Shown here one piece after another: positions 1 to 64,000 of a stretch of DNA of 64,000 nucleotides. Both the position numbers and the translations under genes were made by a program. The stretch is from Octopus vulgaris (lineage: Eukaryota). How positions within the stretch are numbered: position 1 is the stretch's first letter; the number at the start of each line of letters is the position of its first letter. The stretch is from assembly GCA_951406725.2 (NCBI GenBank), contig OX597815.1:138694001-138758000 (forward strand), in the 5' to 3' direction. Under the pieces are notes generated by a model. The model was not told the origin of the DNA. It saw nothing but the letters and a program-made list of their open reading frames with translations, and did not search any database.

Positions 1-417
1 GTTAAGACCAGACACATGGTATTAAGAAGGAAGTGGTCGTGGTTATGGTAATGTTAACTCTATGATAAGTAACTGAGACAGTGAAATAATAACATGGGGT
101 CCAGCAGATTCTGGGATTTTAGAACTGAATAGATTAAAAGTAGGAACATAGCAATCACCAAAGACTAGTATATATTTAGTAGGATAATTTTGCCCCACAC
201 ACTATCAATGAGAACGCAGCACTGAGAGAATGGGGATGGATAAAGAGATAAAAATGAGTAGTAGAATGAAAGAAATGTATGATTATTCAGACGTAGATAC
301 AGAAGCAACTAAAAAAAGATTACGATTTTAGATACAAAGATTTTTCATATAATCGATTTATGGTGAAGAAGAAGACAATCATTGGCAAATACGTCCAAAC
401 TAGAAATACTTAAGCTG

Positions 418-2245
418 AAGAGGTTGGTAGAGTTTTGAATTCTGAAATATTGAACGAAAAGACAATTGTATCGAAGACTTCGAATAGAGTTTCTAATAAC
501 TGGATATTCCTCCTAGATGTGTCCCAGAAGTGTACTTTTATTGGCAAATTCCAATAAGGGTGTAATCTGAGCAAACCTAAATTTTAAGAACATTTTAAGG
601 TTAATGCATTAAGAACTGAATCAACAGATATCAACAGAAGTGCCGATGCAAGATTTCATTTTATCTGTTAGGACAAACATCATGAGAATGACTAATTAAG
701 CACTTCCGGGTGACATGGTCGGGTTCAGAGATGTACAGCGATAATCTGCCCAATTTTCAAGAAAGGGAGCCGCGAAGACCCGCTTAACTACCGACCGGTT
801 TCCCTTACATCAATAATCAGCAAGATGTTCGAAGCCATCCTTAAGAAAAGTATGATGCTCCACCTCCAAAACACAGCCTCTATCTCTGATTCCCAACACG
901 GCTTCGTGCCGAAGAGATCATGCTTGACCAACTTACTGGTAATGGAAGAATTGGTGACGCGTATCCTCGATGATAGTGATGTTGTTGACATCGTTTTATT
1001 GGACTTTGCCAAAGCTTTTGACTCGGTAAACCACCGCCTATTACTTGTCAAGCTTCAAGCATATAGTTTCCATCCGGATATTGTACGATGGGTTGGTGCC
1101 TTCCTCTCAGATCGCTCTTTCCAAGTCCAACTTAATGGTTCGCGGTCCGACGTCTCCAGTGCGAGCAGTGGCATGCCTCAAGGTTCAGTGCTTGGGCCCT
1201 TATTGTTCTTAGTCTTCATAAATGACTTGCCCGACGACCTCACGCAACACACCCTTCTATTTGCCGACGATGTCAAACTGGTCGCTCCTCGCGGTGATAT
1301 AGAGGATCTTCGTCGATGTCTCCACCAAATTTAGAAATGGTCTAACAAATGGGACCTGTGTCTGAACGTGTCAAAGTGTTGTCATCTGTCTGTTGGCTCT
1401 CCTCCTGCAACTCAACTTGATTTCGAGCCGGGTCGTCTGCTGCTGGAGAGGACCGATCAGGTAAATGACCTGGGTATCTTGGTGGATTCCTCCTTTTCGC
1501 CTTCGGCCCAGTGCGTCCATGCTGCCAACAAGGCATGCGAAATTCTGTTCTTGATTCGACGGTCATTCGGAATGCTCTGAGCAGCCATATTCCTACCGCT
1601 CTATGTCACGCTGGTGAGACCCATATTGGAGTACGGGATTCAAGCCTCTTCTCCTTATCTCCTCAAAGACATACAGCATCTCGAAAGAGTCCAGAAGCTG
1701 GCTACCCGCATGGTTCTTGGTCTCAAGAATTTGTCTTATGAAGAAAGGCTGAAGACGCTGGACCTTTATTCTCTAGAAAAACGACGACGCCGTGGAGATC
1801 TCATTCTTACTCACAACATCATAAGCGGAAAGTGTAACCTCTCGAAAGAGCTGTTCTTCACTCCTGCTTCAGAGCGTCGGCTGCGGAGTCATTCCGAAAA
1901 GCTCTATCTGCGACGATTTCATCTCAATCGAAGGAGAGGGGCATTCTCTGTTCGGGTTGCGGATCCGTGGACTAAGCTGCCAGAAGAGATGGTGAAGATG
2001 CCGGCGACCGCTTTGTTCAAAGTCTCCCTTGACCTCAAGTGGCCTGAACTCTTTACATGAACACCACCCTGTACATAACTCCATGCCCCCCTACATGGCC
2101 TTGCTTTTTGCTTTTTGAGCCAAAAAAATAACTAACTAACTAAATGTATGCTATGAAAGTTAGTCTTACACAGATTGCAGAGGTTGTTAGAGCTTTGAAG
2201 TCTGAAATATTGAACGAAAAGACAATTGCATAGGAAACACTTCGA
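418..2245 (+). repeat. ~65-bp direct repeat pair (418-483 and 2177-2245), one copy on each side of the CR1 insertion
   Basis: gaggttggtagagttttgaattctgaaatattgaacgaaaagacaattg vs gaggttgttagagctttgaagtctgaaatattgaacgaaaagacaattg. Confidence 0.85.
696..2143 (+). mobile_element. 5'-truncated CR1-clade LINE (RT domain, 3' UTR, (TAAC)n tail)
   Basis: One reading frame 741-2060 broken only by stops at 1332 and 1578: PIFKKGSREDPLNYRPVSLTS, LDFAKAFDSVNH, GMPQGSVLGPLLF, FADDVKL, VRPILEYG, LERVQKLATRM, RRRRGDLI. Tail TAACTAACTAACTAA ends at 2143. Confidence 0.93.
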
Positions 2246-3112
2246 AGTGAGAGATATAGTTATGTGAGAAACTCACTAGTTACATACTGATAGAAAAAAA
2301 TACCGTTTCAAACGCTAATTTTGGTAATTATGTTCAATGTAATTCAGAGGATTGTATCGATTGAATAAGTAAATATATCCATTGCAGTGAAACGCTTATA
2401 TAAGTGCTGGTTTGTATTAAGGGCTTGAGATTATTATTGTTCATCTGTAGTAGAGACATAACCCGTAACAAATAATTTGCGATTCTAAATATGGATTTAT
2501 AACATTTCCTATTCTATTTGGAACGGAATTAGTTCATTTTATGGCTACCACTAATAATCATCCTTTCATACAATAAATGGTAAGTTATAATTCTGAATCA
2601 GTTTTGAGATGGTCTTGGTGATGGCTTGTTATTCAGAATTCTCGATAAAATAACCAAGTTGGTTAGATATGCTATTTGAAGACATTAATCAGATCAGGAT
2701 ACGCAAGCTGACAAGAAATTCAGATTCATCGCCAAATGCTAGAATTGTCTAAGTTTCAATTTGTACGAGCATCTGTAGCAAAAATTGTAAACATTTTTCT
2801 TATAGTATCATATTATGGGTATTGATTTTGCTCATGAGTTATTTCTTTATATAATGAAGTTTATAGAGATGAGTTAAATGTATGTTATCTAAAGCATGAA
2901 TCAAAATACTGAGCACGGACTAAAATAGCATATGAGTGGTATAAGACGTCTACATATATAATATTAAAATTTCCTCTGAGCTTTTCCCTGACAGTTGCTC
3001 CTTAGCAGAAAAAGTAGCATAGATAGAAAATAATGTTGAATATTCCAAACTAAAATCATGTTCCAAAGAACGTCTGAGAGTTTTACTGTGTAAATCCTAC
3101 AAGGTGAGCTTA

Positions 3113-3114
<2 letters not shown>

Positions 3115-3154
<40 letters not shown>

Positions 3155-3216
3155 ATAATATAATATAATACAATATAATGTAATACAATATAATATAATA
3201 TAATATAATATATATA

Positions 3217-3279
<63 letters not shown>
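3115..3279. repeat. Compound (TA)n/(TAATA)n microsatellite
   Basis: Directly visible. Confidence 0.95.
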
Positions 3280-3281
<2 letters not shown>

Positions 3282-6084
3282 AACACATAACTTCCAAAGA
3301 AAATATTTGAAGTCCCTCTATCTAACATATGAAATATCGGGTAATAATCCTCCCACATTAATCATTAACTTCAGAAGTCAGGGTTTTGTTAATATTTCCT
3401 CTCTCTTCTATGTTAATTCATTGCAAATTATACCAAGCAATCGATATCTTAGATATTGATTGCGTTCAATTTTATGATAAATAGCAATAGCAAAGATATT
3501 AATAACTTCGGCAATATATAATATTAACAGATTCAGTAGGTTGCTATTATGATTACTAATTTATTACTATGTTTCCTTATTCGATATATTATTGTTTGCA
3601 ATGTAAACTTCGATAACGAAAAATAAAAACCATAAGAAACAAACTAACCCACGTGGATCGAGTGTTTTCTCCCGCATTGCACATCACTTCAACACCTGAT
3701 AATATATTGCTTCTGATATAACCCTGAAAATCGAACATTACATACTCGTGATTTGATCGATATTTAGTGTTTATTATCTTCTTTATGTGGAATGAATTGT
3801 TTCCCTAAGTTAATGTATTATTCATTTATTTTCTTCAATTTAAGCAATGCACTCAGAGAATTGATTAGGCTACAGATGATGGTTTTCAAACTCTTTATTT
3901 CCTTGACAGAAAACCTGTATCTGCTGCATTTATTGGAAAGTAATGGCAGAAAACAGGTTAAGAATAGAAATTCTTTTTAGAAACGCACCTGTTAACATGA
4001 CAGAGGCATTTAAAAAGACAATCCAATATACGTTTGTATTAATGGCGTTCGAAAACTTAAATAATCAGTTTGTATTTGTTCAGCAAAAGATTTCTCGAAA
4101 ATACCCTATATAGCATTTACTGTTAAGTAAACGATTGTTAGGAATGGAAAGAAAATCTAATTGCTATTCACACAGTTTTATCGTGAAAACCTGTATTAAG
4201 ATTACTTAAACGTAACAACACTTCCTATTAAAATTAGTTGTCATCAATAAACCACAGCAATACAATTACCATACCACTATAAGAATAACTGATTATATGC
4301 AAATACAAGTAACATAAAGTGTAACTAGAAAATCGTATCTATTTTACACTGGTAAGCAGGAAAACTCTGTTGAAACGTAATTTATTTTTCTTCTTCACAA
4401 AATATATTCTCAAATGCATTTGTCCAAGTAAATCAAAATTATCTTAGTTACGTAAAAGGAAAACATGCTCAATATCTTTAACTGTTGCTAATGTCAAATA
4501 TTTTCCCCAGCAATATGAAAATTTATGCTCTGGAAAAACCCTCACAGGGAAATTGAACAATACTGTTGTTGTTGTTGTTTAGAGAGAAGTAATCCCTAAT
4601 AAACTTACGTATCAAATTCATTCCAAATATGATCATCTTGTATTTTTGAATATACACGTCTACATGGTAATATGTGTTTTTCTTTTTTATGCGAACAAGG
4701 TGGAAACTGAATGAGGAATTCGATATCATTATTAGAAATTGCAAAACCTTTTAGAAGTTGACTAGTTAGATTAGCGCTCTACACAAATTTGACTGTATAT
4801 GTATCCCATGGTACCTATAAATCTTCACTCCAAACGCTCGTGAAAGGAGGTTTGGGATTCGAATGCGAAGTAATAACATGTGCCTCTCTCTAATAACACC
4901 GATACAACTCACAAAAAATTGAAATTTTCGCTTTTTTCTCTCAGATTCTCAACTACATGTTAATGATTCTTTACCTCATCTTCTCACCAACTCATTTCTA
5001 TTCCATTCCCGCCAGATATTCAAGAAATTCATCAAAATTTGAGATCCTCATTACTGTAAACTCCATGGATTGCCAGACGTGGCAGGTTCTATGACCTTGG
5101 ACTCTTCTAGGGTTGGTGGACGGTGTTTCACCCACTTGTCTTCTTTCGTGGTAGAGTTTGCCTTTTCGAAAAGGGGTTCTTTTTGTGTACTTTGCACAAA
5201 ATCGAAAATTTGTAAACCCGTTCACTCCCTTTGTTTCCCCTTATAACAATATGACAATGTGTGACGCTACTTGTCCTTGCTGGAAGAGAGGAGACCTGGA
5301 CTTCGATTCCTGCCACTGAAGCTGAGTAAATTTTCCGCCATCCTTGGAGCTGTAACAGTTGATGTGACTGGAGATTCTCTGGACACAGCAATCTTCTGGG
5401 ACCAGCTGTTGTTGTTGTTGCTAGCTCTGCTGTTGCCAGACAATTTCTGTCCTCCCCTTATTTTCATCTAAGATATTCCTTAATACTGCCTGTGTTATTA
5501 CTAATACATATAATAACACAGAAAATATTAAAAATGCCAGGCTGACACTGTTCTCTTTAACGTCGTTTACATAAAAACCAAATTAAAATTAAAATCGACG
5601 ATAATTTTAAAGGATAAGGATTATATAATACATTGGTTGAAATGTAATAAAGTGCATTGCTCTTTTACCACATAAAAGTAATTTTCTGCAAGGGATTTTG
5701 TTAGCCGACTAAATGAAGCAATAAATCCTAAAGTTTTAGTCTCATCTCAACACAAACAATGACAAACATTAAAAATCCAAACATATCATTCAGTACACAG
5801 TTAAAAGGGTTAACAGCCTCAACTTGTACGCTGAAATTGATTGCATATAAAAGTAGATACAAGATCCAGATTAGAGAAATGCAAATTAGAGAAAAGCAAA
5901 AGGTGAATGAATAAGACCACTGGTATTGTGCTACACAGTGAAACACAATTAAACCAAACACAACAATATATACACTTAGTAATTAATGAAGACAGTGTAC
6001 AAAACACAGCTAGATATTATTGTTGGCAAGATGCGCATTGCTCTTTTACCCCATAAACGTAACTTCCCCGGGTCTGCAGTTAGT

Positions 6085-6385
6085 GAGCCGTTTTGCCAAC
6101 GTGTAGAAAGCGTTAGGATTTCTTTTAATATTTTCGACTGTCCAGGTTTCTCTTTCTTTCTTTTCTTTTTCATGGGAGAGTTTGAGATTATTTTCAATCT
6201 CTTTCAGGTAGTATTTCACACTGTCATTGAGATGTTTATTTAAACGATTCTAGGGCTTTATTCTCCGCTGCGTGTATATTTTCCTGTCTCGGGGAATGAT
6301 GTTTTTGTGTGTATTGGATCTCTTCCCTGGGACATATTTAATGCATATAGCTAGCATTATTGACATGAATTTGTTGAGTTTAAAC
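6085..6385 (-). mobile_element. Decayed CR1/L2-like LINE ORF2 fragment (EN-RT linker)
   Basis: Minus strand LNKFMSIMLAICIKYVPGKRSNTHKNIIPRDRK...EIENNLKLSHEKEKKERETWTVENIKRNPNAFYTLAKR, matching the IKxNPKxFY linker motif. Confidence 0.6.
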
Positions 6386-6432
6386 CATTGTTAGACCCTG
6401 GCAGATCCCACTATTCCGAGTCAGTACGGACC

Positions 6433-6494
<62 letters not shown>

Positions 6495-6509
6495 GTTGTC
6501 GCCGTATAA

Positions 6510-6557
<48 letters not shown>

Positions 6558-6562
<5 letters not shown>

Positions 6563-7163
6563 CTTGATCACCTTAACCGACCAGTTCGTCGCGCGTCCAT
6601 TTGACACTGCTGGTCACAGCACGCTGTCCACCTCTCTCTGGATCGTACCTTTCTCATCCACGTGATCCCAATCGTCCTCCTGAAATCGTAACTCCACCAT
6701 CGTGGAGGCCTTCCGGGTGGTCGTTTCCGCTCGCGCGGGTCAACCGATTGTCGGTGAGCCGAGTGACATTTCCAGCCCATCTAAACTTGCTGCGTGTATA
6801 CTCTGCGATGGCATCCCTCGCGCCGGTAAAGGTAAGGGAATATGTCTACCTGGGACAGGAAGTGAATATGTGCCTAGATATCGAAAAGGAGATCTCACAG
6901 AGAGCAAGGACCGGAGAGAAGGCGTTTAATGGCATAAGGAGTGTGCTCAACGGAAGGTTGGACAGGACCACCCGTGTCAACCTCATCAACAGTACAGTTC
7001 TATCTGCAATGTTTTATGGTAGTGAAACATGGGCTACAACAACGGGAGAAGAGCAGAGAAGAGCTGGTAACGGCTCAAAGAGCCATGGAAAGGTCAATGC
7101 TTGGTATCCCGTTGAGAGAACACATCAGTAGTGAGATCATCAGAAAGAAGTCCGGCGTGAGGG

Positions 7164-7165
<2 letters not shown>
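6558..7165 (-). mobile_element. RTE-clade LINE 3' end with inverted 5' segment
   Basis: 6826-6558 (-): GARDAIAEYTRSKFRWAGNVTRLTDNR...RKRPPGRPPRWW and an AGGTGATCAAGGTGAT tail. 6826-7165 (+): EYVYLGQE...VLSAMFYGSETW...AQRAMERSMLG...IRKKSGVRD. Confidence 0.88.
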
Positions 7166-7196
<31 letters not shown>

Positions 7197-7403
7197 TGTA
7201 TGTATGTATGTATGTATATAGTGGCTTTCAGCTAAAAAACAACATAGGTAAAGAATGATTCACATTTTTTTGTATATATTGTGTATTGCTATTGTTTTAC
7301 ACAATGGCGCGCGCGTACACAGACACACACACTAATACACATTTATACACGCATGTACATAGATATATACATACGCATGCACACACACATATTCTTACAT
7401 ACG

Positions 7404-7434
<31 letters not shown>

Positions 7435-7436
7435 TT

Positions 7437-8524
7437 AGAACAAACTTAGAAATGGATGCGTGCGTTCTGTCGTGTAAGAACAAATTAATAAATAAAACAT
7501 ATGCATATATACATACATATATGTACGTACCTACATCTACATGTATATATACATGCATATATGGGTACAGGACACCAAAAAAACGTCGAACACAATGAGA
7601 AACGAAAACATAAACACAAAACCAAGGAACTGGACATTTTTCTTAAACAACGAAAAAATAGAGTACAGGACAAATAACACAAGGAAAATTCCCCGTCTTC
7701 AGTCGCCATAGTTTCATCTACTCCGCGTCTCGAAGGTGAAGGTGAGACGCGACTTCGGCTGAAACGTTTCTTCCCTCAAAAAGCAAATTAAATAAAATTT
7801 GAGATATTTTTGCGGTGGGGTAAAAATGGTAACAAAAACGGGACAGTAAAGATAGCATATAAATATAAACAGTAAAAGACAGGACAGGGAGAATAACAGT
7901 AACACAGACAAGAAGGGCTGTTAAGCCAAACGAGATAAAATTTTTACGAACGCTATTTTTGAGAACGGCGAAGGAGCCACAGAAAATGCCGTCTACACTC
8001 GGGGGAAGCAAGGTCAGAAAAGACAGTAGTTTCCTCATCGCTGACCAGCGACTGGACAAGGGAGGAGGAGTAAGAGAAAGGGAAGGGAGAGAAAAAAGAG
8101 GAATGGTTGTAGAGAAAACCAGAAATAATGAAGAATGAGAGAGAAGGAGGGAGAGACAGTAAGGTAGAAGAAAAGGAAACCAGAAAGAAAGAAGGCTGAG
8201 AAGGGAGGGGGACAGAAAGGTTAAGAGTGCGCATCAGTATTAATATTAAGAACAAACTTACTTAGAAATGGATGCGTGCGTTCTGTCGTGCAATAACAAA
8301 TTAATAAATAAAACATATGCATATATACATACATATATATACGTACCTACATCTATATGTATATATACATGCATATGTGGGTACAGGACACCTAAAAAAC
8401 GTCGAACACAATGAGCAACGAAAACATAAACACAAAACCAAGGAACTGGACATTTTTCTTAAACAACGAAAAATAGAGTACAGGCCAAATAACACAAGAA
8501 AAATTCCCCTTATTCAGTCGCCAT
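7437..8524. mobile_element. Non-coding partial-tandem element (816-bp unit plus ~275-bp repeat), PLE pseudo-LTR-like
   Basis: 7437-7709 recurs at 8249-8524 (agaaatggatgcgtgcg at 7448 and 8264). Flanked by (TA)n and (CATA)n. The PLE assignment is inference. Confidence 0.55.
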
Positions 8525-8543
8525 ACATACATACATACATACA

Positions 8544-8577
<34 letters not shown>

Positions 8578-8728
8578 CATATATATTTAGTAATAGGGAT
8601 AAAACAAATAAATGCTTTGCGTATTACAACGTGCATATATCAATACATGCATAATATATAATACACACATGCATATATATATACACACACCAACACACAC
8701 ATGCACATATACATGTACATATATAATT

Positions 8729-8939
8729 TTCTACGCTAGGCACAAGGTCCGAAATTTAGGATGAGCGGGCCAGTCAATGAGATAGACTCCAGTACGCAAC
8801 TGGTACTTAATTTATCGACCCCGAAAGGATGAAAGGCAAAGTCGACCACGGCGAAATTTGAACTCAAGACAAAAAGACAGACGACGTACTGCCAAGTATT
8901 TCGCCCAGTGTGCTAACGTTTCTGTCACCTCGCCACCTT
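8729..8939 (-). mobile_element. tRNA-derived SINE, family A (Nin/Deu-like central domain)
   Basis: Minus strand has box B GAGTTCAAAT and GGTCGACTTTGCCTTTCATCCTTTCGGGGTCGATAAATTAAGTACCAG; homologous to 59041-59252 and 63039-63601. Confidence 0.85.
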
Positions 8940-10518
8940 GCACATATACATAAATAGCATCTCATACGTTTGTCTTACTATAGATATGCTTAACTTATAT
9001 CAACCTCCGTCGGTTATGGGGCTGAGTGTTCAGTTGGTCGATAATTGAAATAACGTGTATGTAACGGAGAATTCCACAGACAGAAATATTATTGATATAA
9101 TCTTCAGGGAGATAAACACAGGGAGATAAAAACTTTACATGTACAATCCATCCAGTAGGTTTCCTCAAAGTCTTCGTCTATCCAATTTCATCCACAAAAA
9201 TTTCGATCTATATGAAGCAATTATAAAAGTAACTTGCTCAAGATGCTACAAAGAGGAATCGAGCCTGGGTCTTCGTAATAATCAAACGTACATTGTAACT
9301 ATTCTATCAATCAACGTATAGATAGAACTCAGCACTCAGAATATTTGAATGGAAATGTTATATGAAGCCTCGGTTATCTCGGAAAGTTTTGTAAAATAGT
9401 TATATTAAAAAAGATATGAATTTTAAAATTGACGCTTCACAGATTGAAATGACGTACAATAATTGGAACATACCGAACCTAAATTTATTCCTCGAGGATG
9501 TTATTATGATTAACGATATCGCAATTATTTCCATATGCACCACATGATCAATATGCTTTTAGAGATTCTGGTGCAGAAGAATAACCGTTTTCCTTCTCGA
9601 AATTGCCGAGGATTCATATATGAGCAAGAGTTTTTTGTTAAGTAAATTTCGAATCTTTACTAAAAAGTGCTGGCACACACATACATGCACGCAAATACAT
9701 ACATACATACACACACCCACACACACACATTCATATATTCGAAATCGCATAATTATCTGTATGATGTGTTTATATGCACGTATTAGTGCTTATATTTGAG
9801 TTTGTATTTAATAAATCATACTTAAGTGAGATGGAGATATAAATACTCTTAACTATCTAGATATAGATTTTTTCAAATGGCATGTATGTAATGTAATGTT
9901 GGATATATAATTGAATCACATCCTTCATTGAACAGATTAGGATAGAATCAAGCAATGGGTACATCGCATGTTGTAATTTTAGAGAGATTCAGAATGGTAG
10001 ATAAATCACAATAAAATACATACAGCTTAAAATAATACACTTCACATCGATATACTAAAAGATAACTATTATTTGTAAACAGAGATGAATGTCGCAGTAA
10101 GAAACATACTACATGATTTTTGACGGTAGATGTAAAATTACGTCCAAATACAACAAAACAACTTCAGTATTCTCAGAAGAGTATTGCAGTATTATGATTA
10201 TAAACCAAAACAAGCTCAATTCCTCCGACTCAAGCCAGACGAACAACTACCATCATTTTCGGTTGTAGAACGTCGCACAGCTTAACAGCACAATCTGGCT
10301 CTAGGATAACTCTAGTGGTATTCAGGCCGTTTCAAATATCTGGGTCAACTATGCGGTATAAGTATAATTTATTCCGCTTCTACCACCGCTCACGGGTTCC
10401 AGCAAAATGTTTAGAGAATCTGCCCTTCATAATCTAACTAAAATGATTAAAAAATCTGTATTTCATTCTCTGATAGTCATTTAATCATCGAGAGTCTCTG
10501 TATGTTACTACTATAGGG

Positions 10519-11012
10519 TAAAGGATAAAGACCTCCTTCGGTCATGAAAGTTACCCTACAAGGCACAAGTTCGGGTAAGTTTGTTTATTCAAGACCAACA
10601 GTCGCCCATGTAACCTCCCCACTCCATGCTACGTCAAAGGAAAGGCAAAGCTCGATACATACATACGTACGTACGTACGTGCGTACATACATACATACAT
10701 ACATACATACATGCAAACAAACAAACAAACAAACAAACAAACAAACACACAAACAAACAAACAAACAAGCTCCGGGCTAAGTTGCTTATGGGAGACCAGA
10801 GTCACTCATGCTTAACAACCTCCCCTCTGCACGCCACCGATGGTATCTTAGGGAAAGGCAAAGGCCGGTACAGCTTGGTACCAGTGGCGTCGCAACTCAT
10901 TTCTGAAGTAAAGTGTCGTGTTCAAGAACACAACATACAACCCGGTCTGGGAATCAAACTCGCTACCGCATGATTGTGAGTCCGCGCTCTAACTGATGAG
11001 CCATGCTCCTTC
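10519..11012 (-). mobile_element. tRNA-derived SINE, family C, with duplicated tail split by (CATA)n(CAAA)n
   Basis: Minus-strand head GGAGCATGGCTCATCAGTTAGAGC...GAGTTTGATTCC followed by TGTGTTCTTGAAC. The tail segment occurs at ~10565-10650 and ~10768-10865. Confidence 0.7.
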
Positions 11013-11739
11013 ATAAATCATTATAATTAATATAAAATAACAGTAACCCTTGCTTTCCAGCCGTGTCTATATATTCCAGATCTGCTATGGCAACTGCAAC
11101 AAGCAGGACAATGGAGGTGTACAGTGAACACACGTTATCTAACTCTAATCCACACAATAAAACATGATCCACAATGAAGCAGAAACATGGTTGTGTATCA
11201 CATGGATGCATGCCACAGATATAAATAAGCAAAAACAAACGCCGCCCCGTCAGTAAACCAACTAGATATGGTAGCTAAATGTTTCTTAAATATTATACCC
11301 CATAATCTTTGAAAATGTAACTGACACTGGTTGATACAGTTGTAGATGTTCTATGCCTTAATAATATATATATTTAAGAGATTTTTGATTATGCTTCAGC
11401 TTGACATAAGGTTGACGTTGTTCTCTATGTCGTCAACGACAAAAGGTACATCAAAAGTAGTTGTGTGTCAAATTTCAAATGTAATCAATGCCTGCAGTTT
11501 TAAGAATATAAATAAAATACGGGGAATGGTAACATGCATTTAGAAACCTATTGCAAAAAAAACAGAACCTATTGCAAAAACAACAACAAACACAAACAAA
11601 AAAACAACAAAAACTTAGGTGAAAAAGGGTCAAAATCAGGCAGTAAAAAACTATGGAATATGCGTATTTTAGTGTGCATATAAAACTTCTTATATAATAT
11701 AACATAAATATTCAACAGTAATATTTCTTAATCAGAATG

Positions 11740-11751
11740 ATACATACATAC

Positions 11752-11804
<53 letters not shown>

Positions 11805-11832
11805 CATACATACAGATATATGTATGTATATA

Positions 11833-11868
<36 letters not shown>

Positions 11869-11910
11869 TGTATGTATGTATGTATGTATGTATGTATGTA
11901 TGTATGTATG

Positions 11911-11947
<37 letters not shown>

Positions 11948-11980
11948 TTGTATGTATATACGTATGTGTGTATGTATACA
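11740..11980. repeat. Compound (TA)n/(TATG)n microsatellite
   Basis: Directly visible; source of the YIYI/MYVC/HTYI ORFs. Confidence 0.95.
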
Positions 11981-13510
11981 CAGCTGCACTGGCCACATAA
12001 CGGAAGTATGATTTCTCAACCCTTTCATGTTTTGCAATCACTTTAGTTAGCTTTATATCGATGTAATATTTTATAATATGAAACTGTGTCTTTGAACATT
12101 TCAGCAATAAATATTTTTGAAAGAGAACAAAGCTATGATATCTTCTATGATTTATACGTTTTAGTATGGTTTATTAAACATCAAAGTTGCGCAACATTTG
12201 AAATTAGAAAAATATCACTTTCTATAAAATTACATCTCTAAAAGGGAAAAATCGAACTCTAAGATACCATTTTAAAAATGAAAACGATCAAATGGGATAT
12301 CAAAAGAATTCTTAATAATTGTTTCTTCCGGAGAGAGGAACCTTGAGTTTTATGTGTAGAAAGAATATGAAAGGCTATGACATTCGGGTTAATTTTTTAA
12401 AAGAATATTAAGGATATGAGATGAAGTAAATCAAGTTGAAAATTGAAACTATAAGTAAACGGCGTCCACTTATTTATTAATGATACGCGTAGATTTGATA
12501 AATCTATAAATTTAATCATTGTCCTAGAAAAGCTAGTGACTAGAAGTGGTTATACCAATGTTTTATTAACATTATGTCAAAAGTTAATTAGCAATAAAAA
12601 TCTAGTTTTCATATTGTGTATGATGATTATATACCTTTGAAAGAATATTTGCAGCTGTCTTATAGCGTAGATAGGTAAGTTCGAGTTACTTTTTCTATAC
12701 ATTTCTTAGTTCTACAATCTATGGTAGATAATGTGACATGGACGTATTTTACAATAACAGTTACTCGTAGATAATTACATCTCATGCTGAAACCACTTTC
12801 TTTCGTCTGAGCTAAAAGGTGTTAAAGATCAGTGAAAAAAAATATCACTGCCGAGTTTATGTATGTGATAAAAGATAGCTCAACATAGAGGAAAACTAAC
12901 TTCAAACTCTTGTGCTATTAGCTCGAGATTTTCCACCTGGAAGTATTTCGAATTTCTATAGGCGAGGAATTCAAAAGTAATTTCCTGGTTTACGATAGTA
13001 AAATAGTAAAATCTGAAGAACTTGTAGCGGTTTCTGCTAGTATAAGTAATGCATATAATTCAAATAGTGGAGTATATTTCATCCCACGATAAAAGAAAGA
13101 CGAATAACGTTTGCATGGAAAAAAAAATTAAAATGAAACAGTTCTTACGACTAGGACTCAAAACAGTCGTGGGCATAAAACAAAGAAGTAGATAATAGAA
13201 GTGACCTCGAGATTGGGATGTCAGGGGAAGGCAGAAAAAGCCAAAGTGAGGTGGTGAGCATAGTTTAGACGATATACGATGTGGAAGGAAATATGTTGTG
13301 TGTGAAGGGTATCCAAAGTTAATAGCTAGGTACAGTCAAGGGGAAATGACGTTCAATAGGTGATATGTGGTTTAAGAAGTAGTGCTTACCTAAAGTTGAG
13401 AAATCAAAGAAAAACAACGTATACACGATGACTAGACCTCACTCACACGTCCATGGAGGGAAAAAAGGAGGTCACAAGATAAATGGGCTATAGTCGTCAG
13501 GATGATTACT

Positions 13511-13694
13511 CTTTTACACTTTTACACTTTTATTTGTTTAAGTCCTTTGAATGCGGCCATTCTGGAGCACGATCTTTAGTAGAATAAATAGACCCCATGA
13601 TTTATTCTATCGGTTTCTTTTGCCGAACCGCTGATTTATGGGGCCGTGAACACACCAGCATCGGTTGTCAAGTGATGGTTGGGGGACAAACATA

Positions 13695-13766
<72 letters not shown>

Positions 13767-13881
13767 CGACGGGCTTCTTTCAGTTTCCGTCTACTAAATC
13801 CACTCACAATGCTTTGGTCGGCCCGAGAATACACTTGCCCAAGGTGCCAGATAATTAAGCTACTTACCACACAGCCACTCC
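13511..13881 (-). mobile_element. tRNA-derived SINE, family B (CORE-like), with internal (TA)n(TG)n
   Basis: Minus strand GGAGTGGCTGTGTGGTAAGTAGCTT...CACCTTGGGCAAGTG...GTAGACGGAAACTGAAAGAAGCCCGTCG; homologous to 42855-43175. Confidence 0.85.
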
Positions 13882-14560
13882 AATTAATAAAATGTTCTAA
13901 AAATTGGAGGAAAATTGAAAGGTTCTGGGAAACTCAAATAAGCAACATTGGTCAGAACTGTTACTGTTGTTAGCACAACATTCAAACAAATATGAAGCAA
14001 TAAAACTATAGCAGACTATACAAACAGCTAGGGAGAGTGCAAAAGGATGTTGTTGCGATAATGTTAAGAATTCATGATTACCTCTTAAGATGACAGAGAC
14101 ACCGATCTATCGCATTGCAAGTATATGCCAAGTATATGAATGATATCAAGAAATCCCAGAAAGGTGTTCTCAAAGGGAATATAAATGCAGTTTGGACAGG
14201 ATGCATGTTCTTATATGAGATGTGGGCCCTCCGCTGAGGGATGTTGTCATTTTTTAAAATTAATAAATAATAATTTATTAATTGCCTCTCTATTTTCTTA
14301 TTTTATTCAAATAAATAAATATATATAAACCACAGTTCATATAGTTACCTTACAGTTGAATATTAATTGTAACGTTCATCATTCTTTGTATAGATAACTA
14401 ACCAGCATTTTCATTGGATTTTACTATCCTTTAAGGAGGTTTATAACATTTATTGGTACTTTTATACATACATACATACATACATAGATACATACATAAC
14501 ACACACACACACACATACACACACACACACGCACACACACACATATATATATATATATAT

Positions 14561-15108
14561 GGTGGTTGGCCCCTTGTTATCGAATATGGCCATTGCACGA
14601 AGCTTAATCAATGCTGTTATCGTGCAATGCCTGTGCAAGAAGATTTATTTTAAAGTGAAGAAAGGCTGTGCACTGAGTCAATCCCACAAGCAACATCAGC
14701 CATAATCCGAAAAGAAGAACAAGTCAACATCATCGGTAACCACTGAGCCGCAAGTTTTATTTCGGAGTTATCCCAATTACCTGAGTTACCTTCTCCTAGA
14801 AGGATGCCCTAACAAAGTCTAGGAGTCCTTCACTCCCAATGGTTTAACCGCGCGATCGGGTATTCAGTCCGATTATTTCTATGTCCCCGCACATGATACA
14901 GCCTTAAGACATTTATTGGATGGCCGTTGACTCTCAAGAGCTCCTCCGCCCTTTGACGGGTTTTGCTTTTCATCTCGCAGGGTAACCAGTAAACACCTTC
15001 CTCACTAAGCAAGCCTGGTGGGGTTTCCGGTTTAGTCGCCGACGACCCTACCATGCAACAGGTTGTACTGGGTTACATGTTACTAGTAGCACTCGAAAGT
15101 GACCTGAC
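14561..15108 (-). mobile_element. Non-autonomous RTE derivative (RTE 5' UTR joined to RTE 3' end)
   Basis: Minus strand has RTE-5'UTR-like AAACCCGTCAAAGGGCGGAGGAGCTCTTGAGAGTCAACGG and TTAGGGCATCCTTCTAGGAGAAGG, and ends in RTE-like TTCGATAACAAGGGGCCAACCACC. No ORF; (TA)n on both sides. Confidence 0.6.
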
Positions 15109-15114
15109 ATATAC

Positions 15115-15198
<84 letters not shown>

Positions 15199-15242
15199 AT
15201 ATATATATACATGTATAAGCTTGTATATGCATTTATATGATG

Positions 15243-15276
<34 letters not shown>

Positions 15277-16962
15277 GGAATATAGTGAGAAACGCGTTTG
15301 CAACACGAGTGTCACTCTATGTTCTGTAACAGGCGGAAAAGAGACGACCAATGAAACCACCGATTTCTCTTTACGTGGCTTCTATTATGCCATCTATTGA
15401 AAGACCTATGACGATGGAGTAGTGGCGAGGGGTGTACACCTAACCAGCTGGAACTCCTCAGTAAGTTATGCATTTTCCCTGTCACCTATGTTACCTATAC
15501 TTAAAAACGTGCAGATCTGTAGTGAGATTGACTAGTCATCTGAGAAGCCACGGACAGAAAGTAAGAATTTCCATTGATACCAAGGAGGCACAGGGAGACG
15601 GCAATCATCAGTGAAGACAGACCAATCTCCATATGTATATATATACATAAATGTGTGTCTGTGTGCACGTGCGTGTGTGTTTATGTATGTATGTATCGAA
15701 TTTTCTATGATAAAAGGAAATATAATTTTGAATTCCAGCGATAAAAAATTTTTGTTAAGTTTCTATTCATATTTATTACGGAATTCTTCCTCCATAAACA
15801 ATAATAAAGAATATGTTTATTAGTTACTTTAAACAATCTTTTTTATGTCAATATCTTTAAATAAATAGAAGAGTTATTATATATTAAAGATACAATTATC
15901 ATTTATATTTTTTACACGTTTTATTACAGTTTCTAGTTTAAGTAAGATCCTAATACTTAATTATATACATATACATTATTGTTGTATGTTAGTATAATAG
16001 CGAAAGATTGTCTTCGATATAAACGAATTTGCTTTAATATTATTTGAAATATATAGAAATTATTCTTATTTAATTATTTTGTCCATTATAATTTTGTTGC
16101 TTTTAATTGTAATTGATATGTAGTTGAATGGCTAACGCTCATGCCAGTAGTACATAGGCATTTGAATTATTTTTTTACAATCCAGCCGTCCTTTCACACG
16201 GAATTTCGTCTATCTTCAAACCAATGGGCCGTGACGAAGTTTATATAAACGAACTGAATTGTCTATGTATCAGAAAATGTATATTAGTCGAAACAAATTG
16301 TTGGCGTTTTGGTTTTTTAATAATTGTTTGTTATCTTACATTATATTATATTCATAGTATATTATGATATATTGTAACATAAATAAATTATTAGATTTTC
16401 AACTGTATTTTTAAAATTTAATTTATTATTTAAAAATATATAAATATATATATCCGTATGAGATCGCCTGAAATTGTTAATCTGTTCTGAAACATAAAAA
16501 CGGCTGAAGGTTAAATGTACACGGTCAATGCATTGCAGAATCGAAAATATTAAAATGATGTATGGGCAGCTAAAAAAAAAAAGCGAATACTAATGTAGAG
16601 TCAACCCATATTAATAATTGAAACTTAAATTCCGACCTTTCATACCTAATATTATTTAGAATGTCTGTAATGCATAATTTTTCTGTAACATTTGTAGTAC
16701 ATTTAACCCTCATTTTAGAATTTGCTTCAGCTATCTGAAGAAATTTTTTATCGCAACATAGGGTACCTGGTCCAAGTATAGAGTCTTTTAAAAACCTCTT
16801 AAATAACATTTTAAACTTTTCAAATAATCTTTGATGAAGGAAATGTATATATTTGAAATGGGTACAAATTGCCCACCCATCATGAAATACCTTCCTCGAA
16901 AGGGCCGTATAAATTTGATCGGTGAACTTGAGTATTCGATTTTTTGAGCGAATTATATAGTA

Positions 16963-17320
16963 TATATTTTATATGATGAACTGTGAATATATTGAGGAAT
17001 ATTGAGGAAAATGTTTTTCAGTTGTCAATATCTCGAAAATTGCTTTTTCCTTGAAACCTACATTACTCTAAATTCTCTTAGCTCTATTGACTGAGCACTA
17101 ACTTATTGTTCTGTACAGGAAATTCACTTTATATTTTATATCTACATATTTATATATTTTATATATATATCCTATATTTTATATGATAAATTGTGCCTTT
17201 CAAAGAATATATTGAGGAAAATAATCTGTTGTGTTTGTCAATATCTCGAACGTTGCCGTTTCTTTGAAACCTACGTTACCTTACATTCTCTTAGCTCTAT
17301 TAACTGAACTATTAACTGAA
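16963..17320 (+). repeat. Diverged direct repeat, ~145-bp copies about 210 bp apart
   Basis: tatatttttatatgat...gtcaatatctcgaa...ttgaaacctac...ttctcttagctctatt at 16963-17105 and 17173-17320. Confidence 0.8.
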
Positions 17321-17327
17321 CGCTATT

Positions 17328-17374
<47 letters not shown>

Positions 17375-17375
<1 letters not shown>

Positions 17376-19610
17376 ATAGGGAAAAAGAATTTCGTGGAAA
17401 AGGTTTTGCCCACCTGATGAGTTCTAGGGAAAAGATATATAATAAACGATCAAAATGCACACAATTCATAAATTTCTAATATATTTTAAGGGAGAGAATA
17501 TTTTGATAATTGACCGGTTTCGCATTTCGCTAATTATGACAATGAAATTGGTGAAAATACTGCAATTGCGTATTTTCTTAAACCGTTTTAATCCATGTTG
17601 CTTGTATGAGACTTTGTTGGTAAATTAATCAGCATGTAGAAAACATTCAAGGCGAGTTAATTAGTGATTGTTATTATTCAAGACAGGGGGAGATAATTGC
17701 ACGGTTTTGGTGTGGGAACACTTTTTGGGGAGGGTAAATTTACATGAATTCGAGTTAAAGTAGTGAGATAAAATATGTACAGTACTGGCTATAGGTTCCA
17801 CAATCAAAATATTTACAAAAACCAAAATTGGTTATGCGTTAATATTCAGGTGTACCTTGTATATTTCAATAAATATATTTTCTTTATTTAATCGTTCTTG
17901 CACTAGTAGATGGGGAAAACCGTGAAGTTTGGTTGGAGATTCCCAGTACATCTCTCTATGTGTTCACTGAATGGTATCTGCCTATACCTTGAGAAACGGA
18001 TCTGATCATTATGCAGTGTAGTTTACTGTCTAAGTGACAACCTTGTTTGACGTGTATAGTTGTGTCCACACCCTGAACAAGTTATTGCATGCATAGGTGA
18101 AATTATTCTCAATTGTAAATCTCTGTGCTTGTTTAAAATGGAATTGCGAAACTTCTAGTAGGCTGGGGAATGTTCCAGAATTTGGACGTCCGCATTTTTT
18201 AACTATTGATTTCGTTATGGTTGGGTATGGCTTCTTATTTGTCAGTAGTCTTTTTAGTGATATAGGTTGTTTTTAAAATTTGTTGAATGTGTGTGTTTGT
18301 AGAACGTTCATCTTTGGATCTGTAGTGGATATTGGTAGAATTGGAATAATGGTGTTCTATGCCTCATTGTTTCTAGGGTTGTGTGTATATATATAGGGTT
18401 GTACTTTTATATGAGGTGTGGTATTTCGTTTTGTTGCCCTTAGTGTTTTGGTGTATATTTCCTTGGTACGTTTAATTCCATCATCGATAAATGAGCTTTG
18501 ATAGTGTCTCTCGGCTAGTGTTGTTCTGAAGTCTTGAAGTCGAATTATTTGTATCAGACACTATTGTGCAATGATTTTCGCTAATTTAAAAGGAATATTC
18601 TTTTGATGTGTTTCGAGTGGCATTAACTAAACAAACGATATTACTTTGTGCTCGTTGGTTTATGAGATACCGGTTTCAATTTTGTTATTGACTATATTTA
18701 TCAAAATATCTAGGAATGGGAGTTGTTCTTTGCTGTACTCCATTGTAAACTGAATATTTGGATATATATTATTTAGTAATGATTTAAAATAAAAATGTTT
18801 ATTAAAGGTTTTCATTCCGAATGGTACAGCAGTCATCCAGATATCTTTTCTAGTTCTCTCTTATATAATGGTTAGGTGGGTATCCATACTATTCTAGTGA
18901 TACTTCATGTATGGCTAATTCTAAATATCCCATTATTACGTTTGCAAGAACTGGGGCTGTTTTTGTTCCCATTGCAATTCCACATTAATATCAGGAGTGG
19001 GTGTCATCAAATACAAAGTTCTGAAGGAATAAAGTTTCAATAATAAAATCCTGGTTCATGCACTTTGGAAGTTCTTCGGGGTAATTTTCTAGCCAGAATT
19101 TGATTGGTTCTATTCTACATTTGTATGGGATATTGGTGTATGGAGTAACAGCATCGAAGGGAATCGTGATTGTTTCTTCATTAATTGATTTTGGTGGGTG
19201 GTTTAACATACCTAGAGTGTCTCTAATTAAAGTTTTGATATATTTCAAAAGGGGTTTCAGCAGGGTGTCTAGAAAGTTGCTAAGGCGTTGGGTTTCACAC
19301 GTTGGACTAGCAATAATGTGTCTTAACTTAAAATATTCAGGTGCTGGGATATTGATGTATATGACTGGTTACTGTTTGCAGGTTTCATTAATTATCTGGC
19401 TCTTCTGTATTTTAGCTAAGCTGTTGAAAAAACTAGGTTTATATATAATGTTCGTAATATAATCTATTTCCTGTCTCTCAGAACTTTTCCATATTATGAT
19501 TACAAGATTTCACATTGTTTTTTGTTGACTAGAGTTTTAAAATTTCACGTAGAATGTATCAGTTTCTAACATGGACAATACTAGATTTTTGTAGTATTTT
19601 GTGTCCACCA
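17375..19610 (-). mobile_element. Decayed Penelope-like element (RT, GIY-YIG endonuclease, 3' pLTR)
   Basis: Minus strand: KLRHIIASPTCETQRLSNFLDTLLKP, FDAVTPYTNIPY, CGIAMGTKTAP, KCGRPN, ITCSGCGHNY (GIY-YIG), and C-terminus RLNKENIFIEIYKVHLN*. Homologous to 50993-52210. Confidence 0.88.
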
Positions 19611-19611
19611 G

Positions 19612-19733
19612 GTCTACGACAGGCTTCCGTCTATTGAATTCACTCACACAGGTAAAAGAGACAAGACGAAAGTGTCACCTGTTAGGATTTAACCCGAAAC
19701 CACATGCTTTCAAAGCGAGCTTCTTAAACATAC
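19612..19733 (-). mobile_element. Degenerate family B SINE fragment
   Basis: cgacaggcttccgtctattgaattcactcaca...aaccacatgc resembles the reverse complement of family B. Confidence 0.55.
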
Positions 19734-19899
19734 AGATATGTATGTATGTATGTATGTATGTATTTATGTATGTATGTATGTATTTATGTATGTATGTATG
19801 TATGTATGTACGTATGCATGTATGTATGTGAATATGTGAAGCTGGTGTGTTGTTTGAGCTGTTGACGCACACTTCAAAGTGTGTGCATCTATTCATCTA

Positions 19900-20410
19900 A
19901 AAATGTCAGGTGGAGAATCTTTAGAGCATCTTTCATATCTGTGCTTCTAACATTGGTTTTGGAGAATTCGCGCCAGTTTCGTTTGTCCCTTCTTCCAAAG
20001 ACCTATTATTTCTGTTTCTTGTGTAAATTGGTAGGTACATAGACTGATGCATCTATGGTAGCAGGTACAAATGAGAATTTAAAGTCAGGGTACAAAAGAG
20101 TTGTACAAAAGAGTTCGCATTAATTCACCATAAATGACCTCTTTTTCTTGGATTTTTGGTGGTACATTCACATCCGGTGGGCAGCTAACCTCTACAACAG
20201 TGGATAACTTTTGTTTCCTGCCCCACAGAACAATAACTGCTCTGTTATTTTTGCATTGAATTGCTGTTTTTTATGGAGTGTTCTATTAGTATACCTTGTT
20301 TTTAAAGGTGTGAATACATACTGGTCCAGACATGTATTTGATATATACGCCAGGGCAATCCATCCCGTGGATAGTATGGTAAATATCTTTGCAAATACAC
20401 CATGCCTAAG
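19900..20410 (-). mobile_element. R4/Dong-type non-LTR retrotransposon 3' fragment (restriction-like endonuclease)
   Basis: Minus strand KTAIQCKNNRAVIVLWGRKQK / TVVEVSCPPDVNV...QEKEVIYGELMR / LYPDFKFSFVP. This matches the RPD...VEVSCP...K..K...Y..L endonuclease pattern, with the PD motif decayed. Confidence 0.7.
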
Positions 20411-21789
20411 GAGCAAGTGTGTGTGTGTATGTATGTATATATGTATGTATATGTGTGTGTGTGTGTGTGTGGGGGGGTTTATGCGTGTATGTATATGTAA
20501 ATGCATGCACGTATACATACAGACAGACTCATATACATACACAAACAAACAGATACATACCCACACAGATATATGCACCTATATATGCACCTATATATGC
20601 GACTATCTACCGTTAGCTAGTTCAGAGGAAGGGGAATTGAAGATAGTGGCATATAGAGAGAAATTTTCATTGTTGCTGAATGAATAGTTTTGCTTTAAGG
20701 GGAATATAAAGATGTTGCAAAATTGAAGAACATCCTTCTGGCGTGTGAACAAGGAAAGCTAAGTTTACCAGGCATGAACGCTAAGATAAGGACGGGGCCA
20801 GCACGAGGCCGTTCGAATTGTAAGAAATAGCAATCGCATCTTCTTTATAACAGATGGTACCGTCTTAAGAAGGGAGACTCTACATAATAGGATCTTGGTT
20901 CCTATGCACAGAGGAAAAGACGGATGGGTCGTGGCTAGAATGTCATTCATCATGAGAGTGTTTAATGAGGTGTTACCTTGAATTACAATACCAAGAGCAA
21001 CATCTGTGTATCACTCTTGTGTAGCAAAGCACGATTATTTAAGTAATAGACAAACCGCATGTCTAATTTCCTACATTATTGTAGGAAATTGTATCTGTGT
21101 CCAGTTATTTTGTCCATTATTTCTGTAATTACACCTGTAACCACCTAGAATTTTTCGAATGTCATAAAGTTTTACTGGACTCGCTAAATAGTGATTATCC
21201 CCAGAGACATGTTCTGTACTTTCGCCTATTCCCTTCAGAATTGTGTTGTGAATCAATCCTTCGTTTCATACAATATGAAATTCATCCTTTAAGAAGCAAT
21301 TATTTACCGATGAAATATTACAATGTAGCGTTTTCACATCAAATTTTATTTTAAGTGATGAGGATCAAACACGAAATAAAGGCTGACTTAACAAAAATCT
21401 TTGAGAAAGACATATAGTGAAATTCTAAAAAAACAACTAAAATCTAACTGTAATAAGAAAAGTTAAAATTTTATAACATGTTGCAAAACAAAAAGAAAAG
21501 AAAAGAAAAGAAAAAAATCCCCTGCATCGTTACTACCTGACAAAACAGAAGAGAATGGAGAGAAGAAAAATACTTGCACTGCATAAAATGCATAGGACAC
21601 GAAGTTGAAATAAAAATGGTTTTGATCATGAAACAATATCAGTTCCTTTCCATCTAAAGTTAATGGCTACTATAAAACGTAATTGCCTAGTTTCTAGCTT
21701 GTAAAGCTTAACAAAACAGAATATATCAACATTAACGAATGAATACATGCACGCATACGTACATACATACATACATACATATGAGTATA

Positions 21790-21868
<79 letters not shown>

Positions 21869-21874
21869 TCTTTT

Positions 21875-22100
21875 ATTCTTTTACCCGTTACAGTCATTCT
21901 TTTATTCTTTTAGCTGCTACAGTCATTTGACTGCGGTCATGCTAGAGCACTGCCTTTGGTCGAGCAAATCGACCCCAGGACTTATTCTTTGTAAGCCTGG
22001 TACTTATTCGATCGGTATTTTGTTTATCGAACCGCTAAGTTACGGGGACGTAAACACACCAGCATCTGTTGTCAAGCGATGTTGGGGAGACAAACACAAA
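21875..22100 (-). mobile_element. Family B SINE 3' half
   Basis: cagtcatttgactgcggtcatgctagagcac...gtaagcctggtacttattc...ccgctaagttacggggacgtaaacacacc. Confidence 0.8.
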
Positions 22101-22564
22101 TACACATACATGCACACACATATATATACACAGACTTTGTATAGCTGTATAGCATAAACATTGAACAAAATATACTGCGAAGCTTTGAATATAAAAAAGC
22201 AGTATATTTGTTAAAAGCAAATACTTACTATAATGTTAAAGAAATGCAATTCTGTCAAACTTCAGTTTTTAAGAACAAAATTCGAAAATTTTATTGAACG
22301 GTGGGTATGAACAATATTGAAGTAGATAGAATAGCCAGAAAAGAAGAAATTAAAAGAAAATTTGGAAACTTAAAAGAAGCTAGAATAATATGTAACACTA
22401 CGAAATGAAAAACCATCATCAATATTCTCATTTTTCTTGAAAACCACTTGAGCAAATTGAAACGGAAATTTTTTAGAATAACTAAACAAAAAAAAAATGA
22501 TATTCAAAAAGCGAGAGCATTGTGAGAATATCATATCAAAAATATGCAATAATAATAATGATAA

Positions 22565-22770
22565 TTGTTTCAAATTTGGCACAAGGCCATTAGTTTTAGA
22601 GGAATTGATCAATTACATCGACCCCCGTGCTCAACGGATACTTAATATATTGACCTTGAAGGAATGTATGATAAAGTCGATCTCGGTGTAATTTGAATAT
22701 AAAAATCCAGAAGTAATACTGCTAAGCAGATTGTGTTATGCATTAACAATTTCGCACTCTCCCTGCCTTA
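22565..22770 (-). mobile_element. Degenerate family A SINE
   Basis: ttggcacaaggcc...attacatcgacccc...ataaagtcgatctcgg...atttgaa. Confidence 0.6.
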
Positions 22771-22899
22771 ATAATAACAGTAATAATAATATTCTTACTA
22801 ATTGTAGCACAAAGCTTGTAATTTTGAGAGGAGAGGGCGAGTAGATTACAGCGATTACATCTCCTCACTCTCCTTCCTACAGCTTCAGGAAATGCTCAA

Positions 22900-25810
22900 A
22901 CTAGGCTCTTTAAATCGGATCTCTCATGCTGCATTCACCAACCTTTCAATAATTTTGTTGGAAGGCAATATTTCCCTCTCCACCCTCGCTTTTCTGTTCA
23001 GCGGGAACTTGAAAAAGTTGACGACGGCCTGGCTAAAGGTGTCTGTTTTCAGCCCTTTCAGTTTCATCTACCACATAATCTCTTTTCTAAGACCGGCAGA
23101 CAGATAAACTCTGCTCTATTCGATCAAAAGAAGGCAGCAAGATAGTCTTCACAATGGACTCGGATGATAGTCGGATCCGTCTTATATCTGTCAGCAGGTT
23201 TTCGACTTAACTCCACAAACCAGCAATACTCAAACACTGGAAGAATTCCTGCGACCAGTTTCGTCGCTCTGCACACATCGCGGGAAGGCTCGGCTGACAG
23301 CACTTCCATATTTGCAGACTTTATCTCGAACAATGCCCCTGATAGCACTGCCAGGCTAGATATTTCTGAACGTTATCCACGGGCCATCGTGTGCAAGTCC
23401 CCCAGAACAGAGCAGCTAGTTGATTCTCGTCAATGCCCCGAGTCTTCTTGAAAACATCATTGCTCCTGTCAAAGAGTAAGGTACAGAAAAGCGAGTCTAA
23501 CACACTGCGACCACGCCTTCTCGCCGCCAAGGAAGCGCTAAAAACATCGTAGTCTCAGAATACCTCACGGCCCATTTCTGAGTGAGATTCTCCATCATAC
23601 TCGTCACCGCATCCTCCTTCTTCTCCAGTTAAAGATCTGGATCAAAGAATATCCGAATCAATTTAACTGTTCCTTCAGTAAGCGTTCTGCGACACATTTT
23701 GACAGTACGGATCTGTCTCTTCGAGTGCCTCTTTGCATGTCCAATTACTTTTCTTGGTTGATTTGTCTCTTTTCATTACTTTAGAGCAGTGCCAATCACC
23801 GGTGTATGTTTAGTATCCAACACTATGAGGATGGCGGCGTCCGCTTATCCCGACAAGTTTATCTCACATCGAAGTCCTCACAGGATTCCTCTCACAATTC
23901 CAGTTTCTACTGTAGCGATTCTCACGTGAGTACACACAGAAAGGGCATTAGGGGATGTCTTTGAGGGTCCGAGTGCATAATACTGATTTCGTTCCAATTT
24001 GTGACTATTCACCCGAACCACCTAGCAGGTGTCGCTATACATTGCAGTAATCCGACAGCAGAAGACGAAACCAAAACCTGCCGCCGTAAGGAGATCCGTC
24101 AAGTTTTGGTGGTCGACCTTAGCAAAAGCTAAATTATTTACGTCTCTACGATGAATTGCACGAATTGGAGGTTGTCGTAGAAGGTTGAAAGATCTATTTG
24201 GGATGGTGCATGCTTGTGCATTACCTGTTAGACCATCGATGAGAAGTGCCAACATCTTTGCTTACACCTTCGCCAAAACTTTGAAATCTAATTGGGCCTA
24301 AAATACCAATTAGATCTTTGTTTTGGTCTTTTCTTAGCATTGCTATCACCCTTCAGCTCACAGGAAATGGGAATTCTCCCATTCTGCTGCTGGCAGATAT
24401 CTACCAAGAGTTATTCAAACAAGTTTGATATATAAACTGAAAGCTAATGGGACAGACCATCCAAATGAAATGATTTGAGCCCATTCAACTAATCATTGCT
24501 TGCCGTATCTACGTGGCTTTTATCAGTTTTTCGCCGCACCCTACCGCTCATGTCGGCAGTGGCGTTAGATCATAAAGCTCAACATTGAAATCCATCTTGC
24601 CTTTCGATTCATTATTCGTCCCGATCAAGCGTTCGCAGTGGCTCTGAAAAGCCGCACATATCTATTAAAGGTTCAGTAGCATGCATCCTTTAAGACACAC
24701 CAAAGATCGAATTGTGGCATTGTTTACACAATGTACCGGCTTTCGTCCCCTTGTATCTTCGAGAAATTGTTTTAGTTCTGACAATGTAGCCTTTGTGCTT
24801 CGCGTCGAAGATTTGACCGAGGGTCCAATCCCACGCCGATTGCAATGCTATAAATATCAGTGGAATTCATAAACAGACTGTCAAGTGGAGCGCCGCTTTA
24901 AAGCTTCAAGCAAAGTCACCTTCTATTCTATATTTTTCTATCGGTACAGCCTTCTTAAATCTAATCAATTCTACTCTATTGCCTTTTTAATGGCAAACCA
25001 CCATAAACAAATTCACTAATACAGTTTCCGTAATCTTAGCTCACCGTGAGTGACACGTTCAGCTTCCAGCGACCGATTCCCCAGCCTTAGAAGCATACCT
25101 ACGTCGAATGTACACATCAGAAATTTGTTGTTTCTGTATAGTCGATGATTTTAAAATGTGGATAATCTATACCATCTTTATCTACTGGCCTATAAAATTC
25201 CTTATCTTGGTCTACAACCTGCATGAACCTAAGTAATTCATCCATGTCCACCTTGGCGTATTTGTCAAATGTATTTGGCATATCTCAGCAACTGGAAACT
25301 TCTGAGCAGGTTTGTGAGACTTTAGAAACCCCTTCGCATGTCGGCTACCCCTAAAAAATCCAGCTGAGTATCCAACGTGTCGTTTCAGTCGTCCACTAGC
25401 ATTCAAGATCAGAACGTTGTCAAGAAAACCTTCAGACGCCTTAAGAAATCAAGCAGTTCTACTCCTGTCAGGGATGTTTACGCATTGACAGGATCAGAAT
25501 TCTGAAGGCACTCCTTCACTGTTGCTCACATCCATAACCAACAGCTTAGCTTTTGGTTCCAGAAGATGGTAGGTATTGTAAGATCCTGAATCTTCCGAAA
25601 CAACATAAAGATCTCATTCCCATTCCTGGTAGACTTGGAGATAAGTAGATCCAATATCCACGGAAAATAGGCATGAAAGTTGGTAGATCGGTAAATCTGA
25701 TCGCGTTGATGGCGACCATATCCATCTCTAGTGATCAAAAGTTGCTGAGTATGTAGTCCTGCATCTAAAGTGAGCCTACAACACGTGCATTTACACCGCA
25801 TGTCCTAACT
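22900..25810 (-). mobile_element. Decayed L1/Tx1-clade LINE ORF2 (APE endonuclease and RT)
   Basis: Minus strand: PRWTWMNYLGS (endonuclease), LALLIDGLTGNAQACTIPNRS, AFAKVDHQNL...AAGFGFVF, decayed YADD near 23840. Many stops and indels. Confidence 0.75.
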
Positions 25811-26897
25811 GCAGGTATGTTTGGAAAGACGAAATGAGAAAAAGGATAAATTACTTTATACTTAAGGAAGGAGAGATGCTAACTGTGTTTGTTTCAACGA
25901 GCATTTTTTGCTTTACTCTTGGTGTGTGTGTGTGTGTGTGTTAATTTGGTTGTAGTTGTGTTTGTGATAATTGTAGTCATAGTGATGGTCTAGCTTCTAC
26001 TGGGTTTAATGAATTTTCATTGACGGCTCCTCCTCCATTTTATTCGTATCTCCGCTCAGCATTTTGTCCGACGTGCTATTGATTTAGCCACCTCACCGCC
26101 TTAATAATAATAAAATAGAAACAACAACAGCAACAACAACAAAATCATCAGCAGCAAAAACAAAAACAACGTCAACAAAAATGTTAAAGATTTAAAATTT
26201 TGGCAGAAGACCAGCAATTTTAGGTGGAACGTGTAAATCATTTACATCAACTCTCTAAAGATTTAATTAATCAATCGATAATTATGATAATGAAGATGAG
26301 GATAACATCAATTGTTTTTGAGACGGGGAGAATCCCTTTCTTCGAAACGAACAATTCTATGGCGAGTTGAACGCATGGAGTTCATTGCCATGTTGAAATA
26401 TCGTTTTACATATTTACCTAATATATCGATATTAGACTATCAAGGATATTTATTAATATAAAACGAAGGTTAAAAAGCTTGATGACTACGACCAAAACGG
26501 AGAATATCTTCGTGATAATTCTATCTTGGTTCACAGTATATTTATCAATTTCCGAATTTAATAAAACAATATTTGTTTTTTCTATTTTGTAATTCTTGGC
26601 AGATCGTATTTATATGAAACAAATATGAAATATATATATATATATATGAGTGGAGACAGTTTATTTGAAACTATCGAGATAGAAATTTGAATCCTAAAAG
26701 AATTATGAATTTGAGAGAAAACATCCAATATTCATTTAGCATGAAATAACTGCATAGGGATATTGAGAATTTTAAATTAAATTATTTCATATGTGGTGAA
26801 TATTCAACCATTTGTCATATTATTTCGTGAAATTATAAATATCGGTGGGATTCATAAACAGACTGTCAAGTGGAGAAATATATATGATGAAAAATTA

Positions 26898-26946
<49 letters not shown>

Positions 26947-27343
26947 GTGTGTGTGCGTGTCTGCGTGTCTCTGTATGTACTCAATAAATAACTAACAAAT
27001 AATGAAATTAAAAACAAAATCATTATTTAAGTTTAACGGAAATGAAAAGAATGAATTGATATAATAACTTTTGATTCTTTATTAATATATATGCGGAAAC
27101 GTTCGAGCAAAATAATGAAAAGCATTAAAACAATTTACTGAAATGCACAGTGTTTCAACTGAGTAAGTCGTTACAATTCATGTTTGATAGCTGAGTGATT
27201 GCCCGTTCAAATGCGACTTTCCTCCAGCTTCTCATAATTTGGAGTATGTGAATGGAGTTAAAATTCTAATTGACGTGCATGGAAAAGCGTGCGTTTAAAT
27301 ACAGAAAAAGATCTCTCGAAGTATATATGAAAATATATATCCT

Positions 27344-27421
<78 letters not shown>

Positions 27422-27433
27422 TATATGTGTGTG

Positions 27434-27583
27434 TGTGTGGTAAGTATCTTCCTTAAAAAGCGCATGGTTTCTGGTTCAGTCCCACTGCGTATCACCTTGG
27501 GTAGGTGTCTTCTACTATAGCCTCGGGTCCCGATCAAACCCTTGTGAGTGGATTTGGCAGACGGAAACAGAAAGAAGCCTGCC

Positions 27584-27586
<3 letters not shown>
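27434..27586 (+). mobile_element. Family B SINE 5' half
   Basis: tgtggtaag...ggttcagtcccactgcg...caccttggg...gacggaaacagaaagaagcc. Confidence 0.85.
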
Positions 27587-27622
<36 letters not shown>

Positions 27623-27739
27623 TATACCGTATACATATATACATACACACACATATATACATACACATTTATATATATAATGTCAATGTTCCTCAACCTA
27701 CCTATTTATGACATGAATTTTCACGAAGCAGATCGCTTA

Positions 27740-28800
27740 TGGTTGGTCCTGCACTCATTCTCAATCTCTTATCCAAGCAACTTCACAGATGTGTGAGGAC
27801 ACTTTTCACCAGTGCATGATTAAGACGCTCTCCAGCAAATCTCCTTCGCATAAATAGACATAGGCTCTCAAGAAAGGAAAAAATTCTTCATCAGTAATGT
27901 AAAAATTGTAAAACATAAGTCAATTACTTGAAATACTACCACCGATTGCATGAAAACCTACATCAACAATCACAGAAGAAGACTGCGGATATTCTGAAAA
28001 TCAAATACAACTCGAAAGTGTCCTATTCATTTGGCAACAAACATAAGGCCGCTGTCTCACCAAACGCTCCACAGATATATGAAAACAACGATTCCAAAGA
28101 AGAGCCTGACGTCTTGAGGAATCAATATTACACGGTCATTAGCAATCCTGCTGAGATTGATTTAGGCTCTTTCTATGGAATCAACTCAAAACAGATTCTC
28201 TTCCATATAATTTTCATTACCTCGCACACCAGTGCAGCAATAAATGAAACTAAAGATTACTGTGCAGTAGCCACTGATACATTCCTGTTGGTGTCCTACA
28301 AGAATGGAAGCATCCAGTTGCATTACTACTAATTAATCTGTGTAGGAAATAACTAGACGCAAGCTATATATATACTAAAATTTTCTTATATTAATCGATC
28401 GTCCAAGCCTACATATTAAAAAAAGAAGAGAAAAGTCTCTTAGAATTATCTATCACACAATATCACTGACATCACATTTTTTCAAGGAGTTTGAAATGGT
28501 GAGACCAAGTATAAATGGCTTCCTGCAAAGCAACAGTGCCCCAGATGCTACCCAGGAAACTACCAAACCTTTCTTCTACATTTCTTTGATGACTTCTTAA
28601 AATATTTGGAAGTGGACACAAACACTATTGTTATATATCCTGACTTCAGTAAGGCCCTCGACAGACACAGGCACATCACTTTACTGTTAAAATTTCAACA
28701 TTGGAATCATTGGAAAGCTACTGCACTGGATCAAGTACATCTCTCTGGCCAGAACCTAAAAAGAGCTCCAAAGCATTGCTTACAAGGCAAGCATCAACTA
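27740..28800 (+). mobile_element. Decayed CR1/L2-like LINE ORF2 fragment
   Basis: KIKYNSKVSYSFGNKH...DVLRNQYYTVISNP (linker) and IVIYPDFSKALD (RT motif, DFSKAFD-like). Confidence 0.7.
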
Positions 28801-29139
28801 CAAAATGAAGTCAAATGAAAGTGTAATATTGCTTAGTGAGAGGAAATAGGTTAACTAAATAAATATTTTCTTCCATATGTATAATCACAAGTTAAAATGG
28901 TTCATCATGGAAAACGGCATTTCATGATGATAATACTAATATGGCTGAAAGCATGTGTATGTGTGTTTATGTGTACATATTTACCACGGACTCAACGTCG
29001 TTAGACCACTATAAGGGTTCTGCAATTTCTTACTGAACAACAACATATGCGATTTGTTTACAATGATCACATGTTTGCGTTCACATAACTCCCTCCCTCC
29101 AAGCACATCGACATTACCTGTACAGGTGCACGCCGTACC

Positions 29140-29276
29140 ACATATCACATGACTAAATGATCGTAGAGCAACCTAAAATGAAGTATTTTGCTCAAGAACA
29201 CAACACGACACCCGGTCTGTGAATTGAAACCACTGTCTCGCGATCGTGAGCGTGATGCGCTAACCACTAAGCCATC
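29140..29276 (-). mobile_element. Family C SINE head fragment
   Basis: Minus strand ATGGCTTAGTGGTTAGCG...GGTTTCAATTC...TGTGTTCTTGAGCAAA. Confidence 0.65.
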
Positions 29277-29316
29277 TGTCACAGTATATATCTATCTAGT
29301 TATGCAGCCATTTATG

Positions 29317-29378
<62 letters not shown>

Positions 29379-30375
29379 CGCTTGCATACACTACCATATG
29401 TAAAGAATGTTATTGACCACGTATGGCTATGGTAGCCTTTGAGATGTAAACTTTAAAAGATATCACTCTTTACTTTATGCTGCTTGTAGGTTCCGTTACA
29501 TGCTCCTGTATTTAATGCGTGTTTCCTTATTGAAGTTCGAAGCAGTTATCAGTGTGAATCTCATCAAACAGATAGCCTGAACTTAGAACATATCACTCAT
29601 TCACATCCACTGATGATCACTGTAATCGACTTAGATAGCAGTGTGAAACACTTCGGTTATCTACTGAAACACAGTTGCATAGACACACATAGATAAAGAA
29701 CAAATATAACTCACACATACAGGTAGTAAGCATGTTTTCCAAATGATCCTCAGTTTCCTATTTCCTAGTGGTAACAACCAATAAATTTCCATTACCTTTT
29801 CCATAATTGGTGTTGTCACAATTAACATAATATTTCTCTCTTAGCCATATAACTTACCCATTAATATCAATAGCGTACTTGAAAAGGACTGCAACATAAC
29901 AAAAGAGATGCATATTTACTATGACTCTTTAGTTCATTACTCATTTAGATTTACTGTCCAAATATTTTATTTTCAATAAACGGAAAATAAATGGTAATTA
30001 ACCGTAAAAGTTCATAATAATATACCTGTCAAATTGATATATTCCAATATCTTGTAAGAGTTTGCAAATTCTATTATACCTTGAATATGGAAGAAATCTG
30101 TGATAATTATTGATAAATTTTATCTTTTACTGCAAATAAATATATTTTGTATGTCTGATTTTGCGTATACTTAAAACAAATGAACTACAATTTACATACT
30201 CAAAAAGAAATGAACTCTATAATATATAAAATTATCCTGAGCATATCACACAGAGACACCAAACAAAATACTTCAATTGTTTAATCGATAAAGACTAAGG
30301 TAGTGGTATAATATAATTAGTAAACAGAAATTGTCTAGGGTCGAGAAATAGATGTCACATTTATCACGAAGATCT

Positions 30376-30380
30376 AACTA

Positions 30381-30471
<91 letters not shown>

Positions 30472-30582
30472 GTCTGTCTGTCTATTTCTCTCTCTCTCTG
30501 TCTGTCTATCTGTCTGTCACTATGTGTATGTGTGTGTGTATGTGTGTGTGTGTGCATGTGTGTGTATGTGCGTGCATGTGTA
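30376..30582. repeat. (TCTA)n/(TCTG)n/(TG)n compound microsatellite
   Basis: Directly visible. Confidence 0.95.
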
Positions 30583-31007
30583 TAGGAGAATCTTTGATAA
30601 ATAAAAGTTTGTATCATTATTTCATACGTGCGTTTCACCGTTATAGTGGCTTGCAACTCTGCAGTGGTTGTTTCAAGCACGATAATCAGAATGGATCATA
30701 AGGAATACTTTATTGCATTAAGTTAAAAGAACATAAGGCTACATTATAAATGTATATATATAGATATGTATGTTTGGAGAAGGGGTGTGTTAACATACAT
30801 TCATAAAACAAGTTTTTGTTAAGACACGTATGTGTATACATATTTACACATTTATAATATATATAGATACACGGAAAAGCGTTCGCTATGATACTGTCTC
30901 AGAGAAACTCCAATAGATGTTTTCTGTTAGAAACTCCAGTCCTCACCGATTAATTTCTACACATGATGTTCCGACCTCTCTTAGTCTTCTCAGGGTCGTA
31001 TATCTCT

Positions 31008-31208
31008 ATTTACTCTAGGCACAATGGCCCGAAATTTTGTGGGGAGGGACCAGTCGATTTGATCGACCCGAGTACGCAACTGGTACTTAATTTATGGACC
31101 CCGAAAGGATGAAAGGCAAAGTGGACCGCGGCGGAATCTGAACTCAGAACGTAAAACAGCCTAAATACTGCTGAACATTTCGCCCGGCTAAACGTTTCTG
31201 CCAGCGAC
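31008..31208 (-). mobile_element. Family A SINE
   Basis: ctaggcacaatggcccgaaattttg...ctggtacttaatttatggaccccgaaaggatgaaaggcaaagt...gaactcagaacg. Confidence 0.88.
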
Positions 31209-32601
31209 GTATATCGCATGCGTTCTGAGCTTAGCATAAATACGCTTGATCCGGAGGACAATCGGCTGCAAGCATTTCGGGAAAGTTTCCCGTTTGAAAA
31301 GTCCTTAATTTCTCCCACCAGTTATGGACACATCTTGACTAATCAATAAAATATGATTGAAAACGCACACAGACACAGACACACAGACACACAGACACAC
31401 AGACACACAGACACACAGACACACAGACACAAAACACACACACATACACACACACAAACACACATTCAAACGCACATATAAATATATTTATGTTTACATA
31501 CATGTGCACAATGAGGTATTCTTAAATGAGTTCAAGTGCAATCGCATAATATTGGTTATTTACCATCATACTTTACAAATATACGTTTGTATGTGTGTGT
31601 GTGCGTGCGTACGTATGTGTGCGTGTATGTGTATGAGTGTGTATATGTATGTGTGTGTTAGTCAACGTATGCATATTTCATCTGTGTAAATAATATATAG
31701 AAATATGTTTGTGTGGACAAGCATGTATTAGCATCGCGTATTTTGGCAAATGGAAAGACACACCATTATTTTCATCGCACAAAGCAACAAACGCTAAAAT
31801 AGTTGCAACTGGTTGAATGTCAGTCGGGGAATCTATCCAGAAAAAAAAGAAGAAGATAACAAATCAATAATGTGGTTACAAACAATAGTCACTTTTATCG
31901 CAAGAAATTTTATAGCCAAATTGCTATGGAAAAGCACATTGTAATTCCTCTCTAAACGGCTGAAAATGTTCGATAAGGATTTAATAATAAAATATTTGGG
32001 CACTTGATGAAAGGAAGGATGCATCAAGAAAAATGAAACTGATAGCATTAATCATATATAATAAAAGGTAGTAAAAAATAACTGTGATGCAATGTTTTTT
32101 TCTTCAGATAAGCGTTTAGTGTTGTGAGCAATGTGTAGGTTTTGTTATATTCTTTAGTAAAGTGTCCTGAAATATATAATTTCTTTATTCAATTATGTAT
32201 GATGTTTGAATAAAGAAGTAAAGTATTTTTCACATTTACTGTTTATGTTTTCGCCATTCAACTACAAATATCACCATATCACACCTGCTTTGCCACGCAT
32301 ATACCGAAACAACACGTTCATACATACATATAAATATAAACGTGTATATGCGTTTAAATTTACGAAAGCTCATGCGCAGCGAACGTGGTTGTATGTATGT
32401 TCAAATTCAACTTTTGTTTTCATAATAATAAATTTCATATGAATAAATATAACAAATTAATATCTGTTAAAGGCAAATATTTACACAAATGTTGGGCCGC
32501 TCTTCTTGATGCTGATGTAGACAGATTAATAAGACTGACAGTCATAAATACACACACATTCACAAAACTTCACACAATGGCACACATATACATTTACATG
32601 G

Positions 32602-32638
<37 letters not shown>

Positions 32639-34150
32639 AACAAACACACTCACTGAATTCTCCCGTCGACTTCAATGTATAAGAGTTAACAGCCAATATT
32701 ATCGCTGTTAGACTGTCCACACAGGGGTTTGTTTTCAGCAGTGAAGGCTTTTGTAGAGCCAGACACACGTTTTGGAAATATTGAAAGCTGCCATTTAGTG
32801 CAAATGTTCGACACAAACTTAATAAACAACATATTTCAGGCTTTTCTGCTGCAGTCCGCAATCGTCTACGGTTTAGAATCCAACTTATGTTCTATGTTCG
32901 TAGGCAAAATTCGCATATGGGTAGCAAACCAGAAATTTCTAAGTCCTGGTGCAACAAAGGCGAGGAAAAAAAAAAAAGCAAAGACAGTGCATTAGGTTTA
33001 CAATCAGAGGAGAGAACAAAGGAGAAGGAAATGTCTTTTTGTGTTTCGAGCATACGCTCTTCTTCCTAAGGAGTAGACAAGGAGAGATAAAATGGAGAAA
33101 GAGAAGACATCGGCATGTGTCGGAGGGTCACAACATGCTGAAGTGACCGAAAAAGGTTAAAAAGTCACCTTTAGGCGTGAGTAGCAAATAGAAAAACAGT
33201 GAACCGAGAATATGGGCGTGTGTGCATTTGCATGTGTGCTTAAATATACTGGGTGCGCGTGTGATGTATGTGCTTTCAAGAGTGTGTGTATGCGTGAGTA
33301 TCTGTCTTTGTTTTCCGATTACGTTTATGTGTGTATGAGGATGATGGCAGTACGATCCTGTTTACACTCAAATTCTCCTTCTCTTGGATTACGTCATCCT
33401 CTCTTTGACTAACTCATCCCCACGTGGTCTATCGCCACCTATCAAGGACTACCTTACCACGGGATTGGATTACCACCTTTCTGTATTGCATCGTATTATG
33501 CCCTGTTGTTGATATATAAGAATATATGTATGTGTGTGCATATATATATATATACTATACGCAGGCACATACACATGTGTATGCTTGAGGAATTACACAT
33601 TTCTAGTTTGATACCTTGAGGCACACCGAGATACATATATATCACGCAACTGGATATTCAACCAGTCATTGACGGATCTTATATGCTATCTTTGCGGTTA
33701 TTGAAAAACCCAATCTATTGTCCAAACAGGCACAATGGTGTTGCTGTTTTAGAAGCCGATGGCTCGACCAAGCAGGAGATTGTACTGGATTACATGTTAC
33801 CGTTAGCGCTCTTTGGCAAACTCACACATGCATACACAGCAATTAAAACAAACAAAACCTGTATTAGCCATTCAAAACCACGCAAAATCTTTACTTCGAT
33901 ATTATTACTTGGTGTTAAAATTTTCCACTACAATGGAACTCTCTCAGTGTAGGAAACGCAACGAAAATGTTAGCACGAAATAATAAATGTTTAAGTAAAA
34001 TTAACAGTTTTTGAACGATTATTATATCTTACACAGTTTGTTTTGGTTTCAACACACGGTCTCAGATAAAATCGCGACAGACAAGGAAACACGCGAATTA
34101 CGGACACGCACGCACAGACACACACAAACACACCTACACACGTACACACA

Positions 34151-34219
<69 letters not shown>

Positions 34220-36194
34220 TTAACCATGTACATTATCGGATAGGAAATCAGAAAATATATTTGAGCCCCTGAAGACGAAATTTGAAGCTATTTTCAAGAC
34301 CCTAATTGAGTATAGTTTTTCTATCAGTCCTTTCACATTTAGTTCGCGAACATAATTAGAAATATAACCGTGATCTGATTTGTAATATACCCCATTCGAC
34401 CCTCGGTAATAAGAAACAAACAACTCCACATGAGTACGCAGAACGTAAATAGACTGTTTGTAAGGAAGTGGACATGTGATTATGACTGTCGTCACCACCT
34501 TTCATATGATGATATTGGGAGATATAATGTAAGCGTTGGCCAGGCATCCTGTAGCTCGGTATGATATAGCTCAATTAATACCTTGGGGGAAAATAGAATC
34601 TAGCACTGATGTAGAATGCTCTAGGATATGGAAAAGGAGAATGTTAAGATGATTATTTTGGATATATAAAATATGCTTCAAAAAGGATTTTGATTTTTCA
34701 TACATTTATTTTACAGTGTAGGTAACAATTTGAAAGATATAGAAGAGGTATAAGAGTATACTTTGAAAGTCAAAATGTTTAGAAACCTTAGCCAACGCAA
34801 TTTCGAAAATATCTACAATGAAGTCCACAATCAAAAGCAATAAGACGTAAGGTATTTCTGTATAGTCACTTAAACTTTAGAAATCGCAGGCTATTGTCGT
34901 AAAAGAGGAAGAACATTGGATAACTTTGACATACATTATCTGCAACAGTTGCTTGGCTAAATAACGACTGCAACTACTAAAATCACAATACAGACAAATA
35001 CAGTAATTATTATGATATACAAGCAAATATGAATATATGATACATTTTGAGACTCATTAAACCAACGAAGAAACTAGACGTAGTGTTCTAAAACTTTATA
35101 AATCTCTCCAACTTTAAAACAACCGAAATATTGCCACCAAATTTTAATACCTTGCCCATCATCGTGCAAGTACACAGCATCTACAAAGGGACATACCTCC
35201 TGATGCTGTAATAATTAATAACAATCCTAATTTTAATGTAGAAAGAGTAAATAAATGGACAGTGCAGATGAGAATATAACAAAAGTCATATCCATACCAG
35301 TTTATTGAAAATATCCTCTGAAGTGTACTATTACTGGAGACATTTGACAGTCTTTCACATGTTCTGTGAAGCAAAAACTGAGAGAAATGTGCTGTATTTC
35401 TAACAGAAGTGAGGAACGACAATTAATGGAAATTATATTGTACTAGGTCACCTAAAAATATTTCAAATGCAAAATCTGTATGTGTTATTCTTCCAAATCA
35501 AGCAAATTACAATGTTACAAAACATATGTTATACTAAACTTAGAGAATGTATCTGAACACGGGAGCCCAACTAGGGAAGATATTACTGAACTACAAAGAA
35601 AAGAAAGAAAACGCCGCACAATGAGTATCTGTGTTTGTAGGTGAAAACGCAATTTGCAGCAAAAGCCAAAAGTTGGGGTTTATGACTGTTAGCAAACGGG
35701 TACTAGAAAATCTCATATTCAGAAGTGGTAGAGGTTATTAGACGAACATTAATTTTGTAAGCAGTAACAATTGATGATGTTATCTGAAAACAATTAAGTG
35801 TTCGATTAATGGAATTCTCGAATCTGTTTTATTCCGTTTGATTCGATTTCATTTACAGCGCTTATAGATTCCGAAAATATCTGTATATCAAACCGTCCTT
35901 AATATTCCTTTAAAGAATATATGAGTTGTATTCCTTGTGAAAGGTAAACATTTAATATTTAACCGATGAAGCGTAAAATTGGTAGGGTATCGGAAAATAT
36001 AATTTGCCATTACATAATGCTCTATGTTCTGAGTTCAAATCCCTCCCAAGCCTACTTTACTACTCACCCTTCCGAAGTCAATTACAGGAGCCATGTAATA
36101 GGTTATAACCTTGAAGGTAGTGTCCTAGTATAGTCAGTAACTAATTCGGGAAACTAGTAAAAGAATAAAGCAAGGGGATATTAAACGCAACTCA

Positions 36195-36403
36195 GGCGGT
36201 GAGCTGGCATATCGTTAGCACACCGAGCAAAATGCTTAGCAGCATTTCCTCCGTTTTTACGTTCCAAGTTCAAATTCCACCGATATCGATTTTTCCTTTC
36301 AGGATCGATAAGGTAAGTGCCAATTGAACACTAGGGTCGATGTGATCGACTTACCCACTTCCTCAGAATTGCTGGCGTTATGCCAACATTGGAAATCAGT
36401 ATT
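36195..36403 (+). mobile_element. Family A SINE
   Basis: ggcggtgagctggcatatcgttagcac...gttcaaattcc. Confidence 0.75.
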
Positions 36404-36450
36404 AAACCCAACTAAAGCCATAATTATGTAAAACCAATACCTAGAAGATA

Positions 36451-36626
36451 TTGGTTTCAAATTTTTGCACCATGCCAGCAACTTCGGGTTAAGTCGATTA
36501 CATCGACCCAGAACCCAAATGGTACTTATTCTATTGATCCCGAAAGAATGAAAGGTAAAGTCGACTGAGCAAAATGCCGCTGAGCATTTTGCTCGGCGTG
36601 CTTACGATTCTGCCAATACCCCTTAA
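36451..36626 (-). mobile_element. Family A SINE, tail-to-tail with the preceding copy
   Basis: gtcgattacatcgaccc...ggtacttatt...cgaaagaatgaaaggtaaagtcgac...gctcggcgtgct. Confidence 0.7.
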
Positions 36627-37344
36627 TAGCAAGTAGATATTGGGATCATTAACTCAATGAAGAGATAAAGAAATAATTTTCAAAAATCAACACAGTTGTT
36701 TCTCATCAGCATAATTACAAAATGAAATCTGTTTCGTATTCCATAGTATTTCTAAACCTATGTCAGCAATTCTAAGTTTCTTTTTGAATTAGCCTGTCAT
36801 TTTATTTAAATATATATTCTTATATAATCTTTATGAGTAATATACCATTGGAGTGAAAAAAAAGGAAGCCATCTGTAAATCTTCAAATATGGTGTCTAAA
36901 ATAATTCTGCTCTTAAACATCATGAAACTTTTCTTATATAAAGTTCATCGACATTGAAAACATAAATAGCCTGTAAGATGAAAGCAAATTGATTGTAAGC
37001 AGTATTAAATTCTCTTTTATATTATTATCTATGAAGAATGAATAAGATAATAGAGTTTCCGAACAACATATTATCACCGGTGAAAGTCATAAAAAGATTT
37101 TCTATTATATCCTAAGTACAATACAATTATCTGCAACGGTCAGCGAAACGAAGATATATATGGTTTAGGTTATAATAAAGAATCATCACAAACATAAGAG
37201 CATTAGAGAAAAATAGGATATTTATTGCTGATGTAGATTTGATAAACAACTGTATCATGTTGAATGAGAAACGTTGTGCTGAAGAATCAGCATATACACA
37301 ATATATCTGAATATATTGTACATATAGTGTGTAGGTCGATACCT

Positions 37345-37593
37345 ATCCCTCTCTCTCTGTCTGTCTGTCTCTATCTATCTACCTACTTACCTACCTACAT
37401 ATCTATCTACCTACCTACCTACCTACCTACCTACCTACCTACCTACCAACCTACCTACCTACCTTCTTACCTACCTGACTGCCTGCCTACCTACCCAAAC
37501 CTACCTACCTACCTACCTGATTGACTGCCTACCTACCTACCTACCTCCCAACTACCTACCTACCTACCTACATACCCACCTACCCATCTACCC

Positions 37594-37649
<56 letters not shown>

Positions 37650-37650
37650 C
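37345..37650. repeat. (CTAC)n/(CTAT)n microsatellite
   Basis: Directly visible. Confidence 0.95.
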
Positions 37651-39238
37651 TGATGTGAAAGGACTGTAGACAGATCGACTCCAAGTAAGTTGTATTTTTG
37701 TGTAGAAAAACTGTTCGTTTGTTGAATATTTTAACACCTTCTTCAAACTCAGTAAATAGGAAATTCCCCCAGTGGTTGAATTTCTTCGGTTTTTTTTTGC
37801 ATCGTCGAAATAGAAATGGGTAAATCAAACCAGGAAGCATCGACTTCTCGCCTCTACCAAAGTTGGAGGTGAGGGAAGCTGAAAAGAAAGTCGTTCCGCT
37901 TTAACGCACACCCAGTCTGGCCGTAGAAGGTACAAACCAAGAAATAAAGACAACGCTTACTGTTACAAACACTGTCTCCACCACTACCGCCATCGCCACC
38001 ACAACCAGCACGAGTACTCAAAGCAATTTTGTCGCAGCTTTAAAGCTGAAGAAGAGAATTATGTCCTTTTCGGATTGACTGCTTTCTTGTAAGGTAATGT
38101 TTAAAAAGAACGAACACATCATATAACTGCAAGCACCACAAAAACATCACCGAAGAAATTTTAAAAAAAATAACAATCATTTACAAGACACTCAACCTAA
38201 GAACAAAACTTAACGAAATTGTCTCCCAAGAAACAGTATAAAAATGTTTAAGGCCCATATGGACCTCTAAAAACTACATCAGCAGGGGAAAAATTTGCTA
38301 CGATCAAAGTTAGATTCGACTGAAGAACGAGCCAAGGACCTCTCCACAAAGTCTTTTGAATGCGAGAACTTAATGATGATTCCTACATACCTTGGTCGTA
38401 GGGTCACAAAATTCAATGCCTCCTGAAATAGAAATAAAATGGCTTGTGTCTGCCATTTGTTACGATATCCGGGAGAAAATCCATATCTTGGATATCGCTG
38501 TCCTGGACCAGCAAAATTGGATTGGTCAAGGAGTGGAATTCCTCGATCAAGTTGATCCAATCGACATTCAAAGGATTCGACATTTAATCAAACTGGCAGA
38601 CGATTCTAATTTGCATGTGACCGTCGAAGGCAGAAAGCCACGTTGCTACGTTTGTGGTAGCAAATCACACCTGAAAATCAATTGACCGCTAGCACAGAAA
38701 CAACAACAGCAACAACAAGATCAAGAGCAACAACACCAACCACAACCAGAAAACTAAAAACCAAGATAAAAGTCAGCACTGCTACCCACACTGCCATGTG
38801 CACAACTGATAAAACTGCTCTACAAACAAATGAAGGAACATCAGCAATCAACAAGCCAGCCCAGCCAAATGACACCACCATGAGCGCTACCAAGAACAGA
38901 AACAACACCATCACCACCAACAACAACAATAACTCCAAGGGAAGCAGAGAAAATCAAAAGGACTCATACCACAAACCCTCAAAACCCATACACTGCATGC
39001 CAACTCTTACCAACCAGCACCAACACCAACAACAAAATTAACACACTCAGCAATAGACACTAATATCCTTCCCTCCCACCTTCTGATTCCTCCGACTTGT
39101 CAGATGAAGATGACACAGAGGATTGGCAAGTGGCAATAGGGGGAGGGAGAAAATGGAGAAAAAAGAATAGAGAAGCAGACAAATAAAGCAGGGAGAATTA
39201 CCACTCCCGAACCCGAAAACTAAAAGAAGCTCGTCGGA
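37650..39238 (+). mobile_element. Decayed L1/Tx1-type ORF1 (gag-like, CCHC knuckle) remnant
   Basis: MIPTYLGRRVTK / PPEIEIKWLVSAI...LHVTVEGRKPRCYVCGSKSHLKIN* (C-x2-C-x4-H-x4, with TGA at the last Cys), then a Thr-rich low-complexity tail. Confidence 0.65.
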
Positions 39239-39264
39239 TATATATATATATATATATATATATC

Positions 39265-39429
39265 GGCGCAGGAGCGGGTGTGTGGTAAGAAGCTTGATTC
39301 TCAACCATATATTTCCGGGTTCAGTCCTTCTGCGTGCAACCTTGGTTAAGTTTCTTCTATTATAGCCTCGAATCGACCAAACCCTTGCGAGTGGGTTTGG
39401 TAGACGGAAACTGAAAGAAACTCGTCGTA
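39265..39429 (+). mobile_element. Family B SINE 5' half
   Basis: ggcgcaggagcgggtgtgtggtaagaagcttg...ccgggttcagtcc...gtagacggaaactgaaagaaactcgtcg. Confidence 0.88.
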
Positions 39430-39605
39430 TATGTATATATATATAACGTAAAGTATACTAGCCATTTCAATATGGCTAACCACTAAGGGTGGCTGTTACT
39501 GTAGCTTTTAGCCCCAAAAGATCATCATCTCCAGCTGGCTTTAGCCACACTTTCTGTGCCCTTATGGTATTTGCAAAGGGAGGTCATCCCTCTCTCGTAA
39601 ACCTA

Positions 39606-39666
39606 AGTGATACGCACGGACTGCAGTTTCAAGGTATTTGCCTCTTGTCAACGTACGGCAATCACC
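39606..39666 (-). ncRNA. Type I hammerhead ribozyme, U3-A8 variant (copy 1)
   Basis: GGUGAU UGC CGUACG UUGACAA GAGG CAAAUA CCUU GAAA C UGCA G UC CGUGCG U AUCACU: 6-bp stem I, internal loop and distal stem, stem II, palindromic ACUGCAGU stem III, GUC site. Confidence 0.82.
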
Positions 39667-39890
39667 GGTTTTTGATGAAGGGAGACCTGTTTGCAAATAT
39701 CTATTTAATGTTTTTCCCAGTAACTTCCGTCACTGATTTCGAAAAACTGTCTGCAAGCAATAATAAATCTCTGAACGAGATGTAAACAGTAACCGCTCGA
39801 CAACGTAAAGTATACTAGCCATCTCAATATGGCTAACCACTAAGGGTGGGTGTCACTGGAGCTTTTAGCCCCAGGAGATCATCGTCTCCA

Positions 39891-39948
39891 GATTGCCGTA
39901 CGTTGACAAGAGGCAAATACCTCGAAACTGTAGTCCGTGCGTATCACT
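39891..39948 (+). ncRNA. Type I hammerhead ribozyme, U3-A8 variant (copy 2)
   Basis: GAU UGC CGUACG UUGACAA GAGG CAAAUA CCUC GAAA C UGUA G UC CGUGCG U AUC; predicted cleavage after 39935. Confidence 0.82.
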
Positions 39949-40153
39949 TAGGTTTACGAGAGAGGGATGATCTCCCTTTGCAAATACCATAAGGGCACAG
40001 AAAGTGTGCCTAAAGCTAGCTGGAGACGATGATCTCCTGAGGCTAAAAGCTACAGTAACAGCCACCCTTAGTGGTTAGCCATATTGAGATGGCTAGTATA
40101 CTTTACCTTGTCGAGCGGTTACTGTTTACATCTCGTTCAGAGATTTATTATTG

Positions 40154-40226
<73 letters not shown>

Positions 40227-40879
40227 AAAATGAGGCAGTGAAATAGATATTGCTGTACTTTGAGAGCTTCGCTTTCTCAATAAAAGATACACTCACACAT
40301 ACATACATACATACACCCTGAGGTATTTCATATTAGTTCATTAACAGGCTTCTGAATAAATTGCTATTTTGTGAAAATCTTTCACCACACGACAGAAGAC
40401 TTTTTAGTATTTACCCGTTCTAGATAACGAACTATGGCTTAATATGAAAAACTGAAGCCTGCATTTTCATTATGATCTATGATCATTAAACGTCGGCAGG
40501 GGAAAGTAAAAATAGCTATATTGTCAATATGCTCAGAGTCAAAAAAATATAGCATCCTAAAAATCAAGTACAGATGTACTATTCAATTTGTCACATGTAC
40601 CGCAACACTGGGCAAGAAGTGAGCCATAGTTTTATTTGTAAATTCAAAATTCACGTTTCTGGTATCAGCTAAAGAAATTACAATAACCGTTTCCAGTCAC
40701 ATATGCAACTGCAATGCAATTACTAGCATTAATACCCGATCTTGTCCATTTCCTTAGAAAGGAAGTTTTAAATTGTGAAGTCTGCAGACGAGAGAGCAAA
40801 TGCATTTAGACATAAACGGTAATACATTTAGAAAATGCTATACATGATATAAATATTCCTTTAGACACTTAGATAAACA

Positions 40880-41856
40880 AGGCACCACATATGTATGACA
40901 ATCTATGAAAGAGCTTGCAGAAGATGGTTTGTGAAATTCAGAGCAGGAGATTTCAGCCTTGAAGCTGAGGCCGGAACAGAATCCAATTGAATTTGACCAC
41001 AAAATCCTTTTTGCAGAACTTGAAAAAGATCAAGCAGTTCCAGTTGAAGAATATTGACAAACAAGCCTCGTTCAAGCCATACAGCATCTTCAACAGCTTG
41101 AAAAGTTCCCAAAACAAGGAAAATGGGTGCCTCATGATTTGGCTGAAGCCAACCGCAAATCCTGAGTGGACATCTGCTTATCTCTTCGTTCTTGTGAACT
41201 CATCTCACTCATTTTGGACAGAGGGGTGACCGTTGCTGGAAAAAGGGCTTATCATCAGAATGTTAAGCGTCGTAGACAATGGTTTGGTGAATGGAAAAAG
41301 GCCCAACAACAACCGAGAACTCATGTGAAGGTTATTATCTCTGGTGAGATTGCAAAGATGTCATACACTTTGAATTGCTGCCAACCAGTGCAACAACCAA
41401 TGCTCGTAGCTACTGTCGACAATTGGAGCGTTTGAACGCTACTTTGAAGTAAAAATAGGAATCGAAAGAGAGTGATGATTCATCAGGACAATGTAAGATT
41501 CAACACCACAAAGATCACATCAAAGAAGATCGAGGAACTTGGCTGGGAGAAAATTGCACATACAACTTATTTCCCAGACCCTACTTCTTCAGATTACCAT
41601 TTGTTCCGTAGTTGACAGTATCATTAGGAAGGACAAAATCTCGAAATAACGGAAGAAGTCGAAACTGACCCTGCGAAGTTCTCTTAGAAACCGAAAGAAT
41701 TTTCACTAATGGGGTTAATAATCTTACGAGTAGATGGAAAGATGTCATAGATAATCATGGTAACTATATTTACGATTAAGTTTCACTAAAAAGTAAGATT
41801 CGATCACTTGTTTCTCTTTTTCAAAATCCGGGCCTTACTTATGGGATTACCTGATA
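40880..41856 (+). mobile_element. Mariner (DD34D) transposon remnant, 5'-truncated, right TIR retained
   Basis: ERACRRWFVKFRAGDFSLE, GKWVPHDL, IHQDNVR, YFPDPTSSDYHLFRS (YSPDLAPSDY-like). Ends ...cttatgggattacctga followed by TA. Confidence 0.88.
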
Positions 41857-42854
41857 GATGAATAATGCAATTATAATATTTAGAAGTCTGCGAATGAGAC
41901 CGGCATTCGTAATTGATTCGCATAACACTTAATCTCAACGTCATCTTTCGACTAGACTTTCCCCGTTTCACAGCCAGTTCTCTTTACGAGTGTTTGTCAA
42001 ACCACTCTTGATTTCTTTGCTTTCATGTCAGCAGAAAACAGTCTTTGCTAAAAATATCAAATATTTGCATAAATATCTTAGATTAAATATTGATTCGCTT
42101 TTATGACTAATACTTCAAACGCCGCAAAATTACATAGTTTTCTCCCCTGTTACCTTCTTATATATAGTGTCCCAACAGATGCAAAATTGTTAAATCCACA
42201 ATGTTTGTTCTTTCTGCGTCACACAAGTCGGAAATGTCATTAACATAACGTTGTGCATTGGCAATAATTTTTTGATATTTTTACCTACCATGCATATTAC
42301 CGATTTGATATAAAGGAAGAAAATATTTTTGTTGTTTGATAAAGCATCCTTCATTTGGAGTTTTTATATATTTTTCTCCAAATATCATATCCACTTAGGT
42401 GGATCTTAGCCGCTATAATTTTAAAATGTTCTATTAATTGTAAAAGTTACCCAGTTTTATCATTTATTAAGTGAAATTGAAAGCGGAAAATGTTCCACAT
42501 TTTGTTTCAAGAGCTCCGGAAAGTGTGAACGACTGTTGGTAATAGCAGTTTTGGAAGCCTATTGAAACGTAGTTTCCTTGGTTATATCGGACGATCGACT
42601 AGCACCACCATTTACTAGTAATTGTACTTTCTTCATATTCTTGTTCTGGTATTGCCCTGTGAAAATGAACTTGCTGCAAGCTTGGGTTGAGTGATAGGTC
42701 TAACGTTTAAGTTACTTGGGTTCTACATAGGAGTACGTAACTTACTGATATTCAACCATTAAATCATTACAGACATAAACTGAATGAGAGTTATTGATTT
42801 ATTAATTACTGCCGATTATCGAAAAAACTGTACTGTATTTTTTTTTATTTATAA

Positions 42855-43175
42855 CGCAGGAGTGGCTGTGTGGTAAAGTAGCTTACTTACCAACCACATG
42901 GTTCCGGAGTCAGTCCCACTGCGTGGCACTTTGGGCAAGTGACTTCTGCTATAGCCTCGGGCCGAAATCCACTCACAAAGCCTTGTGAGCAGTTTGGTAG
43001 ATGGAAACTGGGTGTGTTTACGTCTCCGTAACTTAGCGGTTCAGCAAAAGGGCCGAAAGAATAAGTACTAGGCTTACAAAGAATAAGTCCTGGGGACGAT
43101 TAGCTCGACTAATGGCGGTGCTCCGGCATGGCCGTAGTCAAATGACTGAAACAAGTAAAAGAGTAAAAGAGAGTA
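42855..43175 (+). mobile_element. Near full-length family B SINE
   Basis: cgcaggagtggctgtgtggtaa...ttgggcaagtg...gaataagtactaggcttacaaagaataagtcc...gactgaaacaagtaaaagagtaaaaga. Confidence 0.9.
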
Positions 43176-43370
43176 CAATGAATCCAAACAAATGAAAAAA
43201 ATATAAAAATCTTTCTTTTCTTTCTATGAAATTCAAATTTGACTCATGATCTAGAATACGAAGTTCAACTTAGCATATTATGAAAGCAACGAACAATTGA
43301 AACGACCCTGTTGCAGAATTTCCGTAGAATTAGATTAGACTACTACATTCTGGCAATTACACAATATCCG

Positions 43371-43415
<45 letters not shown>

Positions 43416-44594
43416 TACAATTTGTGTAACTTATGACATTTGATGTTCAATAAAGATTAACGTAATATGGGAATTTCTGTTCATACATACATTTTTTTTA
43501 CTAGTATTAATTTACTAATGCAAATATATATGCTGTGCATATATTTTCCATCTCTGATTGACGTTGAAATGTATTTACAAATTTGACAATATGAATAATC
43601 AGTTATAATTGGAAACATTTCATTGGGGAAACGTTCTTTTTGCGGACAACAGTAATTTTAGACATTTTGAATATAAATATCAACAAACAAACAAACTGAA
43701 CTATATCGGTAGATTGTTTTTTAAATACAAAACATAGCATAAGATTTCTTACGGTCGTTTCCGCTTCTATTGTTACTCGGTGTTTACGAATGAAATTCCG
43801 AAAATAAATCCGAAAATAATATTCGTTATCATCATAACACATCCGATCTATTACATGGAGCTTCATCAAAGTAAACGAAGGGAAGAGTTAATAGGAGAGA
43901 ACTGGACCTCAATAAGAGGCCAGAAGGCTCAATATATTAAAATAACACCATGTTGCAGCGTGGAGCGTTAAAGTCGATAGGTAAAAGAGTGAATTAGCAC
44001 TGGTCTAAGGAAATATTTACGGGTTATATCTATATAAAGGTGGAACCAGGGTGTTTGAATAGTAGTGAAATGAAGTTAGTACTAAAATAAGACAAGGGTT
44101 ACCAATATGTCTAGAAAGAGAATAGTATTTATTATATCGTAAATAAGGTTACTAAATATTTATCTAAAAACAAAACCGTTGGGCTCTTACAACGGAGTAC
44201 TTACTGAAATATTGTAGAGACCACCATCTGTTGTCTGCAATGAAATTGATCAAAGTCTCCCCGTCTCTACAACTGGTGAATTATATTTGAATCAAGGGCA
44301 TAAGTTAAGACCGTTACAGGGGATATGTAAATAAAGAAGAAAATTAACCAGTAAATAAAGAGTGCGGGGTGAGACTGTGGATATAAGTGGCACGTGGCCA
44401 TCTATGGCCTTCTGCAAACTTCTCAATATAACATAAATAAGAATAAAATAAATAGATAAAATACTATCAGTCAAACAGCTGATTTTATAGTTGAGAGGAG
44501 ACAACTAGTAAAAATGGTACATACGAATAGAATTACCTACAGAAAAAAATGCTGAATCTTACATCCTAGAAATCCAGTAAAATTCCAAGTGGTG

Positions 44595-45880
44595 GTAATA
44601 ATGGACGAACAAGTAAATGTGTACACGAACCTAAGAACATTCTGCCCCATAGGTATACGGAAGGGCAAAAGCACAAAACCACAAACATTTAAGCGATTAA
44701 AAATTAAAATAAAATCACAAACTCCATGTCCCAACACAGTTTACTAAATATTACTTAATATGTATTATATTATCATAAAAGTTACATTGAATATATTAAT
44801 AAATTTATTAATTATACTAACCCTTACGTGGGTGCAGCCATACTGGTTCTACCACCAAATTACACTTTCAATCATACATGGTAAAAAAAAAGTGTACTAA
44901 TACACCTACAATATGAACATAAACACTTACCAAGAACTCATCCACCGAGAAATCCTAAGAAATATAAAGTAGTCCCAACAAGAACCCTTAAAACAATTAA
45001 CTTAGAGATCAAGAAAATCCTGTTGGAGTATAATATAGATGATAGGACGGAACCGTTTTCACCGATTAGAGCTAGTATAATAGTTAAGGACCATAAGGAC
45101 AATTACTTAGGTAATACACAGATCAAAATAATTTGCCCCAAGAAATCTGATTTGGGTAAGCTTATTCAGGCAATCCTAGATAAGTATATACCTACCCTGA
45201 AGAAAAAGATTAAACTCGAGTTATGGGCAAACACCCAAAGCGCAATAGGATGGTTCTCTAACATAAAACATAAGGATAAACATAATTTTTTGCAAAATTG
45301 TTACTCCTCCATAAACCCCACTACTCTAAATAGCGCGCTCATTTTTGCTAAGAACTTTACTAGGATCAGTAGAAAAGAAATCAACATAATTCTCACGGCC
45401 CGTAAGCCTATTATTGAACTTCATAATAAACTGTGGGCTAGGAAGGGCACCCCTGATTTCTTTGATATAACTATAGGATCCCCTCATTAAGCAGAGGTGA
45501 CTGGCTTTGTGGGAATATACCTATTAGACAACATCAACAAAGAATTTCCTGAATTTGGGTGGGGTGGGGGGCTCTACAGGGATGACACACCTTTTTTTAA
45601 ATTTTGAATAGACACCTCTAATAGACGCCTTGAACTACTTAAGAAATGTCTGTATAAATCCTTTAATAGATTCAGCCTCTCTAAAATGAAAACTAGTTTA
45701 TCAACTACCTGGACGTTAATTGTAATTTAAATACAGGTTTACATAAACCTTACATGAAACCTAACTCTAATTTAAAGTATATTAACTATCAAAGTAACCA
45801 CCCACAATCAGTAAAAAGAGCTCTAATAAGTGGCATTAGCAAAAGAATTTCCTATCTCACTTCTAATGAGGACCTATATA
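44595..45880 (+). mobile_element. Decayed PLE RT of a second lineage (YRDD type)
   Basis: SIIVKDHKDNY...ICPKKSDLGK...LWANTQSAIGWF...FDITIGS...GLYRDD...NYLDV...KPYMKPNSNLKYINYQSNHP. Confidence 0.8.
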
Positions 45881-47019
45881 TAATATATATAATTTGAAAG
45901 TATCTTCTTTTCAGCTACTACTTATCATGTATCTAGTTCTCTGCACTTACTGGATACATCGTAAAAATATTATCACAAATGAAAATTTGAGAGTATACAA
46001 AGTTTGGTTTAGATTTAAACTAGTAATCCATCGGTGGGTATTAGAGCGAATACATTACCTTTATTCAATAGAATGATGAATGATTAAACTTAGACTTAGA
46101 TAAACTTAGATATGTTTCGACCAAAGATTGGTCCAGGCCATGTCTAACTTAATAGCACCACCTGATTAATATATCTTTATGATAAAAACCTTTTCTTTTA
46201 TTAATCAACTATATATTGGAGCGCATGTTCTTTACTTATTGAAATATATGTAAGAACCTTAATTCACGAGGGTAGTATCGAGGTAGTAGTATCATTACTT
46301 GAGAAACTAGCGATGTTAAATAACTTCAATTTAATTTTATTCAAGATTGGTATTTCAAATGACTGAAGCAATATTTGTATGTTTAGCGTTTCGTTATTAA
46401 ACGTAAAATATAATTGTGTGAATATTGTTTATCTACAGTTTGTATATTTGCCATTGAAAACTGTAGGTGTCTGTTAAATGATCAAGTATCGTGGAATTAT
46501 ATTTTCATCAGTGGCTGACAAGCCATCTTAAGTGTTAATAAACAAAACAGTTTGTCAAAATGATTAGAGATAAAGTGGAATGCAGCAAGCTTATATTTTT
46601 TATATGAATATTATTATCAAACAAGTAGTGTAAGAGTATTATTTCAGGGGCAAAGTTTTTTCCAAACAAAATAGTCATATATCAGAAACTATGCACAACA
46701 CTAAAAAATGACACATGGTGTGTGTGTCAGCATTGAAAGACACTTTATATCTCACTGACAGTCATTATAATTGGATGTCTAGTGATATCGATATCAGTTT
46801 TGAAATCTATCTTATTTGGTATATTTACATTTCAAGAAATGTAAATATACCAAACAACAGAGGTTCGAAATGTTGGCTAAATGGAATGAAGACTACACAA
46901 GTAAGTTGGTTTAGATAGAATGATGTTAAGAGGAATTTTTGTAAAGGAAGACGTAGATTAAAGTAGCAAGTTCAGTTTAAATTGCTGAAAACTGGAGATT
47001 TTTTTTCTCTTTAACTTAT

Positions 47020-47340
47020 AGAGAAACTGTCACGATCTCTTACTGCCTCCAGGGTCTCGTAATACAGAAAATTGTCACGATCTAATTCTGCCTATGCTGT
47101 TTCGTATGACAGAGATATGACTGGTTCTGCTAACGATTGGTATATGTCGAAGTACAGAAAACTCTCAAGTTCTAAAATGTCTTGTAGTATCTTATAAGCA
47201 AGAATATCAGTTATTATCATTAGCTACAATCTCTCGAAGCATTTCGGGTTCTATAAGCAGTTATGATATACTAGAGAACCAACTCTCAGTTACAACTTGT
47301 AAATGCAGTGTTTTAGAGGACAAGTGAACTGACATGACAG
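47020..47340 (+). repeat. Degenerate 45-bp minisatellite
   Basis: Units begin agagaaactgtc/agaaaattgtc/agagatatgac/agaaaactctc at ~47020, 47066, 47111 and 47156. Confidence 0.6.
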
Positions 47341-48380
47341 CCAGTTGCCATATTAAACTGTAAATGGATTATTTAAATAATTATCCAGAAATATGTTTAT
47401 TTCAGTCTTCATGCATCAGCTCTGTTGGACACTCATTGAATGCTTCAGACAGCCAAATAAGCTGTCATTAGTTATATTTTATGTTTGTTATATATTGGTC
47501 TCTTATTAACCGGTTTCCAAGCGTTGAATCATAAAATACACACACACTCATTTAGAAGGTGGGCTTCGCACAGTTTCCGTCTACCATATACATTCACAAT
47601 GCGTTGATAGTCTCAGGATTATAAAATTTCCCAGCGGTAATATGATTCAAGTTTGTTATAAGCCTCATGTATTTTGTGTCTTGATATATTTTCTATTTGA
47701 CTAATTTGAAAATTGTTTTTAGAATCAATTTACTTCTGCTGGTCAATTTCATAATGTGTGTACACAAAAATACCATTTTGGCATTGGCTTATATTATTCA
47801 GACTATACGAAAGTTGCAGAATATATGTTTATATGTAGGGATCTACGTTCACGTATGTCTGTGTATATATTCCCCACATATGTATATACAAGTATGTATT
47901 TATATAACTGGCTATGCTATATATCAATGCATATACACAGGCATACATGCACAGACACATAGCATACACACATACATACATGCATACATACATACATACA
48001 TACATACATACATACATACATACATACATACACACACACACATATATATATATATATAAATGTAGAGAGGGAGAGGGAGAGAGAGAGAGAAAGAGAGAAA
48101 GAGAGAGAGAGAAAGAGAGAGAGATTTATAATAGTATAGAATAACAATTATAGTTAAAGCCACAGATGGTGCCATGCTTATACGATGAAAAGAGACGCTA
48201 AATCGTCGAACAACTTTAAAACATCACTTTCATAAAACACACATGTTGGAAGAGTGGGTGTAGACCGACTGAAATTCATAAACCAGATAGTTTGGGATTG
48301 ATCAATTTCTGGATTAGTTTAATAACTCTTCCTTCGTCAGCAAAGCATATTGAGCGAAATAAATGAAACATTTATGCTTA

Positions 48381-48704
48381 CCCACAGAAAAGCAAACGCA
48401 AAGCTGCGATTACACACAAATAGCAATATATATACGCATCTAATTTCGTAGTATTTTATACTATTATAAATCTCTGTTTATGAATCTACCATCTTAGGTC
48501 TATTTTATATGCTGGCCACTGATTAAAATTTTTAATGATTTTATCCTTTATATTTGAATATTTTCCATTCAATTTGGGACAGTGTAGTCCCTCCTGTACT
48601 GTTCAGATCAAATACGCACGTGGTGAGGTGGACTACGAAATTGGATGCGTATATATCTGTGGTATTTGCATGTAATAGCAGCTTTGCGTTTGCGTTTCTG
48701 CGGG
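48381..48704. mobile_element. MITE-like element with ~72-bp terminal inverted repeats and TA TSD
   Basis: TA|CCCACAGAAAAGCAAACGCAAAGCTGC...TTTCGTAGT (48381-48452) is inverted at 48632-48704, ending ...CTGCGGG|TA. Confidence 0.75.
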
Positions 48705-49865
48705 TATTTAGGGAAAATTTTGCTCTACAAAAATGCACCGTCAAAAGAGGATGTGTAAATAGATTATCTACCAACACCGACGCTGAGCTGAGGTTTCAAG
48801 CAGATTTGAATCATGATTCACATGAAATTTGACGATGGTATTTTGCACCGAAGTATCATTTTGTGATATATTATTTATTCACAATGTATTTTCCAATTAA
48901 ATGAAAATCTCCTACAGCGTTTTGAAATACAGTATTCAAAATATTTAAAATATGTTTTAGATGTATAGTTTGTTGCTTGTATTTAGAGCTGCCATCTTGT
49001 TTTCCATTAAATCAAATTTAATGCAGATCTATGTTAAATTGGTGTGTGTGTGTGTGTGTGTGCGTGTGTGTGTGTGGAAACAATGATTCCCAATCAATAA
49101 AACATCAAATTGCTTAAAAGCATTCTCCCCAGAATTTTCTACACTGTATGTTAAACATCAGATGGAAATCTTTTACACCCGACAGAAGTGTATTAAACCG
49201 TTAACAGTTTGGCTCTGCCATCCGTTTCATTTGAAGCATCCCAAGCAATTATTTATAGCACAGTAGTTCCAAGCAAATGTTTCCAACACAAGCCAAAACT
49301 ACAGATCTCATGACTTCACAAAAGATAAGTTGCTGAACGTCAACACTCTAAGTTGGAACATCTCTCTCATCGGAGAGAGTGACGACCAGTGAATATGAAG
49401 ATTAGCTTGCAGACTGAAAATAGTGGAACTGCATATCAAACAGGTTGTTGATATTCTGTATAGGAGAGAAACCGAGAGGGGTTTCACTTGCACTATCTAT
49501 GCTCGTATTCCATGTGTATATGCGTCTTAACAAACAAGAGGATTCATACGGCGAGACAATTTCGGAATGTTTATATTCATACACCTCTTCTAGACCCATT
49601 AGAGTACTGTCACATTTTATTTCTAATAATGTGTCTCATCTGATCTCGGGCGAAAAGTTCACATTAGATGCATGCACAAGGTTGGGCTTGTTATTGATAC
49701 TCAAAATTCAGTAGTACCTTTATTTAAAATAACCGGAGTAAGTAGTTATCTGAGGGAATATGCCATAAAATCTATGAAGGAAGCAATGAGAAAGTGGTTA
49801 TGGTTGAAATTGAATTGATGACAACTATGCATACACACGCATATTAATATACATACATGCATGTA

Positions 49866-49969
<104 letters not shown>

Positions 49970-50090
49970 CATACGTATATATACATGGTTACAATTGTTA
50001 AAGAAGACAACAAGGTAGACATCTCAAGTGATATACGTTATTTTTATTGGAAGAAATTCAGTCTTATAGATGCTTCTGGTATATAGCATA

Positions 50091-50144
<54 letters not shown>

Positions 50145-50148
<4 letters not shown>

Positions 50149-50454
50149 GAAATGAAGAAAATGCTGACAAAATAATTTAAGTAAAGGAGAGTGTATTTAA
50201 TTAGGTGAGAGTTCTTTTTACCGGTTGCACATTTGTTATGCTTATCAAAAGATATTTTTTAAGAGAGATAGAGTTCCTTTCTGATAGATTTTTTCTATAA
50301 GAGAAAAAATCTATCAGACAGGAATTCTATCTCTCTTAAAAATATATCTTTTGATAAGCATGACAAATGCGCAACCGGTAAAAAGAACTTTCACCTAATT
50401 AAATACACTCTCCCTTACTTAAATTATTTTGTCAGCATTTTCTTCATTTCCTTT
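50145..50454. repeat. 310-bp foldback palindrome derived from a PLE pLTR-like sequence
   Basis: Arms 50145-50296 and 50302-50454 are near-perfect reverse complements around a 5-nt spacer; each arm carries a hammerhead-like remnant. Confidence 0.9.
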
Positions 50455-50493
50455 TTTTATATATCACAACTCGTGTTCCACATCTACCTTTTT

Positions 50494-50560
<67 letters not shown>

Positions 50561-50574
50561 GTATATATATATAT

Positions 50575-52210
50575 AGGGAAAAGTAGGAAAAAAATAAGCG
50601 AAAATGCACATTGGAAATCAAAAGTAAAGTCTTTTTTATGAAAAGTAATGATAAATATATAAACAATTAGATGAACTGAGGTAGGAATAAAATTAATAAA
50701 AGTCATTACTGAGAATTATTAAAGAGATTTAAAAGCATACCCGTTTCGTGAATCATTGCTTTGAATGCACTTCGATTAATGAACGGTCTCAGGTCTACTA
50801 GTCCCTGAGTAAAAAGATTGTGTAAGGGAGGTAAGTAGTTCTGGATTTGGTGCAATTAGGGTTGATATAGATCTTTAATGTGAATGGTGTATGGGATGTA
50901 TGGGTGTTAGTGGAATTCATTGAAAGGTTAGTAGTGTTCTGTATTATGTTATGTGTTCATATTGAGTTGTGGAAGATATTTATTGATGAAAGTTGCCTCT
51001 TTATTCCAAAGTTTCTCCAAGTTTATGCATTAATGTTCCTCACTCTACCGACCTCAAACTGAGACCCATCATTGCTGGCCCTATTTGTGAAACCAACCGT
51101 TTGAGCAACTTCCTCGACATCTTACTCAAACCGTTTCTAACATATGTGAAAAGCTTCATCAGGGATGACTTACAGATGCTGAACCAATTCACGAAGACAG
51201 TAAATGAAGGAACACGGTTAGTATCATTCGATGTGGTGAATTTGTACGCCAATATCCCACACGACTATGGTATAGAAGCGATCACCTTATGGCTAGAAAA
51301 ATATCCAGAAGAGATCCCAGGACGCATTAACCACAGATTCATAATCGCAGCACTCAAATTCATCCAACTGAATATCTATTTCATGTTCGATACAGTTTAC
51401 CATCGACAAAAATGTGGAATTGCAATGGGAACCCAAGCTGCTCAAGTGATAGCGAACCTTGTAATGGGTTACTTAGAGCTTAAGTTATATCAATCATCAC
51501 TACAAAAATATGGCACCTCATTTCATTGCTATTTAAAGGAGAACTGGATGATGTATTTGGACGATTGTTTCATACTTTGGAAAGACAGCATGGACAAACT
51601 CCTCGATTTCAAAAGTAATATTTAACAATATTAATAGCAACATACAATTCATCATGGAGCACAGTAGTGAACAATTCCCTTTTCTTGACATCCTAATTAA
51701 AATAGTCAATAACCACATAGAAACAGATAACTTTTATAAACTCATAGATTCTAAACAATACCTATTTTTTAACTCATGCCACCACAAACACATAAAAATT
51801 AATATACCTTATAATCTAGCGAAAAGAACATGTACCATAGTTTCGGACACCTATACTCGTGTACGAAAACTCCTCGAACTCAGATCAATACTAATCAAAA
51901 GATATTACCCAATATCATTAATAAATGATGGCATTAAACGAGCTATGGAAATAGATATACGAACATTAATTGAAATCAACCGAAATACCAAACCAGACTT
52001 AAAAATATTCCCGTACATCCCCACTCATAACCCTAGAAACAACGAAGCCTTCAGCATTATCACCCAATATCATCCCATTCTCACAAGAGACAAAACAATG
52101 AACAAAATTTTTAGCTCACACAAAATTATCAAAAGCAAAATTCAATCTAAATCATTGAAAAAAATATTAACCAGTCCTTATGTTTACAAGGGGGAGACAA
52201 GCACCTCCTC
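50575..52210. mobile_element. Penelope-like element with inversion: 3' end on minus (50575-50992), RT on plus (50993-52210)
   Basis: Plus: LRPIIAGPICETNRLSNFLD, SFDVVNLYANIPH, CGIAMGT, WMMYLDDCFILW, FLDILI. Minus from ~50990: FINKYLPQLNMNT* (PLE C-terminus), then UTR into (TA)n. Confidence 0.88.
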
Positions 52211-52224
52211 CCAGCTAAGCTTGA

Positions 52225-52268
52225 AATCAGAGACTAGTTTCTGAGTCTTTGCTCGTCATCAGTATGGA
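52225..52268 (-). ncRNA. Decayed type I hammerhead ribozyme with canonical core
   Basis: UCCAUA CUGAUGA CGAG CAAAGA CUCA GAAA C UA G UC UCUGAU: intact core and palindromic ACUAGU stem III, but mismatches in stem I and the first pair of stem II. Confidence 0.6.
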
Positions 52269-52376
52269 CACAGGAAATATGTTAAGGCCGACAGGAAGCG
52301 TTGATGCTTCCTAGGGCTAAATAGCAGTTGTGTGATTCCCTTCGTGGGACTGTCACATTAAGTTGACAGTATACAG

Positions 52377-52479
<103 letters not shown>

Positions 52480-55400
52480 ATGTGTGTGTATATATATAGG
52501 TATGTATATATACATACCTATAAATTATTTAATAGAAAGGTAGATGGTTATTCAAGAGGTTGCATTTTATCTATAATTTTTGTTAAAGACTTATTTTGTC
52601 TCTAATCATAGTTTTGTAAAATATTTTAAAAGTCACTGTGTTAAGTTCAGACATTTTCAAATCGATTATGTGTATGATTAGTTATTCCAGCTATGGAACA
52701 ACAAATGCATCATTAAAGCCGCAGGTGTAGAGAAGTGTAGAATTACGCTAACTTTATATTTTACTATTTCAATACATACTTTAAGATGAATTTTTTTATT
52801 TATGGCAGTTTCCGAGCTAACTCCTCTGAAGTCCGGAAATACTAGCGTTGTTTGAAATATGTAAGAGAAACTCTTTTTTCTTAACATTTCAGCATTATCC
52901 ATTGGATTATATAAAGCATCTATTTTCCCTTCATGTATTCTCGTTTCATAATACTGGTAACGTTGTTATCATCGTCGTCGTTCGTTATCGTCATTAACAA
53001 TTGCATCAATAACAAAATTTACTACACTGATAACTCAACGATTTTGTTGAATTTCGAAAGTGTGCTAATGACTTGTCTGCCTTTCCGATGAATCTAATTA
53101 TATTCCTCTATTATACTGACATAAAATGATGCCCATTTTATAGGCTTTTGAAGCAGCTAAAGAACCGTGTCAATTTCCTCCTATTGTAAACATTATGTGT
53201 CATCTTTGGCAACAGGAACTGGTGGCACAGACTATTCCATATAGCTAAAACTCTCGTTTCTTTGATATCACTGGAACTTGGAAATATATCTGAAAATCTA
53301 CCATGAATAGCAGCAGAATTGTAAGCACATTGTTCCCTAGCTATAGTAACTGATTATACACATAATCGATTGAGAAATGTCTGAATTAAAATATATGTAT
53401 TTTAAAATATTTCATTAGAGATGAAATAATTTTCCCCGATGATTATAGAAAAATTAACCAATCCCCTCACTGCTGAAAGTAATTAACGATATCACTTACG
53501 GCTATAAGACGTCATTTGGATATATATATTAGATACTTACCTATTTGAGTAGCATAATTGATATGGAAAGCCAATATCACGGAGATATTTGAAATATATT
53601 TGATGATAAAAGGACTTGATATAAGCTATCCACGTAGTTAGTAAAACTGAAACAAAGCCAAATATGTCATGTAGACCCGTAAATGTAAACACTATAACCT
53701 TAGATGAGCAATAAGCTCTTTGTGGCCTCTATGCAACATTCTTTCAACTTTACAAGAATTTTAAAAACCAAGTGCACGTGGGAAAATCAATTTACACCAA
53801 ACATGAAAGTAGCCAGTTTTGAATTAGATATTCCAATAATTGATTAAAGCAACATGCCTAAAAAATAATATAAGGCACCCAACAATATATTACTAGGTAG
53901 GAAGTGTGAGGCAAAGCCATTAACTTTTGTTTGGGACCCCCCTAATTCCTTTCCAGAGGTACTCATCTGTCACAGACTCAGCTATGTATCAATAAAGCGT
54001 TTGCTTATAAAAGCAGCATGGTTAAACTAACTCGAGAGATATTGAGATATCTTTAACTGTTGGTTGAAATTTTTAAAGGCTTTCCATCTTTCGTTGAAAG
54101 GTAGATTTGCGATGGACTCTGAAGAGAAAACCCGGCAATGAGGTGTTAGGTCCCATCCTCTAGAAATGTGATACCAAGCTCTGTTGCTGAAAGACAAGAA
54201 CCCCAGAGTACGATGAGACTCGGCATCACTTTGGTCATTCCAGCGTAATTTAAGGTTTGAACTCCTAAGAACAAAAATCAGATGGAAGACCTTTTCTTGC
54301 AGCAGTCGGGCTAGCATACATATCTGCAGCGATGAAATATCGCCTGGTCCATAGTTTTCTCGGTTTTGGTGGTATGCAAAGGGTAAAATATAGGCGGGAC
54401 TAGTTCAGTTGTAATTCCCCAGTCACCTGTATGGCTTTGCCCTTTGCCACTAAATTTTTAAAGAGCACTATTGATGTTTAAGAGACGATGTCTTGGTTAT
54501 CGTCAAGAATGAAGGATGAAGACTGCACATAAATCAATCTATCCCGAACTTGATGCTGCGTCTAATATAACTTATTTTGAAAATATCCTTATTATCACAC
54601 GCATGTCAGAAGTACGAATTTATTACATTGCATTGAGATCTTCAATTATCTCGCTACACCTGTTAGATATAGCAGCTAAATCTCACAAACCACGTTAAAA
54701 TATCTTAAAAAGCAGACAGAATATGTTGGATAAAGTAGTCCTTACAGATAAGGTGTATGAAATAAGTCCGGGTGAGTGATAAGAGATATATAAACTGGGG
54801 TAAGACAACAACAATCATAGTAATCTTATGAAAACACATGGTTATATAAACTTACTGAAATCAAACATGAACAAATTTCGTTCATAAACTTTTGAATTGT
54901 TTTAGGTCGAAACGGTTAAAAGACTGAATAATGCGCGGACGATATAGGAATGATTTTATAGCAAATTGCAATGAAAGATGAGCAGTGCTCTGCAACAAAT
55001 TTGTCACGCACATCACTGCAACTGGCAGGCCACAGGTCAGCTTTTTTTATAGACAGCAATAAGATTGTTACTAAAGAAGTCGTGCAAAATGCTGGTTGCG
55101 AATGCAAAGGAAATATAAAAGAATAAATGAATAAGTATAAAAAGCTAAATTAATTTCCTGTCCATCTATTACAGAAAGAATACTTCTGATATTTCAAAAT
55201 GCGAAACAAGAATATTTGAATATAATCCTGAAAATCTGCGTTAAAGGCTACAAGAGAGAATCTAAAGCATAAAAAGACAGTAATCGTCCGAAAAAATAAC
55301 CATTAACAAATACCATTATTTAACGAAATACGGAACATCATTTCTATGAGCAGAATAGTGTGACTGAATATATAAGAAGTGGCCCATACTTGCAATAAAG

Positions 55401-55672
55401 ATTTACATTGACCTAATTAACACATTTTTACACTAAGAATTGAATGGCAATTGAAAACGATGCATGCACCGATATACTTGCATAATTGACACTATTAAGG
55501 CATCATTTGCCAATTTATCAATACACTAACCGTCTTCCTAAAGCGTGGCGATGAAATCTAAAAGTTCCACCGGGTAAATGAATACATATCTTACAACAAA
55601 CGTTTTAAGGAACGTGTAACTAAGGAATATATTATACGAAAGGAATTGAAAGGGAGGGGAGATACATATTAT

Positions 55673-57527
55673 TTTTGCATCCTTCTATACGTTGGATATA
55701 CAGATTTCCCGAAGGGAGATAGACACGACTGTCCTTACACGACTTACTTCAAATTACTCCACTAAACACGATTCTGCAATAAATACAAACTCTTAAAGGA
55801 GTTCCTACCACTTCCACGAATTCTCAACGACTTCTCACAACCTCAGTCAATACGCTACTTTTTAGACAAGTTCGGCTAGTCCATTCTTTCAATCCCACAG
55901 GGGTGTGAATGACTCTCGTCACACCATTTCTCCCTTTTGGAGATTGAATTCTGCTGGACGTTAATATCATTACTCTTTTTTCATTTTTTTTCTTTTCCCC
56001 ACATCTCCCTTTTTACCCCGAAATGTAACATTTCGCCCCCAAGATGTAACTTTTTACTTGAGACACCTTTCGCAATTACAGTTTCCATTAATGTAGCTTT
56101 CCAATTCTTTTCCATATGTCAGTGTTAATAATTGTAATAACACTTAATAATTGTAATAACACTGACTGTATCTAGCTGTAACTTCGCGTTCACATTATTA
56201 ATTTCTATGTACACAATCTTTTTTTCGTGAGCCTTGCCTAGATTTTCTTGTTGAGAAAAACCTTCCCAGATTTTATTTCTGTTCGACCTCTTTTTTCTGC
56301 TCTTTTATGTCTGATATTTTGACAGCTAAAATATTTAAAAAGGAGTTATTTTTAAGATGTAGACCTCAGCACCCATAGCATGGATTGAGTTTTGGTCTTT
56401 GTTTTTCTTTTCCATTATCCATTACAGTTTGATGCGCATGTATGTGAGAGTAATCTTTTTCTTCAATTTTATTTGCATCACGTCGTAACTTAATAATTCT
56501 CTGACACCCCTGTCAAATTCTGGTCCTGTTCTAATTTTGTCACTATCTGGCACGTATCTCTGCATATTTGCTTGCCGTTAACACTTGAACACAAATTAGA
56601 CATTTGAACATGTCAGGGGTTAATTCTTTTAGTTTGAATTTTTCGCATTCTCTTTTGACAACTCTAGCATAATTAACAAAATTTTCATCATCTTGTTTTA
56701 CTAAATACAGACCCTCCCAGCGAATATTGAACAGGGAACTTCTCTCACTGAAAATTTTCAATAACAATTTAATCGTTTCAATGAAGCAAATTTCACATAA
56801 TTTGTTTTTGGCAGAATGTAGCTAAAGTATTTTTTTGTTCGGCAGGGGATAATTTTCTTAAAAGTAGTCGTACCTTCTCATTGTTCGTTCATTTTTGCAT
56901 TCCTATTGGAAGATTTCTTCATATCTTCTGAAATATGAATAAAAAGTAATACCTTCTATGTTATAACTAAATTCTGAAATTCTAGGTTATAACTAAATTC
57001 TGAAATTCTAGGTTATAACTAAATTCGGAATTTGCTACGTCGTCTGGCGAGAACGAAACTGAATTATTTTTGGACTTCAACACTAATTCCAGCAACCGTT
57101 ATATTGTTGTTGTTGTTGTAATTGTTGCTGTAACTGTTTTTGCTGTTGGAACTGCACCATGGAGGCTAATAATTCTTTCATGTTAACTATTTTTTGATTT
57201 TGTATCAAGAGAAAATGTTAACGTCGGACGTAAGCTTCGAATATACTTTTATTAGTGGATATCCTCGTCCCACTTTTATATCCTTCTATACGTTGGATAT
57301 ACCGATTTCACGAAGCGGGGATAGATACAAATGCCTTCACATGACGTACTTCAAATTACTCCATTAAACATGATACTCCAATAAACACAAACTCTCAACA
57401 ACTTCCTACGATTTCCAAGAACTGTCAACGACATCTCTCGGTCTCAGTCAATACGCCACTTTTTATAAGAGTTCGGCTAATCCGTTTTTCCAATCCCACA
57501 TGGGTGTCAATTACTCTCGCCTCAACA
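55673..57527 (-). mobile_element. Internally deleted Gypsy (Mag-like) LTR retrotransposon, gag remnant only
   Basis: 254-bp LTRs at 55673-55926 and 57274-57527; 5-bp TSD ATTAT; PBS TGG-GACGAGGAT (57272-57261, tRNA-Ser(GCU)-like); PPT AAAAGGGAGAAA next to the 3' LTR; gag-like SLFNIRW...CEKFKLKELTPDMFKCLI. Confidence 0.88.
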
Positions 57528-59040
57528 ATTATAAAAGCATAAATCTACAGATTACAAAATCTTCCATATTATCTATATTGACGGTATCGACCTCCATCGT
57601 AAACAAGTTCACGTTGTCTAAAGTACTCAACCGCATTTAATAATTCTTAATTTTATAATGTACGTATGGTTGAAATCTTAATGTGAGGCAGGCCGATCGT
57701 GAAGCTTTATCTAAATAAGATTGTACGAGGAAGTATCTCAGTATATTAGCAAATCGTCATAGTATATATCCGAAGGTTTTAAAGCAGTACGATTTGTTGA
57801 AATAATACAATCTCTACTCAGAACTAGCCACTGCTAAATTGTTTTTAATTTAGATGGAATTTGTGATCAAGAAATAGATCATATCAATGGAGCTCTTACT
57901 GAACGAAGTGAAGGATGGCAATATCAGGCAATGTACTCAGTTCCACCAATGACTGCCAGCTACCTGCAAACAATCATCTACCGCATTTCTTTTAGTTTCC
58001 CTACCTGTCCTTGGCCAGTCATACGTTTTTCCTAGATGAACGTATACCCAATTTCTTTTTCTCCTCGGTTACTCATAATTGGTGTCTCGTTCCTGAAAAC
58101 ATCAACGTAACTAAAGCAAACACTATGGAGTGTTTCGAATAAAAAGAAAATCCCGTAGATACTTGGTAAAGATATGATCAGTCTGAAGCAGTTTTATATC
58201 ACTGAAAAGTTCCTTTCAAAACATTTAAATGTAGCATCTGCCGACAGGGTTCTATTTATGAAAAACGCGTACCTCGGTATTAGAACTGCTACATAAGACA
58301 AAGACACTTGTTTATGAACATCTGAAAATCAGATAAAGGCGTACATGTATGTGAACACACGTGAACACAATTTTTATATCCCTTCACACTGTGAACAAGC
58401 ACATGCATATTAAAATTTTCAGTCATGAACACATAATTGTATCTCGTCATTTATGCACATAATGAACAGGTACCGCTACTTCAAAATCTCAACAAGTAAA
58501 CACCTATCTGTGTACCACCATCTTTAAATAACGACTGTATCATTAATCTCTTTGCATGTGAAAGACCCATATATGTAAATTGTCTTTTCTACACGTAATA
58601 AACAAGCATTTCATATCAATATATCTACATGTTTATAAGTACATGTATATCAGCATATCTGCGCATGGCTAACATATGGTAGTATATCATCATGACTAAC
58701 ACGAAACATGAATGAATATAAACGTTTCTCAGGTAAAGGACATAGCTGTGTATGAAATTTCTATGCATGAATATATAACAACATATTTGTTCGTCAACAC
58801 ATTTATCTATTCTAGCACCTCTAAGTACGAAAGGTAGACACTTCTACATTAATATATCTAAATGTAAACACATATTTGTATATCATTTTCTCTATACATG
58901 ATGAACATATAATTGTGTATTAACGAGTGTATCTGTGAGTACAAGCCTTAATAACAATGTCTCTACACGTGTACACAGGCGTTTATATCAATATCAATTC
59001 AAGTAAATCAGGGCTGTATATCAATATCTCTACATGTGAA

Positions 59041-59252
59041 AGCGGTGAGCTGGCAGAAACGTTAGCACGCTGGGTGAAATACTTAGCGATATTTCGTCTG
59101 TTTTTACGTTCTGTGTTCAAATTTCGCCGAGGTCGACTTTGCCTGTCATCCTTTAGGGGTCTATAAATAAGGCAACAGTTGCGTACTGGGCTTGATCTAA
59201 TCGACTGGCCCCCTCCCCCAAATTGTCGGGCCTTGTGCCTAGAGTAGAAAAG
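59041..59252 (+). mobile_element. Family A SINE with 18-bp TSD
   Basis: gcggtgagctggcagaaacgttagcacg...gttcaaatttcgccgaggtcgactttgcc; TSD AATATCTCTACATGTGAA at 59023-59040 and 59841-59858. Confidence 0.9.
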
Positions 59253-59256
59253 AATA

Positions 59257-59840
59257 TGTAGTGACCCTATAGCGGTGCGCGCTCGCGCACCGTCCATTTG
59301 TATTTCGCGCGTGTTGGTGCCTTCACCAAGGCACAGAAAGGAAGGGCCCTCTCGCGCATGCGCGAACCACCGGAAGCACGACCATGGCCAAGGCAGGAGG
59401 ATCGTAGAACGTTTGACCACTAGCAGCAGCAAGCGGCGACTTGGGACCCAGGGATTGAAGGCGGCGGTCACGCATATATTCTCTCCGGTTGATAGCAGCA
59501 GTCGGCCGAATGCCTTTAACCAAATTGTTGCCGACCACATTCAACTTCCCTGTTCAACGCCATCTTGACCCCTTTCTGGTTTAGCGGCTGGACATTGTAA
59601 ATATTACAATCTATTAACTTTCAGCCTTGCGCGCCCAGAATCAAGGACATCAGATAACACACTTATTGTTATTGTTACCAAGAAAGAGAATAAAGTAGTT
59701 ATATATATTTCACGTCTGCGTCTTGTTGTTTCTGACTTGTAGAGAATCTGGATTGTTAAAGCAACGGCTAGTGAGTGATTGCTTTCTTGTACCCCGAAAG
59801 TACAAGACAAGATTTACACATCACACGAAGTTCGTTTACA
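59257..59840 (+). mobile_element. Solo LTR (584 bp)
   Basis: TGTA...TACA termini, 4-bp TSD AATA (59253-59256 and 59841-59844), AATAAA near 59689, CpG-rich 5' half. Confidence 0.75.
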
Positions 59841-60824
59841 AATATCTCTACATGTGAACACACATCGGTAAATATTTTAACACATGACGAACATAGAATA
59901 TAATCACTCAAATCTCTTCAGGTGCCAGACTTACAATATCTGAAGTTATTTTTCTCATGGTGATATCATGTATAAAACCTGCGTTACTAAGATTAAGATT
60001 ACACATTAATACCAGGAAAACAGGCCAGCTCTGATTACCAGCTAGGCTGTTTAATCACTGGCCCATCAGGCGATGTTTTTTTCCCAGCATCTATCTCTGC
60101 GTTTTCAAATACATTATCATTTTTTCTGAACTGGTTAGCTACACATCCTTAACTGCAGCCCCCAAAACTTGCGATAGTGAGCGACTGACTACATAGAGAT
60201 TCAGACTCTTGCTCAATCAGTGCTTCTAAATAAATACATATTTGATACGATGTATATAGATTTACATACATTCATACATACCACACATACTTTGATACAG
60301 TTATTCAAAGTAATTCAATGTAATATTAAGTTTCTCCAATAGGGTGAACAAAAACAAACACTCTATCAAGAGACACATATACCTTACCAAATTAACAACA
60401 ATGCAAAAAGAAAAGCTAAGCGTTAACCTTATTGTTCCTAGTTGTCAAGTGAATACTAACAACTGCTTAAGATAGAAAATTACGTCAGAAACTTTAAATA
60501 TTGTAAATATATGCCGAATGTTTCGACCTGCATAAACAACATATGTGCAACATCTATAAAACAGTAACCCAGAATAGAATCTGCTCCTCAACAGCATTCT
60601 TTTTTGTTACCTAGTTTATTCTAATTTATAAATAATGTCCTAAAATATTTGGTAGTAAACAAAAAAAATTGATATTTCCTGAAAGTTTTTCATAATGAAT
60701 ATGCTACATAGTTTTCGTTTTATATAACCAAAATAAATACTAGCCCACATTGTTTTATGTTTTTAGGATAACTTCATTATATATATATATAGTTTTAACG
60801 TTCTAATGTATGTGTGTATGTATG

Positions 60825-60874
<50 letters not shown>

Positions 60875-63038
60875 AGTTATCATGAAGACATACTTATAAA
60901 TACATATACATATACACTTTACTACTTTTTATGCTGCTATTTTCAAGTAAATTGGTGGGTTAATTTAATAGCAATTGGGAAGAAAAGTGACACAGCAGTA
61001 GATTTGAGAAATGTGCATATATATATACGCGTATGCACAGACCTATACGCATATAAATATGTGCAAAAAACATATGTATAGCAGTAGATTACGAAGGAAG
61101 AAAATAACTACTGCAATATTATTCTGGAAAAATATTCCTGCTTATATATTTTTGTGAAGATGTGTGTATTTATTTTCAGATTTGTCATTATTTTATTACT
61201 GCCCAAATGACTATTTATCTAAATCTGTAGTCAGTTCTCTTCCATCGTAGCATTCAATTGTATTTTCAATTATTTACCCATCTATTTTCCCCAGTAATCT
61301 CTCTCTATCTTTATTTATGCCTTCCTATCATTATTACTTGTCACAACGAAATACTACGCATATACTGTTATTTCTCCAGACATTGTATTTATTTCAAATA
61401 CACATACACACGACTTCCTTATTTCTATATTTTTTTCACTCTTCCATCTTTTATTGATCCAATTATCCGACATGATTTTATTTTCCACTTAGTCATCTAC
61501 GCAATATTAAAATTTCTGACTTCTTTCTTTCCCATTTTCCAGTTAATTTATTTCTTCTTTTATTCTGATTTTGGTTAAATTTTTGCACATTTTCTCTTAT
61601 TTTCCTCTCCATTTCACTAATTATTTTCTGCAGTAAAATATAGATTCCACCAAAGTTCTGAATATATTTTATTTATTTAATTATTTTGCCGGCATTCTGA
61701 AATTACCATATTCTTGAAGAAATTTTTCTGGTTGATGTAACATGCCATAGGAAACAGAAATAACTCCTATAAATACGATCAGTTAAGTCTAATCAATCAA
61801 TTCTGGAGATACAGTTACGTTCAGGATTTCTTAAAATACTTCTAAAAGAGAAAGCAAACTACGTTTATATTCCGTATCTTAGATATGCTGGCCCAATGTG
61901 GTAAATGTGTATTCTTAATAGTGATGCTGGTTAGGAAACTCTAAATGCTACCTGGTATTCATGCACTCAGCAAAACTTTCAAACATTTGGGAGAATGATA
62001 ACTGACTGTAACGGTAGAATTTGAAGGAGAAATTATGTCTTTCAATAGTTAACTTCCTTTACAATTACATTTCTCAATGGCTAGGTATAACCGCAGATAT
62101 GAACGATCTTTAAAATACTGTAAGTTATACGGAGTACTAGTAAAGGAATAAACTACTTAATACTTCGTACAGACAAAATAAAAAAGAAAGGTAACTTAGG
62201 GTATTTTCTAGCCGTGAACGTATATAGTTATAATAAACTTTGTTATAGAAGGATTTTTTTCAGTATTTAATTAATCGACATTCCTGGTGATAGACAGGAT
62301 AGTATACTTCGAGAAAAAACATCTACAATAATGTGTAAAAAGAAATATTTTCGTCTTTACATATATGTACTATTGGACATTCAAATACTGGTTGTGTTAA
62401 GTAAAAAATGTTTTTTAAATCTGATTAAATCAGTAGAATATAATTAGTCTTATAGACTCCGGACATGGATACATGCGCTCTTAACATAGTTCATAAAACA
62501 TAGAGTTTACCATAAAACCAAAGTTAATTCCCATATCCATTATTACTAACATTAATCTATTTTCGTTTAGGACATCATTTTGTATTTGTTCTGGATCAGT
62601 TGGTTTAGCAGGTAGCTAACTCGTGTTAATAAACAAAACTGACAGACTAAGCGTTCATTCAGTTTATCAATATCTTAAATTCAGCAAAACAAATAGCTGG
62701 ATGTGTGATTAAACTGACATATTTAACATTCAGATAATTCCATTTAAGTGATGGGTTTCTGAAAATTTACCTCCTGCCGATGCGATCATGTAGAAAGCAG
62801 GTAATATACGCACACATATTTAGATTAAAGACTTAGATAATAACATAGAATATATTTAAAATATATATGGCTACATTAAGAGGAAATATTCGAAAAACAG
62901 AAAGAGAGTACACGAAAGTACACAGAAAAAGAGTACCTGCCGAGGCTATAATGAAACACATCTCATATTCAATTATAATCCAAAGCGTTGCAGCAGTGGT
63001 CATAGCCATGGCTGATAAATTGAGGTTTGTGCGCGTAT

Positions 63039-63601
63039 TCTTTTCTACTCGAATTTTTGGGAGAGGGGGACAGTCGATTTGATCGACCCCAAGACGCATC
63101 TGGTACTTACTTTATCGAACCCGAAAGGATGAAAGGCAAAGTCGACCTCGGCAGAATTTGAACTCAGAACGTAAAGACAGACGAAATACCTATTTCTTTA
63201 CTACCCGTAAGGGGCTAAACACAGAGAGGACAAACAAGGACAGACAAACGGATTAAGTCGATTATATCGACCCCAGTACTGGTACTTATTTAATCAACCC
63301 CGAAAGGATGAAAGGCAAAGTCGACTTCGGCGGAATTTGAACTCAGAACGTAACGGCAAACGAAATACCTATTTCTTTATTACCCACAAGGGGCTAAACA
63401 TAGAGGGGACAAACAAGGACAGACATTAGTATTAAGTCGATTACATCGACCCCAGTGCGTAACTGGTACTTAATTTATCGACCCCGAAAGGATGATAGGC
63501 AAAGTCGACCTCGGCGGAATTTGAACTCACAACGTAACGGCAGACGAAATACCACTGAACATTTCACCCGGCGTGCTAACATTTCTGCCAGCTCGCCGCC
63601 T
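63039..63601 (-). mobile_element. Trimeric family A SINE (one head, three bodies)
   Basis: cgaaaggatgaaaggcaaagtcgac-like block recurs three times at ~180-bp spacing; the head GGCGGCGAGCTGGCAG occurs only at ~63600. Confidence 0.9.
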
Positions 63602-64000
63602 TTGTGCGAGTATTAACAGAAAAGAAATTCAGTTGAGTTTTAACTTTAAGAAGAACAGTATAGGTAAGATATTTATTAAGGAGGAACTTTAGGGATGAGA
63701 GAAGAATCTCATCTAAAATCTACTCGTTATCTACTTATATCATCTGCATTTACATGAAGGGAAACTTTTTTTCGTACATTGTGTACTCATTAAAAGTTTT
63801 GTAATGGAATTTCCATTTCCTTTATTAGTTATTTTGAGCTAGCTGACGAACATCGAGCTTTCGCAGTTTTAACTATACGCTATAGTTGATAATTATTATG
63901 AGTAACTCTAGTAAGTGGACAAGGGTATATATTGTTTCATATAAATTGTCATCAATGGATTTACGCGTTTGACTGATATGTTCAGTAATGGGTAACTGTG

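What the first reader, a model, noticed from the sequence alone, without database searches (positions are those of the whole stretch)
39453..39564. Unnamed ~112-nt covarying RNA domain shared by two different hammerhead elements
Seen: 39453-39564 (+) aligns with 52374-52263 (-). Shared order: GTATAC; hairpin TAGCCA/TGGCTA vs CTGTCA/TGACAG, both with 8-nt loops; CCACnAAGGG; ACTG; TTTAGCCCy; hairpin GGAGA/TCTCC (intact in the 39802 and 39891 copies) vs GGAAGC/GCTTCC; GGCyTTA; CAyAyTTyCTGTGyCCwTA. Stems differ in sequence but keep pairing, and AGGG could pair with CCCy. The hammerhead is on the same strand as the domain at 52k and on the opposite strand at 39k. Inference: a selected cis-element, such as an RT recognition signal, promoter or second catalytic RNA.
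Basis: partly seen in the sequence, partly recalled or inferred. Interest (0 to 1): 0.82.

Follow-up and report, generated by a model that had tools for sequence, protein, structure and literature searches.

The report
Structured start module of octopus retrozymes
The shared RNA domain is real: it is part of a conserved folded head on thousands of small hammerhead-ribozyme repeats (retrozymes) whose genomic copies end at two fixed points in that head, so it likely tells a borrowed Penelope-type reverse transcriptase where to start copying.

Summary
Both instances are the 3' part of about 353-364-nt tandem, non-coding repeats carrying a type I hammerhead (non-LTR retrozymes), in a probably octopus genome.

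Hammerhead-then-domain gives 6,512 matches against 529 control; the antisense arrangement is not above control. The 52k 'same strand' case is a local inversion.

Across 23 copies the domain folds into P1, P2, a long P3 enclosing P4, P5 and an unpaired stretch, then P6; 87% of cells pair. Covariation is strong collectively but weak per pair (1 of 40 in a tree-aware test).

Insertions end at two sites: just after P5 inside the P3 junction, and about 45-63 nt later. They are flanked by (TA)n and often inverted. This matches the published two-site 'tail' signature of Penelope-like (PLE) reverse transcription.

No Rfam match covers the domain. None of the autonomous PLE families inspected carries it, so the helper is unidentified. 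Best reading: a retrozyme RT-start module. It is a new variant of a known kind.

The parts
39445..40155 (.). Family-A retrozyme insertion: one full 357-nt monomer and a partial unit on -, an inversion, then a unit plus 46-nt tail on +; (TA)n on both flanks
39613..39657 (-). Type I hammerhead, U3-A8 core variant (UUGACAA...GAAAC UGCA GUC); predicted cut after 39619
   Evidence: no Rfam hit at this copy, relatives score 28-32 bits with hammerhead models
39568..39699 (-). Extended stem-I rod carrying the hammerhead, closed by TATTTGCAAA/TTTGCAAATA
39453..39564 (-).
39445..39459 (-). Unpaired stretch after P5; this copy ends here at site 1, followed by (TA)n
39802..39896 (-). Partial unit (P2b to P5) continuing into P3 3' strand 39787-39794 and P6 39767-39781 of the next monomer
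39897..39941 (+). Second type I hammerhead (U3-A8 core); predicted cut after 39935
39994..40144 (+). Complete domain: P1 39994-40010, P2 40014-40044, P3 40053-40060 with 40117-40124, P4 40062-40074, P5 40077-40094, P6 40130-40144
   Evidence: (163 bits with model R1, built partly from close relatives)
40110..40155 (+). 46-nt tail between site 1 and site 2; ends in (TA)n
52174..52263 (-). Inverted 5' segment of the family-B copy, containing the hammerhead core CUGAUGA...GAAAC UA GUC (52228-52262)
52263..52381 (+). Family-B domain: P1 52267-52283, P2 52286-52318, P3 5' strand 52324-52332, P4 52337-52349, P5 52351-52368; ends at site 1 before (CT)n(AT)n
50580..52175 (.). Decayed Neptune-type PLE (inverted pLTR about 50580-50985; RT region 50990-52175 on +), cut off before its endonuclease by the family-B copy; other copies of this family have their own pLTR without the domain

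Best explanation
The domain is the conserved folded head of a non-autonomous hammerhead retrozyme superfamily, and it likely positions a borrowed Penelope-like reverse transcriptase at two internal start sites.

Shown by sequence:
- Units are 353-364-nt tandem monomers with a type I hammerhead followed by the domain on the same strand.
- There are thousands of copies.
- Copies end either 0-20 nt after hairpin P5 or about 45-63 nt further on, against (TA)n, often as inverted pairs with one kind of end on each side.

Predicted: the monomer folds into a rod with the hammerhead at one end and a multi-helix head at the other, where P3 encloses P4, P5 and an unpaired stretch of about 20 nt holding site 1.

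Inferred from the retrozyme and PLE literature: tandem transcripts are cut by the hammerhead and ligated into circles. A PLE RT-endonuclease binds the head, nicks both strands of a TA target, and starts cDNA at site 1 and site 2. Copying round the circle or multimer then gives the tandem, inverted, tailed insertions.
For: - Orientation: vs 92.
- Copy number: 6,502 pattern matches vs 53 control, a pattern that family B does not match.
- Structure: 86.7% of 913 cells pair and 23 of 40 pairs show double changes; slid controls pair 35-46%. All 23 pairs RNAalifold predicted on the unfitted alignment lie in P1-P5. In the tree-aware test the mean score of the 40 pairs was 3.36 vs a maximum of 2.51 in 20,000 null draws.
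- Strand: circular monomers fold better in sense in 4 of 4; 19 of 23 single domains fold better in sense; G-U 60 vs A-C 38.
- Ends: 106 of 110 terminated copies of families A-C end in the two windows. In copies picked only by hammerhead plus P1, 29 of the 30 with a nearby TA run fall in the same two clusters.
- Family C: 19 of 20 loci contain both strands, mostly with TA on both flanks.
- Hammerhead under selection: positions 3/8 are C-G in 45 and U-A in 37 of 91 cores.
- PMC11167929 (main text parts 1-2 of 4 read): a PLE RT starts at two internal sites downstream of its hammerhead, the stretch between is the genomic tail, both target strands are cut and extended, and the minimal RNA spans the region between hammerhead and start sites.
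Against: - No autonomous PLE with this domain was found. The window's Neptune family, two intact Neptune families and an intact second-clade family have hammerheads followed by short AT- or pyrimidine-rich 3' ends. Of 214 domain copies with at least 600 nt upstream, only the window's rearranged copy and L152 had a PLE ORF upstream, and neither is a pLTR. Recognition would therefore have to be by mimicry, by a short motif, or by an unsampled family.
- Only 1 of 40 pairs is individually significant in the tree-aware test, and no pair is significant all-against-all.
- RNAalifold gave the antisense alignment a slightly lower total energy (-10.9 vs -9.2), though with a smaller covariation term.
- Loci were chosen by queries reaching to site 1 (A, B) or site 2 (C), which biases against earlier ends; one search is less biased but small.
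- Another hammerhead repeat family (E, L218) spreads without this domain.
- Transcription, cleavage, circularity and protein binding were not shown.
Confidence: 0.6

Rival explanations
1. The helices are kept only so that the circular RNA is compact and stable, ligates, and leaves the hammerhead free to fold. RT start sites are set by short local sequence or accessibility, not by the domain.
For: Retrozyme circles are generally described as highly self-paired (PMC7229834, parts 2-4 of 6 read). The whole monomer is paired, not only the domain. Autonomous PLEs here lack the domain yet make tails. A short YCGT motif lies just 3' of site 1 in many retrozyme rows and in Neptune tails (seen by eye, not tested).
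Against: Loop and junction letters are conserved at up to about 56% overall divergence (ACAG...TGT, the P2 internal loop, GCCA/TGGC with an ATT loop), which general stability would not require. Site 1 sits in the one long unpaired stretch enclosed by P3 in all families aligned.
Confidence: 0.25
2. The domain serves transcription or export of the retrozyme RNA: an internal promoter or a host-protein binding site.
For: Non-autonomous repeats need a way to be transcribed; some hammerhead repeats are recalled to use Pol III or snRNA-type promoters (recalled, no call). Invariant letters could be read as DNA.
Against: No B box was found in the three sequences scanned, and a single A-box-like match was found, in a multi-unit locus. 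Compensatory pairing points to RNA, not duplex DNA.
Confidence: 0.08
3. The domain is a second, undescribed ribozyme, possibly on the antisense strand as in viroid-like symmetric replication.
For: It is a compact multi-helix fold with conserved loops; the antisense strand folds with comparable energy.
Against: No ribozyme family other than hammerhead matches either strand at permissive E-values. Wobble asymmetry favours the hammerhead strand. The proposed pseudoknot lacks covariation. A second sense cut would open the circle.
Confidence: 0.05

Closest known systems
Metazoan non-LTR retrozymes (Cervera and de la Pena 2020, PMC7229834; mussel repeats of about 350-390 bp, axolotl 331/353 nt)
   Same: Short tandem non-coding repeats with a type I hammerhead, similar size, no LTR, predicted highly self-paired circle.
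   Different: In the parts read, that paper gives energy-minimum folds per species and proposes PLE mobilisation. It describes no conserved covarying domain and no mapped RT start sites, and says sequences are species-specific. Its supplement could not be read and may hold related sequences.
Poseidon PLE of Anolis (PAc; Frangieh et al. 2024, PMC11167929)
   Same: Hammerhead upstream, two internal RT start sites, the tail between them, AT-rich target, both strands extended.
   Different: PAc is autonomous, its binding region lies in the first 172 nt of the ORF, and its tail is 30-40 nt. Here the element is non-coding, tails are about 45-63 nt, and site 1 lies in a three-helix junction.
Retrozymes as pLTR derivatives of PLEs (Li, Clavereau, Pollet, bioRxiv 10.64898/2026.07.22.740005, parts 1-3 of 5 read)
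   Same: Retrozymes and PLEs co-occur in the genome; non-autonomous status.
   Different: In Xenopus, 24 of 57 families matched annotated repeats, 21 of the 22 matched elements being PLEs. Here no inspected PLE pLTR is homologous to the domain.
Neptune-type and second-clade (CxCx5C linker, Hydra- or Nematis-like) PLEs of this genome
   Same: (TA)n targets, inversions, tails, minimal hammerheads; the intact Neptunes use the same U3-A8 core.
   Different: They encode RT and GIY-YIG proteins and lack P1-P6.

Membership tests
Non-LTR retrozyme | Type I hammerhead in each unit | tested here: met
   Core, stems I-III by pattern; Rfam Hammerhead_1 32.2 bits (gathering 34) in L217 and HH9 28.5 bits in L204; window copies do not reach Rfam thresholds
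Non-LTR retrozyme | Tandem repeats of 150-450 bp | tested here: met
   357-nt spacing in the window; 353, 362 and 364-nt monomers and multi-unit arrays
Non-LTR retrozyme | No protein coding; not the terminal repeat of an ORF-bearing element | tested here: met
   Units run into the next unit; 2 of 214 copies have a PLE ORF upstream and neither is contiguous with it as a pLTR
Non-LTR retrozyme | Self-cleavage and accumulation as circular RNA | not testable with these tools
   Only contigs were available; they cannot show ends, strand or circularity
PLE-mobilised element | Two 3' end classes separated by a tail | tested here: met
PLE-mobilised element | Inverted 5'-truncated segment and (TA)n target | tested here: met
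   hallmarks as in PMC8557442 passages
PLE pLTR derivative | Sequence or structure homology to the pLTR of an autonomous PLE in the host | tested here: not met
   No model R1 or HMM hit in the pLTRs of the families inspected; only a few of many PLE families were sampled (32,094 and 20,780 protein candidates)
Known self-cleaving ribozymes other than hammerhead, and other Rfam families | Match to the family model on either strand | tested here: not met
   only weak chance-level hits (E 0.7 or worse) overlap the domain

The most novel reading that the evidence does not exclude
The head is a retrozyme-specific RNA module, unrelated to any host PLE terminal repeat, that captures a telomerase-related PLE reverse transcriptase in trans and fixes its template start inside a three-helix junction. 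It would be a portable, telomerase-RNA-like template-positioning element that could direct any attached RNA circle into TA repeats.
Probability: 0.25. Interest if true: 0.75.

Novelty: new variant of a known kind. Interest (0 to 1): 0.47.

Why it matters
How animal retrozyme circles are recognised and copied back into the genome is open; PLE mobilisation has been proposed from co-occurrence and pLTR similarity. Here non-coding retrozymes show the PLE two-site tail signature, and one start site maps inside a conserved, covarying RNA junction. The genome also holds very young retrozyme copies (98-99% identical) and intact PLE ORFs, so helper identity and the RNA determinant can be tested directly with the published in vitro assay. 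If the domain only stabilises the circle, this is a well-described new retrozyme superfamily and little more.

Tried and rejected
- Rfam at gathering threshold on the window: 0 hits. Permissive scans found only hammerheads and microsatellite-driven miRNA hits.
- Resemblances to pistol, twister, twister-sister and hairpin ribozymes (recalled consensus features) were considered by eye and dropped: element order or core letters did not hold across families.
- A long-range CATAAGG/CCCTT pairing seen in A and B is not kept in C or D and was rejected.
- The adjacent window PLE as the parent of family B was rejected: none of the other 29 copies fetched showed the domain after the RT in the output seen; their 3' ends are shown, and 14 of them were scanned with R1 without a hit.
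- Metagenome pattern scan: 120 stretches; model R1 on 100 of them gave no hit better than E 0.55.
- Searches for Neptune relatives in GTDB and viral contigs found none.
- No RNA holder listed among sequencing runs; contigs from four runs cover the monomer but say nothing on expression.
- Scripts that failed in part: the first end-mapping used poor references for B and C (redone); no natural full B monomer was found for circular folding; the P5 pattern matched nothing, so distances there are from P1.
- Five of 29 cluster rows (truncated or deleted) were dropped before the tree-aware test.
- Literature: eight full-text searches returned no paper on octopus retrozymes or on this domain. Repbase, Dfam, subscription papers and the unreadable supplement of PMC7229834 were not seen, so these repeats may already be catalogued as unclassified or PLE-like families.

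Full report
OBSERVATION. The two stretches align as described: 72 identities in 116 columns, z = 8.2 against shuffles. No Rfam family reaches its gathering score in the window, and permissive scans of both regions give only chance-level hits. The window lies in a 2.8-Gb genome. That it is an octopus is my inference from recalled SINE sequences and from octopus and argonaut names among related proteins; it was not tested.

WHAT THE ELEMENTS ARE. Each instance belongs to a high-copy family (2,152 and 2,305 first-look candidates). The 39k insertion spans 39445-40155 and is built from a 357-nt unit in tandem and inverted arrangement between (TA)n tracts. A pattern joining the hammerhead core to the first hairpin finds 6,512 places vs 529 control; the antisense arrangement finds 526 vs 745 (spacer range 30-55). 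Among BLAST-selected loci the orientation was sense in 33, antisense in 8, both in 2 and undetermined in 19 of 62 copies, although the B query itself contained the inversion. Random and pattern-picked stretches revealed further subfamilies: C, whose copies are 98-99% identical and form arrays, D, and several older ones. In total, 83 full-length distinct copies fell into 29 clusters with mean pairwise identity 63% and minimum 44%. These are non-LTR retrozymes by the features given in PMC7229834 (parts 2-4 of 6 read) and bioRxiv 10.64898/2026.07.22.740005 (parts 1-3 of 5 read). Contigs of runs labelled as four organisms hold family A words; the four runs laid, from three of those labels, cover the monomer.

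STRUCTURE. On the hammerhead strand the domain is: P1 (6 bp, 5-nt loop starting with G); P2 (4 bp, a 4x3 internal loop, 6 bp, usually a GAUG loop); P3 (7-10 bp), which encloses hairpins P4 and P5 and about 20 unpaired nt; then P6. On a MAFFT alignment of 23 natural copies, 86.7% of 913 cells pair, 23 of 40 pairs show changes on both sides, 0 of 500 shuffles reach this, and slid controls pair 35-46%. The structure was derived by eye from these sequences, which favours it over the slid controls. RNAalifold on the same alignment predicted 23 pairs, all in P1-P5. A tree-aware null of my own (24 of 29 cluster rows; not R-scape) is more sober: the 40 pairs together exceed every one of 20,000 null draws, but only one P3 pair is individually significant (E 0.029) and none is all-against-all; there are few independent lineages. 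For strand, G-U cells outnumber A-C cells 60 to 38, and 19 of 23 domains and 4 of 4 circular monomers fold better in sense. Against this, the antisense alignment had the lower RNAalifold total energy. Circular folding places the hammerhead at one end of a rod and the domain in a branched head at the other, with further hairpins after P6. The hammerhead 3-8 pair is C-G in 45 and U-A in 37 of 91 cores; that U3-A8 is a compensatory active variant is recalled.

WHERE COPIES END. Measured from P5:
Family A: 21 copies end at 5-20 nt and 17 at 50-80 nt, of 45 (5 run on, 2 other).
Family B: 14 and 16 of 33 (2 run on, 1 other).
Family C: 16 and 22 of 55 (16 reach the end of the 118-nt reference, 1 other).
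These loci were selected by queries reaching site 1 or site 2. In a set selected only on hammerhead plus P1 (58 matches, 50 passing a loose domain filter), 30 had a TA run within 330 nt: 12 at 88-107 nt and 17 at 141-169 nt after P1, one at 116 and none earlier. In family C, 19 of 20 loci contain both strands, typically site 1 at one end and site 2 at the other with TA on both flanks. PMC11167929 (parts 1-2 of 4 read) shows that a purified PLE protein cuts and extends both strands of an AT-rich target and starts at two internal RNA sites downstream of the hammerhead, the stretch between being the genomic tail. PMC8557442 (passages) lists tails, inversions and (TA)n targets as PLE hallmarks. 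The retrozyme ends therefore read as RT start sites (inference), and site 1 lies in the unpaired stretch inside the P3 junction.

THE HELPER. The Neptune-type ORF next to the 52k copy is not the parent: its family continues into a GIY-YIG domain and a different pLTR with its own hammerhead. The genome holds two Neptune families with intact, about 99% identical ORFs and an intact second-clade family. Their 3' ends have a hammerhead, a short AT-rich stretch and, in the Neptunes, tails of about 38-43 nt, but no P1-P6. Among 214 domain copies with at least 600 nt upstream, only the window's rearranged copy and one insertion downstream of a second-clade element had an ORF upstream. Small shared features hint at a Neptune helper: the U3-A8 core, a YCGT motif just after site 1, and ATATTTCTATT at site 2 of families B and C and of the window's Neptune family. 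These were seen by eye and not tested. Only a handful of many PLE families were inspected.

MECHANISM AND RIVALS. Most likely (0.6) the head binds a PLE RT-endonuclease in trans and presents the template start. The main rival (0.25) is that the fold serves circle stability and hammerhead folding while short local signals set the start. A promoter or host-protein site (0.08) and a second ribozyme (0.05) have little support. Shown: homology, orientation, copy structure, end positions, collective pairing. Predicted: the fold. Inferred: transcription, cleavage, circularisation, RT binding.

NOVELTY. Retrozymes, their proposed PLE dependence and PLE internal initiation are published. Eight searches of the held library returned nothing on this superfamily or on a conserved covarying retrozyme domain with mapped start sites. 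Repeat databases, subscription papers and one unreadable supplement were not seen. The scan's own index held no note on this sequence or genome and one note on a different PLE RNA motif in another genome, not tested here. Verdict: a new variant of a known kind, interest 0.47.

Noticed in passing
L112:1594-1782 (-); loose ends: A very abundant repeat with Helentron-like ends (label recalled) carries a captured piece of the domain (P3 5' strand, P4, P5 and the start of the unpaired stretch, about 60 nt).
   Followed up: no
L218, L107:4293, L405-L416: A separate hammerhead repeat family (E; 2,366 candidates) with a U3-A8 core, tail and TA target but without P1-P6. An antisense fragment resembling it is fixed in the 3' region of the intact second-clade PLE.
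   Followed up: partly
retrozyme families A, C, E and intact Neptune families (L361, L364, L367): The U3-A8 hammerhead core occurs in several lineages, alongside C3-G8 sister subfamilies (37 vs 45 of 91 cores).
   Followed up: partly
L361 (-), L374 (+): An intact Neptune family has an upstream coding region out of frame with the RT ORF, a 38-nt tail starting at ATATATA, and a CTCGTGTG/CACACGAG stem enclosing site 2 just before the ATG.
   Followed up: partly
L364, L367, L417-L420: Two young autonomous PLE families carry 2-3 kb microsatellite-rich 3' regions between ORF and hammerhead.
   Followed up: no
window 50135-50464: A 126-nt inverted-repeat element between (TA)n tracts with a Neptune-like tail motif; probably the truncated end of another PLE family.
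   Followed up: no
window about 17500-19368 (-) and 44885-45900 (+): Decayed PLE fragments of a second Neptune family and of the second clade.
   Followed up: partly
window 39264-39430 and 63072-63553: SINE-like repeats resembling octopus SINEs (recalled); the latter is a 179-bp tandem of 2.6 copies. The 39k retrozyme sits in the TA tail of the former.
   Followed up: no
window 714-2060 (+): Fragments of a non-LTR retrotransposon RT (Pfam RVT_1, E 1e-27).
   Followed up: no

Follow-up and report, generated by a model that had tools for sequence, protein, structure and literature searches.

Results

Two hammerhead motifs face each other in one insertion

We analysed a stretch of 64,000 nucleotides of the Octopus vulgaris genome, hereafter the window (G000:C2:138694001-138758000), against an assembly of 2.8 Gb in 227 contigs. 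Two motifs with the predicted fold of a type I hammerhead ribozyme lie on opposite strands of a single insertion, one at 39891..39948 on the plus strand and the other at 39663-39606 on the minus strand. In the plus copy, stem I pairs CGUACG (39897-39902) with CGUGCG (39936-39941), and the core is followed by stem II (GAGG-CAAAUA-CCUC), GAAA, C-UGUA-G and GUC; U3 falls at 39903, A8 at 39908, the G10.1-C11.1 pair at 39910/39923 and C17 at 39935. The minus copy has U3 at 39651, A8 at 39646, a G10.1·U11.1 wobble (39631) in place of the G-C pair, and C17 at 39619. A preliminary description of this locus had reported the core UUGACAA (U3, A8), a 6-bp stem I, a UGC/U internal loop, loop 2 CAAAUA, GAAA and GUC in both copies, with cleavage expected after C39935, and the sequence bears out each of these motif elements.

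By these features, the motif is predicted to adopt the canonical animal type I hammerhead fold with U3-A8 in place of C3-G8. Helix I has 6 bp, helix II has 4 bp, helix III is short with a palindromic loop, and the loop 1/loop 2 tertiary motif is present in sequence (CAAAUA loop 2 with a UGC or UAC/U internal loop). The core departs from CUGANGA, reading UUGACAA, with G5, A6, A9, GAAA and GUC retained. In addition, each local copy carries one further flaw. For the minus copy, this is the G10.1·U11.1 wobble; for the plus copy, it is stem III, ACUGUAGU, a palindrome made imperfect by one change, with a predicted self-duplex of -4.2 kcal/mol, versus -11.1 kcal/mol for the palindrome ACUGCAGU of the minus copy.

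Within the window, an 18-nt pattern of the core, allowing 3 mismatches at most, matches only at these two copies, compared to a mean of 0.06 in 100 shuffles. Folded in isolation, the motifs have unremarkable z-scores (-0.04 to -1.43), so that the case for a hammerhead comes from the motif and its covariation and draws no support from folding stability. Rfam reported no hammerhead in the window at the gathering score, or in 39300-40300 at E<=10. A sister copy whose core reads CUGACGA goes undetected as well, and U3-A8 is therefore not the cause of the miss; another family reaches 15 bits on HH9.

The insertion spans 39445-40155 and is flanked by TA runs. Its minus-strand part (39445..39891) is a 5'-truncated partial tandem of about 1.25 copies of a 357-nt unit, as judged from the direct repeat at 357-nt spacing, self-alignment and the position of its end, and its 3' end lies 174 nt past the predicted cleavage site. 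This tandem is joined head to head, at about 39891, with an inverted, 5'-truncated copy of the unit on the plus strand (39891..40155), recognised from the inverted repeats and carrying a tail of about 46 nt (40110-40155) that fits the bimodal 3' ends of the family described below. The TA-rich run at the left end (39428..39444) and the (TA)n microsatellite at the right end (40156..40195) are the likely targets. The left run adjoins a high-copy short repeat at 39264-39432, and the insertion thus sits at the TA-rich end of that repeat. The short repeat itself ends in a TA run, has further copies in the window at 27433-27589 and 13762-13820 and shows a very high summed contig depth; presumably it is a tRNA-derived SINE.

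As the preliminary description had stated, the two hammerheads come from one insertion and are not independent evidence; 11 of their 219 shared bases differ. The inverted copies are predicted to form a 219-bp duplex in read-through RNA, in which enforcing a hammerhead would cost about +79 kcal/mol. Because the two local copies face each other and would pair, they are likely to be silent passengers.

The motifs belong to a family of small non-coding repeats

The unit is non-coding, 353-360 nt long, and carries one type I hammerhead fold. A 31-nt anchor located 39 nt past the cleavage site has 451 exact matches in the genome. For a closer view of the insertions, we took the first 100 matches listed (contigs C1-C4) and left out the two of the window and nine of one array, which gave 89 segments. 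Their 3' ends are bimodal: 49 segments end between +160 and +179, and 33 between +210 and +229. A TA repeat lies within 6 nt of the 3' end in 32 of the 89, and the flanks are 82% A+T. The 5' ends are evenly spread: 73 of the 89 segments continue past the cleavage site on its upstream side, with no start between -3 and +10. A genomic test for cleavage, which would show as an accumulation of 5' ends at the GUC site, was thus negative in this sample. Upstream read-across without site-specific 5' ends is what a circular or multimeric template would give; the missing ends suit uncleaved RNA equally well.

Both orientations occur at 46 of 83 sampled loci, and a segment exceeds one unit at 24 of 83. 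Tandem units with a hammerhead number ten in the array L140 (G000:C4:13620760-13624380; spacing 355 or 357 nt), three each in L158 and L050, and two in L102, compared to 1.25 units in the window. L140 is a candidate source locus; one of its units has a 6-nt loop 2 and most of the others a 7-nt loop (CAAAUUA). Collectively, the insertions show 5' truncation and partial tandems, with inverted 5' copies, a tail at one end and microsatellites as targets, and these are the marks of Penelope-like insertions (PMC8557442); the tail described there measures 30-40 nt, versus about 46 nt here. G+C content is 0.43-0.44 in subfamilies A-C (defined below) and 50% in D units, and a unit folded as a circle is predicted to have 62-67% of its bases paired.

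Among the loci examined, no open reading frame is tied to the unit. Four sequencing runs, from a set in which none is recorded as RNA, yielded short contigs of many family members, which carry no information on starts, ends or circles. In these runs, the last ~90 nt of the unit (window 39810-39843 and repeats) has a summed contig depth far above that of the hammerhead part, and short pieces of it also occur alone (L058), pointing to many very short 3' copies; this stretch is perhaps what the reverse transcriptase recognises. At L183 (G000:C7:101718474), contigs of two runs, which we guess to be RNA, connect a single-copy flank with the 3' part of the unit. This loose end was considered as a partner element and rejected, as it maps to one single-copy place. 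The exact core pattern had no match in the metagenome and viral contigs searched.

Four states of the 3/8 pair mark amplified subfamilies

A pattern written for subfamily A, which fixes G10.1 and leaves positions 3, 7 and 8 free, gave 95 matches, by our count 82 U3-A8, 10 U3·G8, no C3-G8 and one each of U3-U8, C3·A8 and G3·A8. Among 71 hammerhead-bearing segments of the anchor sample (the array counted once), C3-G8 accounts for 42, U3-A8 for 24 and other states for 5; since the anchor was written from subfamily A, this sample under-represents B and excludes D. The preliminary description had allowed for the pair being private to this locus in a C3-G8 family. Privacy is contradicted by the 82 of 95 matches with U3-A8, but the majority state in the anchor sample is indeed C3-G8 (42/71).

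Four subfamilies can be distinguished. Subfamily A has U3-A8 and the stem III palindrome ACUGCAGU. Subfamily B has U3·G8 in 19 of 20 matches, stem III ACUAUAGU and, in some copies, G10.1·U11.1. The commonest, subfamily C (357 exact matches), combines C3-G8 with a C10.1·A11.1 mismatch and, in 21 of 42, U4C; one of its copies, L101 (G000:C2:138680625), lies about 13 kb upstream of the window start. An origin of the CUGA of subfamily C by CpG decay was rejected, as none of the 139 aligned segments shows the mirror product CCAA. Subfamily D, with stem III ACCGGU, is 63-72% identical to the others, and its 37 exact matches divide into 25 with C3·A8 (D1) and 12 with C3-G8 (D2). Thus, all four Y3/R8 states (U3-A8, U3·G8, C3-G8 and C3·A8) mark amplified subfamilies. 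Every successful subfamily but one carries a different, presumably weakening change, be it U3-A8, U3·G8, C3·A8, U4C, C10.1·A11.1 or G10.1·U11.1, and searches requiring CUGANGA with G10.1-C11.1 would find only the 12 exact matches of D2 out of several hundred hammerheads.

The preliminary description had called U3-A8 compensatory. This term is weakened, because each state that differs by one change only (U3·G8 and C3·A8) marks an amplified subfamily of its own. The mean distance between pairs of rows is 0.060 in A (32 rows), 0.040 in B1 (5), 0.067 in B2 (7), 0.081 in C1 (13), 0.073 in C2 (8), 0.019 in D1 (21) and 0.008 in D2 (3); the D rows and many of the A rows are top search matches, which lowers the distances of both, and D1 is still tighter than A. 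The C3·A8 copies of D1 are therefore among the least diverged, and mismatched cores have spread at least as recently as paired ones.

In the trees, the hammerhead was left out and D served as root; the second tree used 39 chosen rows. Subfamily B falls outside a clade of A and C (100/99), within which A and C rows are intermixed. A single U3 clade was rejected (p-AU 9e-5), as was a clade of A alone (p-AU 0.002). Both rejections together call for reversion or for exchange of hammerheads between lineages, and the order of the changes is accordingly not fixed; mosaic copies are likely.

The fold is maintained across subfamilies

Across eight subfamily representatives, hand-chosen with one per subgroup, 97% of the cells in the predicted stems pair, a value reached by none of 500 shuffles and compared to 22-51% in slid controls, all of which take no account of relatedness. 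Two-sided changes occur in stem I, the distal stem, the palindrome and the 3/8 pair, the last being CG in three rows, UA in two, UG in two and mismatched in one. The stem III palindrome is spelled in the three ways given above for A, B and D. In the same eight rows, G5, A6, A9, G12, A13, A14, A15.1, C15.2, G16.2, U16.1 and C17 are invariant, and changes in master lineages are thus confined to positions 3, 4, 7, 8, 10.1 and 11.1. In four whole units, 10 of 11 catalytic positions are invariant versus 163 of 309 columns (53%) outside the hammerhead (binomial p 0.01), and the lone variable position is private to one copy.

Predicted folding favours dimers in tandem units of subfamily A

Forming the hammerhead in an isolated monomer is predicted to cost 3.6-4.6 kcal/mol over the minimum in A and B, and 11.6 kcal/mol in D1. 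When two adjacent units of the A array are folded together without constraint, the predicted minimum is the dimeric hammerhead (-140.5 kcal/mol versus -123.4 kcal/mol for two monomer folds), with pairing probabilities of 0.81-1.0 for the palindrome. In B and C tandems, the palindromes are predicted to pair, with one or both arms folding imperfectly. No such pairing is predicted for D1, which would misfold even in tandem. Given that any tandem palindrome tends to pair, the dimer fold indicates compatibility rather than function. The statement of the preliminary description that a short palindromic stem III favours dimeric cleavage is consistent with predictions for tandem units and does not extend to the local copies, which lie on opposite strands and hence cannot form a dimer in cis. 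Dimer dependence of hammerheads of this kind is established (PMC4209133; reviewed in PMC6765202).

A candidate partner and other elements

A young and abundant element with an intact 778-aa open reading frame and a tandem/inverted build gave 150 scored matches at 97-100%, of 15,085 candidates. Copies include L221:3371-5704 (-), L222:4170-6503 (+) and L223:3787-6120 (+), with short terminal repeats and inverted 5' copies. It is likely an autonomous Penelope-like element; as the reading frame has no Pfam match and no PDB sequence match, this label rests on the tandem/inverted build and on two motifs, YRDD plus, at the C-terminus, a GIY-YIG-like stretch. The hammerhead pattern finds no clear hammerhead in it. 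As partner of the unit, it was rejected for want of any shared sequence, in a comparison that covered this one candidate family. A reverse transcriptase and GIY-YIG endonuclease reading frame was found neither in the unit nor attached to it at the loci examined.

Within the window, a fragment at 44885-45873 (+) is 44% identical to the 778-aa reading frame, a broken reverse transcriptase gene lies in two frames at 50990-52241 (+; RVT_1, E 1e-5), presumably of Penelope type, and broken LINE-type reverse transcriptase fragments occupy 714-2057 (+; RVT_1, E 1e-27). Elsewhere in the genome, canonical CUGANGA hammerheads gave 213 matches versus 7 for a reversed control pattern (e.g., L056, L059, L189 and L190:4335 and 4695), and one of these families, with 360-nt tandem spacing and inverted pairs, is likely another retrozyme.

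Discussion

Collectively, the unit family is a small, multi-copy, non-coding repeat and likely a retrozyme mobilised by a Penelope-type element. What we observe is the motif, the unit with its copy numbers, the build of the insertions, the covariation and all four states of the 3/8 pair; taken together, they are, in our judgement, probably best explained by a non-autonomous, Penelope-dependent retrozyme that would propagate by dimeric cleavage, circle formation and back-copying into TA-rich DNA, where cleavage, the circles and the enzyme are what we infer. Transcription through tandem copies would yield RNA that is predicted to fold as a dimeric hammerhead and likely cleaves, slowly, after GUC. 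The cleaved RNA would likely be ligated into circles, and a Penelope-like reverse transcriptase with its endonuclease would likely copy the RNA back into TA-rich DNA, priming near +170 at TA-rich nicks, with the circular template giving rise to copies of more than unit length. U3-A8 would be the core state of subfamily A only. As a part of this explanation, which is favoured as a whole, the family appears to tolerate weakening of the core but to retain the catalytic bases, and the ribozyme itself is on balance expected to be weak and dimer-dependent. A further step, which we put forward tentatively, is that one lineage may have walked the whole square of C3-G8, U3·G8, U3-A8 and C3·A8, with selection keeping the ribozyme throttled and losses confined to neither the catalytic bases nor the dimer palindrome, both of which persist throughout, such that multimers are cut and circles survive for reverse transcription.

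A different reading, possible but in our estimate rather doubtful, is that the hammerhead is a relic: cleavage would be dispensable, copies would arise from uncleaved read-through RNA, and U3-A8 would be the neutral sum of two transitions, one of them at C7pG8. The amplification of C3·A8, U3·G8 and U4C/C10.1·A11.1 cores would then be expected, as would the youth of D1, which is predicted to misfold, and the finding that none of the 89 segments begins at the cleavage site; Penelope hammerheads are, moreover, described as poor cleavers (PMC4209133). However, eleven positions of the catalytic boxes are invariant across subfamilies that are only 63-85% identical, and changes in stem I, stem II and the palindrome of stem III are compensated. 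If decay were free, one would expect G5, G12, A13 or A14 to be hit in some master lineage.

It is considerably less probable that the unit is the pLTR of a coding Penelope-like element that escaped our search and of which truncated copies remain. The insertion architecture is the same as that of Penelope-like elements (PMC8557442), and retrozymes and pLTRs are related in Xenopus, according to a preprint (bioRxiv 10.64898/2026.07.22.740005). Nevertheless, copies that extend upstream lead into a further unit, with as many as ten units following one another; no examined locus links the unit to a reading frame; the Penelope-type reading frame fragments near three loci come from insertions of their own; and of 30 loci with the 778-aa element, 29 have no similarity to the unit, the exception being the source locus of the query. 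Least probable is the view of the preliminary description, a fully active Sm-alpha-like hammerhead with U3-A8 as a selected compensation, working at this locus. In its favour, no stem or tertiary-loop motif is missing, PMC3088659 describes U3-A8 ribozymes as active in vitro with reference to earlier work, and the U3·G8 lineages lie outside the clade holding U3-A8, as a wobble path would give. Against it, the predicted minimum lies 3.6-4.3 kcal/mol below the monomer fold, pairing of the inverted copies would mask the ribozyme, each local copy has a further defect and mismatched cores have spread too.

The U3-A8 pair is not in itself new. Perreault et al. 2011 (PMC3088659) describe this covariation in several natural hammerheads, and about 1,300 Penelope-associated motifs with U3-A8 are reported from Schistosoma mansoni (PMC4209133). 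Activity is less than certain, since the C3G/G8C swap was the only one to be rescued when pairs of mutations were scanned in a type III hammerhead (PMC9901934), and the supplement of that study holds no values for the U-A double mutant. What is new is that sister subfamilies cover all four Y3/R8 states. We found no U3·G8 or C3·A8 families among the variants described by Perreault et al. 2011, nor any paper on amplified families of either state or on octopus hammerheads, in a literature that was mostly open access; the variants of Lunse et al. 2017 may overlap.

Animal non-LTR retrozymes are described as non-coding units of 170-400 nt with one type I hammerhead, those of mussels measuring 350-390 bp (PMC7229834), and the preprint cited above derives mollusc retrozymes from Penelope terminal repeats. 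Unit size, the single type I hammerhead, tandems, the predicted pairing of 62-67% of bases in a circular fold and, in A-C, a G+C content below 45% are shared with them. Unlike in those retrozymes, which are expressed as linear and circular monomers, copies are here mostly dispersed, truncated and often inverted instead of arrayed, D units have 50% G+C, the cores of most subfamilies depart from CUGANGA, and cleavage and circles are predictions. With the hammerheads of S. mansoni Cercyon pLTRs, as described in PMC4209133, the family shares U3-A8, a weak palindromic stem III and the Penelope-type insertion architecture; those motifs, however, are minimal, with a long helix II and a short helix I, and lie beside a reading frame, whereas the octopus unit has a 6-bp helix I, a 4-bp helix II, tertiary loops and no reading frame. 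The preliminary description had identified CAAAUA as loop 2 of the Schistosoma Sm-alpha hammerhead, and PMC2632901 confirms this; the stem I internal loop is also alike, and many family copies read UAC there, the sequence given for Schistosoma in that paper. The core differs from Sm-alpha, and the shared loops are general to canonical animal type I hammerheads.

Finally, the family offers natural, copy-counted and roughly datable versions of the four 3/8 states on a nearly identical scaffold. Either selection maintains a ribozyme of low activity, or the family is shedding its need for cleavage. Comparing cleavage with spread across the subfamilies would test whether Penelope-type retroelements need efficient, weak or no self-cleavage, a question that has stood since the low in vitro activity of Penelope hammerheads was reported.
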